Positions 1-64,000 of a DNA stretch of 64,000 bases are shown piece after piece (the stretch's first letter is position 1; every line of letters starts with the position of its first letter). Location of the stretch: contig JASTWF010000333.1 in the NCBI GenBank assembly GCA_030390025.1, positions 1-64,000 on the forward strand. Reading direction: 5' to 3'. Below the pieces are notes generated by a model. The model did not search any database, was not told the DNA's origin, and saw only the letters and a program-made list of their open reading frames with translations. A program made the position numbers and the translations under genes. The stretch is from Squalus acanthias. Taxonomy: Eukaryota.

Positions 1-33
1 AAGGGCCGAATGGCCTACTCCTGCTCCTATGTT

Positions 34-200
34 TCCCTGTTCACAGACACCACAGATCCCCTGTAGAGGGTGCCGCACTGAAACAGACGCCGGATTTGTA
101 GAAATCCCTGCTGACAAGCCCTGCAAAAGTCTGTGGGCAACCTGTACGTGAGGTGAACGGCAAAAGCCATTCCTTCGCCGCTGAAAGCAAAATCCGGGCC
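34..200 (-). mobile_element. Terminal part of a non-autonomous TIR (Harbinger-type) element
   Basis: Reverse complement is homologous to 48585-48755; ends in AAAATCCGGGCC (rc GGCCCGGATTTT). Directly preceded by a CR1 3' tail (1-33). Confidence 0.7.
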
Positions 201-269
201 ATTGTGTTGTGTTTCTGCCAGAATCATTGCACCTTAGCCCTTGATTCCATCTCCCTTCTCCATGCTTAC

Positions 270-794
270 TTAGGCGATGAAGCGCAATCTCAATCGCCCC
301 TGCACCGTAAATTCAGGAGTAGCTACTGAAAGTGCTTCCCCTCCTTCTTGGGGCGCTACCAGTGAATTTCACGGCACTACGTGCCAACAGCGCCACGCAC
401 GTCGGCACATAGCACCACTCATATGCAGGCTTCCCTCCTCTGGACCACCGGGGGGAGCGGGGTGCCGGGAAAACAGCCGGCACTCAAGAGGAGTGCCGGG
501 CTGAGCGATCGTGCCGGCACCCGATGAAAAAAGGGGAAGGGGGCAGGTGCTGGCAGTCGGCCCAAAAAAAAATGGCTGCCCAACACCTGCCCTTTAAGTA
601 GCACCACCACGGCCGCAAAAATGCCACCCTGACCCTGTCGGACATATCGTCCGGCGATAGGTCAGCGGGCAGGGAGCTGCGCACAGCAATGATGACGCCG
701 CCGCTAACCTCCCGCTGAATTTCCCGGGAGGCGTTAGTGGTGCCGCGCCAGGGGGGCGCTAACGGGAGGCGCAAAGCAACCCAATTTTTCCACC
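270..794 (-). mobile_element. GC-rich non-autonomous TIR element, same family as 10036-10764
   Basis: rc of 480-790 aligns with 10040-10440 (CTAACGCCTCCCG.GAAATTCAGCGGGAGGTTAGC; TATGTCCGACAGGGT.AGGGTGGC). Confidence 0.75.
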
Positions 795-1285
795 AAAAAG
801 TTTATCCATACACTTTTCATAGAATGCCGATGCTTTAACACAGGTCTTTCAAGATCACAGATGAGATCTATAAGTGAAGCTTCTTCATATAAAGACTTTG
901 GAGTAATTAAAATAGCCAATGACTAGGGAGTAAATATACCGCTAACAATAAATGCAGACGACAATTAAAAAAAATTCAAATCAAGACAATCTCTGAATCA
1001 ATCTCTGAGCTAGTTGGCATTATCCAGAGTTAAAAGAGTAAAAGAGGTGGAGAGTCAGTCAGGAGGAATGCTGGGATCAGGAAAGATAGTCACAAGAGGC
1101 AAGGCAGCAGAATGGATGATCTTGATTCTGTAGACAAAGAACTTCATAAGTTCCTCGCATGGAGTCAGATGAGATACTTAATTGTGGAGGAGTTTGGAGC
1201 TGTTCCTACTCTCCATGATGATTTTCAAATAAGATGAGGATTTGGCTAATGGCAGGGACGGGCTGCTGTGGTCAAACATATTTGA

Positions 1286-1680
1286 CAATAACAACTTGCA
1301 TTTTATGAAGCAGCTTTAACATAATAAAACGTCCCAAGGCGCATTATCAAACAAAATTTGACACCGAGCCACATAAGGAAATATTAGGACAGGTGACCAA
1401 AAGGTTGGTCAAATAGATAGGTTTTAAAAAGCGTCTTAAAGGAGGAGAGAGGTAGAGATGCGGAGAGATTTAGGGAGGAAATTCCAGAGCTTAGGGCCGA
1501 GGCAGTTGAAGGCACAGCCACCAATGGTGGAGTGATTGAAAATCGGGGCCGCACAAGAGGCCAGAGATCTTGGAGGGGAGTAGGGCTGGAGGAGGTTACA
1601 GAGATAGGGAGGGGCAAGACCATGGAGGGATTTGAAAACAAGGATAAAAATTTTAAAATCGAGGCGCTGCCGGACTGGAC
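1286..1680 (-). mobile_element. L2 LINE 3' fragment
   Basis: Encodes ...SLSSFKTLFKTYLFDQPFGHLS on - strand; (CAA)n-like tail; homologous to 61335-61770. Confidence 0.85.
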
Positions 1681-3278
1681 TACCAGGTCAGTAGCTCAGT
1701 AAATGCACAAGACTTGAGACTACAGAGCTGGCTGTTGTCCTGGGGAGCAGCAGGGGCAGGGGACTATCTGTGATCTAATGGGGAAAAAAGTGTTCGAACA
1801 AGAGGTGAGGCAGTTTTTGCAGGCAATTAATGGAGGCTTTGATGTCATTATAGGTGGAAGGGCAGAATCAGAGGAGGTTTGAATGAGAGGGGTCTATGAT
1901 AAAATCGACGCAGTAACAAATATTTTTTCTCCTACCATGCTTTTATTACCACAAGTGATGCTTTATCCATGAACTATAAAACAGATAATATGACTTATTA
2001 TTTTTCTACCGATCGATATTACAGTAGCTTCCTCATTATAAAGCAGTTTAGGTACCTTCACTGTGCCAATCAACAAAGTGATTGAAATAGTTTTACTTAA
2101 AGTTTTATCTCCTGATGGTACAAATAGAATATGTAATGAACAAGTGTGATATGTAATGAACAAATCCATTTATAATAGTCAATCTCCTATGGCACTGTAC
2201 ACAGGGAGTCAAGAGCAAGTGTAGTCTTCAGGTGAAACGGAGTTAGAGGGCAGGGTTGCAGACATATTTCAGTTGAACTCATTTTAAAGTCATACGTTCT
2301 GTCCTTATGTTTTTAGAAATTTCCATTATAAATTCCTGTGCCATATTCATGATGGAAACTGCCTATATAAACTTATCACACTGTTATTACACCATCCTGC
2401 CACTGTTGGTGCTGTAGCACCTCCATTGATGGGAGGGTTGTACCTACAGTGTGGCAGGTTTACATTATAAATGTGGGCATAAGAATTTATAATGGGGAAA
2501 AGTTGACAGGAAATGCATACAGATGTAAGATTTTTAATGTATTAATAGTTCAATTTCACTGATAGAGTTGCCATCAGTCCAGTTTTCAGTTGGGATAGTC
2601 CATTTATTTTGAGCAGGCTGCTGTGGTTTTTTTTTTAATCGTTAATGTAAAAAGGGCAAGGATCGTTTTCTGCTTGGTTCTCCGTGGATATTTATCACCC
2701 AGTATCGTAAGGTTTACATTAAAATATCAATACCGGACTGATGTGAACTGTTCCCGGAGAATCAGCAGAGCAATGAAGTTCATTGTACCCAGTGAGCAAA
2801 GGCTTGCCATTACAATAAATTTGACCCTTGTACCAATCGAATGTCGATCCACACGTCAGTTGAAATAATTTGCTTTGATACAATTTTGAAACGGTCTTTT
2901 CCTAAACCACACCTAATCACCCTCTCTCCGGTTTTGGATTTGGTAAAGGGTGGCACCCTAGTCACTGCTAAGGATTGCTTACACAATTCACTTCTGTCAT
3001 TCTCAGTATGACTTATGAGGTTCGCCCTCATCAGTGAAATACAACATATTACACATTTGCTGATTGCACATCCTCTACTCATATTTTTGATGCATCATAG
3101 TTTTATAATCCAAAAGTCCAAATCATTTAATTGCCAAAGATACTGAATAAAGGCATTACAGTAAAATATATTTACAGTGAAACACTGAATTGTAATAAAT
3201 TTAGAAAACTGTGTTCACTTTTACCAGAGAAGGGTAAGGAATCAAGAAAGAGCTTTCAAATCAGGTTTTCTAAAGGAT

Positions 3279-3413
3279 AAAAACAGAAATTGCTGGAAAT
3301 ACACAGTAGGTCTGGCACCATCTGTAAAGAGAAAAGGCAGGTTAATGTAACCTGAACATTAACCTGTCTTTACAGATGCTGACTGACCTGTACATATTTA
3401 CAGTATTATCTGC
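3279..3413. mobile_element. Degenerate Penelope terminal-repeat fold-back fragment
   Basis: AAAACAGAAATTGCTGGAAATAC...CATCTGTAAAG...GGTTAATGT / ACATTAACC...CTTTACAGATGCTG; same family and inverted geometry as 39956-40184. Confidence 0.6.
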
Positions 3414-3421
3414 CTTTAACA

Positions 3422-4955
3422 GGAAGTCAATGGGAATTAGGGGGAAAACTCTCCACTGGCTGGAGTCATACCTAGCACAAAGGAAGATGGTTGTGGTTGT
3501 TGGAGGTCAATCATCTAAGCCCCAGGACATTGCTGCAGGAGTTCCTCAGGGCAGTGTCCTAGGCCCAGCCATCTTCAGCTGCTTCATCAATGACCTTCCC
3601 TCCATCAGAAGGTCAGAAGTGGGGATGTTCACTGATGATTGCAGTGTGCAGTTCCATTCACAACTCCTCAGTTAATGAAGCAGTCCATGCCCGCATGCAG
3701 CAAGACCTGAACAACATTCAGGCTTGGGCTGATAAGTGGCAAGTAACATTCGTGCCACACAAGTGCCAGGCAATGACTATCTCCAACAAGCGAGAGTCTA
3801 ACTACCGCCCCTTGACATCAACGGCATTACCATCGCCAAATCGCCCACCAACATCCTGGGGGTAACCATTGACCAGAAACTTAACTGGACCAACCACATA
3901 AATACTGTGGAGACAAGGGCAGGTCAGAGGCTGGGTATTCTGCGGCGAGTGTCTCACCTCCTGACTCCTCAAAGTTCATCTGCAAGTCACACACCATCCT
4001 GACTTGGAAATATATCGCCGTTCCTTCATCGTCGCTGGATCAAAATCCTGGAACTCCCTCCCTAACAGCACCGTGGGAGTATCCTTCACCGCACAGGCTG
4101 GGGATGTTCGCTGATGACTGCACAGTGATCAGCGCCATTCACAACTCCTCAGATAATGAAGCACTCCATGCCCGCATGCAACAAGACCTGGACAATGTTC
4201 AGGCTTGGGCTGATAAGTGGCAGGTAACATTCGCGCCACAGAAGTGCCAGGCAATGATTATCTCCAACAAGCGAGAGTCTAACCACCTCCCCTTGACATT
4301 CAATGGCATTACCATCGCCGAATCCCCCACTATCAACATCCTGGGGGTCACCATTAACCAGAAACTTAACTGGACCAGCCACATAAATACTGTGGCAATA
4401 AGAGCAGGTCAGAGGCTAGGTATTCTGCGGCGAGTGTCTCACCTCCTGACTCCCCAAAGCCTTTCCACCATCTACAAGGCACAAGTAAGGAGTGTGATGG
4501 AATACTCTCCACTTGCCTGGATGAGTGCAGCTCCAACAACACTCAAGAAGCTCGACACCATCCAGGACAAAGCAGCCCGCTTGATTGGCACCCCATCCAC
4601 CACCTTAAACATTCACACCATCCTGACTTGGAAGTATATCGCCGATCCTTGATCATCGCTGGGTCAAAATCCTGGAACTCCCTCCCTAACAGCACTGTGG
4701 GAGTACCATCACCACACAGACTGCAGCGGTTCAAGAAGGCCACTCACCACCACCTTCTCAAGGGCAACTAGGGATGGGCAATAAATGCTGGTCTTGCTAG
4801 CGACGCCCAGATCCCATAAACGAATAAAAAAAAAAGGCTTGCAGCGGTTCAAGAAGGCGGCTCACCACCGGATTCTGAAGGGGAATTAGGGATGGGCAAT
4901 AAATGCTGGCCTTGCCAGCGATGCCCACATCCCAGGAATGAATAAAAAAAAATAA
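3422..4955 (+). mobile_element. Three tandem 3' fragments of a CR1/L2-group LINE (RT C-terminus and 3' UTR)
   Basis: ORFs 3376-3675 (GVPQGSVLGP) and 4104-4652 (FADD...WADKWQVTF); repeated 3' end GGGCAA.TAGGGATGGGCAATAAATGCTGG...AATAAAAAAA at 4762-4835 and 4882-4955. Confidence 0.85.
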
Positions 4956-6405
4956 AGTACCTGCATTTATATAGCACCTTATATATGGCGCACAATTTTA
5001 AAGTGCTTTGGCTTTAGAAAGGCTGAAAACTAAATTTCGCTTCCATACAGTGTTTGTAAAGTCTTGGCAACCTTTGGAAAGGCTGAAATCATTTTTGCTC
5101 CCCTATGAATGTGCCCACATTTAAGTGGCCCCATCCCTTTAAATTCTGGCTGCTGCTTTGAAGGGCTGATGAATGTGTGAATTTCCCCATCCTTAACAAA
5201 CCCACCACCTCCCGCTCCTCCCCCCCCCCCCCCCCCCCCACCACAACCCTCCCCATTTTGGTGAACTCCGGGCACCATGCACAATATGAGCTGGGAGCAC
5301 ACCATGCATAGGCAATGAGGGCCGACCTTGAGAAATCCTTCTATGGTTGGACCAGCGGAATGCCAGCGAGCACTGGGAGAAGAAGATTGGCATGATATCT
5401 GTGGCCAAAGATGGTGTTGCACAGCCATGGTCACTTCTGTAACCTGAGTGGTGCAGTATGACAACCAGAGCCAGAAAAATGCAGTCAGTATTAGTTTTAT
5501 TACACACTTGAGCTAGATCCAATTGAAACAAAGAAAATATTTCACACATTTTGGCAAGCATTCAGGCAGGCTACAGACTCTGCTTTACCGTGTCAGTGGG
5601 CAACAGTCTCTACTGTATGCTGCTTTTAGTGGGTACTCATGTCACTGACAGATAATTATGCCTCGCTGGCATTAATTAGGTTAAATCTATGTTCTATGAC
5701 GTGACTGCTTTTCAGCTCATTAATTTTAACTGAAGCATTTAATGAGTGCTATATTTAATATTACATTTAAAAAAATGATAAAGGGATGGTGTCTTTAGTT
5801 AGCTGAGGCATTATTTATACCTTTAGTAAACACAGTCTAAAGCCAGAAAGAAGATATCAAGCTGTTAGTCTGTTTCTCTAATCTTTTCTCATTTTAAACC
5901 AGCGAATGACTTTGTTAAAATGGTGCAAACACAAGTTTGACGCAAATGTGATACCTGGCATGCTAAAAATAGCACACAGAGGAATTTCAAGCGTGGTGTT
6001 CATAAATAAATCATTATTACCACGTCAGAATAATATTATTGACCTTCACGTTACAAGAAAGAAAATAAATCAATCCAAGTCACGTTAGGCGCTTTGTACA
6101 TTACAGTATTTCACAACCACTGAAATTCAAAGGGAGGAAGTGTTATTTCCAACAAAAATAACAGTTTCCTCATTTTGACATACAGACACTAATGGGATTT
6201 TATGCATAATATTTTGACTTGTGACATAAAAGTCCATCCAGAAGTTGAGATAGATGAGTATAACAAAATCCACTTGGGCACCTGCAAGAACAAAGGAAAG
6301 TCCCAAGTAACTTTTATTACCTTTGTCCCATTTACACATGTCACCACTGTATTTATCTTAAAATAGACCTAAGGTATAATGAAGTAATGATGGTGGTGAC
6401 ATAAT

Positions 6406-7090
6406 GGCCTAGAAATTCAGGTGCTAAATGGCCAACTAAGCCACCAATATGGTGAGCAGAAAGTGAACACTCATTACGAGCCGGAAGTGCACCGCCCGCC
6501 ATATTGGTAAAGGCCAAAAAACTGGCGTGAAGTGCCCAAGGCTGAAACAGGCATTAGGGCCTGAGCACTGGCTCCATGCAGGAAAACCAGGTCTACCTGC
6601 AGCCTAAGAGGCAGTCCTTAAAGGGACCGCTGCAGGCCACAACCAACAAGGTAAGTTCTTTAAATATACTTCCCTGAATGTGGAGTCGGGAGGAGCAGGA
6701 CTCCACATACAAAGAACGCGAACCACTGCCGGCCACCATTTCCCCCCCACCCCCCACACGTCGCCACTGCTACCCACTTCCAATCGCCACAGCTATGCTC
6801 CCCCCTCCCCCCGCCACTCAATCCCAGCCTCTCCCCTCCTCGATCCCAGACTCTGCCCTCCCAGATCCCGATCTCTCTCCTCCCTCTCGGCCTCGGCCCC
6901 TCCCTGATCCCGGTCTCTGCCCTGTCTCTCAGTCACCGCTACCATCGCAACCCCGTCGCCCTCCTTCCTTTGATCACTTGCCTGTGATGCCAGCGGCGAC
7001 CCAATCTTCGATTCCTCTTCCCCGGCGAGCTGCCTGGAGACACCTGAGAACATATTGGATTTTTTTAAAAAGCTGATGAATTTCAAGGCC
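6406..7090. mobile_element. Non-autonomous TIR element
   Basis: TIRs GGCCTAGAAATTCA and rc GGCCTTGAAATTCA (13/14); no coding capacity; flanks AAT/ATA do not form a clean TSD. Confidence 0.7.
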
Positions 7091-8028
7091 ATATATATAC
7101 ACATGTATGTTTTTTCATATATATATATATGTAACACACAAATACACATTTCAGTCAATTAATTGTCTAAATGATCATCAAATAATGTATATTTCAAATT
7201 TTTCTCTTTCTCAACTCTTATAATCTCTAATATGAATAAACAAAATCATTCAGAGGTCATGAGAAAAAGGCTACACACAGAAAGGTACCTTTCAGCTCCT
7301 GGGCATTAGAGTAATGGTGTTTCGAACATGCAATTGATCAGATTTTTGTCGTGGATATCTTAGGTTCTTCAGTGATGAGCACTAATCTGACACTAAAACT
7401 ATCCTACACCCACCAACTCACCACTAATACTGATTCATGCCTACGGAAACTGATGCAGAACCACTGACCCCAAAATGATCTATGTTACTCTCGGTATCTT
7501 AAAGTTCCAATGTGAAGCATATGACCAAAAGGTGCAGCAGGAGTTTAAAGAAAAACTGTTAATTAAGGTTAATGTGTGCGAAATACAGCTTCCATATTTT
7601 TGCTGGAACTCATGACTAAAATAGTCACAAAGAAAATGCAAGTAACGATGACATGTGCTTTTTAATTTTATTTTTATACATATTTATAATAAATTTATTA
7701 TAAACTCGGATACCATCATTTTAAGAAAAAAAATTGGTCAAGGGTGACAATGTTAAACAGAGGAATTGTTAGATGGAAAATGGCCAAGGTTCATCGAGCT
7801 CACCTACTACCATCCTGGTAGTCACATGATACAAAGACAGTGGAGTTGTTGACTAATCATAACACTCAGTCTCTATCAATTGGTCTACAATAGACCTGAC
7901 GCGAGGAAAACCCCAGGGGTGGTGAGCTTTGGGGACCGTAGGAACATACAGTGGAAAGGTGTAAGAGGGCAAAATTAAAAGGGACAAAGTACAATTCCTG
8001 CCAGTAATGTAAGAATTCCAGTACACAA

Positions 8029-8194
8029 GAACAACAACTTGTATTTATATAGCGCCTTCAATGTAGTAAAACGTTCCAAGGCGCTTCACAGGAGTATTAA
8101 AAGGCAAAAGAATTTGACACCGAGCCACATAAGGAGAAATTACGGCAGGTGACCAAAAGCTTGGTCAAAGAAGTAGGTTTTAAGGAGCGTCTTA
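8029..8194 (-). mobile_element. L2 LINE extreme 3' fragment
   Basis: KTLLKTYFFDQAFGHLP on - strand plus (CAA)n tail. Confidence 0.8.
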
Positions 8195-8835
8195 ACGGAG
8201 AAAAGAGATGAGCAATATTTGAGAGGCACTGAATATTGGCTCATGTTCACTAAAACAAGCATTAACCCTGCCTTTACACTGCAGCTTCCAGTGAAGCGCT
8301 GACTGCATTTGAGCAGAGACAAGAGCAAGGAGCTGCAATCACACACCTGCTCATATCTTTGTAAAGTTGGAGGAGGATTTCAGACGTTTACATATATCTG
8401 CTAAATCAAATGCTTGGTTAACTGCTTACCAGCTTTCTGCAGCTGGTGAGCTTTTAACTAAGTGACAGCTGACAGTACGGACAACTCTTTTCTAAATTGG
8501 TAAAAGTAGAATAATCGATGTAGGGGGCTCTTCTGAGTTTAAATTATTTATTAAATCTAGTTGGAGGGCTTGACACCAGTGGAAAGTATATCATAGCTAG
8601 TGTAAAGGTAAAGCCATGTCTTGGAAGTTACCTCTTGCTTATCTCAATACTGTCCCACAGCACCAGCCCACTGAGAAGACACAGGTGAAAGGTTCAATGC
8701 AACAGCAATATAAAACAATTTTGTTCATTATAAATGAAGCTCTTTATTTCACTTTTCTCCTCTTCAATGGTATCCCCTCTTCTAATAAAGACGAACCATG
8801 CTGATCCCAACACACCCTTTGTGTATGTACCTAAA

Positions 8836-8934
8836 AGTGAGAAGTCGCACAACACCAGGTTATAGTCCAACAGCTTTATTTGAAATCACAAGCTTTCGGA
8901 GTGCTGCTCCTTTGTCAGGTGAAGTGACCTCGCA
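8836..8934 (-). mobile_element. 99-bp solo Penelope-like terminal repeat insertion
   Basis: Flanked by a perfect 12-bp direct repeat TATGTACCTAAA (8824-8835, 8935-8946); contains a minimal hammerhead motif. Confidence 0.7.
8886..8922 (-). ncRNA. Minimal type-I hammerhead ribozyme motif (core G8->A variant)
   Basis: - strand TCAC-CTGACAA-A-GGAG(CAGCA)CTCC-GAAA-GC-TT-GTGA: stem I TCAC/GTGA, stem II GGAG/CTCC, palindromic AGCT in place of stem III. Confidence 0.6.
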
Positions 8935-8951
8935 TATGTACCTAAACATCA

Positions 8952-9640
8952 GGGACTGGAATTTCCTGGATTGCACTTACACAGAAATAACGCCGAAATT
9001 TACGTCGGTTTCTGTGCTGACCTTGCCGACGGGAACTTAAGCTGAAACGTCCTACAGAGCTCATTCGCCTACACAAAAGCAAACGCAAATGCAGCGCCAC
9101 CAATAGGGAAAACAACGAGTAGGCTACTGCCTTCTGCCGTGACACCTCGCTCTCGGAGCCTCTTGTCTCTGCTGCTCCTCTTCCATCATTATGCAGAAGA
9201 GGGACATGCCCATTGGGGAGGCCATTCCAGCAGCTCAAACCTTCTGAACGAGTGGGGGAAGGGGGCAGGGAGCCGAAAATTTTTGGGTGCACTGAGGCTG
9301 ACATCATTTTGGTTCAGTATAGTGCAGGTCTCAGTAAGAACAAATTTGCTATCAATCTCCAGAAATCTCAGTTACGCCAATAGCAGGTGGCTTTGGGCTA
9401 CATTTGCAAGCGTGAATCTACGGCAGCACATCATTCACGGAAATTCGTGCAAGCTGATCTTTTGCGTGGGGGGCGGAGCTATGTAAATGAGCGGCAGAGG
9501 GTTTGGGCGGACATATCTCGGAAGTGCTGCAAACGATCGTGGACATGCGTGTTACGCGCAAATGTTCTCGCAGAAAAAACAGGGCAACTGCACTCTTACA
9601 CCGTAGGTACGCAAGAAACTTTCCAGGAAATCCCGGGCCT
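8952..9640. mobile_element. Non-autonomous TIR element
   Basis: Left GGGACTGGAATTTCCTGGA versus right rc AGGCCCGGGATTTCCTGGA; CpG-rich interior. Confidence 0.65.
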
Positions 9641-10035
9641 GCATGTCAGCTGCCTACAGCCTGCTCAACTGTACGAGCATACACAGCTAAGTCCAATTCT
9701 GTCCACACCCGTTGTGATTCACATTCGCTGTCCAGTAGGAGTCCAGCGATCAGGATTAGGAATTTTTTCCATTTGTTGTACCCCTACGCCCACCGTGACT
9801 GAGATCAGTTAACTCAGCACAAGTATTGAACCCAGGGCTTTCCTGGTCCATATGCCTCAGTACCAACCGTGCCATTAGAGGAACTACAAATGTAATGTTT
9901 TGTTCTTCCTAAGTATCAAATCAGATTAGAGCTAGGTAGTCGCTATGTTACGGCTGATTCATATCTATAGAGTCAATGCAGGAAGGATACAGTTTAGGGG
10001 ACAATACTTTATGAAAATTATCCCACAGTCACTGA

Positions 10036-10764
10036 GGGGGAAAAATTCGGATGCTTTGCGCCTCTCGTTAGGGGCGCAAAGCACCTAGCACCCGGACGCA
10101 GCGACACTAACGCCTCCCGCGAAATTCAGCGGGAGGTTAGCAGCGGCAGTAGCCGGTAGCGCCCCGCGCCGCTGCGCCTCCAGTGATGACATCATCACCG
10201 TGCGCAGCACCCCGCTCGCGCCCCGGCCGCAAACTTGTCTCACGACCCCTGACCTACCGCCGGACGCTATGTCCGACAGGGTGAGGGTGGCGTTTTTGTG
10301 GCCAGGACGGCGCAAATTAAAGGGCAGGTGCCAGGCGGCCATTGTTTTTGGGCCACCCTGCCAGCACCTGCCCCCTCTGGCCTCCTCCTGCGGGGTGCCG
10401 GCCACGATCGGTCAGCCCGGCACTCCTCTTGAGTGCCGGGCTCTTTTGCCGGCACCCCGCTCCCCGGTGGTCCAGCAGGGCCCCGGTGTGCGCTGCGCTA
10501 GGCCCCTCCCCTTTAATCAGGGGAGGGAGGTCTGTAGTACCACAGCGCTACGTGCCAGCGTGTGTGGCACTGTTGCACGTAGTGCCACGATATTCAATGG
10601 GAGCACCCCAAGAGGGAGGGGGAGCGCTTCCAGTAGCGCCCCACCTCCTGCTTGGGGCGCTACCGTTCAATTTCGTGCACGGGGCAATAACCTTTTCGGG
10701 GCACTAAAAGTAGTGCCCCAGCGAAGTTTGCGGCCCAAAGGGGGCGAGACCCAATTTTTTTCCT
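10036..10764 (+). mobile_element. GC-rich non-autonomous TIR element
   Basis: Starts GGGGGAAAAATT, ends AATTTTTTTCCT; homologous to rc of 270-794; ends resemble 17970-18861. Confidence 0.75.
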
Positions 10765-11729
10765 CTATAAGTCCCCCTGTAAAGTCACATATATGGATTG
10801 GTATGTACTCTATTTAAACAATTCACATTACAATTATTCTGTACATTCTTGCTCTTTGTTCCATCGTGTCCCTGCCTTGGACTGTTCTAGTTCTGATTTG
10901 TTCAAGAAAGAAAATCCAAAAAACGTAACTGCTTACTTCTAACCTGAATGGCAGGGAAGACAAGAATGTTCAGATGCTAATATTTTCACTGTGTTGAAGA
11001 CCAACAAATTCCTTCAAATAAGTAAGAAATTGGCTTAAATCCACCCCATGGTCAAAAAAACCCCAAGAGCGGGAACTGAATCTGTGCAGGGAGGGGGAGG
11101 GACATAAATAGATTTCAGAAATGTGACCGTTCACATTCCTACAAACTGGATCATTTGGAGTTTTGTAACTTAATAAATGGATGGTATTGTGTATCGTTAA
11201 TCCTTTTAACTCACATGTCGAGTGGGTATCTCACCGTTTATAAAGCGGCATCAGTCAGACCACATATGTGGTTTGAGAAAAAGTACATGGTGACTACTGT
11301 TTTGAGTATCTCTTGGTGACAGTTTTATTTCCTTGTCCAATGTTTTTACCAAGGCAACAGCTAAAGTTCAGCTCCACACATAATAGTGGCACTGCAGTAT
11401 CTCAGCCAAGGGACCATTGTTCATGTGTGTGAAAGGACATTCAGGGTTGCTAGGTGGAAGTGAATTGGAAGAGCTTAGCTTCGATGTTGATAACACTGGC
11501 TTCTTTCTTTTCCCATTTGCCTTTGTGCCATTTGCTACGGGGCTGCCATTTCACCCTCCCCAACCATTTCAGACAGGAGACAATGGGCTTCCCGTTGTGA
11601 ATTCTCCTATATATTTACCTTTTTGGAAGAGGGAAAGGAGGAACAGAGGGATGCCAGGATAGTCAGGCAGCAGCAGAGGTGCATGGCACCCACCTGCCAG
11701 TACCCCAACACCACAATATACAGGCAGAG

Positions 11730-12450
11730 GCACAAATACCTACATTTGTCGGAGGACCAATGCCACTAGAGGCTTCACTTTACCTAGAAGCCATCACTGA
11801 GTTATGCCACATGCAGCATGTGGACCTATAACTCATCTCCACTTGCTGCCAGTGACTTAAGGTCACAACTGCCCTGACTGTTTATGCTACAGAGTCGCTC
11901 CAGGCTGTCACTAGGTATCACTAATGTTAGCCAATCAGCTGTGCATTGATGCATTAAGCAAATCACAGATGAATTGTTTACTGGAGCTAATCATTTCATC
12001 ACCTTCCGCATGGCCAATCATTGGCAGCATGATAGGGCACTGTAATTTTAAAGAGTGGCAGGATCCCAAAGGTCCAAGGAGTCATCGATTGCACCCACAT
12101 GACCTTACATGCTCCATTAATCAATTTACATAGGAAAGGATTTTATTTTCTCCATGTATAGCTGGGAGATGCCACAAGCCTTCCTTTTAAGTCAAGCAAC
12201 TGTACCAGTGCTCTTCAACCCAGAAAGGCTCCTGGGGGATTAAGGCAATCCTCTGCAGCTACGGCTCATGACACATGCATTATTCCAGGATACCAATGGA
12301 GTCCTGTTACAATAAGGTCCATTTGTGCACCAGAGTCCAAATGGAGCACAGCATTGGATTGTTGAAGGCACTCTTTAAGGGACTGGATTGTACTATAATA
12401 TAGTCCTGCTAGGGTCCCACGGTTGTTCTGTACAGTGTGCTGCACAAATT
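11730..12450 (+). pseudogene. Degraded Harbinger (HARBI1-like) DDE transposase
   Basis: Hand translation across stops and frameshifts: YLHLSEDQCH*RLHFT, KVTTALTVYATESLQ, KVQGVIDCTHM, KGFYFLHV*L, LLGD*GNPLQLRLMT, YNKVHLCTRVQMEHSIGLLKALF. Confidence 0.75.
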
Positions 12451-12946
12451 TACCTTATAAAGGGAGAGGAAGAAGGCCTTAAGGACAGCAAGAGGATCAG
12501 CAAAGGAGTAGTAGCAGTCAAAAGATGATGTGGAGGACTACTTGCTGCCAGCCAGAGACAGTTATGCCACTCATACAAGAGACCTACTCTTGACCTCCAC
12601 AACTAGCCATTGCATTAACAATCTTGTTTACATCGTTCCCCTCCCTTTACAAATATGCCATCATCTATGGACCATTCTCTTGTGTATAGCAATTCATCAG
12701 CCAATGAAAACAACTTCTAAACCTTTGCAAGAATAATGTTTGCAATGACAACAATTTTAGCGCAACAATAATTTTAAAGAGAAACCACATTGTGTGTATG
12801 CCGAGTGCTTCTTACCACAGTGTTTCCCCTTGGTGCCAGTGTATGAAGCATGTGCTTCTCCTCAGTGCTACCGCATTGGCAAGTGGGCGATGGCTGCTGC
12901 TGTGTTGCAACCGGAACCTCCTGGAACTGAGTTAGTCCTCATCTCA

Positions 12947-13343
12947 ATTTTAAAATTCTCATCCTTGTTTTCAAATCCCTCCATGACCTCGCCCCTCCCT
13001 ATCTCTGTAACCTCCTCCAGTCCTACAACCCTCTGAGATATCTGCGCTCCTCCAATTCTGGCCTCTTGAGCAACCCTGATTTTAATCACTCCACTATTGG
13101 TGGCTGTGCCTTCAGCTGCCAAGACCTTAAGCTCTGGAATTCCCTCCCTAAACCGCTCCACCTCGCTACTTCTCTTTCCTCCTTTAAGACGCTCCTTAAA
13201 ACCTAACTCTTTGACCAAGCTTTTGGTCACCTGCCCTAATATCTCCTTATGTGGCTCGGTGTCAAATTTTGTTTGGTAACGCTCCTGTGAAGCGCCTTGG
13301 GATGTTTTAAAGGCACTATATAAATACAAGTTGTTGTTGTTGT
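12947..13343 (+). mobile_element. L2 LINE 3' fragment inserted in Harbinger relic A
   Basis: L2 3' sequence with (TTG)n tail; ATCTCA at 12941-12946 and 13344-13349. Confidence 0.85.
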
Positions 13344-14889
13344 ATCTCAGAGACGGAATGGCTGCTGGCTGTGCCTCTTGTGCTGTGGCGTAGGCAGGCT
13401 AGTCCTATGACCTTTCTGTCACATGTGCAGGCCTTGAAGGGGGTTGATGGGAATACCCGCATGCTCTGCTACCCTGAGAGTCATCATCCAAGCCCATTCT
13501 TGCCATGTCACTGGGCACTGGCTCAGCATGGCCACTGATCTGCAGGCAACCAGTGACAAGATAAGTGTAACTCTGTATAATGCCTGTCTGCAACCCAGCC
13601 CTAATAATTTGGAGGCCAAATCTGGCACCCCAGACCTCAATGGCAAGAGTCTAAGTATCCATGGAAGAAGCAGGCTGCCCTTGGGGCCTCTGTCATGAGG
13701 GTGTCCGCTGTAGATGTTCCTGGAGCTGTCACTTACTCTGTGGTAGAGTGCAGAGTTACACATTTGTGCTTCAATGTCCTGCATATTCTGCTAGGGGATT
13801 CTTCCAATTTAGACAGCACTGCAGCACATTCTCTGGGATGGCCCTCAATGCTCACAACAATGCTTGATGCTCTGCAAATATTGTTCTTCTTAAAGCAGGG
13901 CCGACGAGACCCAGATCGTCATGTTCTTCAGCGGAGAGAGTACGCAAACTCATGGTCCAGACAGTGTTGTCTTGCTATTCATGTCACCAGCAGCTGCTGT
14001 TGTTCACTCATGTGTCATCCAGTGCTTTCCCTTCCGGCTCGCTTTCTAATTCCCCCGGGCTGCACGTCTCTGAATGAGTGTTTGGGAAGGATATAACGTG
14101 ACGGTGTGTGATGTAAAGCCCTGGGAGGGCCGGATGTACTGGAGACTGTGTGTTCTTCCTCAGTCACATCTCGAGAAGAAAAGAGGAAGCGAGATTACCA
14201 TAGTTTCCTGATGAGCAGAATTTGTATATCATTTACAGTAGAAGGGGTGACACAATTTCATGATGTGGTTTGCTGTCAGTTCATTTGAAATACAATAGAA
14301 TGAGAAGGAAGAGAACCAGGCATCGATCACAAATACACAGCTGCACATCGCCTCCGAATTTCCCATCCCTGACAGACACAATGACCTCCTTGTTCAATTT
14401 GAAGCACTTCTTTCTAATAGGGGATGAGCGGTCTGAGGTTTTTTGGGGGCGGGGGGGGGGGGGGGCAACACCTGTTGCAGCTCTTTATCGAGTATTATGG
14501 GCTGTTTTTTCCTTGAAGAAGATGGCGCAGACTCAATGGGCCGAATGGCCTCCTTCTGTGCTGTACTAGTCTATGAATACAAAAGTGAGAATTACCTTTT
14601 GTTGCCATATGCAGCAAAAGCCAGATATCATCATGCAGCCCATAATGGACGTGACGGCAGGTGCTTTTGACGAGCAATTATATTCCATTCGAGCTTCTTG
14701 TCAAGTGAAAACATGTAAGGATATGAGTGAAGAAACACCAAGGTGAATGCTGGGGGTGTAAAGGCACTGCTTATCGCATTGATGGTAAGCAGTTAAAACA
14801 CTTTGACACAGTGTGAGGTGGAGCTTATTATAAATGGCAGACATGCGCAGTACAGTGCATTCATAGAAGGTGAGTCTGGCTCTACTTGC

Positions 14890-16010
14890 ATTGCCTGACC
14901 TGGTGACGTCACTAAACCTCTTGATGTACTACCTGGTCATGTGTTGGGTGTCAAATTGACATGGCCTGCCCTGATCATCACCTTCCATTTGTCATGCTGC
15001 TTGTCTGACATCCAGTCCTGGATGAGCGGAAATTTCCTCCCAACTAACTATTGGGAAGACCGAAGCCACTGTCTTCGCTCTCCACCACAAACTCTATTAT
15101 CTAGCTACTAACTCCATCACTCCCCTTGGTCACAGTCTGAGGCTGAATCAGACCGTTCGCAACCTTGGGGTTCTATTTGACCACAAGATGAGCTTCCGAC
15201 CACATATCCGCTCCATCACCAAAACCACCTACTTCCATCTTTGTAACATCACCCGTCTCCGCCCTGCCTCAGCTCATCTGCTGCTGAAATCCTCATTCAT
15301 GCCTCTAGACTTGACTATGCCAATGCTATTCTGGTCAGTCTCCCATCTTCTACCCTCCATAAACTTGAACTCATCCAAAACTATGTTGCCCATATGCTAA
15401 CTCGCACCAAGTCCCGTTAACTCATCGCCCCTGTGCTCGCTGACCTACAATGGTTCCTGGTCCAGCAACACCTCAATTTTAAAATTCTCACCCTTGTTTT
15501 CAAGTGCCTCCATGGCCTCGCCCCTCCCTCTGTAGCCTCCTCCAGCCCCACAACCCTTCAAGATCTCTGCACTCCTTAAATTCTGACTCTTGAGCATCCC
15601 CGATTTTAAATCGCTCCACCATTGGTGGCCATGCCTTCAGCTACCTTGGCCCTCAGCTCTGGAATTCCCTCCCTAAACCTCTCCATTTCTCTATCTCTCT
15701 CTCCTCCTTTAAGATGTTCCTTAAAATCTACCTCTTTGACCAAGTTTTTTGTCACCTGTCTTAATATTTCTTAATGTGGCTCAGATCAAATTTTGTTTGG
15801 TAATGCTCGTGTGAAGTGCCTCGGGATGTTTTACTACATTTAAGGCACTATATAAATGCAATTTATTGTTGTTGTTGTTCCATTCCCTCTGGCAGCTCTC
15901 TCAGGGGTCCTGCGGCCCTCCATGCTAAACAGTGTCTCCATCTCCTGTCTCACTTCGAGGACAACAGCATTTTCACTGCTACATCCGTGAACCTGGGGAC
16001 TCTCCACCAA
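14890..16010 (-). pseudogene. Degraded Myb/SANT-like ORF of Harbinger relic A, split by L2
   Basis: - strand RVPRFTDVAVKMLL..EVRQEMETLFSMEGRR (about 16005-15910); QREWKVM after removing the L2; KRFSDVTRSG (about 14925-14895). Confidence 0.55.
14990..15877 (+). mobile_element. L2 LINE 3' fragment (about 0.9 kb)
   Basis: ORF 15188-15400 (FRPHIRSITKTTYFHL); (TTG)n tail; TTCCATT at 14983-14989 and 15878-15884. Confidence 0.9.
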
Positions 16011-17626
16011 TCTGCAGGCCTAAACTTAGCTGAACTTTGCTGCTGCAAAAGCAATTGCAATGATGCCTTCCCCTTTAAGCTGCTGCAGGCCTTTAAATGC
16101 CAACGCTCCCAAACAGAAATGTTTCCAATGCCTGGAGCTCACCCGCAATATTATAATGAAGCTGACCCCAGAAACTACGGCAGGGTCAGAGTTCATGATG
16201 TCAGCCAAATGCGAAGCACACTCTGCCCCACTTCCACTCGAGTCTTCGCCCAATCTGAAAATCCAGGCTTGAGTGTCAACAGGCTTTCACATTATGGGAC
16301 GAACTTAATCCCCTTCTCACATGATCCACAGAAACACCCTTCCAACAAGGGTCACTGAATAACAATTGGAAATGGGAACCATAAGCACATTTTCTCTTCC
16401 CTTCCCCAGGCAAAGTTAAGTTCATTTGTGTCCCACCATTGTCAACTTAGGCATAGAGCAGTGACTGAGCCTGGGACTTTCCTGGTCTGTGAGGTTCAAT
16501 ACTGCATCACGTGGAGCCTGAGCCCACAGAGTTATCTGAGAAGTCTGGTGCGTGGGCACTCATTTATGAGTTACAGTTTTATTTTTACCTGTTCAAAAAT
16601 GTCCTCATGGAAATGTCCATGATTAATCTCCATAAACTTCCTAACCAATTCACTACTGCCTGCTACACTGTAGGTTGGCACTTCCTTGTATAGAAGGAAT
16701 ATAAATTCAAGCTCTCACACTATAAACATTCTAGAAAAGGAAATCCTGTTACTGACTAACCACTGTAGTCAGAAATCTGCCCCTTATCCTATCTGGACAG
16801 ATGCAGTGCTCAGAACATTTGTGTACAGATTATCTATTCTATAATGTTAACTGATGAGCACTATTCTGGTTATAAGTCATTTAAAAGGAGAGTCACTACT
16901 GATACGTATAAACTGATCAAAAACTATTCATAAGTTTTTCATAGATATACAAGACACTGAACACGTAATTAAGTGGGATTTTTTTTTCTGTTTTTCTCCT
17001 TTTACTCCTCCTCAGTGTAGGGACAGACACTAGAACATGGTTTATTTCTTCCTGAATCTATATTTTTCTTTAAAAAAAATGAACTTGAAAATTTGTTGCT
17101 CACCTTTCCTATTCCTCCCATCATTCATTTTGGAAGTGGGATTAAAAAAAAATTAAATGGCCATTTCATTGGCTGAAAATAATTTTTTACGGCCATTTTC
17201 TTATCCAGTCACAAGTGCAGCGCATAATGATTGCAACAGAGCTGGATCGAGGACAATTTTTTGAGAGGTGACAAGTATCAAATACATAAGGGTTCTGCCA
17301 AACAAGTATATTCATTGGTAATCTCTGGAGCTTGACTGTACTGCAGATGAGTAATTGCTGTAAATGTTACTTTTCTACCGTGTGATCTATTTGATATGGA
17401 AGGTTACTATACATTACAATTCTATCATTTTCAAATGGCAAGTGTTTCTGGTTCATTTCCCTTTGCACCCTTGGTACAAAATTTTGCTTTCCAACGTACC
17501 TTTTCGAACAATATATTAAAATGGGCCACTTTTCAATTTCTGATGGCCCACTGCTAATGGCTGGCCTACTGGCACATTGCCAACATCCCCCATAAGCCAG
17601 GCGCTGTGTGACCAAAGACATCATGT

Positions 17627-17935
17627 GCCCGTCTTTCAGATTAGATGTTAAACCGAGGCCCTGTCTTCCCTCTCAGGTGGACGTAAAAGATCCCATGGCA
17701 CTATTTCGAAGAAGAGCAGGGGTGTTTTCCCTGATGTCCTGGCCAACATTTATCCCTCAACCAACACCTAAAACAGATGATCTGGTCATTTATTTCATTG
17801 CTGTTTGTGGGAGCCAGCAATGCACAAATTGGCTGCCGCATTGCTTACATTACAACAGCGACAACACTTCAAAAGCACTTTGGGATGCCCTGTGGTCGTG
17901 AAAGACGGTGTATAAATGCAAGTTCTTTCTTTTTT
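17627..17935 (+). mobile_element. Deu-domain SINE fragment (SacSINE1/AmnSINE1-like)
   Basis: GATGTTAAACCGAGGCCCTGTC...GTAAAAGATCCCATGGCACTATTTCGAAGAAGAGCAGGGG core; L2-like 3' end TATAAATGCAAGTTCTTTC; homologous to 55781-56246. Confidence 0.7.
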
Positions 17936-17969
17936 AACCCACTTCCCTCTGGAAGCTCTCAAAGTTATA

Positions 17970-18861
17970 GGGGTAAAAATTCACTTGGTTGCGCCTCCAG
18001 TTAGCGCCTTAAGAGGGCGCTAATGGGGCGCAAAGCCGCTAACGCCCGGGCGCAGCGATGTTTGCGCCGCTCGAGAACTTAACTTGAGATTGTGCGGCGG
18101 CACTAAAACTTACCGCTGCGACCACCTGCGCGCGCAGATTGTGACGTCATTCCATGGTGCAACGCCCTTGTGGCGCCCCGGAGCGGAAATTGAGTGGCGC
18201 CCCCTGCCTTACTGCCTGGCGCATCCAACGACCAGAAGACTGGAACGCTATCAATCGCTGTGGGGCTGGGGGGGGCCACTATTTAAAGGGGGCCTCTTCC
18301 TGGCTTTTATTGTTGGTGGCATTTTTGAACTACGCATTCTGAGAGAGAGGGAGAGACTTCTGGAGAGATTCAACGTTGTGTGAAGGAGTTTTGGGTACTG
18401 AGCAGCACTTTGCAGGTTCATTTTGATTTGCCATTCCTTGTATCGATTTAGCAGAGACTGTGGGAGCTGCACTCTGAGCTCTTTGCCTGGTACTCTCCAT
18501 TGTTCTTTCCAGCACATTTGATGTGCAAGTCTCTCCAGGCCGAGATTCAAGGCTGCAATGAACAGGATGTGGATGGAAAGCAAGATTAACCATCCCCTTT
18601 AAGAACTGGCCCGTGCCATTGTGTGTGTGTTTCATTGCTGACTGACATTACATGAGCTTCGCCAGCGCTCTGAGTTAGCGCCTCACTCCTTGGCCTTTGC
18701 GCCTTAAGACAGGTGTGCAGCGCCTGCTTTAGCGCTCCACTCGCCTCCCGGGGCGGTAAAAGTGAAGTTTCCTGTCAGTGCCGATAATTAGCGCCAGGCG
18801 CTAATATTTGCGTCCAGACGATATTTGCGCCCCAAATGGGGCGCGACCTAATTTCTACCCC
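17970..18861. mobile_element. Non-autonomous Harbinger-type element
   Basis: TIRs GGGGTAAAAATT and rc GGGGTAGAAATT; ATA on both flanks (17967-17969, 18862-18864). Confidence 0.85.
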
Positions 18862-20483
18862 ATAGAGTCATAGGGGTAGAAATTAGGTCGCGCCCCATCT
18901 GGTGCACCTCTATCAAATCACCCCTCAACCTCCTTTGCTCTAATGAAAACAATCCAGTTTCTCCAACCTGTCTTTGTAGTTATAATGATGCAGCCAAAAA
19001 GATCCCAAGAGTCATCAATTTCAACCTTTCCCTCAACCAGAGCAGTGCAGGAATAACTGTGGCTCCAGCTTGCCTTGCTGTTTAAATGCGGGGTGATGCT
19101 GCATTAGGTGCAATTATATATGAAGACGGTGTAGATTGGTTATAATTCAGTTCCAAGCAAAGCCAGGAAACATGGCCGAACGTATTTAAAAGATTAAACA
19201 AAGCCAATTTAATTTGATAGCTAACAGACATCACATTGTGAAAATCCTAAACCATCTGTCCATTGTAGCAATTGGCATGCCTTAATCTCACCTTTTCAGG
19301 TTCAGCAATTAACACCACACTGAGGATTTTGTTTGGAGACCTAGGTGATTAATGGGGGCAAACTGCACTATAAAGTGCTGAAAAATCACCATAGATCAGG
19401 GGGTACACTAGAGCTGGAAATAACCATTTATTAACAAACTCATGTTTTCTGTCATAAAATGAATGTTGGAGAATGATACATAGATGCTTAGAATCTCAGT
19501 TAATAGACTGGCCTCTGTCTATGAGACAGATCCCCCCCAAAATAAACTACTTTCATAAACAAAGCAAAATCTATACAAATGTGATTCAAAAGACATACTG
19601 CACATTGTAAAAATCATGATCACAGCTCAAAGGCACTTTGAGGTACATCATTCCAGGCAGTGTTGGCGTCATTACATTCAAACGTGGCACTTTGAAGGGA
19701 TGCTACATTGATACTGAGGTACAATGTTAGTGTTGCCACTAATGCATTAATTTCTGTACACAACATTGCACTTGAATGAATGCTACATTGATGTTGAGTA
19801 ACACAGCTTCCAATTAGTTTTGGCACTTGATACACTCATTTCTGTCCAAAACTTTTAGAAGGGGGCAACATATACATTGGGGTACATAGTTTCCCTTTGT
19901 CTATGAGACAAATGAAATATGTGACCATGGGCAGTAGTTTATTAATACCCTCTTTATGTAATCCATTTCTCCTTTTTGTTGGGTGAAACTACCCTGTTAG
20001 TTGGCAGTGAGTTGTATCACAAACAGTCAGGGAAAGAGGATGGGCACAGTTGGCAAAAGAAACACATGGCTGCTGCTATTTTACTGGTTTACAGCCTCTG
20101 AAGTCCTCCTAGTGTTCTGAAAGCAACTGAAGTGAGACCTACACGTATCATGGCTCCTCCTTCTATTTGTGAAAAAATTGCCCCAATACGTATATTAAGT
20201 GTTCATAAAAACCTGTGCATGTACCAACAAGGGTGTCCAACCTGCAACCCTAGTGCTACACGTAGCCACCAAACCCTGGCAAGCCAATCCTCGATGCCCA
20301 GGCCATTCAGTCCTATTTGTAATCACATTTCTTATTCACTGGCGTACCTTGTTTGAATTTGGTGCATCTGGTGGTTTGGAATGGGCTTTTTTTTAACCAC
20401 TATTGCTTCATTAGAGGATATATCCTAAATCAGAACACCAGAATCTGTCAGTATCAGTGACGGGAGATCTAACAGGGAACGCA

Positions 20484-20848
20484 GCCTAGGCCCTAAGCTC
20501 TGGAATTCCATTCCATAGACCTCTCCTCCGCACTACCTCTCTCTCCTCCTTTAAGACCAGTATTAATGGATTAGATACAACTCGAAAATAAAAGGGGAAA
20601 CCAACACAGCGGCATTTGAAAATAATATTGGAGCTGGCACCCTGGCTAATTTTCTCGTCTATAACCCAGGGGCACTCCTTTCCTCCTTGAAGATGCTCCT
20701 TAAAACCTACTTCTTTGACCAAGCTTTTGGTCACCTGCCCTAATATCTTCTTATGTGCCTCAGTGTCAAATTTTGTTTGATAACGGTCCTGTCAAGCACC
20801 TTGGGATGTTTTACCAAGTTAAAGGCGCTATATAAATGCAAGTTGTTC
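20484..20848 (+). mobile_element. L2 3' fragment with about 125 bp of unrelated filler
   Basis: L2 3' sequence at 20484-20556 and 20680-20848. Confidence 0.7.
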
Positions 20849-21376
20849 TCCATACGTGGCTCCCGAAGTTGCATATTACGCACTGACGTAAGAAAACTAC
20901 TAGGCACTTGTCTAAGCGTTAAACAAAGCTTTAATCAACTGTTTTTCAACTAGGAGATCTAGTTGTGTCTTTCACTAGCTCCTGTTAAGGAATGTCCTGA
21001 GCAAGCTGGGCCCATGCCCCGAGTACTTATACTCTCCCTGGACAGCGCCACCAGCAGGCCGCCCAGTATTACTTCATAAGTCATTTCCACATGAATGACA
21101 AGATTCATGTCACGCACCATATGTGGCCCACAAGGACAACAGCTTGCACACTCTCGCACTACTGGAAGTATTTTCTTAAATCTTTTACTCCTACATTTTT
21201 TAGAGCGATACCTTCCACTCAGTTGGCACATAGAAGAAGGGCCTGAAAATAAACCTTGGATTAAAGTCCATGTACAAACAGGAAGGGCTGAGGCAGGCAG
21301 GGGACAGGACGGTTGCTGGTCCTTATTTTAATTACCTCAAATTTGCTTACAACTTTTGCCATAGCTTAAGAACATG

Positions 21377-21510
21377 GTGGGTGAAATTAGACTTCGGCAG
21401 TAGAGAAGAATGGGCCTTTAATGTAAAAGAATATCAAGCAGGTTGGTAAAACAGGCTGCCGATTCAATATCGGCCATTTTGCGCTACCTCCGAACTGGAA
21501 TTTTGCCCCT
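21377..21510. mobile_element. Short MITE (about 130 bp)
   Basis: GTGGGTGAAATT...AATTTTGCCCCT ends; GGCTGCCGATTC...TTTTGCGCTACC also seen at about 43270-43305. Confidence 0.55.
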
Positions 21511-22046
21511 ATTAAGTCCATCAGATCCCCTTATGCAGACTCCAACATGGTTATTCTATCATGGACTTTCCTCCCTCCGCGCCTACTCACCACCACTTGT
21601 TGATCCCCTATTTAAAGGTACAATAAATTCCTTGTCCTAACTTTCCAGGGGGAAAAAAATGCAATCCACCTCCCTTTTGAAGGCATCAAGCCTATAACAG
21701 TAGAAAAGCAAAATAGTGGCTAAAACTCCTGGCTTTTAATTTTAACAACCCACTAAAAAGGTGGGGTTTATTCAACAGAAAATGTTTTGCTTCAATCTGT
21801 GCTTACAATTGCTGGTCTCTCTTTGAAAATGTTCCTTTGAGGGAACCAGTCATATATTATGTTAAAAATGTCAATAAAATAGCCCAGAAAGTGAGATTTT
21901 TTTCACTGTTACAATCAAATGATAATGAGTGCATGTGACTTGAGCATAGTTAGAGCACCGGGCAATGTATAATCTCTGTGTATGCACTGTGTAATGGTGG
22001 ATGATTGTACTGGGAATTTGCCACTCAACGGATGCTTGTGTTTAGT

Positions 22047-22432
22047 TTCCGTTCATTCACAGGATGTGGGCGATACTGGCAAAGGCCAGCATTTATTGAC
22101 CATCCTAATTGCCCTGAGTGGCTTGCTAGGCCTTTTTCAGAGGACTGTTAAGAGTCAACCACATTGCTGTGGGTCTGGAGTCACATATAGGCCAGACCAG
22201 GTAAGGGACGGCAGATTTTCCTTCCTAAAGGACATTAGTGAGCCAGGTAGGTTTTTACGACAGTCCGGTAGTTTCATGGTCACCATTACTGATACTAGCT
22301 TTTTATTCCAGATTTATTTATTAACTGAATTTAAATTCCCCATTGTCGCGGTGGGATTTGAACTCATGTCGCAGGATCATTGAGTCCAGGCCTCTGGATT
22401 ACTAGTCCAGTGACATAACACTATGTTACCGT
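22047..22432 (-). mobile_element. tRNA-head SINE sharing its 3' tail with the LINE at 3422-4955
   Basis: - strand head with B-box-like GAGTTCAAATCCC; tail GGGCAATTAGGATGGTCAATAAATGCTGGCC...GCCCACATCCTGTGAATGAA. Confidence 0.7.
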
Positions 22433-23519
22433 TCTCGGAATAGTATTTCCAGCATTTCCTTTTTTTGAAATTTCAGACCGTGATCGCACCTGGGATCTTG
22501 CTGGTCTGTACTGCCCCCACTATCCGACCACATGATGGATTTACCCACCGCGGCTGAATTCTATCATAAGGCAGAATGTTTCATCACCGACTCTGAGTGG
22601 GGAAAATTCAGCCGGTGATTGCTGGTTGACGGTTTTGTGGTCTGTTTCAAAACCATTCGAAAGAATTTGGAGACTGCGAAGGGGGAATTTAGGGTCATTG
22701 TGCACAGATGAACTAGGACGGAATGGCCTTACTTATCCGTAAATGTCTTGTGATTTTGCAATGAAAGTGAAGTGTTGCTTTTTGGAGGGGTACTTTTTTA
22801 TGTCTTTTCAAACCATACATGCCTATTTTTAGGAAGCAAAACGCACTCAGTAAATTTGGCAGAATTAAATAGAAAGCGCGTACATCCCCCCTTAATTCTT
22901 CGTCATCGAAGCTATTGAAAGTAAAAGAATAAAATACCCATACCTGTAATGTCATACAAGTAATGAACTCAAAGGTGTATATTCATCCAGGTTTTCCCCT
23001 CTGTTTTCTCCCTCCTCTCCTGACTGTTGCAGGGGAACAGTTCTACAGGTGCCTGTAGCACCGAGGCGATAGAGATTTTGTGCATGTGTGGACATTGGAC
23101 AGGAACAGGATTAGCTGCGATGGCCCCCATGGTCAAATAGCCAACCAAGATTCACTGCCCAGGAATCTTTGGATGAGGATACCGGAAGGCCCATGGACTG
23201 TACCCCAGCATGAGTCACCAAATTCAGGGAAAGGAGGTGTAAAGGAGGAGAACGTGAGGAATGAAAAAGGAATTGAATAAATGTCAAGTCCAACTATTTT
23301 GCACAAGCCTATACCTCACAGTAAATTACAGCATTTAAAAGTTCCAATCGTAAACATAATTTAAATAACCATATTTGGTCACTCATTCTGCAACAACAGC
23401 CTGTCTTTCTGTGTTGTAGAGAAGCCAAGGGTGAAGGGCCAAGGAGTTCAGTGCGAGTAAAAGGGGAGGGGAAGTAAATCAGGAAGTAGTGGCTAGGTGA
23501 CGGCAAGCTTGGGGTTTTT

Positions 23520-24397
23520 AAAAGTCTGAGAAGAATCGTAGGAGGTTAACTAGTGCTGTGGGGGAAGGTTCAAAACTAATTTGGCAGGGGGGAGGCAAAT
23601 CAGGATGTAGCAACAGAGAGGAGAGACAAGGTGCTTAGAAAATCTAAATCGTTACTATTTTGTGTGGGGGGGGTGGGGGGGGGAGGGAGGTGGGGGAAGC
23701 AGGAGCAGAGGGACCTGGGCTGCATATTCACAAATCTTTGAAGGTGGAAAGGGCAAGTTGATAAGGCAGTTACAAAAATTGTATGGGATACTTGGCTTTG
23801 TAAATAGGGGGTATTGATACCAAAACAAGGAAGTCATGCTGACCCTTTACAAACCACTGTACTCCACTGGAGTATTGTGTACAATTCGGAGCATCACGAT
23901 TTAGAAGGATTGTCAAGTCCTTGAAGAGGGTACAGAGGAGACTTACTTGGATGATACAGGGATGAGGGACTTCAGTCATGTGGAGAGATTGTTCTCCTTA
24001 CAGAGAGAAGGATAAGGGGAGACCTAATAGAGGTTATTCAAAATTATAAGGGGTTTTGATAGAACAAGTAAGGACAAACGGTTTTCCTCTGGCAAGTGGG
24101 TCAGTAACCAGAGGTCACAGATTAAAAATAATTGGCAAAAGAACTAGAGGGAAAATGAGGAGAATTGTTTTCACATAGAGGGTTGTTAAGATCTGGAAAT
24201 GCACTACCTGAAAGGGTCGTGGAAGCAGATCCATAGGAACTTTCAAAAGGCAATTGGACATGTAGTTGAAGAGGACTAATTTGAAGGGGTATGGGAAAAA
24301 GCAGGGGGTGTGGGACTAAATTGGACAGCTCTTTCAAAGAGCCGGCACAGGCACGATGGGCCTGAATGGCCTCCTTCTGTGTTGTAAGATTCTATGA
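23520..24397 (+). mobile_element. Degraded CR1 LINE fragment
   Basis: Homology to CR1 RT C-terminus (CTGGAGTATTGTGTACAATT, GTACAGAGGAGACTTAC) and 3' end GGGCCTGAATGGCCTCCTTCTGTGTTGTAAGATTCTATG. Confidence 0.75.
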
Positions 24398-26929
24398 TGG
24401 AAGACTGAGGAGGGGAAGGAGTTCCAGCGTTTGAGGTCCTGAGGAAAAATAAGACTGTTACAGACATTAAAGCAAAAACAAAAAGCAAGGCCACCCTTGT
24501 CTGACGTGTTCATCCAATGGGCGAGGGTAGTGGTCAGAGACCTTGCTTTGAAGCCACGTCCTGCCGACGGCCGCTCACATAGAGCTTTGAAAACGAATGA
24601 GCTGGCTTTGACTTGGGAAGTTATTTCTAATGGTGACAGCCTTTGTTTACTTCCTGTTAAGCAGACTTTCCAAACCCTCCTACCTCACCAACCTTAATCA
24701 TGGACACATTCCAAATGTTACAGCCCTGTTGTGCACAGCAAAGTTGAGTCTGGCTGGAGTCACATGACTGTTTGTGTAGCACCAACAGTATGATTTGCTG
24801 TGGAGGTGAAGTGCCAGGAAATAAAGAGGCTTTTGAAGAGAGTTTTGCTGCTGCCAGTGTTAATTTTTGTATTGACCAGCCCTGGAAAGATCAGACAAGA
24901 GTCCAAAACTAAAACGTCACATTCTTTCCTCAACAGAAACATTTGGCAAGAGTAAAAATCAATATGGTGTCAGAGCAGTAAGAAACTGACCTTTTTGGCA
25001 TTCTATATTTACCACCCATGAAAACTTTATTCATTCAATTTTCCTCCCAGCCAACAGTTTCTGAGAATATCCAATAATGAAAACAGTTAGTCTGTGTTTG
25101 CAATTTTCATAGCTTTGGGTGTTTGGCTCCCATCCAGTCTCCTTGAACACCATTTGCAGAATTTGCAAAGTCGTTACCATAATTAAAATGTCCTCTTCAC
25201 CTCCTACTATAACGCATTTATCTGGAATGTCACCAAAATACAGCGGACCGCCCAACATCTGTTCAGATGTACCCCTGAAGTCATCTAACAGGAATCTTCT
25301 CGTCATGTTGGCAGGATATATATATAGGAACTGCTTAGTTCAAGTTCTAACAAAAACTAAAAGCAAATTAATAATGACTAACAACCTTCTTTGCAAATCC
25401 ACATGAGTCTTTTATGGGTGGCAAGCTATGGGTTCATTATATAGCTTATTCTGGTTGTTATGAGGTCATATGTAGTTCTTCATGCTAAGCTGATGATGGA
25501 ACAATAGCTCTACTCTATTCGATTTGGAGAATATGTCAGAGTCTAGACAGAGTCTATTCTGTCCTCACTAAACTTCCACACAGGCAACTAGATACCGATT
25601 CAGGAATGGAAGCCTTGGCTGAAGCCCTCATGACCGCGGATCAAGCCTGGCCTGTTCTGATCTGTTTACCTCAAAACCACATGGAGTGGAACTCACTGAG
25701 CCCACAAGTCTAGGGCCTTGAGATTACAGCATGGAATAACAATTTACACAGTTAAACATGCTCATCTGAAATTCTTTCTCGACTATAAATGGGTTGATAG
25801 CTTCACTAAAAACAGCAGATAGGAATTTCAGATGAATGAGTTAAACTTTCACGTGCTGGTATCTCATGGCCTATATTTGGAAACAAAGGATTTTAAAAAA
25901 GTCGTATTGAGACCGTTTCGAAACTCAGAATGCACCATTATTTGAATTTGACTTTGTTTCTATTAAAGTAAAACCCTCCACATCTCCCATCCATAAACGA
26001 GAGATATAATGGCTGCTACTAGCAAAATCACACATGCACGTATGTGGCATGTCTGGATTACACAAAATACTAGTGTTCTTCATTGGTGCACTGCATAGAG
26101 AAAAATGAACCCTTCAAGGTAATGACATGACTTACCAGTCTGTAACGTGAATGTACATATGTTATTACTAGATTGAAGATCAGCTAAGAACTTTAATCAT
26201 TCAGAATTACTATAGTTCATATGCGCATCAATTACTTATTAAATAATGCACTTTGATTTTACATCTAGGTGCTCAAGATTTCCTGAGTCCAAATACTTCC
26301 TGATATTATCATTCTACTGCATTCATTATTGAATCATTTTTCAACCACACAAAGTAGATGTACAGTAATAGCTCCAGCAATGTCTAGCAGCATGTCTGCC
26401 TCAGAGAGGGAACGTTCTATCAGATCACTAAAGTGATATTTAAACCCATACATTTAATTCATTGGCTGGATGTATATATATATATCACATCACCAAAATT
26501 GTGTTATCCCAGTTCTTTTGAGAGCAAGTAATCCCATGTTTCACCATTATCTCTGATGTAACTGAGTTAGGATAGTTCTTTGCAGGAGTGGCAGAGTGTC
26601 AGTAATGCATCTTCCATTGTACAGTCATCTGTACCCTCCAGGAGTGATTCTTATAAATTTTAAAAGCACTCGATGGTCAAAGTCAAAATGAAAACTGTAC
26701 TAATGCAGAGGAAAGGGAGAATGTGCTGGAAATGGAGGAAATACAAAATCAATTTCAGTGTTGTGGTCGAGCCTGTATCATCACAAGCAACAAATATGAA
26801 CTCCAGTGGGTCAGTTATCCCAGAAGCCCCATCTAGTAACCCTGGACTCAGTATGACGGAATGTAAGAGGACCAATTAATGAAGCTGATTCTCTGAATTA
26901 AAATTAGTAACAACTGGATTTTGTGTTCG

Positions 26930-27350
26930 CTTGACTCAGTTACCTTACCTTTGAGTCAGAAGGCTGTCAGTTTACGCCCCCACTGTGGATTTGAGCACAT
27001 GATTGAGGCTGCAGGGATACTGCATTGGTGGGGGTGCTGTCTTTTGGGTGAGACTTTAACTGCGCTGCCATCAGTGGGATGTAAAAGGTCCACTGTACTA
27101 TTTGAAGAAAAGCAGGGTGTTCTTCCTGTGTCCTGGCCGACTTCCCTTTCCTCCCTCAACCATGACCACCAAAAAAAAACAATGAACTGGTCATCCATCT
27201 CATTTGTTTTGTGGGAACTTGCTGCACACAAATCGACTCCGGCTTTTTGTTTACAGACCAGTGGAAGCATTTCAAAGTAATCCATTGGCTGTAAAGAGCT
27301 TTGGGACATCCTGAGATTGTGAAACGCCCTATATAAATGCAACCTTTTTC
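26930..27350 (+). mobile_element. Deu-domain SINE (degraded)
   Basis: TGAGTCAGAAGG head, GATGTAAAAGGTCC...CTATTTGAAGAAAAGCAGGG core, L2-like tail. Confidence 0.65.
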
Positions 27351-27453
27351 TTGTATAGTGATAATGCAAAAATCCTCTGTTCACACAAAGTATTTTATTA
27401 CCACACTCCTCCCTTTAGTCAGGTTAAAATTGTTTCACAGTTTCTGAAACGAA

Positions 27454-28292
27454 GGGCCGGATTTTGCCAGCCTGGGGAGGCGGGTTTGGAGGTGGGACTG
27501 CCGGGAAAATGGCAGAATCTGGGGGCGGGTGCCCATCCCGCCCCCAACCCACCTCCGTGCCATCTTGCCAGGAGGCAGGTAGCCGACCCGCGCCGGGTCC
27601 CGTCTCCTTGGAGGTGGGAAGGGGATTACAGCCACTTAACTGCCTGTTAACAGAGCAGGCAGATAAGAGGGTTATCCCCATTTTACCCACACAAGTGCGG
27701 GCTTCCCGAAGGCTGCAAACCCCGCTAGGGTCACCAAGGCGAGCAGTGGGTCTGCGGGGGTCGGGGGGGTGCAAAAGTGCGCTGTGAAGGTAAGTGATGG
27801 GTACAAGTGTGGTGAGGTGAGTATGTGAGGTAAGTGGAAAGTGTTAGAAAAAGTTTACTTACCTTTGTTTCTTCCTGCAGGCTTCAAGAGTTGGGGATGC
27901 GGAGAGTCTCGCATCTCCGCGGCAGAGATGACAGATGGCCACTGCATTCTCCAATGCAACAACCATCTAATTCCTGCTAAAGAAAGAGGTTTGATGAGTC
28001 TTGAATACAAGGACTCACCAAACAACAGAGAATGTCAGTGTTTGACAGCTTCACAGAGCTGTCAAACGATGATAATTCATCTGTCAAAAATTTTTGACAG
28101 ATGAAACGTCATACGCTGACGTTCTCTGTAACAGGCTTCCCCTTAATTGTCCTGCTAAGCCTGCTGGGTGGGCTTAACAAGGTCAATCAAGGGAAAATAG
28201 CATGGGTTGGCCAGAAGTTGATGGAGGCGGGACTAAAACCCAACAAGTGGGAGTCCCGCCTCCAAAAGCTCCCCATTGGCAAAATCCAGCCC
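27454..28292 (+). mobile_element. Non-autonomous TIR element (about 840 bp), same family as 44679-45534
   Basis: 16-bp TIRs GGGCCGGATTTTGCCA and rc GGGCTGGATTTTGCCA; collinear with 44679-45534. Confidence 0.9.
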
Positions 28293-28299
28293 AAGGTGT

Positions 28300-29007
28300 T
28301 ATAAGGGCAGATGACCAAAAGCTTGATCAAAGAGGTAAGGCAGTTAAGGAGCATCTTAAAGGAGGAGAGAGAGGTTGGAAGGTGGAGAGGCTTCAGGAGG
28401 GAATTCCAGAGCTTAGGGCCAAGGCTGCTGAAGGCACGGCCACCAATGGTTGAGCGATTAAAATCGGTGATGCGCAAGATGCCAGAATTGGAGGAGCGCA
28501 GAGTTCTCAAAGGCTTGTGAGGCTCGAGGAGGTTACAGAGATAGGGAGGGGCGAGGCCATGGAGGGGTTTGAAAACAAGGATGAGAATTTTAAAATTAAG
28601 GCGTGGCCAGACTGGAAGCCAATGTAGGTCAGCGAGCACAGGGATGATGGGTGAACGGGACTTGTTGCTAGTTAGGATACGGGAAGTGGAGCTTTGGCTG
28701 AGCTCAAGTGTTTGGAGACTGAAAGATGGGAGGTCGGCCAGGAGAGCATTGGAATAGTCAAGTCTAGAGGTAACAAAGGCATGGATGAGGGTTTCAGCAG
28801 CAGATGAGCTGAGGCAGGGGTGGAGTCGGGCGATGTTACTGTGGTGAAAGTAGGCGGTCTTAGTGATGCTGCGGATATGTGGTCGGAAGCTCCTCCAGGG
28901 CCAAATACGACACCAAGGTTGCGAACAGTGTGGTTCAGCCTCAGACAATTGCCAGGGAGAGGGGTGGAGTCAGTGGCTAGGGAAAGGAGTTTGTGGTGGG
29001 GACTGAA
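28300..29007 (-). mobile_element. L2 LINE fragment
   Basis: ORF 28187-28948 (AETLIHAFVTSRLDYSNALL...LADLHWLPV). Confidence 0.9.
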
Positions 29008-29155
29008 CTGACTCCTTGCTGTGGTTTGATTACACAGCAATCTGCTGCCCTCAACACCTCATCCAAGTGGTTATGGAAAACCTAGCCACTCCCAAAGAGT
29101 TAAAAGTTACACATGTGGCTCAGGGAATCAGTGTAAACCATCTGTATTGCCCAAT

Positions 29156-29335
29156 GGGGTAAATTTTCACCTTCACCCCCGGGCAACAGCCTAGTGGAGC
29201 ACATCACCCACCCTTTGTAGAATCCACCCAGATTTCATCCCATTGAAGTCATTGGCAAGAAAATTGGGCAGGTTCTACAATGGGTGGGCAAAATACTCTG
29301 CCAGATTGTGCCCAGGCAGTGAAGGTGAACCTTAT
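29156..29335. mobile_element. Hairpin MITE
   Basis: Starts GGGGTAAATTTT; arms TTCACCTTCAC/GTGAAGGTGAA and TTGTAGAA/TTCTACAA around a central CCCATTGAAGTCATTGG. Confidence 0.6.
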
Positions 29336-29710
29336 GTACTGTTGTACGCTGTCAGTAAATACAGTTTCTCTTGGTAATCAATTTTTTAATTTATGTAGTG
29401 TGAGCCTGCCACAATCCATCAACATGTTTTGTCAGATAATGGACACAAAACTAACAGATGCACCATTTAACTCATTTAGCCATAAAAATTGTTTGATGGG
29501 ATAGCTGTAGAGAGGAAAAACCCTCACTGCTGTGATGTCCCCACCACAATCTCCTTTTCTTAGCCACTGATTCCACCCCTCTCCCTGGCAACTGTCTGAG
29601 GCTGAACCACACTGTTCGCAACCTTGGTGTCGTATTTGACCCCGGAGGAGCTTCTGACTAAGTATCCGCAGCATCACTAAGACCACCTACTTTCACCACC
29701 GTAACACTGC

Positions 29711-32700
29711 ACTGTTGCCAGGAAGCTCATACGTTTCGACATTGACATCGCCGCCCTAAGCAAGACCCGGCGGGCAGGGGAAGGCCAGCTCAAGGAGGAA
29801 GGCGGTGGTTACACCTTCTTCTGGAAAGGTAAACCTGAAGAAGAACGCCGCCTCCATGGGGTAGGCTTCGCCATAAAAAATGAGCTAGTTGATCGTCTCA
29901 GAGACTCCCCTTGTGGAATAAACGAACGCCTCATGACTCTACAGCTCACCCTAGCCCGGAACCAGTGCGCTACGGTCATCAGTGCGTACTCCCCAACAAT
30001 GGAAGCCACAGACAAGACCAAAGAGGAATTCTACTCCAGCGTCGAACAATCCCTGTCCCGAGTCCCAACGGGTGACAAGCTGATCCTCCTTGGCGAATTC
30101 AACGCCAGAGTTGGAAAGGACACAGACCTCTGGGGAGGTGTGATCGGCAGAGAGGGGGTAGGGAAAGCCAACTCCAACAGTACCCTCCTCCTGACGAAAT
30201 GCTTAGAACATGGCCTTGTCATAACCAACACCCTGTTCCGTCAGAGAGACAAGTACAAGGCTTCATGGCAATACCCTCGCTCCAAGCACTGGCATCTCCT
30301 GGACTACGTCATTGTCCGAGCGAGGGACTGCAAGGACGTCCGCATCACCTGCGCCATGACAGGAGCTGATGACTGCTGGATAGACCACCGCCTAATCCGC
30401 TCTGTCATCTCCATCAATGTAGCCCCAAAACAGCGGTGGCAACAGAAACAATGCCGCAGGAAAATCAACGCTGGAGCACTCAAAGACCCTGCTAAGAAAG
30501 CCCTATTCAGCCTGCGCCTCACAATCAACCCGACGACTCCCAGTGATTCAGAGACACAGAGTGCCCACAGCGCCTGGTCTGCACTCAAGGCCTCCATAAT
30601 CAGCACCTGTGAAGAGACGCTCGGTCACTCGACCAGGAAACACCAAGACTGGTTCGACGAGAACGACCAGGAGATCCAGGAGCTAATAAGCCGCAAGCAC
30701 AAGGCATTCCTGATCTGGAAACAGCAACAGAACTCGAGAGCAAGAAAGCAGCTCTACAGACGCCTGAAGGCCGAGGTCCAACAAAAAACTCGTGACCTAA
30801 AGAACAGATGGTGGATGGAGAAAGCGCAGGAGATCCAGCAGCTAGCTGACAACCACGACGTGCGTGGATTTTTTAACGCAGTCAAGACCACCTACGGCCC
30901 AAGCACCCAAGGTCCTACCCCACTGCGGGCCAAGAACGAAGAGGTACTCATCAAGGACAGAGAGGCAGTCAGTGCCCGCTGGAAGGAGCACTTCGAACAT
31001 CTTCTTAACCGAGACACTGTCTTCAATGCGAGTGTCCTCAACTCCATCCCGCAGCATGCTACCCGCCACCACCTCAGCACAACCCCAGCCCGGCATGTGG
31101 TTGAAAAGGCCATCCGACAACTGAAGAACAAGAAGGCCTCAGGAGCAGATGGAATCCCTGCCAAGGTGCTGAAACATGGCGGAGAAGCACGATTGGCGTG
31201 AATTCATGAACTCATTTCTCTTATTTGGAAGGAGGAGGGCATGCCAGGGGATCTCAGAGATGCTGTAATCGTGACCATCTTCAAGAAAGGTGACAAGTCT
31301 GATTGCGGTAATTACAGAGGAGCCTCCCTGCTGTCTGCCACAGGGAAAGTCATCGCAAGAATCCTCCTCAATCGCCTTCTCCCAGTGGCTGAAGAGTTCC
31401 TCCCAGAGTCGCAATGTGGATTCTGCCCACTAAGGGGCACAATGGACATGATCTTCACCGCGCGTCAACTGCAAGAGAAATGCAGGGAACAGCACCAACC
31501 GCCGTACATGGCCTTCTTTGACCTCACAAAGGCCTTTGACACCGTCAATCGTGAGGGATTATGGAGTGTCCTCCTCAAATTCGGCTGCCCTCAAAAGTTT
31601 GTCACCATCCTCCGCCTGCTTCACGACGACATGCAAGCCGTGATCCTGACCAACGGATCTACCACAGACCCAATTCATGTACGGACTGGGGTCAAGCACG
31701 GCTGTGTCATCGCACCAACGCTCTTCTCGATCTTCCTGGCTGCAATGTTCCATCTCACCCTCAGTAATCTCCCCGCTGGAGTGGAGCTAATTTACAGAAC
31801 AAACGGGAAACTGTTCAACCTCCGTCGCCTCCAGTCCAGATCCAAGGTCATCCCATCCTCTGTCATCGAATTACAGTATGCAGACGACGCTTGCATCTGC
31901 GCACACTCTGAGGCCGAACTCCAAACCATTGTCAACACCTTCACTGAAGCGTACGAGAGCATGGGCCTTACACTAAACATCTGTAAGACAAAGGTCCTCT
32001 ACCAACCTGCCCCTGCCACACAGTACTGCTCCCCGATTAACAAAATCCATGACGAGGCATTGGACAACGTGGACCACTTTCCATACCTCGAGAGCCTACT
32101 GTCAACAAGGGCAGACGTTGATGACAAAGTCCAACACCACCTTCAGTGTACCAGTGCAGCCTTCGGTCGCCTGAGGAAGAGAGTGTTTGAAGACCAGGAC
32201 CTCAAACCCAGCACCAAGATCATGGTCTATGTCTCTGAAGCATACAAGAGGGCGGGTATCACTACAGCTGATACCCGCCCTCTTGTATGCTTCAGAGACA
32301 TAGACCATGTACAGCAGGCACCTCAAAGCACTGGAGAGGTACCACCAACGCTGCCTCCGCAAGATCCTGCAAATCCATTGGCAGGATAGGCGCACTGACG
32401 TCAGTGTTCTCGCTTAGGCCAACATCCCCAGCATCGAAGCTTTGACCATGCTCGATCAGCTCCGATGGACGGGTCACATTGTCCGCATGCCCGATACGAG
32501 ACTCCCAAAACAAGCGCTCTACTTGGAGCTCCGACATGGCAAGAGAGCCCCAGGTGGGCAGAGGAAACGCTTCAAGGACACCCTCAAAGCCTCCTTGAAA
32601 AAGTGCAACATCCCCACCAACACCTGGGAATCCCTGGCCCAAGACCGCACAAAGTGGAGGAGAAGCATCCGGGAAGGCGCCGAACACCTCGGGTCTCTTC

Positions 32701-32852
32701 GCCGGGAGCAAGCGGAAGCCAAGCGCAGGCAGCGCAAGGAGCGCACGTCAACCCAAGCACCCCACCCATGCGCCCCTTCAACCACTGTCTGCCCCACCCG
32801 TGACTGTAGGTCCCGCATTGGACTCATCAGTCACCTGAGAACTCATTTTTAG
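29711..32852 (+). pseudogene. RTE APE-endonuclease/reverse transcriptase ORF, disrupted
   Basis: IDIAALSKTR, ISAYSPT, LGEFNARVG, HLLDYVIVR (APE); NYRGASLLS, FFDLTKAFDTV, GVKHGCVIAP, LQYADD (RT); C-terminal CPTRDC...HLRTH. In-frame TGA at 31199-31201, +1 frameshift at 32230-32269, further stops downstream. Confidence 0.92.
32221..32309. repeat. Perfect 41-bp inverted repeat, 7-nt spacer
   Basis: 32221-32261 is the exact reverse complement of 32269-32309. Confidence 0.95.
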
Positions 32853-34117
32853 TGTGGAATCAGGTCATCCTCGGTTCCAAGGGACTGCCTAAGAAGAGAG
32901 GAAAAACCGTCACTGCTGTGTGTCTAGAGCCATAACTGAAAGTCCCAGTTAGCTCATAAAATGAGTAAATTAATTGTCCAAGAGTTACTGCAATAAACAA
33001 GATACACAAGGGGAGATTTTAACTGTGGGGTGACCTGGAACTTCCATACTGCACATTATAGATTGCTGACTTCTCAACCTTTTTTTTTTAACTCTGACCA
33101 CTTCCAAACCATTGGCCAGAGAGTAAAGGAGAGAAAAAACAGCATGGAAAATCCAAAGTTCACCTTTCCCTCTTTTCATCCTTATGGTTTGCATCTTACT
33201 TAGCCTTCTAGCCCAGGAGTACATGGACTCCTTTTCACCTACTGTGTATCCTGAAATGTTAGGCAGCACCAGCATCTGTTACGCTTTGAAATCATAATGC
33301 TTATACTTTCTACCTTAAAGTCCATTATTTCTGAATTCAGTTGTGCACTGACGCTACAGTGTTTAGCTTGTACTCCCATATCAGAATGCTTGTTATGTAT
33401 ATTCCGTATATTTACACCTATTTACTGGTAATATTCATTGTGCGAATATTGTAAATACTAAATACTGTGTAATGAAGATCACAGTTAGAAATATGTTCAC
33501 AACAAATACAAATCAGGGAGAACAACATTTTACACAATTTTAAGTATTCCCACAAACCTACTGACTCTTTCAAAGTTCATTTTAAAGTATTTCAATTTTT
33601 AAAATTTATTAAAAATAATCTTGCTCAGTTGAACAGTCTCTGCTGCTATTCTATGACCAGTGAACTTACACTGAGCTTGTCAAATTTGTTGAATTTGCAC
33701 AACCTCTCTCCAATGAAACCTTTCTTGTCTCCATTTTATCAATGCAAGTAAGATCAGTGCTCCTCTGAATTATCCACTATTGTTCCTCCTAAGTTACAAA
33801 TATGTTGTCCTACACGCGTCATCCCTTCATGTATCCTCACTGTATTGATATCAAGACTCAACACACCTACTCCTACTTGACCCCACTCCTTCCCAGGATC
33901 TTAAACTGTGAAACTCCTTACCTCCCTTTGGTCTTTAAAAGCCTACTATAAAAGGCTTTTAAAACCATGCTTGGTGTTTCTTAAAATTATTTCATGATTT
34001 GTCTCGTCTATTTTTTTCCAACCTTGGTGGTGTCCTACACATAGAATAAGAAAGGCTTGCATTTATGTAACACTTTATCATGTCTCTCGGAAATTTCACA
34101 AAGTACCTTGTGCACAT

Positions 34118-34645
34118 TAACAACTTACATTTATATAGCGCCTTTAACATGGTAAAATGTCCCAAAGTGCTTCACAGGAGCGTTATCAAATAAAATTTGA
34201 CACCGAGTCACATAAGAAGATATTATGAGCTGGCCAAAGAGGTAGATTTTAAGGAGCGTCTTAAAGGAGGAGAGAGAGGTAGAGAGGTTTAGTGAGAGAA
34301 TTCCAGAGGTTAGGGCCCAGGCAGCTGAAGGCACGGCCGCCAATGGTGGAGCGATGAAAATCGGGGATGCGCAAGAGTCCAGAATTGGAGGAATGCCGAG
34401 ATCTTGGAGGGTTGTAGGGCTAGAGTTGGTTACAGAGTTAGGGAGGGGTGGGCGAGGCCATGGAAGATTTGAAAACAAGGATGAGAATTTTTAAATTGAG
34501 GCTTTGCTGGATCGGGAGCCAATGTAGATCAGCGAGCACAGGGGTGATGGGTGAACGGGACTTGGTGCGAGTTAGGATACGGGCAGCAGAGTTTTGGATG
34601 AGCTCAAGTTTACTGAGGGTGCAAGGTGGGAGGCCATCCAGGAGG
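34118..34645 (-). mobile_element. L2 LINE 3' fragment
   Basis: Homologous to 61335-61885. Confidence 0.88.
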
Positions 34646-34707
34646 AATACAATGAATTACAGTGATTTCTAAAATGTAGGCAAATATACTTTTCACATCA
34701 CAACACA

Positions 34708-35843
34708 ATAGCAAAATACTGCGGATGCTGGAAATCTGAAATAACAACAGACTGTGCTGGAAACACTCAGCAGGTCAGGCAGCATCGAGGAGAGAGAAAC
34801 AGAGTCCACGTTTCGGGTCCAACCGTTCGTCAGAACTGGAAAAGGTTAGGGAAGAGATTGTTAAGCTGGGGCAGGGAGCAGGGGAGGAAAGAACAAAGGG
34901 AAGGTCTGTGATAGGATGGAAGGCAGGAGAGATTGAATGACAAAAGGGATGATAGTGCAAGGCAAAAAGAGAGGTAATGGGACAAGTTAAGAAACAAAAG
35001 ATGGCTCTAGATGATGTGTGGATGATGATGGCAGCAACATTAACAGCTACTATGTGAGGAAACAAGAGAAAAAAAAAGAAAGAAATACATGGGCCAATAT
35101 ATAGTCTGAAATTGTTGAACTCGATGTTAAGTCCAGAAGGCTGTAAAGTGCCTAATAGAAAGATGAGGTGCTGTTCCTCGAGCTTACGTTGAGCTTCATT
35201 GGAACAATGTAAGAGGCCGAGGACGGAGAGATCAGAGTGGGAGTGGGGCGGAGAATAAAAGTGACAGGCGACCGGAAGCTTGGGGTCACGCTTGCGGACT
35301 GAACGGAGGTGTTCCGCAAAGCGGTCACCCAATCTGTGTTTGGTCTCCCCAATGTAGAAGAGACCACATCGTGAGCAGCGAATACAGTATACTAAATTGT
35401 AAGAAGTACAAGTAAGTCGCTGTTTCATCTGGAAGGAGTGTTTGGGGCCCTGGACAGTGGGAAGGGAGGAGGTAAAAGGGCAGGTGTTGCATCTCCTACG
35501 CTTGCATGGGAAGGTGCCGAGCGAAGGGCAAGGGGTGTTGGGGGTGATAGAGCAGTGGACCAGAGTGTCGCGGAGGGAGCAGTCCCTTCAGAATGCTGAA
35601 GGGGGTGGGGGAGGGGAAAATGTGGTGGTGGGATCACGCTGGAGGTTGCGGAAATGGCGCAGGATGATCCATTGAATGTGGAGGCTGGTGGGGTGAAAGG
35701 TGAGGACAAGGGGAACCCTATCATGGTTCTGGGAGGGAGGGGAAGAGGTGAGAGCAGAAGTGCAGGAAATTGAACGGACAAGGTCGAGGGCCATGTCAAC
35801 CACGGTAGAGGGAAATTCTCGGTTGAGGAAAAAGGAAGACATA
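34708..35843 (-). mobile_element. Penelope-like element 3' portion (GIY-YIG endonuclease and terminal repeat)
   Basis: ORF 34775-35428: TCTSYNLVYCIRCSRCGLFYIGETKHRLGDRFAEHL...PVACHF...LEEQHLIFLLGTLQPSGLN; upstream RVPLVLTFHP; terminal repeat 34710-34840. Confidence 0.9.
34803..34837 (-). ncRNA. Degenerate minimal hammerhead motif in the Penelope terminal repeat
   Basis: - strand AGTT-CTGACGA-A-CGGTTGGACCC-GAAA-CG-TG-GACT; G at the cleavage position and a stem II mismatch suggest inactivity. Confidence 0.5.
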
Positions 35844-35874
35844 CTTTACACATCAGCATCCTATAAATTGCAGT

Positions 35875-36482
35875 AAATAAAGACCTTCCCTTAACATAGC
35901 ACCATTTACACCCTCAGGATATTCTGAAGTGCTTTACAGCCATTGAATTATGCAAAGTAGTCATTGTTGTTTTGTAGACAAACACAGTAACTAATCTGCA
36001 CAGCAATATCCCACAAACAACAATGAGATGAATAATCAATTGATCTGTTTTAGGTGGTGTTGTTTGAAGAATGAATGCTAACCATGACAATTACCGTAGT
36101 CTTATTCAAATAGTGCAATGAGCACCAGTAATGCCCGGACTTCTCCTGCTTGTCCACTGTAACTTCGGCAGAACCACCGGAGAAACAGCATAAATGGACA
36201 TTTATAGCATTTTCCAGGGTTTCCAGTGATCTTTCACCAAAGTTACGGTGGGAGATCAAGGAAATTCCCATGGAAGTTCTACCCTAGGTTCGTTAACAGC
36301 CATCTGAACCACCAAATCAGATGGATGTAACATGATCAAACAGTGTAAAATCTCATCTGACAGGAGGCTTTCCAATGATGCAGCACTGCCTCAGGAGTCG
36401 CAGCCTAGATTGAGTCTGCTCAAGTCTTTGGTGTGGGGCCTAACGAGTACATTTCGATGCTACCAGCTGAACCGGGCTGATA
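35875..36482 (-). mobile_element. Deu-domain SINE interrupted by a hairpin MITE (about 36133-36284)
   Basis: Homologous to 55781-56246 at 35875-36120 and 36290-36480; internal arms CTGTAACTTCGG/CCAAAGTTACGG ending AAGTTCTACCC. Confidence 0.6.
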
Positions 36483-37077
36483 ACCAAGTTTTTAAATTTT
36501 GCAAAAGTTCATGCACCAATATCACATACGCAATTCAGTAAAGCCGTCTATTTCAGAAAACATTTCCCTCCAGATAGAGAAGGATAAATATCTAACAGCA
36601 ACTATAAGGCTGTAAGTTTGTTCCAATTTCATCTGTGATTAGTTTGTTTAGCTGGGGTTTACTGTACCAGATCCATTTCCCACTGACAAGAATAATCCTT
36701 CTCCTCTCTTCCTTCCCCATCACACATGCTAGAGATATATCTTGGCAGATATTGTTTACAATTTTAAAATTACAAACAACACAGCACACACGGCCATCCA
36801 ATATTAATAGACTTTTCCTTGCATCTAAACGTGCTTCAATTCCTGTATGTTCAACTTCCTTTTTTAAATTCAGAAGCTTTGATTTTTTAGATTGCATTAC
36901 TTTATTACACCCTTTAGGGATAAGGTTAAAAAAAAGACATATCTATTTGCTTTCCTAATACATTCTTATTAGCATTTTATTAAAAGTAAAACCTTCTTGT
37001 GAACTAAAGCTACAACTTAAAAGTATTTCCTTGAAGGAGGCAATATATATACATCAGGGCTATTCATCAACTTTTTC

Positions 37078-37458
37078 TTTTTATAAATTCATTCTTGAGA
37101 TGTAGACATCGCTGGCAAGGCCAGCATTTATTGCCCATCCCTAGTTGCCCTTGAGAAGGTGGTGGTGAGCCGCCTTCTTGAACCGCTGCAGTCCCTGTGG
37201 TGAAGGTACTCCCACAGTGCTGTTAGGGAGGGAGTTGCAGGATTTTGACCAAGCAAGGACGAAGCAATGGCGATATATGTCCAAGTTGGGTGGTGTGTGA
37301 CTTAGAGATGACGATGTTCCCATGCACTTGCTGCCCTTGTCCTTTTAGATGGTGGAGGTCCCGGGTTTGGGAGGTGCTGCCAAAGAAGCCTTAGCGAGTT
37401 GCTGCAGTGCATTCTGTGGACAGTATACACAGCAGCCACGGTGCACTGGCTGAGGGAG
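37078..37458 (-). mobile_element. 3' fragment of the same LINE family as 3422-4955
   Basis: GLQRFKKAAHHHLLKGN on - strand and shared 3' UTR. Confidence 0.85.
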
Positions 37459-39955
37459 CAGAAATTTAGGCTAGGGCCACAATCACAATCCATGTCTTAT
37501 GTGAGGATCACTCTCAGGAGGCATGTCTGCAACTGTGATTGCCCATATACTGAGCTCCTGATTTCAATCATACCACTGTGGCTAGTTGCCAAGTTGAGCG
37601 CAGATACTTCCTCACAGGAAGAGAAATAGAAACATAGCAACATAGAAGATAGGAGCAGGAGTAGGCCATTCGGCCCCTCGAGCCTGTTCCGCCATTTAAT
37701 GAGATCATGGCTGATCATGCAAATTCAGTACCCTGTCCCTGCTTTCTCCCCATATCCCTTGATCCCTTTAGCCTTAAGAAATATATCTATCTCCTTTTTG
37801 AATATATTTAATGAATTCCACAGGTTCACCACTCTCTGGGTGAAGAAATTCCTCCTCATCTCTGTCCTAAATGGCTTACTCCTTATCCTTAGTCTGTGAC
37901 CCCTGTTTCTGGACTCCCCCGCCATTGGGAACATCCTTCCTGCATCTAGTCTGTCTAGTCCTGTTAAAATTTTATAAGTTTCAATGAGATCCCCTCTCAT
38001 TCTTCTAAACTCTAGCGAATATAAGCCTAATCGACCCAATCTCTCTTCATACGTCATTCCTGCCATCCCAGGTATCAGTCTGGTGAATCTTTGCTGCACT
38101 CCCTCCATGGCAAGAACATCCTTCCTCAGATAAGGTGACCAAAACTGCACACAATACTCAAGGTGTGGTCTCACCAAGGCCCTGTACAACTGCAGCAAGA
38201 CATCCTTGCTCCTGTACTCGAATCCTCTCGCTATGAAGGCCAACATACCATTTGCCTTCTTAACTGCCTGCTGCACCTGCATGCTTACCTTCAGCGACTG
38301 GTGCACAAGGACACCCAGGTCTCATTGCACTTCCCCTTTTCCCAATCTATTGCCGTTCAGATAATAATCTGTCTTCCTGTTTTTGCCACCAAAGTGGATA
38401 ACCTCGCATTTATCCACATTATACTGCATCTGCCATGCATCTGCCCAATCACCCAACCTGTCCAAATCATACTGGAATTTCTCTGCATCCTCCTCACAGC
38501 ACACACGCCCACCCAGTTTTGTGTCGTCTGCAAACTTGGAGATATTACATCTAGTTCCCTCGTCTAAATCATTAATATATATTGTGAATAGCTGGGGTCC
38601 TAGCACCGATCCCTGTGGTACCCCACTAATCACTGCCTGCCACTCGGAAAAAGACCCATTTATTCCAACTCTTTGCTTCCTGTCTGCCAACCAGTTCTCT
38701 ATCCAAGTCAGTACGTTACCCCCAATCCCATGTGCTTTAACTTTGCACGCTAATCTCTTATGCGGGACCTTATCGAAAGCCTTCTGAAAGTCCAAATACA
38801 CCACATCCACTGGTTCTCCTTTATCTATTCTACCAGTTACATCCTCAAAAATTTCCAGTAGATTAGTCAAGCATGATTTACCTTTTGTAAATCCATGTTG
38901 ACTTTGTTCGATCCTGTCACTGCTTTCCAAGTGCTCTGCTATTACATCTTTTATAATGGACTCTAGCATTTTCCCCACTACCGATGTCAGGTTTACCGGT
39001 CTATAATTCGCCATTTTCTCTCTACCACCTTTTTTTAAATAGTGGGGTTACATTAACTACCCTCCAATCCATGGGAACTGTTCCAGAGTCTATAGAATTT
39101 TGGAAGATGACCAGCAATGCATCTACTATTTCTAGGGCCACTTCCTTAAGTACCCTCGGATGTAGATTATCAGGCCCTGGGGATTAATCGGCCTTCAATC
39201 CCATCAATTTCCCTAACACCATTTCCCTACAAATACTGATTTCATTCAATTCCTCCCTCTCATTAGACCCTATGTTCCCCGACATCTCTGGGAGTTTATT
39301 TGTGTCCTCCTTTGTGAAGACAGAACCAAAGTATGTATTTAATTCGTCAGCCATTTCTTTGTACCCCATTATAAATTCCCCTGATTCTGACTGCAAGGGA
39401 CCTACACTTGACTTCACCAATCTTTTTCTCTTCACAGTTTTTATGTTCCATGCAAGCTTACTCTCATATTCTATTTTCCCCCTCTTAATTAATCCCTTTG
39501 TCCTCCTTTGCTGAATCCTAAACTGCTCCCAATCCTCAGGTTTGCTGCTTTTTGTGGCCAATTTATATTTCCTCTCCTTGGATCTTCTGCTATCCCTAAT
39601 TTCCCTTGTTAGCCATGGTTGAGTCACCTTTTTTGTTTTATTTTTATGCCAAACAGGGATGAACAAATTCTGTAGTTCATGCATGCGATCTTTAAATGTT
39701 TGCCATTGCCTATCCACCGTCAACCCTGTAAGTAACGCTCCCAAATCCATCCTAGCCAACTCGCGCCTCATACCATCGTAGTTTCCTTTATTTAAATTCA
39801 GGACCCTAGTCTCTGAGTCAACTACTTCACTCTCCATCTTAATGAAGAATTCTATCATATTATGATCGCTCCTCCCCAAGGGGCCTCGCACAACAAGATT
39901 GCTAATTAATCCTTTCTCATTACATAATACCCAGTCTAAGATAGCCTGATCTCTA

Positions 39956-40184
39956 ATACAAAAAGAAAATACTGCAGATGCTGGAAATCTGAAATAAAAA
40001 CAGAAAATGCTGGAAATACTCAGCAGGTCAGGCAGCATCTGTGAAGAGAGAAACAGAGTTAACGTTTCAGGTCGATGACCAGGTTCTGATGAAAGGTCAT
40101 CGACCTGAAACGTTAACTCTGTTTCTCTCTTCACAGATGCTGCCTGACCTGCTGAGTATTTCCAGCATTTTCTGTTTTTATTTT
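39956..40184. mobile_element. 229-bp Penelope-derived fold-back insertion in CR1 ORF2
   Basis: Perfect 89-bp inverted repeat (39992-40080 / 40095-40183); 15-bp TSD ATRGCCTGATCTCTA (39941-39955, 40185-40199). Confidence 0.9.
40082..40118 (+). ncRNA. Minimal type-I hammerhead ribozyme motif with intact core
   Basis: GGTT-CTGATGA-A-AGGTC(ATC)GACCT-GAAA-CG-TT-AACT; palindromic ACGT replaces stem III; predicted cleavage after 40114. Confidence 0.7.
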
Positions 40185-40829
40185 ATGGCCTGATCTCTAG
40201 TTGGTTCCTCGACATATTGGTCCAGGAAACCATCCCGTATACACTCTAGGAATTCCTCCTCCACGGTATTGTTACTAATTTGGTTAGCCCAATCTATATG
40301 TAGATTAAAGTCACCCATGATAACTGCTGTGCCCTTATTGCACGCATCTCTAATTTCCCATTTTCTGCCTTTGATATTTCTCAGCTCTACCCATACAGAT
40401 TCCACATCATCAGAGCTAATATCCTTCCTTACTATTGTGTTAATCTCCTCTTTAACCAACAATGCTACCCCACCTCCTTTTCCTTTTTGCCTGTCCTTCC
40501 TGATTATTGAATACCCCTGGATGTTGAATTCCCAGCCTTGGTCACCCTGGAGCCATGTCTCCGTAATCCCAATTATATCATATCCATTTACATCTATTTG
40601 CGCAGCTAATTCATCCACCTTATTAGGAATTCTCCTCGCATTAAGACACAAAGCTTTCAGGCTTGTTTTTTTTAACACTCTTAGTCCTTTTAGAATTATT
40701 ATTTACTGTGGCCCTGTTTGATTTACACCCTTGATTTCTCTGCCTTCCACTTTTGCTTTTCTCCTTCCTGTCTTTTGTTTCTATCCTTGCTTCCCTTTCC
40801 TCTGCACAGGTTCCCAACCCACTGCCATT

Positions 40830-41779
40830 TTAGTTTAAACCCTCCCCAACAGCACTAGCAAACACTCCCCCTAGGACATCAGTCCCGGTCCTGCCCAGGT
40901 GCAAACCATCCAGTTTGTACTGGTCCCACCTCCCCCAGAACTGGTTCCAATGCCCCAGGAATTTGAATCCCTCCCCCTTGCGCCATTCCTCTAGCCACGT
41001 ATTCATCTGAAATATCCTTCTATTTGTACTCTGACTAGCACGTGGCACTGGTAGCAATCCTGAGATGACTACCTTTGAGGTCCTATTTTTTAATTTACCT
41101 CCTAACTCCCTATATGCAGCTTTTAGGACCTCATCCATTTTTTACCTATATCGTTGGTACCTATATGCACCATGACAACTGGCTATTCACCCTCCCCCTC
41201 CAGAATGCCCTGCAGCCGCCCCGAGACATCCTTGATCCTTGCACCAGGGAGGCAACATACCATCCTGGAGTCTCGTTTGCGGCCGCAGAAACGCCTATCT
41301 ATTCCCCTTACAATAGAATCCCCTCTCACTATAGCTCTCCCGCTCTTTTTCCTCCCATCCTGTGCAGCAGAACCACCCATGGTGCCAGGAAGTTGGCTGC
41401 TGCTGCATTCCCCCGATAAGCCATCTCCCTCAACAATATCCAAAGTGGTATATCTGTTTGAGAGGGGGAGGGCCACAGGGGACCCCTGCACTACCTGCCT
41501 GCGCCTACTACTCTGCCTGGCGGTCACCCATTCCCTTCCTGCCTGTGCAGCCTTTACCTGCGGTGTGACCAACTCATTAAACGTGCTATCCACGATGTCC
41601 TCAGCATCGCGAATGCTCCAGTATGTATCCATTCGCAGCTCCAGCGCTGCAATGCGGTCTGCCAGTAGCTGCAGCTGGATACACTTCCCGCACACATGGT
41701 CGTCAGGGACACAGGAAGTGTCCCTGATTTCCCACATAGTGCAGGAGGAGCATGCCACGGGGCCAAGCTGTGCTGCCAT
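40830..41779 (-). pseudogene. CR1 ORF1 (Cys-rich N-terminus, coiled coil, SGNH-esterase-like domain), frameshifted
   Basis: CSSC...CGKC, LLADRIAALELRMD, GDSIVRG, CLPGARIKD, VVISGLLP, DGLHL in ORFs 41183-41779 and 40830-41138. Confidence 0.85.
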
Positions 41780-42188
41780 GACTTACCCTTTAATTAATTT
41801 AAATTAAATTAAATCAAATCAATACCACAAATTACACTACAATTAAATGATATACTAAAGGGCCCTTGTTTACTAGCACTCCCCGCTACACAACAGAGAC
41901 CTTAGAAACTATAACCACAAAAATTAAGACCTTCTAAACTTTATAAACTATTAACCTTAACTGTCAAACTATAGAGTAGTATAAATACTCACCTGGCCAT
42001 ACTCACCCAATCAGCTGCTTCCTCTTGCCCGCGTCACTTTTTGAATCGTGACGTGGCTCTGGAACGCCGCCACCGGTCTGTGAGATTGGTAAGCCTCTGT
42101 AAAAAAGCCCGTGAAAGTGAGTTTAAATACTCACTGTTCTCTCCTGTTGATCCCGACACCGGCCTCTTTTCTCCTGACCCACTGTACT

Positions 42189-42571
42189 TAGATAAATAAA
42201 TAAACCTGTGCTCCTTCACTCACTATATTTAGATAAATAAACCTGTGCTCCCTCACTCACTATATTTAGATAAATAAACCTGTGCTCCCTCACTTACTAT
42301 ATTTAGATAAATAAACCTGTGCTCCCTCACTCACTATATTTAGATAAATAAACCTGTGCTCCCTCACTCACTATATTTAGATAAATAAACCTGTGCTCCC
42401 TCACTCACTATATTTAGATAAATAAACCTGTGCTCCCTCACTTACTATATTTAGATAAATAAACCTGTGCTCCCTCACTCACTATATTTAGATAAATAAA
42501 CCTGTGCTCCCTCACTCACTATATTTAGATAAATAAATCTGTGTCCTTCACTCAGTGTACTTGGATAAATA
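42189..42571 (+). repeat. 37-bp minisatellite, about 10 copies
   Basis: Unit TAGATAAATAAACCTGTGCTCCCTCACTCACTATATT starting at 42189, 42230, 42267, 42304, 42341, 42378, 42415, 42452, 42489, 42526. Confidence 0.95.
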
Positions 42572-44646
42572 GCAACAACAACTTGCATTTCTTAACATGG
42601 AAAAACATCTCAAGGCACTTAAATAAATAAGGCCCCTCACCCACTCCAGTTACATGAATAAATAAATCTGTGCTGCACACCCATCATACTTACACAAATA
42701 AATCTGTTCCTTTCACCAATCCCAGTTACAAAAATAAATCTATGCCACTATTATTTCCTGGCTACAGAAGTAAATAAATCTTTGCCCTTACCCCATGATA
42801 TATATTAACCAAATGTAGAACAGATGAGCATCAAAAAGATACAGAACATATAGGAGACTATATATAAATATTAGAAGTATTAACTGAACCTTGTGCAGTG
42901 ACTCACCAGTAATCTGGGGTCGGGGGTATTGTTTTGATGTCTAATATTGTGCCACACCTAATGGAGAAGCAGAACACAGCAGGGTTGGAGAATGGGAAGT
43001 GAAAGACAATGGGGAAGAAGACTGTGAGGCAGGTTTCAGAATCTTCAAATGAAAACCATTGAACGTGGAGAGAAGTCGGAGTTTAGCTGTTTAACAAAGC
43101 AACAGGGCAAACCGTGATGGCAGCTGTTTTGAGAGAATTTTTCACCCCCGGATCTGATTTCCAATCAGAAGACTGTATACCGGGAGATTTTTGTTTCCAT
43201 TCGTCCAATTGCAAAATTAGAATATGTTGACTCCAATGAAAAACAAAATTGAGCGTGATGTAAAGAGTGGCTGCCGATTCTCTATCAGCCCGTTTTGCGC
43301 TACCCGCCTATTTTGCTGACCAATTTCACCGCCACTTACCTCTTTAAAGTGCTTGAATTATTTTTTATGATTAACAGTGAGACTGAGCATTCATAGTGTA
43401 GACATTGGCTTCTTGTTTGTAAGCCTTGCTCCCCCTGTCCAGTATTACATAGAATTACATAGAACTTACAGCACAGAAACAGGCCACTCGGCCCAACCAG
43501 TCTGTGCCAATATTTATGCTCCACATGAGCCTCCTCCCACCCTACTTCATCCAACCCTATCTGCAAATGCTTCTAGTGGTAGGCCTTCTGAATATTGTAC
43601 TTCATCAGAGTGGTATAGACAGTGATACTTGTGCATTCTTGAAGTCTGTTCCTTATATGAGCCTCATCATTAAGGAAGCCCAAAACACACCAATGAAAGG
43701 CGAAGAATGCAGCAGAACCCAGGACCTGGTTTCCAGAGAGAGGCCTGTGCAGAGCAAACTTCTTTTAGGCATCGCAAACATTAAGTGGTCAACTTTATGG
43801 GTAAACTTAGTGTTTTTTTATGATTATTTATTTTTTGAATGTATTTGTCATGTGATCTGAATGTTAGTTGTATTGTTACACTTTCATCTGGGTCAGAAAT
43901 TCAGATGGTGGCTAAAACCAGTAGGAAAAAATAAATTGAGCAATGTGATAGATCTGAGCGATTGAATTGGATTCTGAGATTTTCCCACTCCTGATTGGTA
44001 ACTGTTTTGGTTGGCAGCCTTTCATACACACATCTACATTTACCTAAGCAGTATGGTTAGTTACGCTGGTCAGAAAAGCATGACACCTTAGTGGGCGGCA
44101 ATCTCACTCTGACAGACCATGAGGATAAATTGTAAAAAAATAACATTGGTGCAACAGGTCTGCTCTTCTGAGCTTGGGGGGTTAAGGTTATCTTATCAGA
44201 GTGGAGTAAAAGGAGCTTTATGTAATGGCCTTGGAAGAGTATACCTCCTTAATGCTGGCATGGAATCCTAGCACCAACATCCTTCGCCTTGATGAGCAAA
44301 AAAAACATGTTTTTGTAAAAGCGATTGTACATGAGATGATCTTCAGTTCACTTCAGGGGTAGTAGTTTAATTACATAGCTTGATTTACTGCATGAAAGCC
44401 AGTGGTTGGACTTTATCCAATTAAAGAGGAAGTACTGTGACATCTGAACAAAAGCACCAAAACAAACATTTCAGTACATTTTAAATGGGTACAGCTATAT
44501 ATCTTATAGAAGGTTAGTTACACTCTGGTTTTATATTGATCATGACCTCAAATATAACCCATTATATCCACAGCTAAGAGGAGTCCTCCTGTTACTGTCA
44601 ACAGAAGTAAAAATCTAACCAATTCCATGATATAACATAATAAGAT

Positions 44647-45628
44647 GTTCTGATGAACATTAATCAACCTGAAACATTGGGGGCAATTTTGCCAGCCCTG
44701 GGGAGGCGGGTTTGGAGGCGGGATTGCCGGGAAAATGGCAGAATCTGGGGGTGGGTACCCATCCCGGTACCCATCCCTCCCCCAACCCACCTCCGTGCCA
44801 TCTTCCCAGGAGGCGGGTACCCGACCCGCGCCAGGTCCCATCTCCTCGAGGCGGGAAGGAATTAGTGTCAATTAACTGCCTGTTAACAGGTAGTTAACAG
44901 GCAGCTTTTTGGCTAATCCCTATTTTGAGTCCTGAAGTGTGGGTTTCCCGACGGCTCCAAACCTCGCCAGGGTCAGCGAGGCGGGCCGTCGGTCTGCGGG
45001 GGTCGGAGGGGTCGAGATGTCCAATGTGCAGGTGAGTGATGGGTGCATGTGTGCAGAGGTAAGTGTGTGAGGTGAGTGTAAAGTGTTTTAATAAGTTTTA
45101 CTTACCTTTACTTCTTCCTGCAGGCTTCCTCCCTTCAGGTCTTGGGAGTCCCTCAGCTCACCGGCAGAGAAAGCAGAATGGCCGCTGAACTGTCAAAAGC
45201 TGCAGCCTTCTGCTTACTGCTCAGGGAGGCTTTCTAATTGAGTCTTGAGTAAAGACTCAACTTAGAAGACAGATTGTTAGTGTTTGACTGCTTCACAGAG
45301 CTGTCATACGGTGACATTTCATCTGTCAAAGGCTCTTGACAGATGAAACGTCACTCACTGACGTCATCTGTAAACGGCTTTCCCTTAATTGGCCTGCTAA
45401 ATCCGCTGGGCGGGCTTAACAAGGTCAATCAAGGGAAAATAGCGTGGGTTGGCCACAAGTCGATGGAGGCGGGACTAAAACCCGACAAGTGGGAGTCCCG
45501 CCTCCAAAAGCTCCCCATTGACAAAATCCAGCCCATTAACTCGGTTTCTCTCTCCACAGATGCTGCCTGACCTGCTGAGTATTTCCAGCATTTTCCGTTT
45601 TTATTTCAGATTTCCAGCATCCGCAGTA
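44647..45628 (+). mobile_element. Penelope terminal-repeat fragment split by a TIR element
   Basis: GTTCTGATGAA...ACCTGAAACATT (44647-44678) continues as AACTCGGTTTCTCTCTCCACAGATGCTGCCTGACC after 45537. Confidence 0.75.
44679..45534 (+). mobile_element. Non-autonomous Harbinger-type element (family of 27454-28292)
   Basis: TIRs GGGGGCAATTTTG and rc GGGCTGGATTTTG; ATT on both flanks (44676-44678, 45535-45537). Confidence 0.9.
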
Positions 45629-45697
45629 GTTCACCTTTATAATAAGATGGCTCTCTTAGGCAACAAAAAAATGATCAATTCCATCATTTCTTTTCAG

Positions 45698-45885
45698 CAT
45701 TTCAAGTCTTTCATGGGAAAGAAGATGTCACTGAGGAACTGGAGGAAGTCCAGGCAGAAATGAAAGCCCTGAGGCACGTGCACTTGGTTTCAGTCTTGCA
45801 GCTACTGCGAAAGCGGTCTGCACGTTGGCAGGTCATCACAGTCATTGTCACTATGGCCTGCTACCAGCTCTGTGGTTTGAATGCT
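45698..45885 (+). CDS. SLC2A9: GLUT9 (facilitated glucose/urate transporter) internal coding exon, 188 bp
   Basis: TTTCTTTTCAG acceptor, GTAAGT donor; (A)[62 protein letters not shown] matches human GLUT9 as I recall it ([21 protein letters not shown]); phase 1 start, phase 0 end. Confidence 0.95.
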
Positions 45886-46417
45886 GTAAGTATAAAGCAT
45901 GTTTTATTGGTACGGTGTGATACTACTTGTGTCCTGACTGCATATATGATTTACAGTAAGATGAAAGAACGACTAGGCCGCAATAGCTCAGTGGTACAAG
46001 CACTGAGTCATACGGACCGGATGGGTCCCAGATGGTCAGTCTGTGTTAAACAGTTTATCTTGGCTGGCACTGTAGTGTGGGCACTGTACTTAGCCTCAGT
46101 AGACCTGGGTTGGGGAGGGGGAATAATCAGTCAGAGTTCATGCTCTTCATTGCTATTCAGTGACTCTATCTGAAAAGTGCATGGAGGAAATTTCCACTGG
46201 CTCCAGCGAGTGTAAATGAGGTGATAACACCCTGAAATTCATTGGGAAATACTTACTGTCTCGCTCCCGATCCAGGTGATGCCGTCCTGTTTCAGGCAGT
46301 CGCCCCTTTTAATAGGCAAATCAAGGTCCTATGATGTACATAAAACTCCAATTGCCATTATGGGAGACAAGTAAGCGGAACCCAGTTTCACTCCAGCTAA
46401 ACAGGATCAAAAACGCT

Positions 46418-47285
46418 GGCTGGAATTTTGCCGGTGCTCAGAGAGCGAGTTTAGAGGCAGGACCGCTGTCAAAATCGCAAAGATTGACAGTGGATAGGAA
46501 TCCCGCTGTCAATCTGCCTCCAATCAATCTTCCCAAGTGTCGGGTCCCCGATTTGCGCATGGACCCGACACCTAGCGGCGGGAAGAGGATTAAAGCCACT
46601 TACCTGCCTGTTAACAGATACTTGATAGTTATTAACAGGCTCTTTTTCAATTTTGCCGCTTCTGCCTTGGGTTTCCGGATGTCTGGACACTATGCCAGGT
46701 AAGTGTGGCGTGTTGTGAGTCTGTTGTAATGTTTCTGCATTGATGACAGCTGCAGAAGTGGTGTGAAGGATCCAATGGTGCACTGGTAAGTTTCAGGGGT
46801 AAGAAAATGTTGGGAAAATCATTTTTAATGCATTTACACATTTCTGTAGGTAACAAGTTTTGATTTGGATGTCTAGTCCCACCTCAATGGGAGAACCTCT
46901 CTCACCAGTGACAGATCGCTTCTGTATCCTCACCTGCCATCTGTTCTAGCCTATGGAGGGAGTCATGGAGAGTCTGGGTGCAAGAGCTCACCTTTGTACA
47001 GTGATTGTCAGTGTTTGCAGCACCTCAATGCTGTAAAACACTGAGAAATGAGCTGTCAAAAAAAATTGCGCGTGGTCCCTTTAAGAAAACCAGCAGATGA
47101 CGCGTCATCAAATGACATCATCTGACCGGCTTCCTCTTAATTGGCCTGCAAGCCCGCAGGGCAGGCTTAACAAGGTCAATCAAGGGAAAATCACGTCCGT
47201 GGGCCAGATGCAGTTGGGGGCAGGACTGGAACCCGGAAACCAGCTGACCCGCTTCCAAGCCGCATCCATTTACAAAATCATGGCC
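46418..47285 (+). mobile_element. Non-autonomous TIR element, diverged relative of 27454-28292
   Basis: TIRs GGCTGGAATTTTG and rc GGCCATGATTTTG; GCT on both flanks; shares GGCTTAACAAGGTCAATCAAGGGAAAAT. Confidence 0.8.
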
Positions 47286-47349
47286 GCTAAGTTTAAAATT
47301 ATTTTTGTGGGGCCAGGAGTAGGAGTATTTTCTAAATGACAAGAAGCTT

Positions 47350-48056
47350 GGATCTGTGGATGAGTAGAGAGATTTGGGGGTCAAAATACAGAAAAGCTAG
47401 TGGACAGGTACAAAAAATAATTATAAGGCTAATGGCATGTCGGCCTTTATCTCAAGAGGGTTGGAATACAAAGGGGTGGAAGTTATGTTACAGCTGTACA
47501 GAGCTCTGGTTTCACCCCATCTGGAGTATTGCATTCAGTTCTGGGCACCGAACCTCAGGAAGAATATATTGGCCTTGGAGGGGATGCAGCGTAGATTCAC
47601 CAGAATGATACTGGGGCTAAAAGGGTTAAATTATGTGGACAGGTTGCATAGACTAGACTTGTATTCCCTTGAATATAGAAGATTTAGGGGTGATCTGATT
47701 GAGGTGTTTAAGATGATTAAAGGATTTGATAGGGTAGGTAGAGAGAAACTATTTCCTCTGGTGGGAGAGTCCAGCAACTAATATTAGAGCTAGGCCCTTC
47801 AGGGGTGATGTCAGAAAGCACTGCTTCACACAAAGGGTGGTAAAAATCTGGAACTCTCCCCCAGAAAACTGTTGAAGCTGGGGGTCAATTGAAAATTTCA
47901 AATCTGAGATTGATAGATTTTTATTAGGCAAGGGTATTAAGGGTTACGGAACCAAGGCAGGTAGATGGGACTTAAGATACAGATCAGCCATGACCTCATT
48001 GAATGGCGGGACAGGCTCGAGGGGCTGAATGGCCTACTTCTGTTCCTATGTTCCTA
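47350..48056 (+). mobile_element. CR1 LINE 3' fragment
   Basis: ORF 47437-47781 (LYRALVSPHLEYCIQFW); tail TTCCTATGTTCCTAT. Confidence 0.9.
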
Positions 48057-49594
48057 TCAGACACAGCATATTTAACAACCTGCAATCGGGGAAGCTTTTC
48101 AATATTTAATGTGACATACACCTATGCCATAAAAATACATTAAAAGAAACAGAAAATGCAGAGCAGGTCTTAGTGAGGATAATTACATTTTAAAAAGCGC
48201 TGAAAAAATTGCAATTAAAAGACCAGAAAAACGACTTTGATTCCTGCTGCGCCTGAAAATCTGGTCACAATGTTGAGAGACCCTCCTGAGCAAATCCAAT
48301 TGGAGGATACTCACATTTGAGAGTCAGGGGCGTGGCTAGTTTTGTGGGCAGAGTATCGTTCAGATGAGGGGTTTGATGGATGAACGTAAAAGATCGAGGA
48401 GACTAGGGCATATTTTAGTTGCGGGGACAACTCATGCCCAAAAATACGAGGTCTTTTAAACCACATAATTTGGTTGCACCCAGATGAAGGGCGTCGCTGG
48501 GAGCGAATGCAGAGGAAACTCCAGGCTGGAAAATTTTTTGAAAGTGAGAGATTCCACTGAGGGGTGGGAGAAAATCTGAACAATGGCCCTGATTTTGCTC
48601 TCAGCGGCGAAGGAGCAGTGCTCTCCATTCACCTCACTGACAGCTGCCCACAGACTTTTTGTGGGTTTGTCAGCGGAGATTTCCTCTAATCCGGCGTCTG
48701 TTTCAATGTGGGCGCCCTCTACAGGGGAACTGTGGTGTCTGTGAACAGAGAAAGCAACAGCGAGGCTCTTCAACCAATCAGATTGAAGTATCCCCACTGA
48801 GCCACGCAGAGTCCAAACCAGGAAGTTTAAAGCAGGAAATATAAATGAAAGTTAAATGATGTACAGAAAGTGAAGTAAAGATTGGGAAATACAGATGGCA
48901 TTGAGGGAGAATGATAAATGAGACAGACAGAAAAAGTAAAATAAAATTTAAAAAATGTTTTTTTTCAGATCTCCAACACTAATTTTCTTCTGAGGGAATG
49001 AAATTCCACACTTGTGAAATTAATTTTTCAGGGCCAGAGAGATTGGTCAGCAGTAATTATCATTCATTACACATTAAAAACTCACTGGGGGTGAAATTAG
49101 GCTCGGTAGCGCCCATTTTTGAGTGCTATGAGGCATCTTAAGGTTCCAAAATGGTGTCTGTGGTGCACGCGCACAGCTCTGACAGGAAGTATGCCAAATG
49201 CCACATTGGCAAACTGTGCACAGACCTAATGTCTGGCTGGAGCATGCAGAACAGGCAGATCGTGACGTCAATCGGTGTGCAACTGTGATTTGATGACAGG
49301 GCCGTCATTTTTGAGCTACACGCTTCAGCCTACACCATCTCTTAAGCTCGTACATCTAAACATGCATTCAATGGCATTTAGGATTCCCTGCCAGCACTAT
49401 TTAAAGGGATTATCAACTACTTACATGTTAATTGCTGGATTTCTTCTTCTGGCTGTTGCTGCAATTCTACATGTTTTGGATGTTTTTTCATACTTGTTAA
49501 AAGTTTCAATAGTCTACAGGGAGTGGTCTGCATCGTGCTGAAGTACATTTCTGGTCATTTAAAGGCTTGTGCTGAAACAAGTTGCTTCCAGACA

Positions 49595-49910
49595 TTGTGG
49601 CCTAGTAGGCCTTCCTCTTGGAATTGAGCATGACTGGAAGAATGAGCCGAGGTAACACAGAGCAGGACAAGCTGCTAGAAGAGGGAGGAGGAGGAGGGGG
49701 AGAAGGGCTCTCAGCAGGAGGCCATATCCACCCAGGGGGTTCCGGGCACAATTCTCCTATCTGAGCTTCAATGATGACCAATGTTTGAAACGTCTTCGCT
49801 TCACCAAGGAGGTCCTCACTGAAATCTGCCACCTGCTGCAGCCACAACTCCAACCTCAGAGCAGGGCAAGGACCGCATTGCCCATGGCTGTGAAGGTGAC
49901 CGTGGCTGTG
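49595..49910 (+). pseudogene. Harbinger transposase N-terminal fragment (DDE core deleted)
   Basis: RRPYPPRGFRAQFSYLSFNDDQCLKRLRFTKEVLTEICHLLQPQLQPQSRARTALPMAVKVTVAV, then an abrupt join to the 3' end of the Myb-like gene. Confidence 0.8.
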
Positions 49911-50191
49911 GAGAAGCCTTGGGGGATGATCTCGAGCAGCTCTGAGCCTAAAAGGCAGGCTTCAGACTGCACCACTTCGGCATGGGCAGCAGCAGTCTTG
50001 GCTGGTTGGCTGACAGGCAAAAGCAAGGGTACTGGTAGAGATGCAGGGGTGGGAGCACGAATGCTGTCATCCGGAGAGAGGACAGCAGGTTCGTGCTCCA
50101 TGGCGCCACAGCCACTCTCCCGGGCAGCGCCAAAGCAATCCTACTAATCTGTCGGAGGACAGTTTGCTGGACTGCTGTGACACCCTGAAAG

Positions 50192-51154
50192 AAACATAGA
50201 AACATAGAAAAATAGGAGCAGGAGTAGGCCATTCGGCCCTTTGAGCGTGCTCCGCCATTCAATATGATCATGGCTAATCCTCTATCTCAATACCATATTC
50301 CCGCTCTCTCCCCATATCCCTTGATGCCTTTTGTGTCTAGAAATCTATCTATCTCCTTCTTAAATATATTCAGTGACTTGGCCTCCACAGCCTTCTGTGG
50401 TAGAGAATTCCACAGGTTCACCACCCCCTGAGTGAAGAAATTTCTCCTCATCTCAGTCCTAAATGTCCTACCCAGTATCCTGAGACTGTGACCCCTCATT
50501 CTAGACCCCCCAGCCAGGGGAAACATCCTCCCTGCATCCAGTCTGTCTAGCCCTGTCAGAATTTTATACGTTTCAATGAGAACCCCTCTCATTCTTCTAA
50601 ACTCTAGTGAATACAGGCCTAGTCGACCCAATCTCTCCTCATACGACAGTCCTGCCATCCCAGGAATCAGTCTGGTGAACCTTCGCTGCACTCCCTCTAT
50701 ATCCTTTCTTAGGTAAGGAGACCAAAACTGCACACAGTACTCAAGGTGAAGTCTCACAAAGGCCCTATATAACTATAGTAAGACATCCTTGCTCCTGTAC
50801 TCAAATCCTCTTGCAATGAAGGCCAACATACCATTTGCCTTCCTAACTGCTTGCTGCACCTGCATGTTTGCTTTCAGTGACTGGTGTACAAGGACACCCA
50901 GGTCCCTTTGTACTTCAACATTTCCCAATCTATCACCATTTAAATAATATTCTGCCTTTCTGTTTTTCCTACCGAAGTGGATAACTTCACATTTATCCAC
51001 GTTATACTGCATCTGCCATTTATTTGCCCACTCACTTAACTTGTCAAAATTGCCTTGAAGCCTCTTTGCATCCTCCTCACAACTCACAATCCCACCTAGT
51101 TTCGTGTCGTCAGCAAACTTGGAAATATTACATTTGGTTCCCTCATCCAAATCC
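50192..51154 (-). mobile_element. CR1 LINE 3' fragment inserted in Myb-like exon 3
   Basis: ORFs 50287-50757 and 50773-51156; (CTATGTTT)n tail; AAAG at 50188-50191 and 51155-51158. Confidence 0.92.
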
Positions 51155-52473
51155 AAAGCCCCTTTGAATACTGGTATCCAGAGTCAGGATAACAGCAGAC
51201 TGAGCGTCCACTGCAGCAGTCTGATGCTTGGTGGAAGCTGCTTGTGCAGCAATGGAAGCTGCGATATCGGCCATCAGACGCTGCATCATGGTTGGTTCCA
51301 CAAGTGTGTTGATGGAGTTGGCCACCAGTTCCTTGCTGGAAAGGATGGGCTCCAAGCTCTGCGCAAAGCCCCGTGCCAAGTAGGAGCTGGACCCCTCAAT
51401 GCTCGTTGACATTGCCCACAGGCTTTCTGGCAGACTTCCCAATGCCCAAGCGTTTTGGTTGTGTACACCAATCAGCCTTTTTCTGTAGCCTGGCCCATCA
51501 AAGTCCTCATTTGATTCCTCTGCAGCAGAACTAGTATGCGGCCTCATCCTCCGGCGAGCTGGCACCTGCGCTATCCTTTCCCCCCCACCCTGGCTGCAGC
51601 ACACTTGTGCCCAGGTCTCACCACGTGCAGATACCACCTCTATGCTATCCTCTAAATTACACGCAGTGTCAGTACCTGAGCTAGTGGCCGCGAGTGTGAA
51701 ATCGAGTGACGGTGTCCCTTCATCATCACTGTCTTCCTGCTCTGCCACCACAGCCTGAGTAGTTGCAGTTCTTAGGTATCTGAAATGAAAATGGGACATG
51801 GGCTGAGTTGTGTTGAGGGGAGAGGAAAAAGTAAGAAGTGCTGCTTACACCATCTGCAGCTTGTAAGTCAGAAGAGAGTTAGGAATGAAGGAGAAGTGGG
51901 ATGTGAGATGGAGGTTTAGGTATGAGGATACCATCATCTTCAATGGGATCAGCCCCGCCAGTGGCCACAGCCTCAGCTATGGCCCTTCCCACAATGGCCA
52001 GCACCAGCTCATCTATGAGGGTTAGAACATGTAGTCACGCCTATCCCCCTCCAGTTAGTTCCTGCTGCCTCTGGTTGTGTGCCACCTTGGCCTGCAAGAG
52101 AGAGGGAAATGTGTCAGTGAGTGTCATGCAACTGTTTGGGTGATGTGGCTGTCATGGTTGAATCGCTGGCAGTGTGTGCAAGCTGTGAGATGTGGGTGTG
52201 AGGCTTGCAACACTACTAAATGTGTAAGGGTGGGGTGAAGCATATGAATGTTAGCTATGAGTCCTGATTGATGGAGATTGCTGGTAGGTGAGTGATGGGG
52301 GTATGGTGAACTGAGCAGTGGCTGAGGCTAGTGGTGCAGTTGGTAGAATATGGCATTTGAAGATGCATTCACTGACCTTGACCACTCGCGTCAGGTCATT
52401 GAACTTCTTCCATTACTGCATTGAAGTCTTTGGGGCTGCACTCCTGCCATTTACTTCTGCGGCTATCTGTTCC

Positions 52474-53959
52474 AAAATTCCCTAGATTCTAGAACGGTCC
52501 CAGTGGATTGGAAGATAGCAAATGTAACCCCGCTATTCAAGAAAGGAGGGAGAGAGAAAACAGGAACTACAGGCCAGTTAGCCTGACATCAGTCGTTGGG
52601 AAAATGCTGGAATCCGTTGTTAAGGACGTGGTATCAGGTCACTCAGAAAATCATAATATGATTAGGCAGAGTCAACATAGTTTTATGAAAGGGAAATCGT
52701 GTTTGACAAATTTATTAGAGTTTTTTGAGGATGTAATTGGCAGGGTCAATAAAGGGGAACCAGTGGATGTAGTATATTTGTTTTTCCAAAAGGCATTCGA
52801 TAAGGTGCCACATAAAAGGTTGCTACGCGAGATAAGGGCACATGGCGTTGGGGGTTATATATTAGCATGGATTGATTAATGGATAGAAAACAGAGAGTAG
52901 GGATAAATGGGTCATTTTCTGGTTGGCAGGCTGTAACTAGTAGGGTGCCGCAAGGATCAGTGCTTGGGCCTCAGCTATTTACAATCTATATTAATGACTT
53001 AGATGAAAGGAACGACTGCAATGTAGCCAAGTTTGCTGACGATACAAAGTTAGGTAGGAAAGTAAGCTGTGAGTAGGACACAAAGAGCCTGCAAAGGGAT
53101 GTAGCCAGGTTAAGTGAGTGGGCAATAAGGCGGCAGATGTAGTATAATTTGGGGAAATGTGAGGTTATTCACTTTGGTGGGAAGAATAGAAAAACAGAAT
53201 ATTTTTTAAATGGTGAGGAACTATTAAAAGTTGATGTTCAGTGAGATTTAGGTGTCCTCATACAGGAAACACAGAGAGTTAGCATGCAGGTACAGCAAGC
53301 AATTAGGAAGGCAAGTGTCATGTTGGGCTTTATTGCAAGGGGGTTGGAGTACAAGAGTAACAAAATCTTACTACAATTGTACAGGGCTCTGGTGAGACCA
53401 CACCTGGAGTACTGTGCACAGTTTTGGTCTCCTTATCTGAGAAAAGACATACATGCCTTAGAGGCAGTGAAACGAAGGTTCACTAGATTGATCCCTGGGA
53501 TGAAAGGCTTGTCCTATGAGGAGAGATTGAGTAGATTGGGCCTATATTGTCTGGAGTTTAGAAGAATGAGCGGTGATCTAATTGAAAAACATAAGATTCT
53601 GAGGGGGCTTGACAGGGTAGATGCTGAGAGATTGTTTCCCCTGGCTGGAGTGTCTAGAACTAGGGGGCATAATCTCAGGATAGGGGTCAGCCAGTTAAGA
53701 CTAAGATGAGGAGGTATTTCTTCATTCAGAATGTTGTGAATCATTTGAATTCTCTACCACAGAAGGCTGTGAATGCTGAGTCTTTGAGTATATTCAAGGC
53801 TGAGATAGGTAGATTTTTGGACTTTAGGGGAATCAAAGGATATGGAGATCAGGCGGGAAAGTGGAGTTGAGGTCGATGATCAGCCATGATCTTACTGAAT
53901 TGCGGAGCAGACTCGCGGGGCCATATGGCCTACTCCTGCTCCTAATTCTTACATTCTTA
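52474..53959 (+). mobile_element. CR1 LINE 3' fragment (about 1.5 kb) inserted in Myb-like exon 1
   Basis: ORFs 52508-53709 with RT motifs; TGTTCC at 52468-52473 and 53960-53965. Confidence 0.92.
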
Positions 53960-55780
53960 TGTTCCCACTGCCTTCTCATCATGTATTTGGAGGGCCTCAT
54001 GCCCCTTTGCGGATACAGGATGTCTCTCCTCCTGTCCACCTCGTCCACCAAGATCTCTAGTGCAGCGTTCGAAAACCTGGGTGCCCGCTCTCTCCCATGG
54101 TCAGCCATTCTTCTCTCTTTCCCAGGTCAGATTCAGTTGCAGAATGACTCCCAGCACCTGCTGCAACCACAATACACCTCCTCTGTAAGAGGTGCAGGCT
54201 AACTTTAAGAAGTGCATGTTACTAACGATATTGGGTCCCCTGCTGATGTGTGCAGCCAATGAACAGCGCCCTCTTTTCACATCCCACTTCTCCCTCATCC
54301 CTAACTCTCTACAAGCCGCAGATGGTGTAAGCAGCACTTCTTACTTTCTCCTCTCCCCTCACCACAACCCAACCCTTGCCCCTTTTTCATTTCAGATACC
54401 TAAGAACTACAACTCCCCAGGCTGTGGTGGAAGAGTAGGAAGACAGTGCTGCCTGCATTCCACTCAACAGGCATGGGTCAATCGTGCATCGCGATCCCCG
54501 CGGCCTTTTTCGGGGCTAACCAATTTATAGCCCACTTACTCCTGAATGCACCAGCCCTAACTTTTTCAGCCATTTTTAGTGCAAAACTAGTGGGCAAATA
54601 CAGCAAGTTCACACCGTTGCAGTCATTTCAATGCCGAGTCTGTCGGCGAGGACTGCAGCAGCGCACCCTGTGGAGGAGCGGGGTATCTCCGACAGCAACT
54701 TCTGGATTTCCACGTTTAAATGCGCATGTACGGACTCCAGAAGTTGTTGTCAGATTTCCTCCATTATAACGGTGAACGCTGATAGCCTCACTGTTATTCT
54801 CATCACAAATTCCGGGCCATTTACTTGTTCATCCTGCTTGAATTGTATTTCTGCTGAGTGATAATTGAATATCACTGAAGACAATTGTGGACATGTCCCC
54901 AGCTCAGAGTGTCCTGCCCTTTCAGTGACCTGCAAAGAAAAAAAGGACAAATGGGAGATAAAAAATATATGTTAAAAGGATAAATTTTTTTCATTGCAAG
55001 AAAGAAACTAAAGTTGTTCATAGCACACCACAAACTGTTTTGATTCTTTGAGTGAATAACGGACAAATCCCCAGTGAAGTTAAACAGGTTAAATTCAGCG
55101 ATAAATTTTCATTCATGCAAGTCTCATCATAAAAAGTGGTTAAAAAGGGAAGCGAGCAAGAGGTAATCCTTCATGTTACATTTAGCACTGAGCCTAAATT
55201 GGAATTGCAATTGGAATATTGGGAGATTGTGGAGCACTTAATTTTACTTTGTTTTACCATTAGATTTAACCTTCTGACATGGACTTGAACAAAATGTAAT
55301 AAAATGAGCTTACCTTGTTTCACAAGATTTGATTTAAGGTATTGAGGAGAGAGCAGGGGAAAATGAATTGATAAATAAAATGTTTGTAGAAAAATAATAA
55401 GCGAAAATCAAATGGTTTTAAATATATTAGTACATCTCACATGCCATTGGTGAAGGACAAAATTGAAAAGAAATTGGAATTGATGACATCTCAGCAGTGG
55501 ACACCCGCGAGTCCATCACAGAGTGCTCAGGAATTCAATCCTCGGTATCTATAGACTTCTAGCAGCAATTTTATTTTAAACGATCTCGGACCTCAATATT
55601 TCTAAAAAATCTTGCTGTCTAAAATTTGTCAGTTGCTAACATTTGATTTTTCCTGCTGATGCAAGTATTATAATGGCAAGTCAATTCTGTTTTAGTATAC
55701 GCCCCATCCATTCTCATTAGTCTCCCACCTCACGAGTCCACAGGTCTGTCAATGAAAAATGTTGGACCAACAGGAATTTA

Positions 55781-56246
55781 AAGAAAGAAAGACTTGCATT
55801 TATATAGCGCCTTTCACGACCTCAGGACGTCCCAAAGTGTTTTACAGCCTATTAAGTACTTTTGAAGTGTAGTTACTGTTGCAGGGTAAGAAACACGGCA
55901 GCCAATTTGCACACAGCTCCCACAAACAGTGATGTGATAATGACCAGATAGTCTGTTGTTTAATGATGTTGATTGCAGGATAAATATTGGCCAGGAAACC
56001 GGGCTTAACTCCCCTGCTCTTCTTCAAAATAGTGCCAAGGGATCTTTCACATCCAACTGAGAGGGCAGACGGGGCCTTGGTTTAACATCTCATCCGAAAG
56101 ATGGCACCTCCGACAGTGCAGCACTCCCTCAGCACTGCACTGGAATGTCAGCCTAGATTTCTGTGCTCAAGTCTTTGGAATGGGACTTGAACGCACAACC
56201 TTCTGACTCAGAGCTGAGAGTGTTATCAACTGAGCCACAACTGACA
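55781..56246 (-). mobile_element. Full-length Deu-domain SINE (SacSINE1-like)
   Basis: - strand tRNA-like head GTGGCTCAGTTG...GCGTTCAAGTCCC, Deu-like core, L2-like tail GGCGCTATATAAATGCAAGTC(TTTC)n. Confidence 0.75.
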
Positions 56247-56499
56247 AATCTCTGTCATAGATTCCTGTTAAACAGCAACTTGCATTTATATAGCACCTTT
56301 AACATAATAAAACTTCCCAAGGCATTTCACAGGAGTGTTATCAAACTAAATTTGTTAAATGTATGAGTACACTTGCTACCATGCTCCTGGCCACAATGTA
56401 GGCAAATCCTGAACCAGTTAGTGGTGTGGCACAAATGCCCTTGCCTCTTCCAATTAATACCTTTGACATTCTGCTTAAGCCATGCAAAGCTAAAATACT

Positions 56500-57012
56500 G
56501 CACACTTGGAGTACTGTGCACAGTTCTGGTCTCCATATTATAATAGGATTTTGAAGCATTGGAGAAGGTGCAAAATAGATTCACAAGGAGGATACCAGAA
56601 CTGAGAAGATATACTTATCAGGAAAAGCTGAACAGGCTGGGGTTCTATTCTCTAGAAAAGAGAAGGCTGAGGGTGATCTGATAGAGGTCGTTAAGATAAT
56701 GAAAGGGTTTGATAGGGTAGATGTAGAGAAACTGTTTCCACTTGTGGGGGGAGTTCAAAACTAGAGTTCATAAATATAAGATAGTCACTAATATATACAA
56801 TAGGGAATTCAGGAGAAACTTTATCCGAAGAGTGGTATGAATGTGGAACGCACTACCACAAGGAGTAGTTGGGGCGAACAGCATAGATGCATTTAAGGGG
56901 AAGCTAGATAAGCAGATGAGGGAGAAAGGAATAGAAGGATATGCTGATAGGGTTAGATGAAGAGGGATGGGAGGAGGCTCGTGTTGAGCGTAAATGCCTG
57001 TATAGATAAGTT
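56500..57012 (+). mobile_element. CR1 LINE 3' fragment
   Basis: CACTTGGAGTACTGTGCACAGTTCTGGTCTCC...GAATGTGGAAC homology to CR1 ORF2 C-terminus. Confidence 0.8.
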
Positions 57013-58633
57013 GGGGCGGAAGTTCGGGTTTCCCCGCATGCTGTGGAGTTTTGACTCCACAACATGTGTAGCTTTGCTTTGACAGGTTCCCCGGCTGGAA
57101 GTCAACTTGATTGACATGTTTGGCTTCCAGTCGGGCGGAGAGCACTCTGGAGGAGGCTGCAGCCGCAGGTTAGTCGCCTGCTGCCGCTAGTGGAAACGTG
57201 GGGGGGTCTGATCCCCGACACCAGGGGTCCGATCCCCGACCGGGGCGTTTGGGGATCTGATGGGCGGGAGCTTTGGGAGGGTCGGGGGGAAGCATTTACC
57301 TTCTCCCTGATGCTGTCCTCACTTCCCTTCATCTGCCTGGTTTTCCGAGGCCTGGGAAACCTGGCCAGCCAGGGTTAAACCTGCAAAGTGGGTTAAATCC
57401 GTGGCTGCCAGCGTCATTAAAGTATTTAATTGGCCAACTCGCCTCTTGGGAGCGGTTTGGCTGCCTGCCCCTTGTCCCGCCTCAATTAAACCTGGAAGTG
57501 GGCGGGTTGGTGGTGGGTTGGGGTCAGGTTTGAGATTTTTAGGGGGTTATTTTGGTGAAAGGGTGTAAACAGGCACTAAATAGGTTCCGTGCTAATAAGA
57601 CATGCCTATTTAAAAGTCTGGTTTTAGCACGCCATTTTGGACTTAATTGCTGATTACCATAATTTGAACATGCCTGGAGGTGTTAAAACTGACACCTGCA
57701 TGTTTAGCACTCAAGCGCTGATTAGAAGCAATTTTTGTGGAGCAGTATATGTGGGCTCCATGCACACACTTCCACTGAAGGTGTGGAGTGCGCTGGCTGA
57801 CAAACAACGGCAGTTTTCAGGATGGCTCAGGGACCGAGGGAGAGGGTGCACAGGTTCCCGGATGCAGCAATGGAGGACCTGGTGGGGGAGGTCCAGAGAA
57901 GGAGGGATGTCCTGTACCCTCAGGGGGGAAGGAGTCCACCTCGCCCTCCTGTCCCTCTCTCCTGCAGCAGCTGGTGCTGCCCTGCCTGGCCTCATGTCCT
58001 CCACCTATTCCTCCTGCAGACCAAAGGGGCCCCCTAACAAGTTGCCCGTGACCAAGCACTCCCTTTCTGCTGGTGACTCCTAGAAGGTGTCCAATAAGTT
58101 GGAGTAGCTCAGCACGCACTCTTTTCAGATGAAGTCTTCAGAGAATTTCTGGAATAAATGTTGATAGCGTGTTGGTGAAGTCTTAACAAACTGTCCCAGA
58201 AAGTCTCCCCATGTGTTTCAATGGTCTGCTTCAAACCTCCAGCAGCAAGTGAATAGTAAAAGATGAATATGCCTTTAAGTAGCTCTCCAAATCCTCAGCA
58301 ACAACTGTTTATTCTGATTCAGCTGATCGCTGTTAGGGGAGGGTGTTAGGTCAAGCGCTATCCACCATAATGCCATGTAGTCTCTTTAATGAGCGCTAGC
58401 AGGCAATTTAACTGGCAATCAGCCTCTTAATGATACTCCAGGGGCCACTCCGAGCACAAGCTTCAATTCCTTTACTAAGATGGCGTCTTGTGCTAAATGC
58501 AGACTCAAGACCCCATCTTGGCCACCTCGGAGGCTCTTTAGATCCTAAAGGAGCCGGCAAAAATCACCCCCTTAAAGTTTTAATATCTCATCTGACCCCA
58601 ACCCATCCGTTTATGGGAGTTAAGATTCAGCCC
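57013..58633. mobile_element. Non-autonomous element hosting Harbinger relic C
   Basis: Right end AAGATTCAGCCC; subterminal hairpin arms 57514-57536 and 58585-58605 lie on either side of relic C. Left end not seen. Confidence 0.55.
57542..58571. mobile_element. PIF/Harbinger relic C (about 1 kb, internally deleted)
   Basis: TIRs GGGGGTTATTTT and rc GGGGGTGATTTT; canonical TTA TSD (57539-57541, 58572-58574); Myb-like N-terminus MAQGPRERVHRFPDAAMEDLVGEVQRRRDVLYPQGGR at 57822 (+). Confidence 0.88.
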
Positions 58634-58999
58634 GATGTAACTGTACATGGTGGTGTGGGAAAAACAAAAAAGTGATGATAAAATGATATTAAAAGGTTAA
58701 AAAGAATAAATTTCAAAAAAAAATTACAGTAGGGAAACTAAACATTTGTGGAAAACAAAGTATTGATGGACAAGCTGAGCTCTTTATTGCAGAAAGTTAC
58801 TTGCTTGTGGCATCACAGCTGACCCATCCTGTTCTCGCCTGACATCCACACAAGGACATTTCCAGCAGGGGTCACTGCATCGCAGTCAGGAACAGAAATT
58901 CAAGTTGACTTTTCCCTTTCTACCCTAGGGTGTTAAAAACCAATTGAAGGGCCTAAGCTGCTGCTCCAGTTGAGACCAACGAGGAGGCAGGGAGAGCAT

Positions 59000-59868
59000 A
59001 GGGGATGCTGAGAGCGGCTTAGGAACCCTACAAGGCCGGGGACGTGGAGGTCTTGCAAATCTTAATGGCAGGAACTCTTTTGCATCTTGTACCTTCGCCT
59101 CCTGCCTGGCAGCCGGCCAAATGAACAGCCTAGCCTGCGGGAGGGAGGCAGCACTATCGACAGGAGGCCACAGCTGGGGACCTTTGGGGATGGACCCCGG
59201 CAATCAGGAGGGGGGTGCGGGCATCTAGGGCTTTAGGGGGCTGGAAGGTCGGCAATTGGGAGGAGGGGGAGGTCGACAATCAGGGCTGGGGGAGGGGAAG
59301 GTGGCCAATTGGAGGCGGTGAGGCCTGTGATCAGGAGGGCTGGGGGGGAGGCCTGCGATCGGGGCTGGGGGGATAGCTGGGCAAGTCAGCATTCGGAAGG
59401 GGTGTGGGAGAGGCCTGCGACCAGGAGGGCTGGGGGCAGGCTGGAGATCGGGGCAAGGGAGTGGGAGAGGCTGGCGACTGGGGCTGGGTGAATCTGAAGA
59501 CCACCTTGTGGGGTCTGGGGGGAGCACTTCTGCTCTTCCTGGCCCACACGCAGTGCTGAAACAGCCATTTACCTTGTGGAGCCAGCAGCTCCAGCCTCCC
59601 TTTCACTGACTGGTTTCCCAACCCAAACCCACGCAACAGCAGTGAACTTTAAATCAGGCTCCTAATTGCACCATGGGAGCCCAATTTAAATATGTTAATT
59701 TAATGTCTCGCCTCTCCACGGCGGGACACTCGGGCACCCCGATATCCACCACCGTAAAAATAGCAGCAGGTGCGTGCATGGTGGGTTGGGGTCACGTTCT
59801 GTGCAATTCACTTTTTAACACACCCCGACCCTCTCCTGCCCATTGTGGGACTGTTAATGTCGAGGCCC
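59000..59868. mobile_element. GC-rich non-autonomous element (right end only defined)
   Basis: Ends AATGTCGAGGCCC; G-rich low-complexity interior resembling 57013-57540 and rc 6406-7090. Confidence 0.45.
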
Positions 59869-60055
59869 AAGTAACTCACAACAGAGCGTCTAACCTGGGA
59901 TCTTCTGGTTTATACAGTTCATATTACACAAGGTAGTGCCTTTTACCCAATCACCACTGGAGAAGCTACAAAGTGTGCGCTTCCATATTCTCTTAGGTCT
60001 ACAAATTGTTTTTTTTACATCTAATGCGTTTAATTGGTTCTTTTATCGTTTGTAG

Positions 60056-60166
60056 ATTTGGTTCTACACAAACAGCATCTTCAAAGAGGCTGGCATAAGT
60101 AAGGATCGCATCCCATACATCACTCTGAGCACCGGTGGCATTGAGATCGTGTCTTCAATTATTTCT
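60056..60166 (+). CDS. SLC2A9: GLUT9 internal coding exon, 111 bp
   Basis: TTTTATCGTTTGTAG acceptor, GTGAGT donor; [37 protein letters not shown], in frame with 45698-45885; matches human [14 protein letters not shown]...[12 protein letters not shown]. Confidence 0.95.
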
Positions 60167-61334
60167 GTGAGTAGAATCTACAACATTAAATCTATAGAGC
60201 TCTGGCCCTACTAGTCATGAGGAAATGTTTCTCTTTTTTTTAAATTGCAAAGTCTATCTGACCATTTTATTTTGTAAGAGGTAGTTTTATGAGCCTGTGT
60301 CACTGGTGGAATGCTACCAGAAGTGGGCTTTAAACCAGCTCTCTTCAGCTAACTTGTCGAAAACCTTATAAACACGATAGACATAAAGAAACTGCACTGA
60401 TATTTTTTTACATTTCATTGAGCTGCTGCCACTACTGAAATCTTGTTACATTTCCTTTATCTGACACTTTGCAAGTGAGGTCCATTGTTCATTAACTATC
60501 TGGATGGTGTGCAGTCAAATCCTATTTAATCAATCCAGAAACCTCTTGAGTCTAACTGCGGTCTTTGGCTGCATTCTGGCAAGAGCTGCTTTATTCTTGA
60601 CAGTGGGACTGAGCGTACAAACCATTGTACAACAGCTACCAACTACAACTGTCAACTGCACCATGGTTCACACAAGTTAAAAAGTAAGAATGTTGCTCGC
60701 AATAATTTATCTCATTCCCTATCATGCTCAGGGCCATTGTTCCAATTACCTATGGAAAACAACATATTATTAGTCGTCATTTCTTGTGGTGAACATGCTG
60801 TTTTTTTCTTGGCTACAGTTGCAAGAATTAAGAATAATGGTAAGTGAAATAGGACACCACTCTGGGCATTCCATCCCACGTAAAGCACTGCTTTAATCAT
60901 ATTCTTGCGGCAGTGAGCAAGTGTCCCATTACATGACTGAGCTCCCAAGAGGTGCCTCAGGGTGGGGAAGGGGGAAATGTCCAGCAAGGAGCACTTCTGA
61001 AAAATAAAATCACCAAAAACAGCAAAGCTCAAAATGTTTGCTCGCTTGCACTACTATCAGGCACACTGTACTGGGAACGCTTGTTGGGTTAGGATACCTG
61101 TTCTCTTTCTGAACTAGGAAATACAAACAACATATGACACAAACAGCATTGAGACTTACAGTGAGATCAGGATAATTAATCAACAAGATTACTTATGACA
61201 GAAGCATATCATATAATATGCGACATGGAATACACTAACTTGTTTTCTAGCATTGTGATAAAATGAGATGGATGCAGAAGTGATTTTTTTTTTCATTTAA
61301 CAAGTCTTCAACAAGTAAACAGTAGTTTACATAA

Positions 61335-63420
61335 AACAACAACAACTTGTATTTATATAGCACCTTTAACGTAGTAAAACGTCCCAAGGTGCTTCACAGG
61401 AGTATTATAAGACAAAAAAATTTGACACCGAGCAACATAAGGAGAAATTAGGGCAGGTGATCAAAAACTTGGTCAAAGAGGTAGGTTTTAAGGAGCGTCT
61501 TAAAGGAGGAAAGAGAGCTAGAGAGGCGGAGAGGTTTAGGCAGGGAATTCCAGAGCTTAGGGCCTAGGCAACAGAAGGCACGGCCACCAATGGTTGAGTG
61601 AGTATAATCAGGGATGCTCAAGAGCGCAGAATTAGAGGAGCGCAGATATCTTGGGGGTCTGCGGGGCTGAAGGAGATTACAGAGATAGGGAGGGGCGAGG
61701 CCATGGAGGGATTTGAAAACAAGGATGAGAATTTTGAAATCGAGGCGTTGCTTAACTGGGAGCCAATGTAGGTCAGCGAGCACAGGGGTGGTGGGTGAAC
61801 GGGACTTGGTGCGAGTTAGGATACAGGCAGCCGAGTTTTGGATGACCTCAAGTTTATGTATGGTGGAACGTGGGAGGCCAGCCAGGAGTGTGTTGGAATT
61901 GTCAAGTCTAGTGATAACAAAGGCATGGATGAGCGTTTCAGCAGCAGATGAGCTGAGGCGGGGGCGGAGACCGGCGATGTTATGGAGGTGGAAATATGCG
62001 GTCTTAGTTATGGCGCAGGCATGTGGTCGGAAGCTTATTTCAGGGTCAAATATGACACCAAGGTTGTGAACAGTCTGGTTCAGTCTCAGACAGTTGCCAG
62101 GGAGAGGGATGGAGTCAGTGGCTAGGGAACGGAGTTTGTGGCAGGGACCGAAAACAATGGCTTCGGTCTTCCCAAAATTTGATTGGAGAAAATTTCTGCT
62201 CAACTGGATGTCGGACAAGCAGTCTGACAATTTAGAGACTGTGGAAGGGTCGAGAGAAGTGGTGGTGAGGTAGAGCTGGGTGTCGTCAGCGTACATGTGG
62301 AAACTGACGCTGTGTTTTCGGATGATGTCGCCAAGGGGCAGCATGTAGATGAGAAATAGGAGGGGGCCAAGGATAGAACCTTGGGGGACCCCAGAGGTAA
62401 TGATGCGGGAGCGGGAAGGGAAGCTGTTGCAGGTGATTCTCAGGCTATGATTAGATAGATAAGAATGGAACCAGGCAAGTGCAGTCCCACCCAGCTGGAT
62501 GACGGTGGAGAGGCGTTGGAGAAGGATGGAGTGGTCAATCGTGTCAAAGGCTGCAGACAAGTCAAGAAGGATGAGGAGGGATAGTTTACCTTTGTCACAG
62601 TCACAAAGGATGTAATTTGTGACTTTGATGAGAGCCGTTTCAGTACTGTGGCAGGGGCAGAAACCTGATTGGAGGGATTCAAACATGGATTTGCGGGAAA
62701 GATGGGCACGAATTTGGGAGGCGACAACACATTCATGGACTTTGGAGAGTAAATGGAGGTTGGAGATGAGGCAGTAGTTTGCAAGGACGGAGGGGTCAAG
62801 GTTTGTTTTTTTTGAGGAAAGGGGTGATGATGGCAGATTTGAGGGCGAGGGGGACAGTACCTGAGGAGAGAGAACCATTAACAATGTCAGCTAACATGGG
62901 AGCCAGAAAAGGAAGTTGCGTGGTCAGCAGTTTGGTGGGAATAAGGTCGAGGGAGCAGGAAGTGGGTCTCATGGACAAGGTGAGCGCGGAGAGGTCATGA
63001 GGGGAGATCGGAGAGAAACTGGAGAAAGATGTGAGTTCAGGGTTAAGGCAGGGGGAACCTTAGAGCCTGGCTATACCTTCCACTACTTACAGGGAGGGTT
63101 CATTTAAGGGTAAGGTGTCATCACCCCTCAGCCAAGTTTCCTTCAGGGCCATGATGTCGATGCAGTCATCCATGATAAGCTCATAGATGGCAAGGGCCTT
63201 GTTCGCAAGTGAACGGACATTCTAGAGGGAGATGCGGAGAGGGCCGGTGATGGCTGCCCCACTGCCAGCATCCACAGGGTCAGCGCTGGGGGGGATGAGT
63301 TGGACGGGGAGGAGAGTGGCAAGATTTGCCCCTAGTGGACGCGCTGGGTGGGAAGATCGGCAAGAGAGTAGGATGGGACAGTTGGGGTTGCTGCTCGTAA
63401 GGAGACAGTGATGAGTGCCT
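61335..63420 (-). mobile_element. Long L2 LINE (APE N-terminus, internal deletion, RT, 3' tail)
   Basis: ORF 61448-62884 (LDLSAAFDTIDH, GVPQGSILGP, YADD); APE start PLRISL*NVRSLANK...IMALKETWL at about 63245-63130; (CAA)n tail. Confidence 0.92.
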
Positions 63421-64000
63421 CGATGGGCCCTTCATAGGATGCCAAGAGAGGCACAGAGGGAAGCTGTAAGCTTATCTAAGAGGGAGGCAAGTCTGGCAGG
63501 AGCGTAGGAAGGTCGAAGATTAATGAAGGATTGGGGTAGGGATTTGGGAGGGCAGAGTATCTGAGAGTGGAGAGATGAAAGGAGGCATGACGACAGGAGG
63601 GAGCAGTTAGGGAGAAATAGCGAGAGAAGGAAAAGGGGGAGAAAAAGTGGAAAAGCAGAGCTGAAAAACCAATAGAACCAGTTCAGCAGAGACACAGCCA
63701 CGGTTTAAGTTACAAAACCTTTTAGTAGCAGAGATAGAGACACAGCAGGTAAATCTTACAGTGTAATCCAGTGTAGTGCAGTGCAGAAACATAGTCTAGA
63801 TGTCCAGAGACGTCCAGGAGATCGGAAACCAATTTGACAAAAGAATTCTGCATCATAAGACTTGAAGCGACTGAAGAGCAGAGCAGAGCCACAGCCGCTG
63901 AGTCAAACAGTGTAGTCGAGCAACGAAGTCCTGTTCATGAGGAATCCAGTGATGGAAGTCAAGTTCCGGCATTTGAAAGAGCTCAGTGAGAACAAAGACT

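Follow-up and report, generated by a model that had tools for sequence, protein, structure and literature searches.

Within a 64-kb stretch of Squalus acanthias DNA (the window, which is the whole of one contig), a short insertion folds back on itself around a hammerhead ribozyme core, which raises the question of whether its arms serve to silence a ribozyme lying sense to a host gene or whether the structure is a trace of how a transposon was inserted. From comparison of genomic copies, we found that the 229-bp insertion very probably consists of two head-to-head, hammerhead-bearing ends of an abundant Penelope-like retroelement (PLE), and that the fold-back most likely arose as a side effect of insertion and is itself without function. 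The features of the locus are as follows.

39941..39955, no strand: left copy of the target-site duplication, 15 bp, one mismatch to the right copy and perfect in the second haplotype
39956..39991, minus strand: Penelope "tail" of 36 nt, on the left arm only, of the tail type described in PMC3846280, PMC8557442 and PMC11167929
39992..40080, minus strand: left arm, an inverted pLTR end that is 5'-truncated inside helix II and has no CUGAUGA core
40081..40094, plus strand: loop and seam of 14 nt, with the helix I 5' strand, the core and an extra A
40082..40118, plus strand: predicted minimal type I hammerhead motif, by inspection against the description in PMC4209133
40095..40183, plus strand: right arm, a direct copy of the pLTR end that stops at the short (tail-less) end point
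40185..40199, no strand: right copy of the target-site duplication
39700..40420, minus strand: CR1-type LINE reading frame broken by the insert (the stretch examined; the element is longer)
45698..45885, plus strand: downstream exon of SLC2A9 (GLUT9), which fixes the strand of the host gene

The insert spans 39956-40184 and is flanked by a target duplication (39941-39955 and 40185-40199) with one mismatch in the window copy (14/15; 12 exact) and none in the second haplotype (15/15). Its arms, 39992-40080 and 40095-40183, are exact reverse complements over 89 bp that cannot be extended outward, with a 14-nt loop (40081-40094) between them, and the predicted RNA fold of 39941-40199 reaches -177.2 kcal/mol (z = -23), a value that none of 200 shuffles equalled. 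The residues RDQAI are duplicated in the minus-strand CR1 frames on either side of the insert, and the right-hand frame gave a weak match to Exo_endo_phos_2 (E 7e-4, under the Pfam cut-off). An original prediction made from the letters of the window had described the 229-bp insert with its 15-bp duplication, the exactly complementary arms around a 14-nt loop and the repeated RDQAI, and all of these descriptions hold. The inverted, 5'-truncated, head-to-head pLTR, the one-sided tail within the 30-40 nt range and the target duplication are the features by which EN+ Penelope elements are recognized. The non-LTR retrozyme layout of tandem direct repeats with complete type I hammerheads does not describe the insert, which is a single inverted unit with one core. 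Among 254 loci examined for a preferred CR1 landing site, three others carry the same CR1 stretch and none has an insert at this site, although the sample is small.

By inspection, the hammerhead motif comprises the core (40086-40092), an extra A (40093), helix II (40094-40106), the GAAA box (40107-40110) and an ACGU palindrome (40110-40113), with the predicted cut after 40114. Helix I has 4 bp with a G-U end and helix II has 5 bp closed by A-U. Compared with the description of PLE hammerheads in PMC4209133, the CUGANGA and GAAA boxes, the extra base after A9, the 15.2-16.2 palindrome and the NUH site are all present at 40082-40118; the conserved (not absolute) G10.1-C11.1 closing pair of helix II is replaced by A40094-U40106, and this A-U pair is also found in 5,627 exact family copies. 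A search of the whole window against Rfam at gathering score gave no match, and at E up to 10 the segment 39900-40250 gave 22 weak matches, none to a hammerhead family; the miRNA matches among them are far under their gathering scores and reflect the hairpin shape. The motif layout and the parent element described below agree with the predicted Penelope-type end bearing a minimal hammerhead, while the appeal to the CChMVd hammerhead to account for the extra A is unneeded, as an extra A is general in the PLE minimal hammerheads described in PMC4209133. At 40086-40094, an ATG inside the core opens a frame that runs through the arm and the tail in the parent, which recalls the lizard element with its ORF start at helix II.

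To estimate the size of the family, exact sequence copies were counted over the 3.7-Gb genome, where every reversed-sequence control gave 0. The hammerhead 32-mer is present in 5,627 exact copies, a 36-mer from the window's subfamily in 16,959, a 39-mer from a younger subfamily in 19,474, and the fold-back seam with the core in its loop in 309. The variant shared by the two arms and absent from a downstream copy, to which the original prediction drew attention, is indeed shared but is not private to this insert; it is a subfamily letter, present in 4,628 exact copies versus 14,012 for the alternative letter, and the partner arm carries the same letter in 7 of 9 readable hits among 30 loci, that is, in most and not in all. 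A candidate parent was found at locus L063, where, between the two members of an inverted pair, a 710-aa, 5'-truncated ORF precedes the same end. This ORF has the DKG and YIDD motifs, a CX4CX2C linker before a GIY-YIG domain, and two Pfam matches that both fall below their curated cut-offs (RVT_1: E 1.6e-5, 25.2 bits versus 29.6; GIY-YIG: E 4.5e-4, 20.9 bits versus 22.6). A single ORF with reverse transcriptase and C-terminal GIY-YIG upstream of the pLTR is thus seen in the parent and not in the stub in our window, and the linker is of the CX2-5CxxC type that marks Neptune, although such a linker occurs in Nematis too (PMC8557442). Two long members of the window's subfamily agree with the L063 parent at ~87% over 1.5 kb. 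The parent is a Penelope-like element with reverse transcriptase and GIY-YIG domains. Three other sampled stretches (L061, L062 and L127) gave no long PLE ORF. The first of these (C1:7051500-7058500) has PLE ends that recur at intervals of 1.7 and 3.3 kb, with a short tandem repeat after each, and identical 105-aa fragments, as in a young local array of truncated PLEs.

The anatomy of fold-backs of this kind was read at the first 30 of the 309 seams. An exact target duplication of 14-17 bp flanks 20 of them, and the arms are identical over 70 nt in 17. A one-sided tail is present in 28 of the 30, lying on the truncated arm in 14 and on the core-bearing arm in 14 (neither arm in 1, both arms in 1), and the arm opposite the tail usually ends at the short end point. 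Fold-back arms end at two family end points, which are seen in solo copies too. In a subfamily survey (87 of the first 88 hits on C1), an inverted partner lies no more than 480 bp away from 28 of the 87 hits (24 of 83 insertions), a count in which some partners (L135, L148, L154 and L157) may be unrelated neighbours and from which very short partners (L122, L140 and L184) are missing. The 5' ends of 55 of these copies fall between -20 and +52 from the core, and 18 of them lie at -5 to -2 versus 3.0 expected (corrected p ~3e-8), while the predicted cut site (+27 to +30) forms the 5' end of 2 of the 87 copies versus 3 expected. A further 17 ends near -195 mark the limit of the reference sequence and are not genuine ends. 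In the younger subfamily (30 hits) the stop at the front edge is weaker, with 3 clear cases; six more ends at -6 correspond to the upstream sequence of another subfamily.

These patterns can be accommodated by the following mechanism, which is read from genomic copies, none of its steps having been observed. The element's GIY-YIG nuclease would cut both strands of the target ~15 bp apart, and each cut end would prime reverse transcription of one and the same short RNA segment, one cDNA beginning at the long start (with the 36-nt tail) and the other at the short start. Copying would tend to end close to the hammerhead's front edge, which may be a transcription start, after which the two cDNAs would be joined head to head by short homology and gap filling would leave the target duplication. 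In transcripts of the intron, if any are made, the arms would then pair and bury the motif. Two-ended reverse transcription is favored because the tail shows no preference between the arms (14 versus 14 of 30) and because copies stop at the front edge (18 of 87). Purified lizard PLE protein, a predicted dimer, was reported to cut and extend both strands and to start at two sites bounding the tail (PMC11167929). We tentatively propose, with a little less than even confidence, that the stubs record Penelope insertion by a dimeric reverse transcriptase-nuclease that primes from each strand of a target cut with a 14-15 bp stagger, its two subunits using one tail-bounding start apiece; the template would be a short RNA that begins at the hammerhead front edge. 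If true, this would account for the inverted ends and the one-sided tail that have long been puzzling in Penelope, and the 5' end of the copied RNA would be set by something other than self-cleavage.

With regard to the front edge, the sequence there resembles the initiator consensus. The sequence just before the motif, a pyrimidine tract followed by CAG, is splice-acceptor-like. The D. virilis Penelope has an intron that ends at helix I (PMC4209133), and an internal promoter is described 46 bp ahead of the Penelope intron (PMC2377424). In the shark copies that stop at the front edge we found no sign of a spliced first exon, as they share no upstream sequence. A copied cap G at the seam was also considered and is unsupported, as G, A and T are all common in the first 100 of 617 non-C-AGTT starts and several starts are explained by overlap with the target.

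The same by-product could instead arise by self-priming, with one cDNA strand snapping back on itself in place of two primed cDNAs, which we consider unlikely. Palindromic inverted junctions of rotifer Penelope elements have been read as self-priming on an antisense template (PMC3846280), the commonest seam among our fold-backs (8 of 30) is the one expected from a cDNA that ends at -5 and folds back, and arms are often identical, as noted above for 17 of 30. However, in 14 of the 30, this locus included, the truncated arm has a tail that is absent from the core-bearing arm, and a truncated arm with a tail that its partner lacks cannot be a plain copy of that partner. The two end points shared with solo copies also argue against snap-back.

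The insert's position in a gene bears on whether the left arm has been kept as a silencer. The exon at 45698-45885 has its best match in SLC2A9/GLUT9 (E 8e-22; GLUT5 is next, at 3e-10), and the preceding SLC2A9 exon lies ~62 kb upstream of the insert on the C2 haplotype, a chromosome-scale contig, where it was the second of 8 weak matches (E 0.17) and is backed by position and translation; a motif scan of the window found no further SLC2A9 exons. Given these exon positions on the plus strand, the insert lies in a long intron of SLC2A9, a sugar/urate transporter gene, and its hammerhead motif is sense to that gene, which bears out the host gene and strand first suggested as probable. The window duplicates C2 near 148.39 Mb at 98-99% identity, and the same insert stands in that haplotype with 3 differences in 280 bp. 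The single change inside the element, 40111 C>T, breaks both the perfection of the hairpin and the ACGU palindrome required for helix III in a dimer; the predicted perfect fold-back is thus a property of the window copy and not of the second haplotype. Opposite window position 40680, just beyond the CR1 stretch, the C2 haplotype has ~4 kb extra (C2:148384700-148388900), a polymorphic insertion.

An active sense hammerhead would cut SLC2A9 pre-mRNA, so that masked or mutated copies would be those that survive in introns, and the left arm would be a retained silencer. We regard this reading, the self-silencing device of the original prediction, as quite improbable. It is in line with the sense orientation of the motif and with folds of growing prefixes, in which the left arm, being made first, pairs with helix II as soon as helix II emerges; the sequestration that had been predicted is therefore reproduced thermodynamically. 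It also draws on the other sense copy read in the intron, which is disabled, and on a preprint (10.64898/2026.07.22.740005) reporting that tandem retrozymes are under-represented in Xenopus introns relative to intron size, although the elements in that report are tandem arrays and not solo stubs. However, the same layout stands at 309 seams, and the motif itself, standing singly, is not expected to be active. In vitro, cleavage of a single S. mansoni minimal hammerhead was undetectable and that of dimers slight, as reported in PMC4209133, and the lizard PLE ribozyme was described as dependent on the element's protein, with insertion in vitro unaffected in ribozyme mutants (PMC11167929). Folded alone, 40082-40120 favors another structure (-7.4 versus -6.0 kcal/mol, with the hammerhead fold at ~1.5%), and the hammerhead copy of the parent element is likewise predicted to favor another fold. 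A motif scan found no second intact copy on the plus strand of the window with which the motif could pair, and the second haplotype has the helix III mutation. There is probably nothing to silence.

The disabled sense copy starts at 44647 and lacks a masking arm; its helix II is broken, and a later insertion of ~860 bp divides it. A family copy that the original prediction had placed at 45545 is real and is not separate, as the sequence at 45536 forms the rear half of this one. As the one further sense copy in the intron that was read closely (n = 1), it fits, together with the frog-intron preprint, weak selection against intact sense copies. The two parts (44647-44678 and 45536-45640) have their own 11-bp duplication, and the copy starts at -3 from the core. 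The ~860-bp element has inverted ends and splits the copy at the helix III/cut-site position; an element with the same ends interrupts the same position in L017 and L252, suggesting a recurrent landing site.

Other parts of the window carry further repeats. An older, decayed fold-back of the same family that has lost its hammerhead core lies at 3277-3418, and a copy of another subfamily, antisense to SLC2A9, whose helix II differs and whose core reads CUGACGA, lies at 34702-34836 on the minus strand. A 395-aa open stretch at 31202-32386 (plus strand) encodes a LINE-type reverse transcriptase (type by eye), and a tandem array of a 37-bp unit in ~10-13 copies occupies 42119-42617. Contigs of four sequencing runs from other organisms were compared with the stretch and matched it mostly as repeat copies, with no listed piece spanning the insert; they have no bearing on its age or expression.

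Whether the hairpin is a small non-autonomous unit copied whole, in the manner of a MITE or SINE, can be judged from its seams. The exact seam of the window recurs at 3 unrelated loci, as whole-unit copying would have it. However, these loci differ in subfamily letter and in tail side (one left, one right, one interrupted), and seams are highly varied among the 100 listed of the 309. Judged from these copies, the window's seam looks re-made and not inherited, and whole-unit copying is very improbable. An assembly artefact, in the form of a fold-back chimera in a small unplaced contig, has next to no chance of being the explanation and is refuted at the assembly level, since the insert is bounded by its target duplication and, even though the complete contig duplicates part of C2, its presence in the C2 haplotype with those few differences excludes a chimera and shows ordinary decay.

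As a single locus, the insert has little weight: it is a young, probably neutral, intronic transposon stub that is decaying in one haplotype. As a class, the stubs form a large natural data set on the mechanism of PLE insertion. The even split of the tail between arms favors two-ended priming over the published self-priming model, and the piling of 5' ends at the front edge of the ribozyme, away from the cut site, is relevant to the question of the ribozyme's role. If transcribed, hundreds to thousands of near-perfect 90-bp hairpins would be a source of dsRNA in shark transcripts.

Two-ended priming has a counterpart in L1 twin priming, where a staggered cut supplies two primers, the products meet head to head at short homologies, and the target is duplicated. 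The second L1 primer reads another stretch of the RNA, further upstream, whereas both shark arms copy the same segment and give a perfect hairpin. In a literature search whose scope left out most subscription journals, Repbase and supplements, we found no paper on this shark Penelope family or on twin priming by PLEs; PMC6155905 and PMC7229834 contributed background only. The PAc/Poseidon element of Anolis carolinensis (Frangieh et al. 2024, PMC11167929), as described there, is like the shark family in having its hammerhead at the pLTR-ORF junction and two tail-bounding end points, and its cutting of both strands suits two-ended priming, whereas the CX4CX2C linker of the shark parent is of the Neptune/Nematis type (PMC8557442) and not of the Poseidon type. 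Metazoan PLE minimal hammerheads (Cervera and de la Pena 2014, PMC4209133) share with our motif the core, the extra base between 9 and 10.1, a short helix I, no stable helix III and the 15.2-16.2 palindrome; the predicted shark motif differs in its 5-bp helix II closed by A-U instead of G10.1-C11.1 and in having a partner arm without the core. That report had already noted opposite-strand motif pairs separated by 100-700 bp, along with numerous lone motifs derived from truncated PLEs. Endonuclease-bearing PLEs also make inverted-pLTR insertions of a similar build (Pen2a_Av of the rotifer Adineta vaga, PMC3846280; overall scheme, PMC8557442 Fig. 2), in which a head-to-head, inverted, 5'-truncated pLTR lies beside a direct pLTR, with a 30-40 nt tail at one end and a target duplication. 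In comparison, the shark stub has neither an ORF nor a second direct pLTR and consists of two pLTR ends only (229 bp), the duplication is 14-17 bp in the shark family versus 8-10 bp in the rotifer, and the shark seam falls at the hammerhead. As published in these sources (PMC3846280; PMC8557442), a Penelope insertion typically combines a direct with an inverted pLTR, carries a tail on one side and is flanked by a target duplication, and the insert in our window is an ordinary member of this known kind of insertion.
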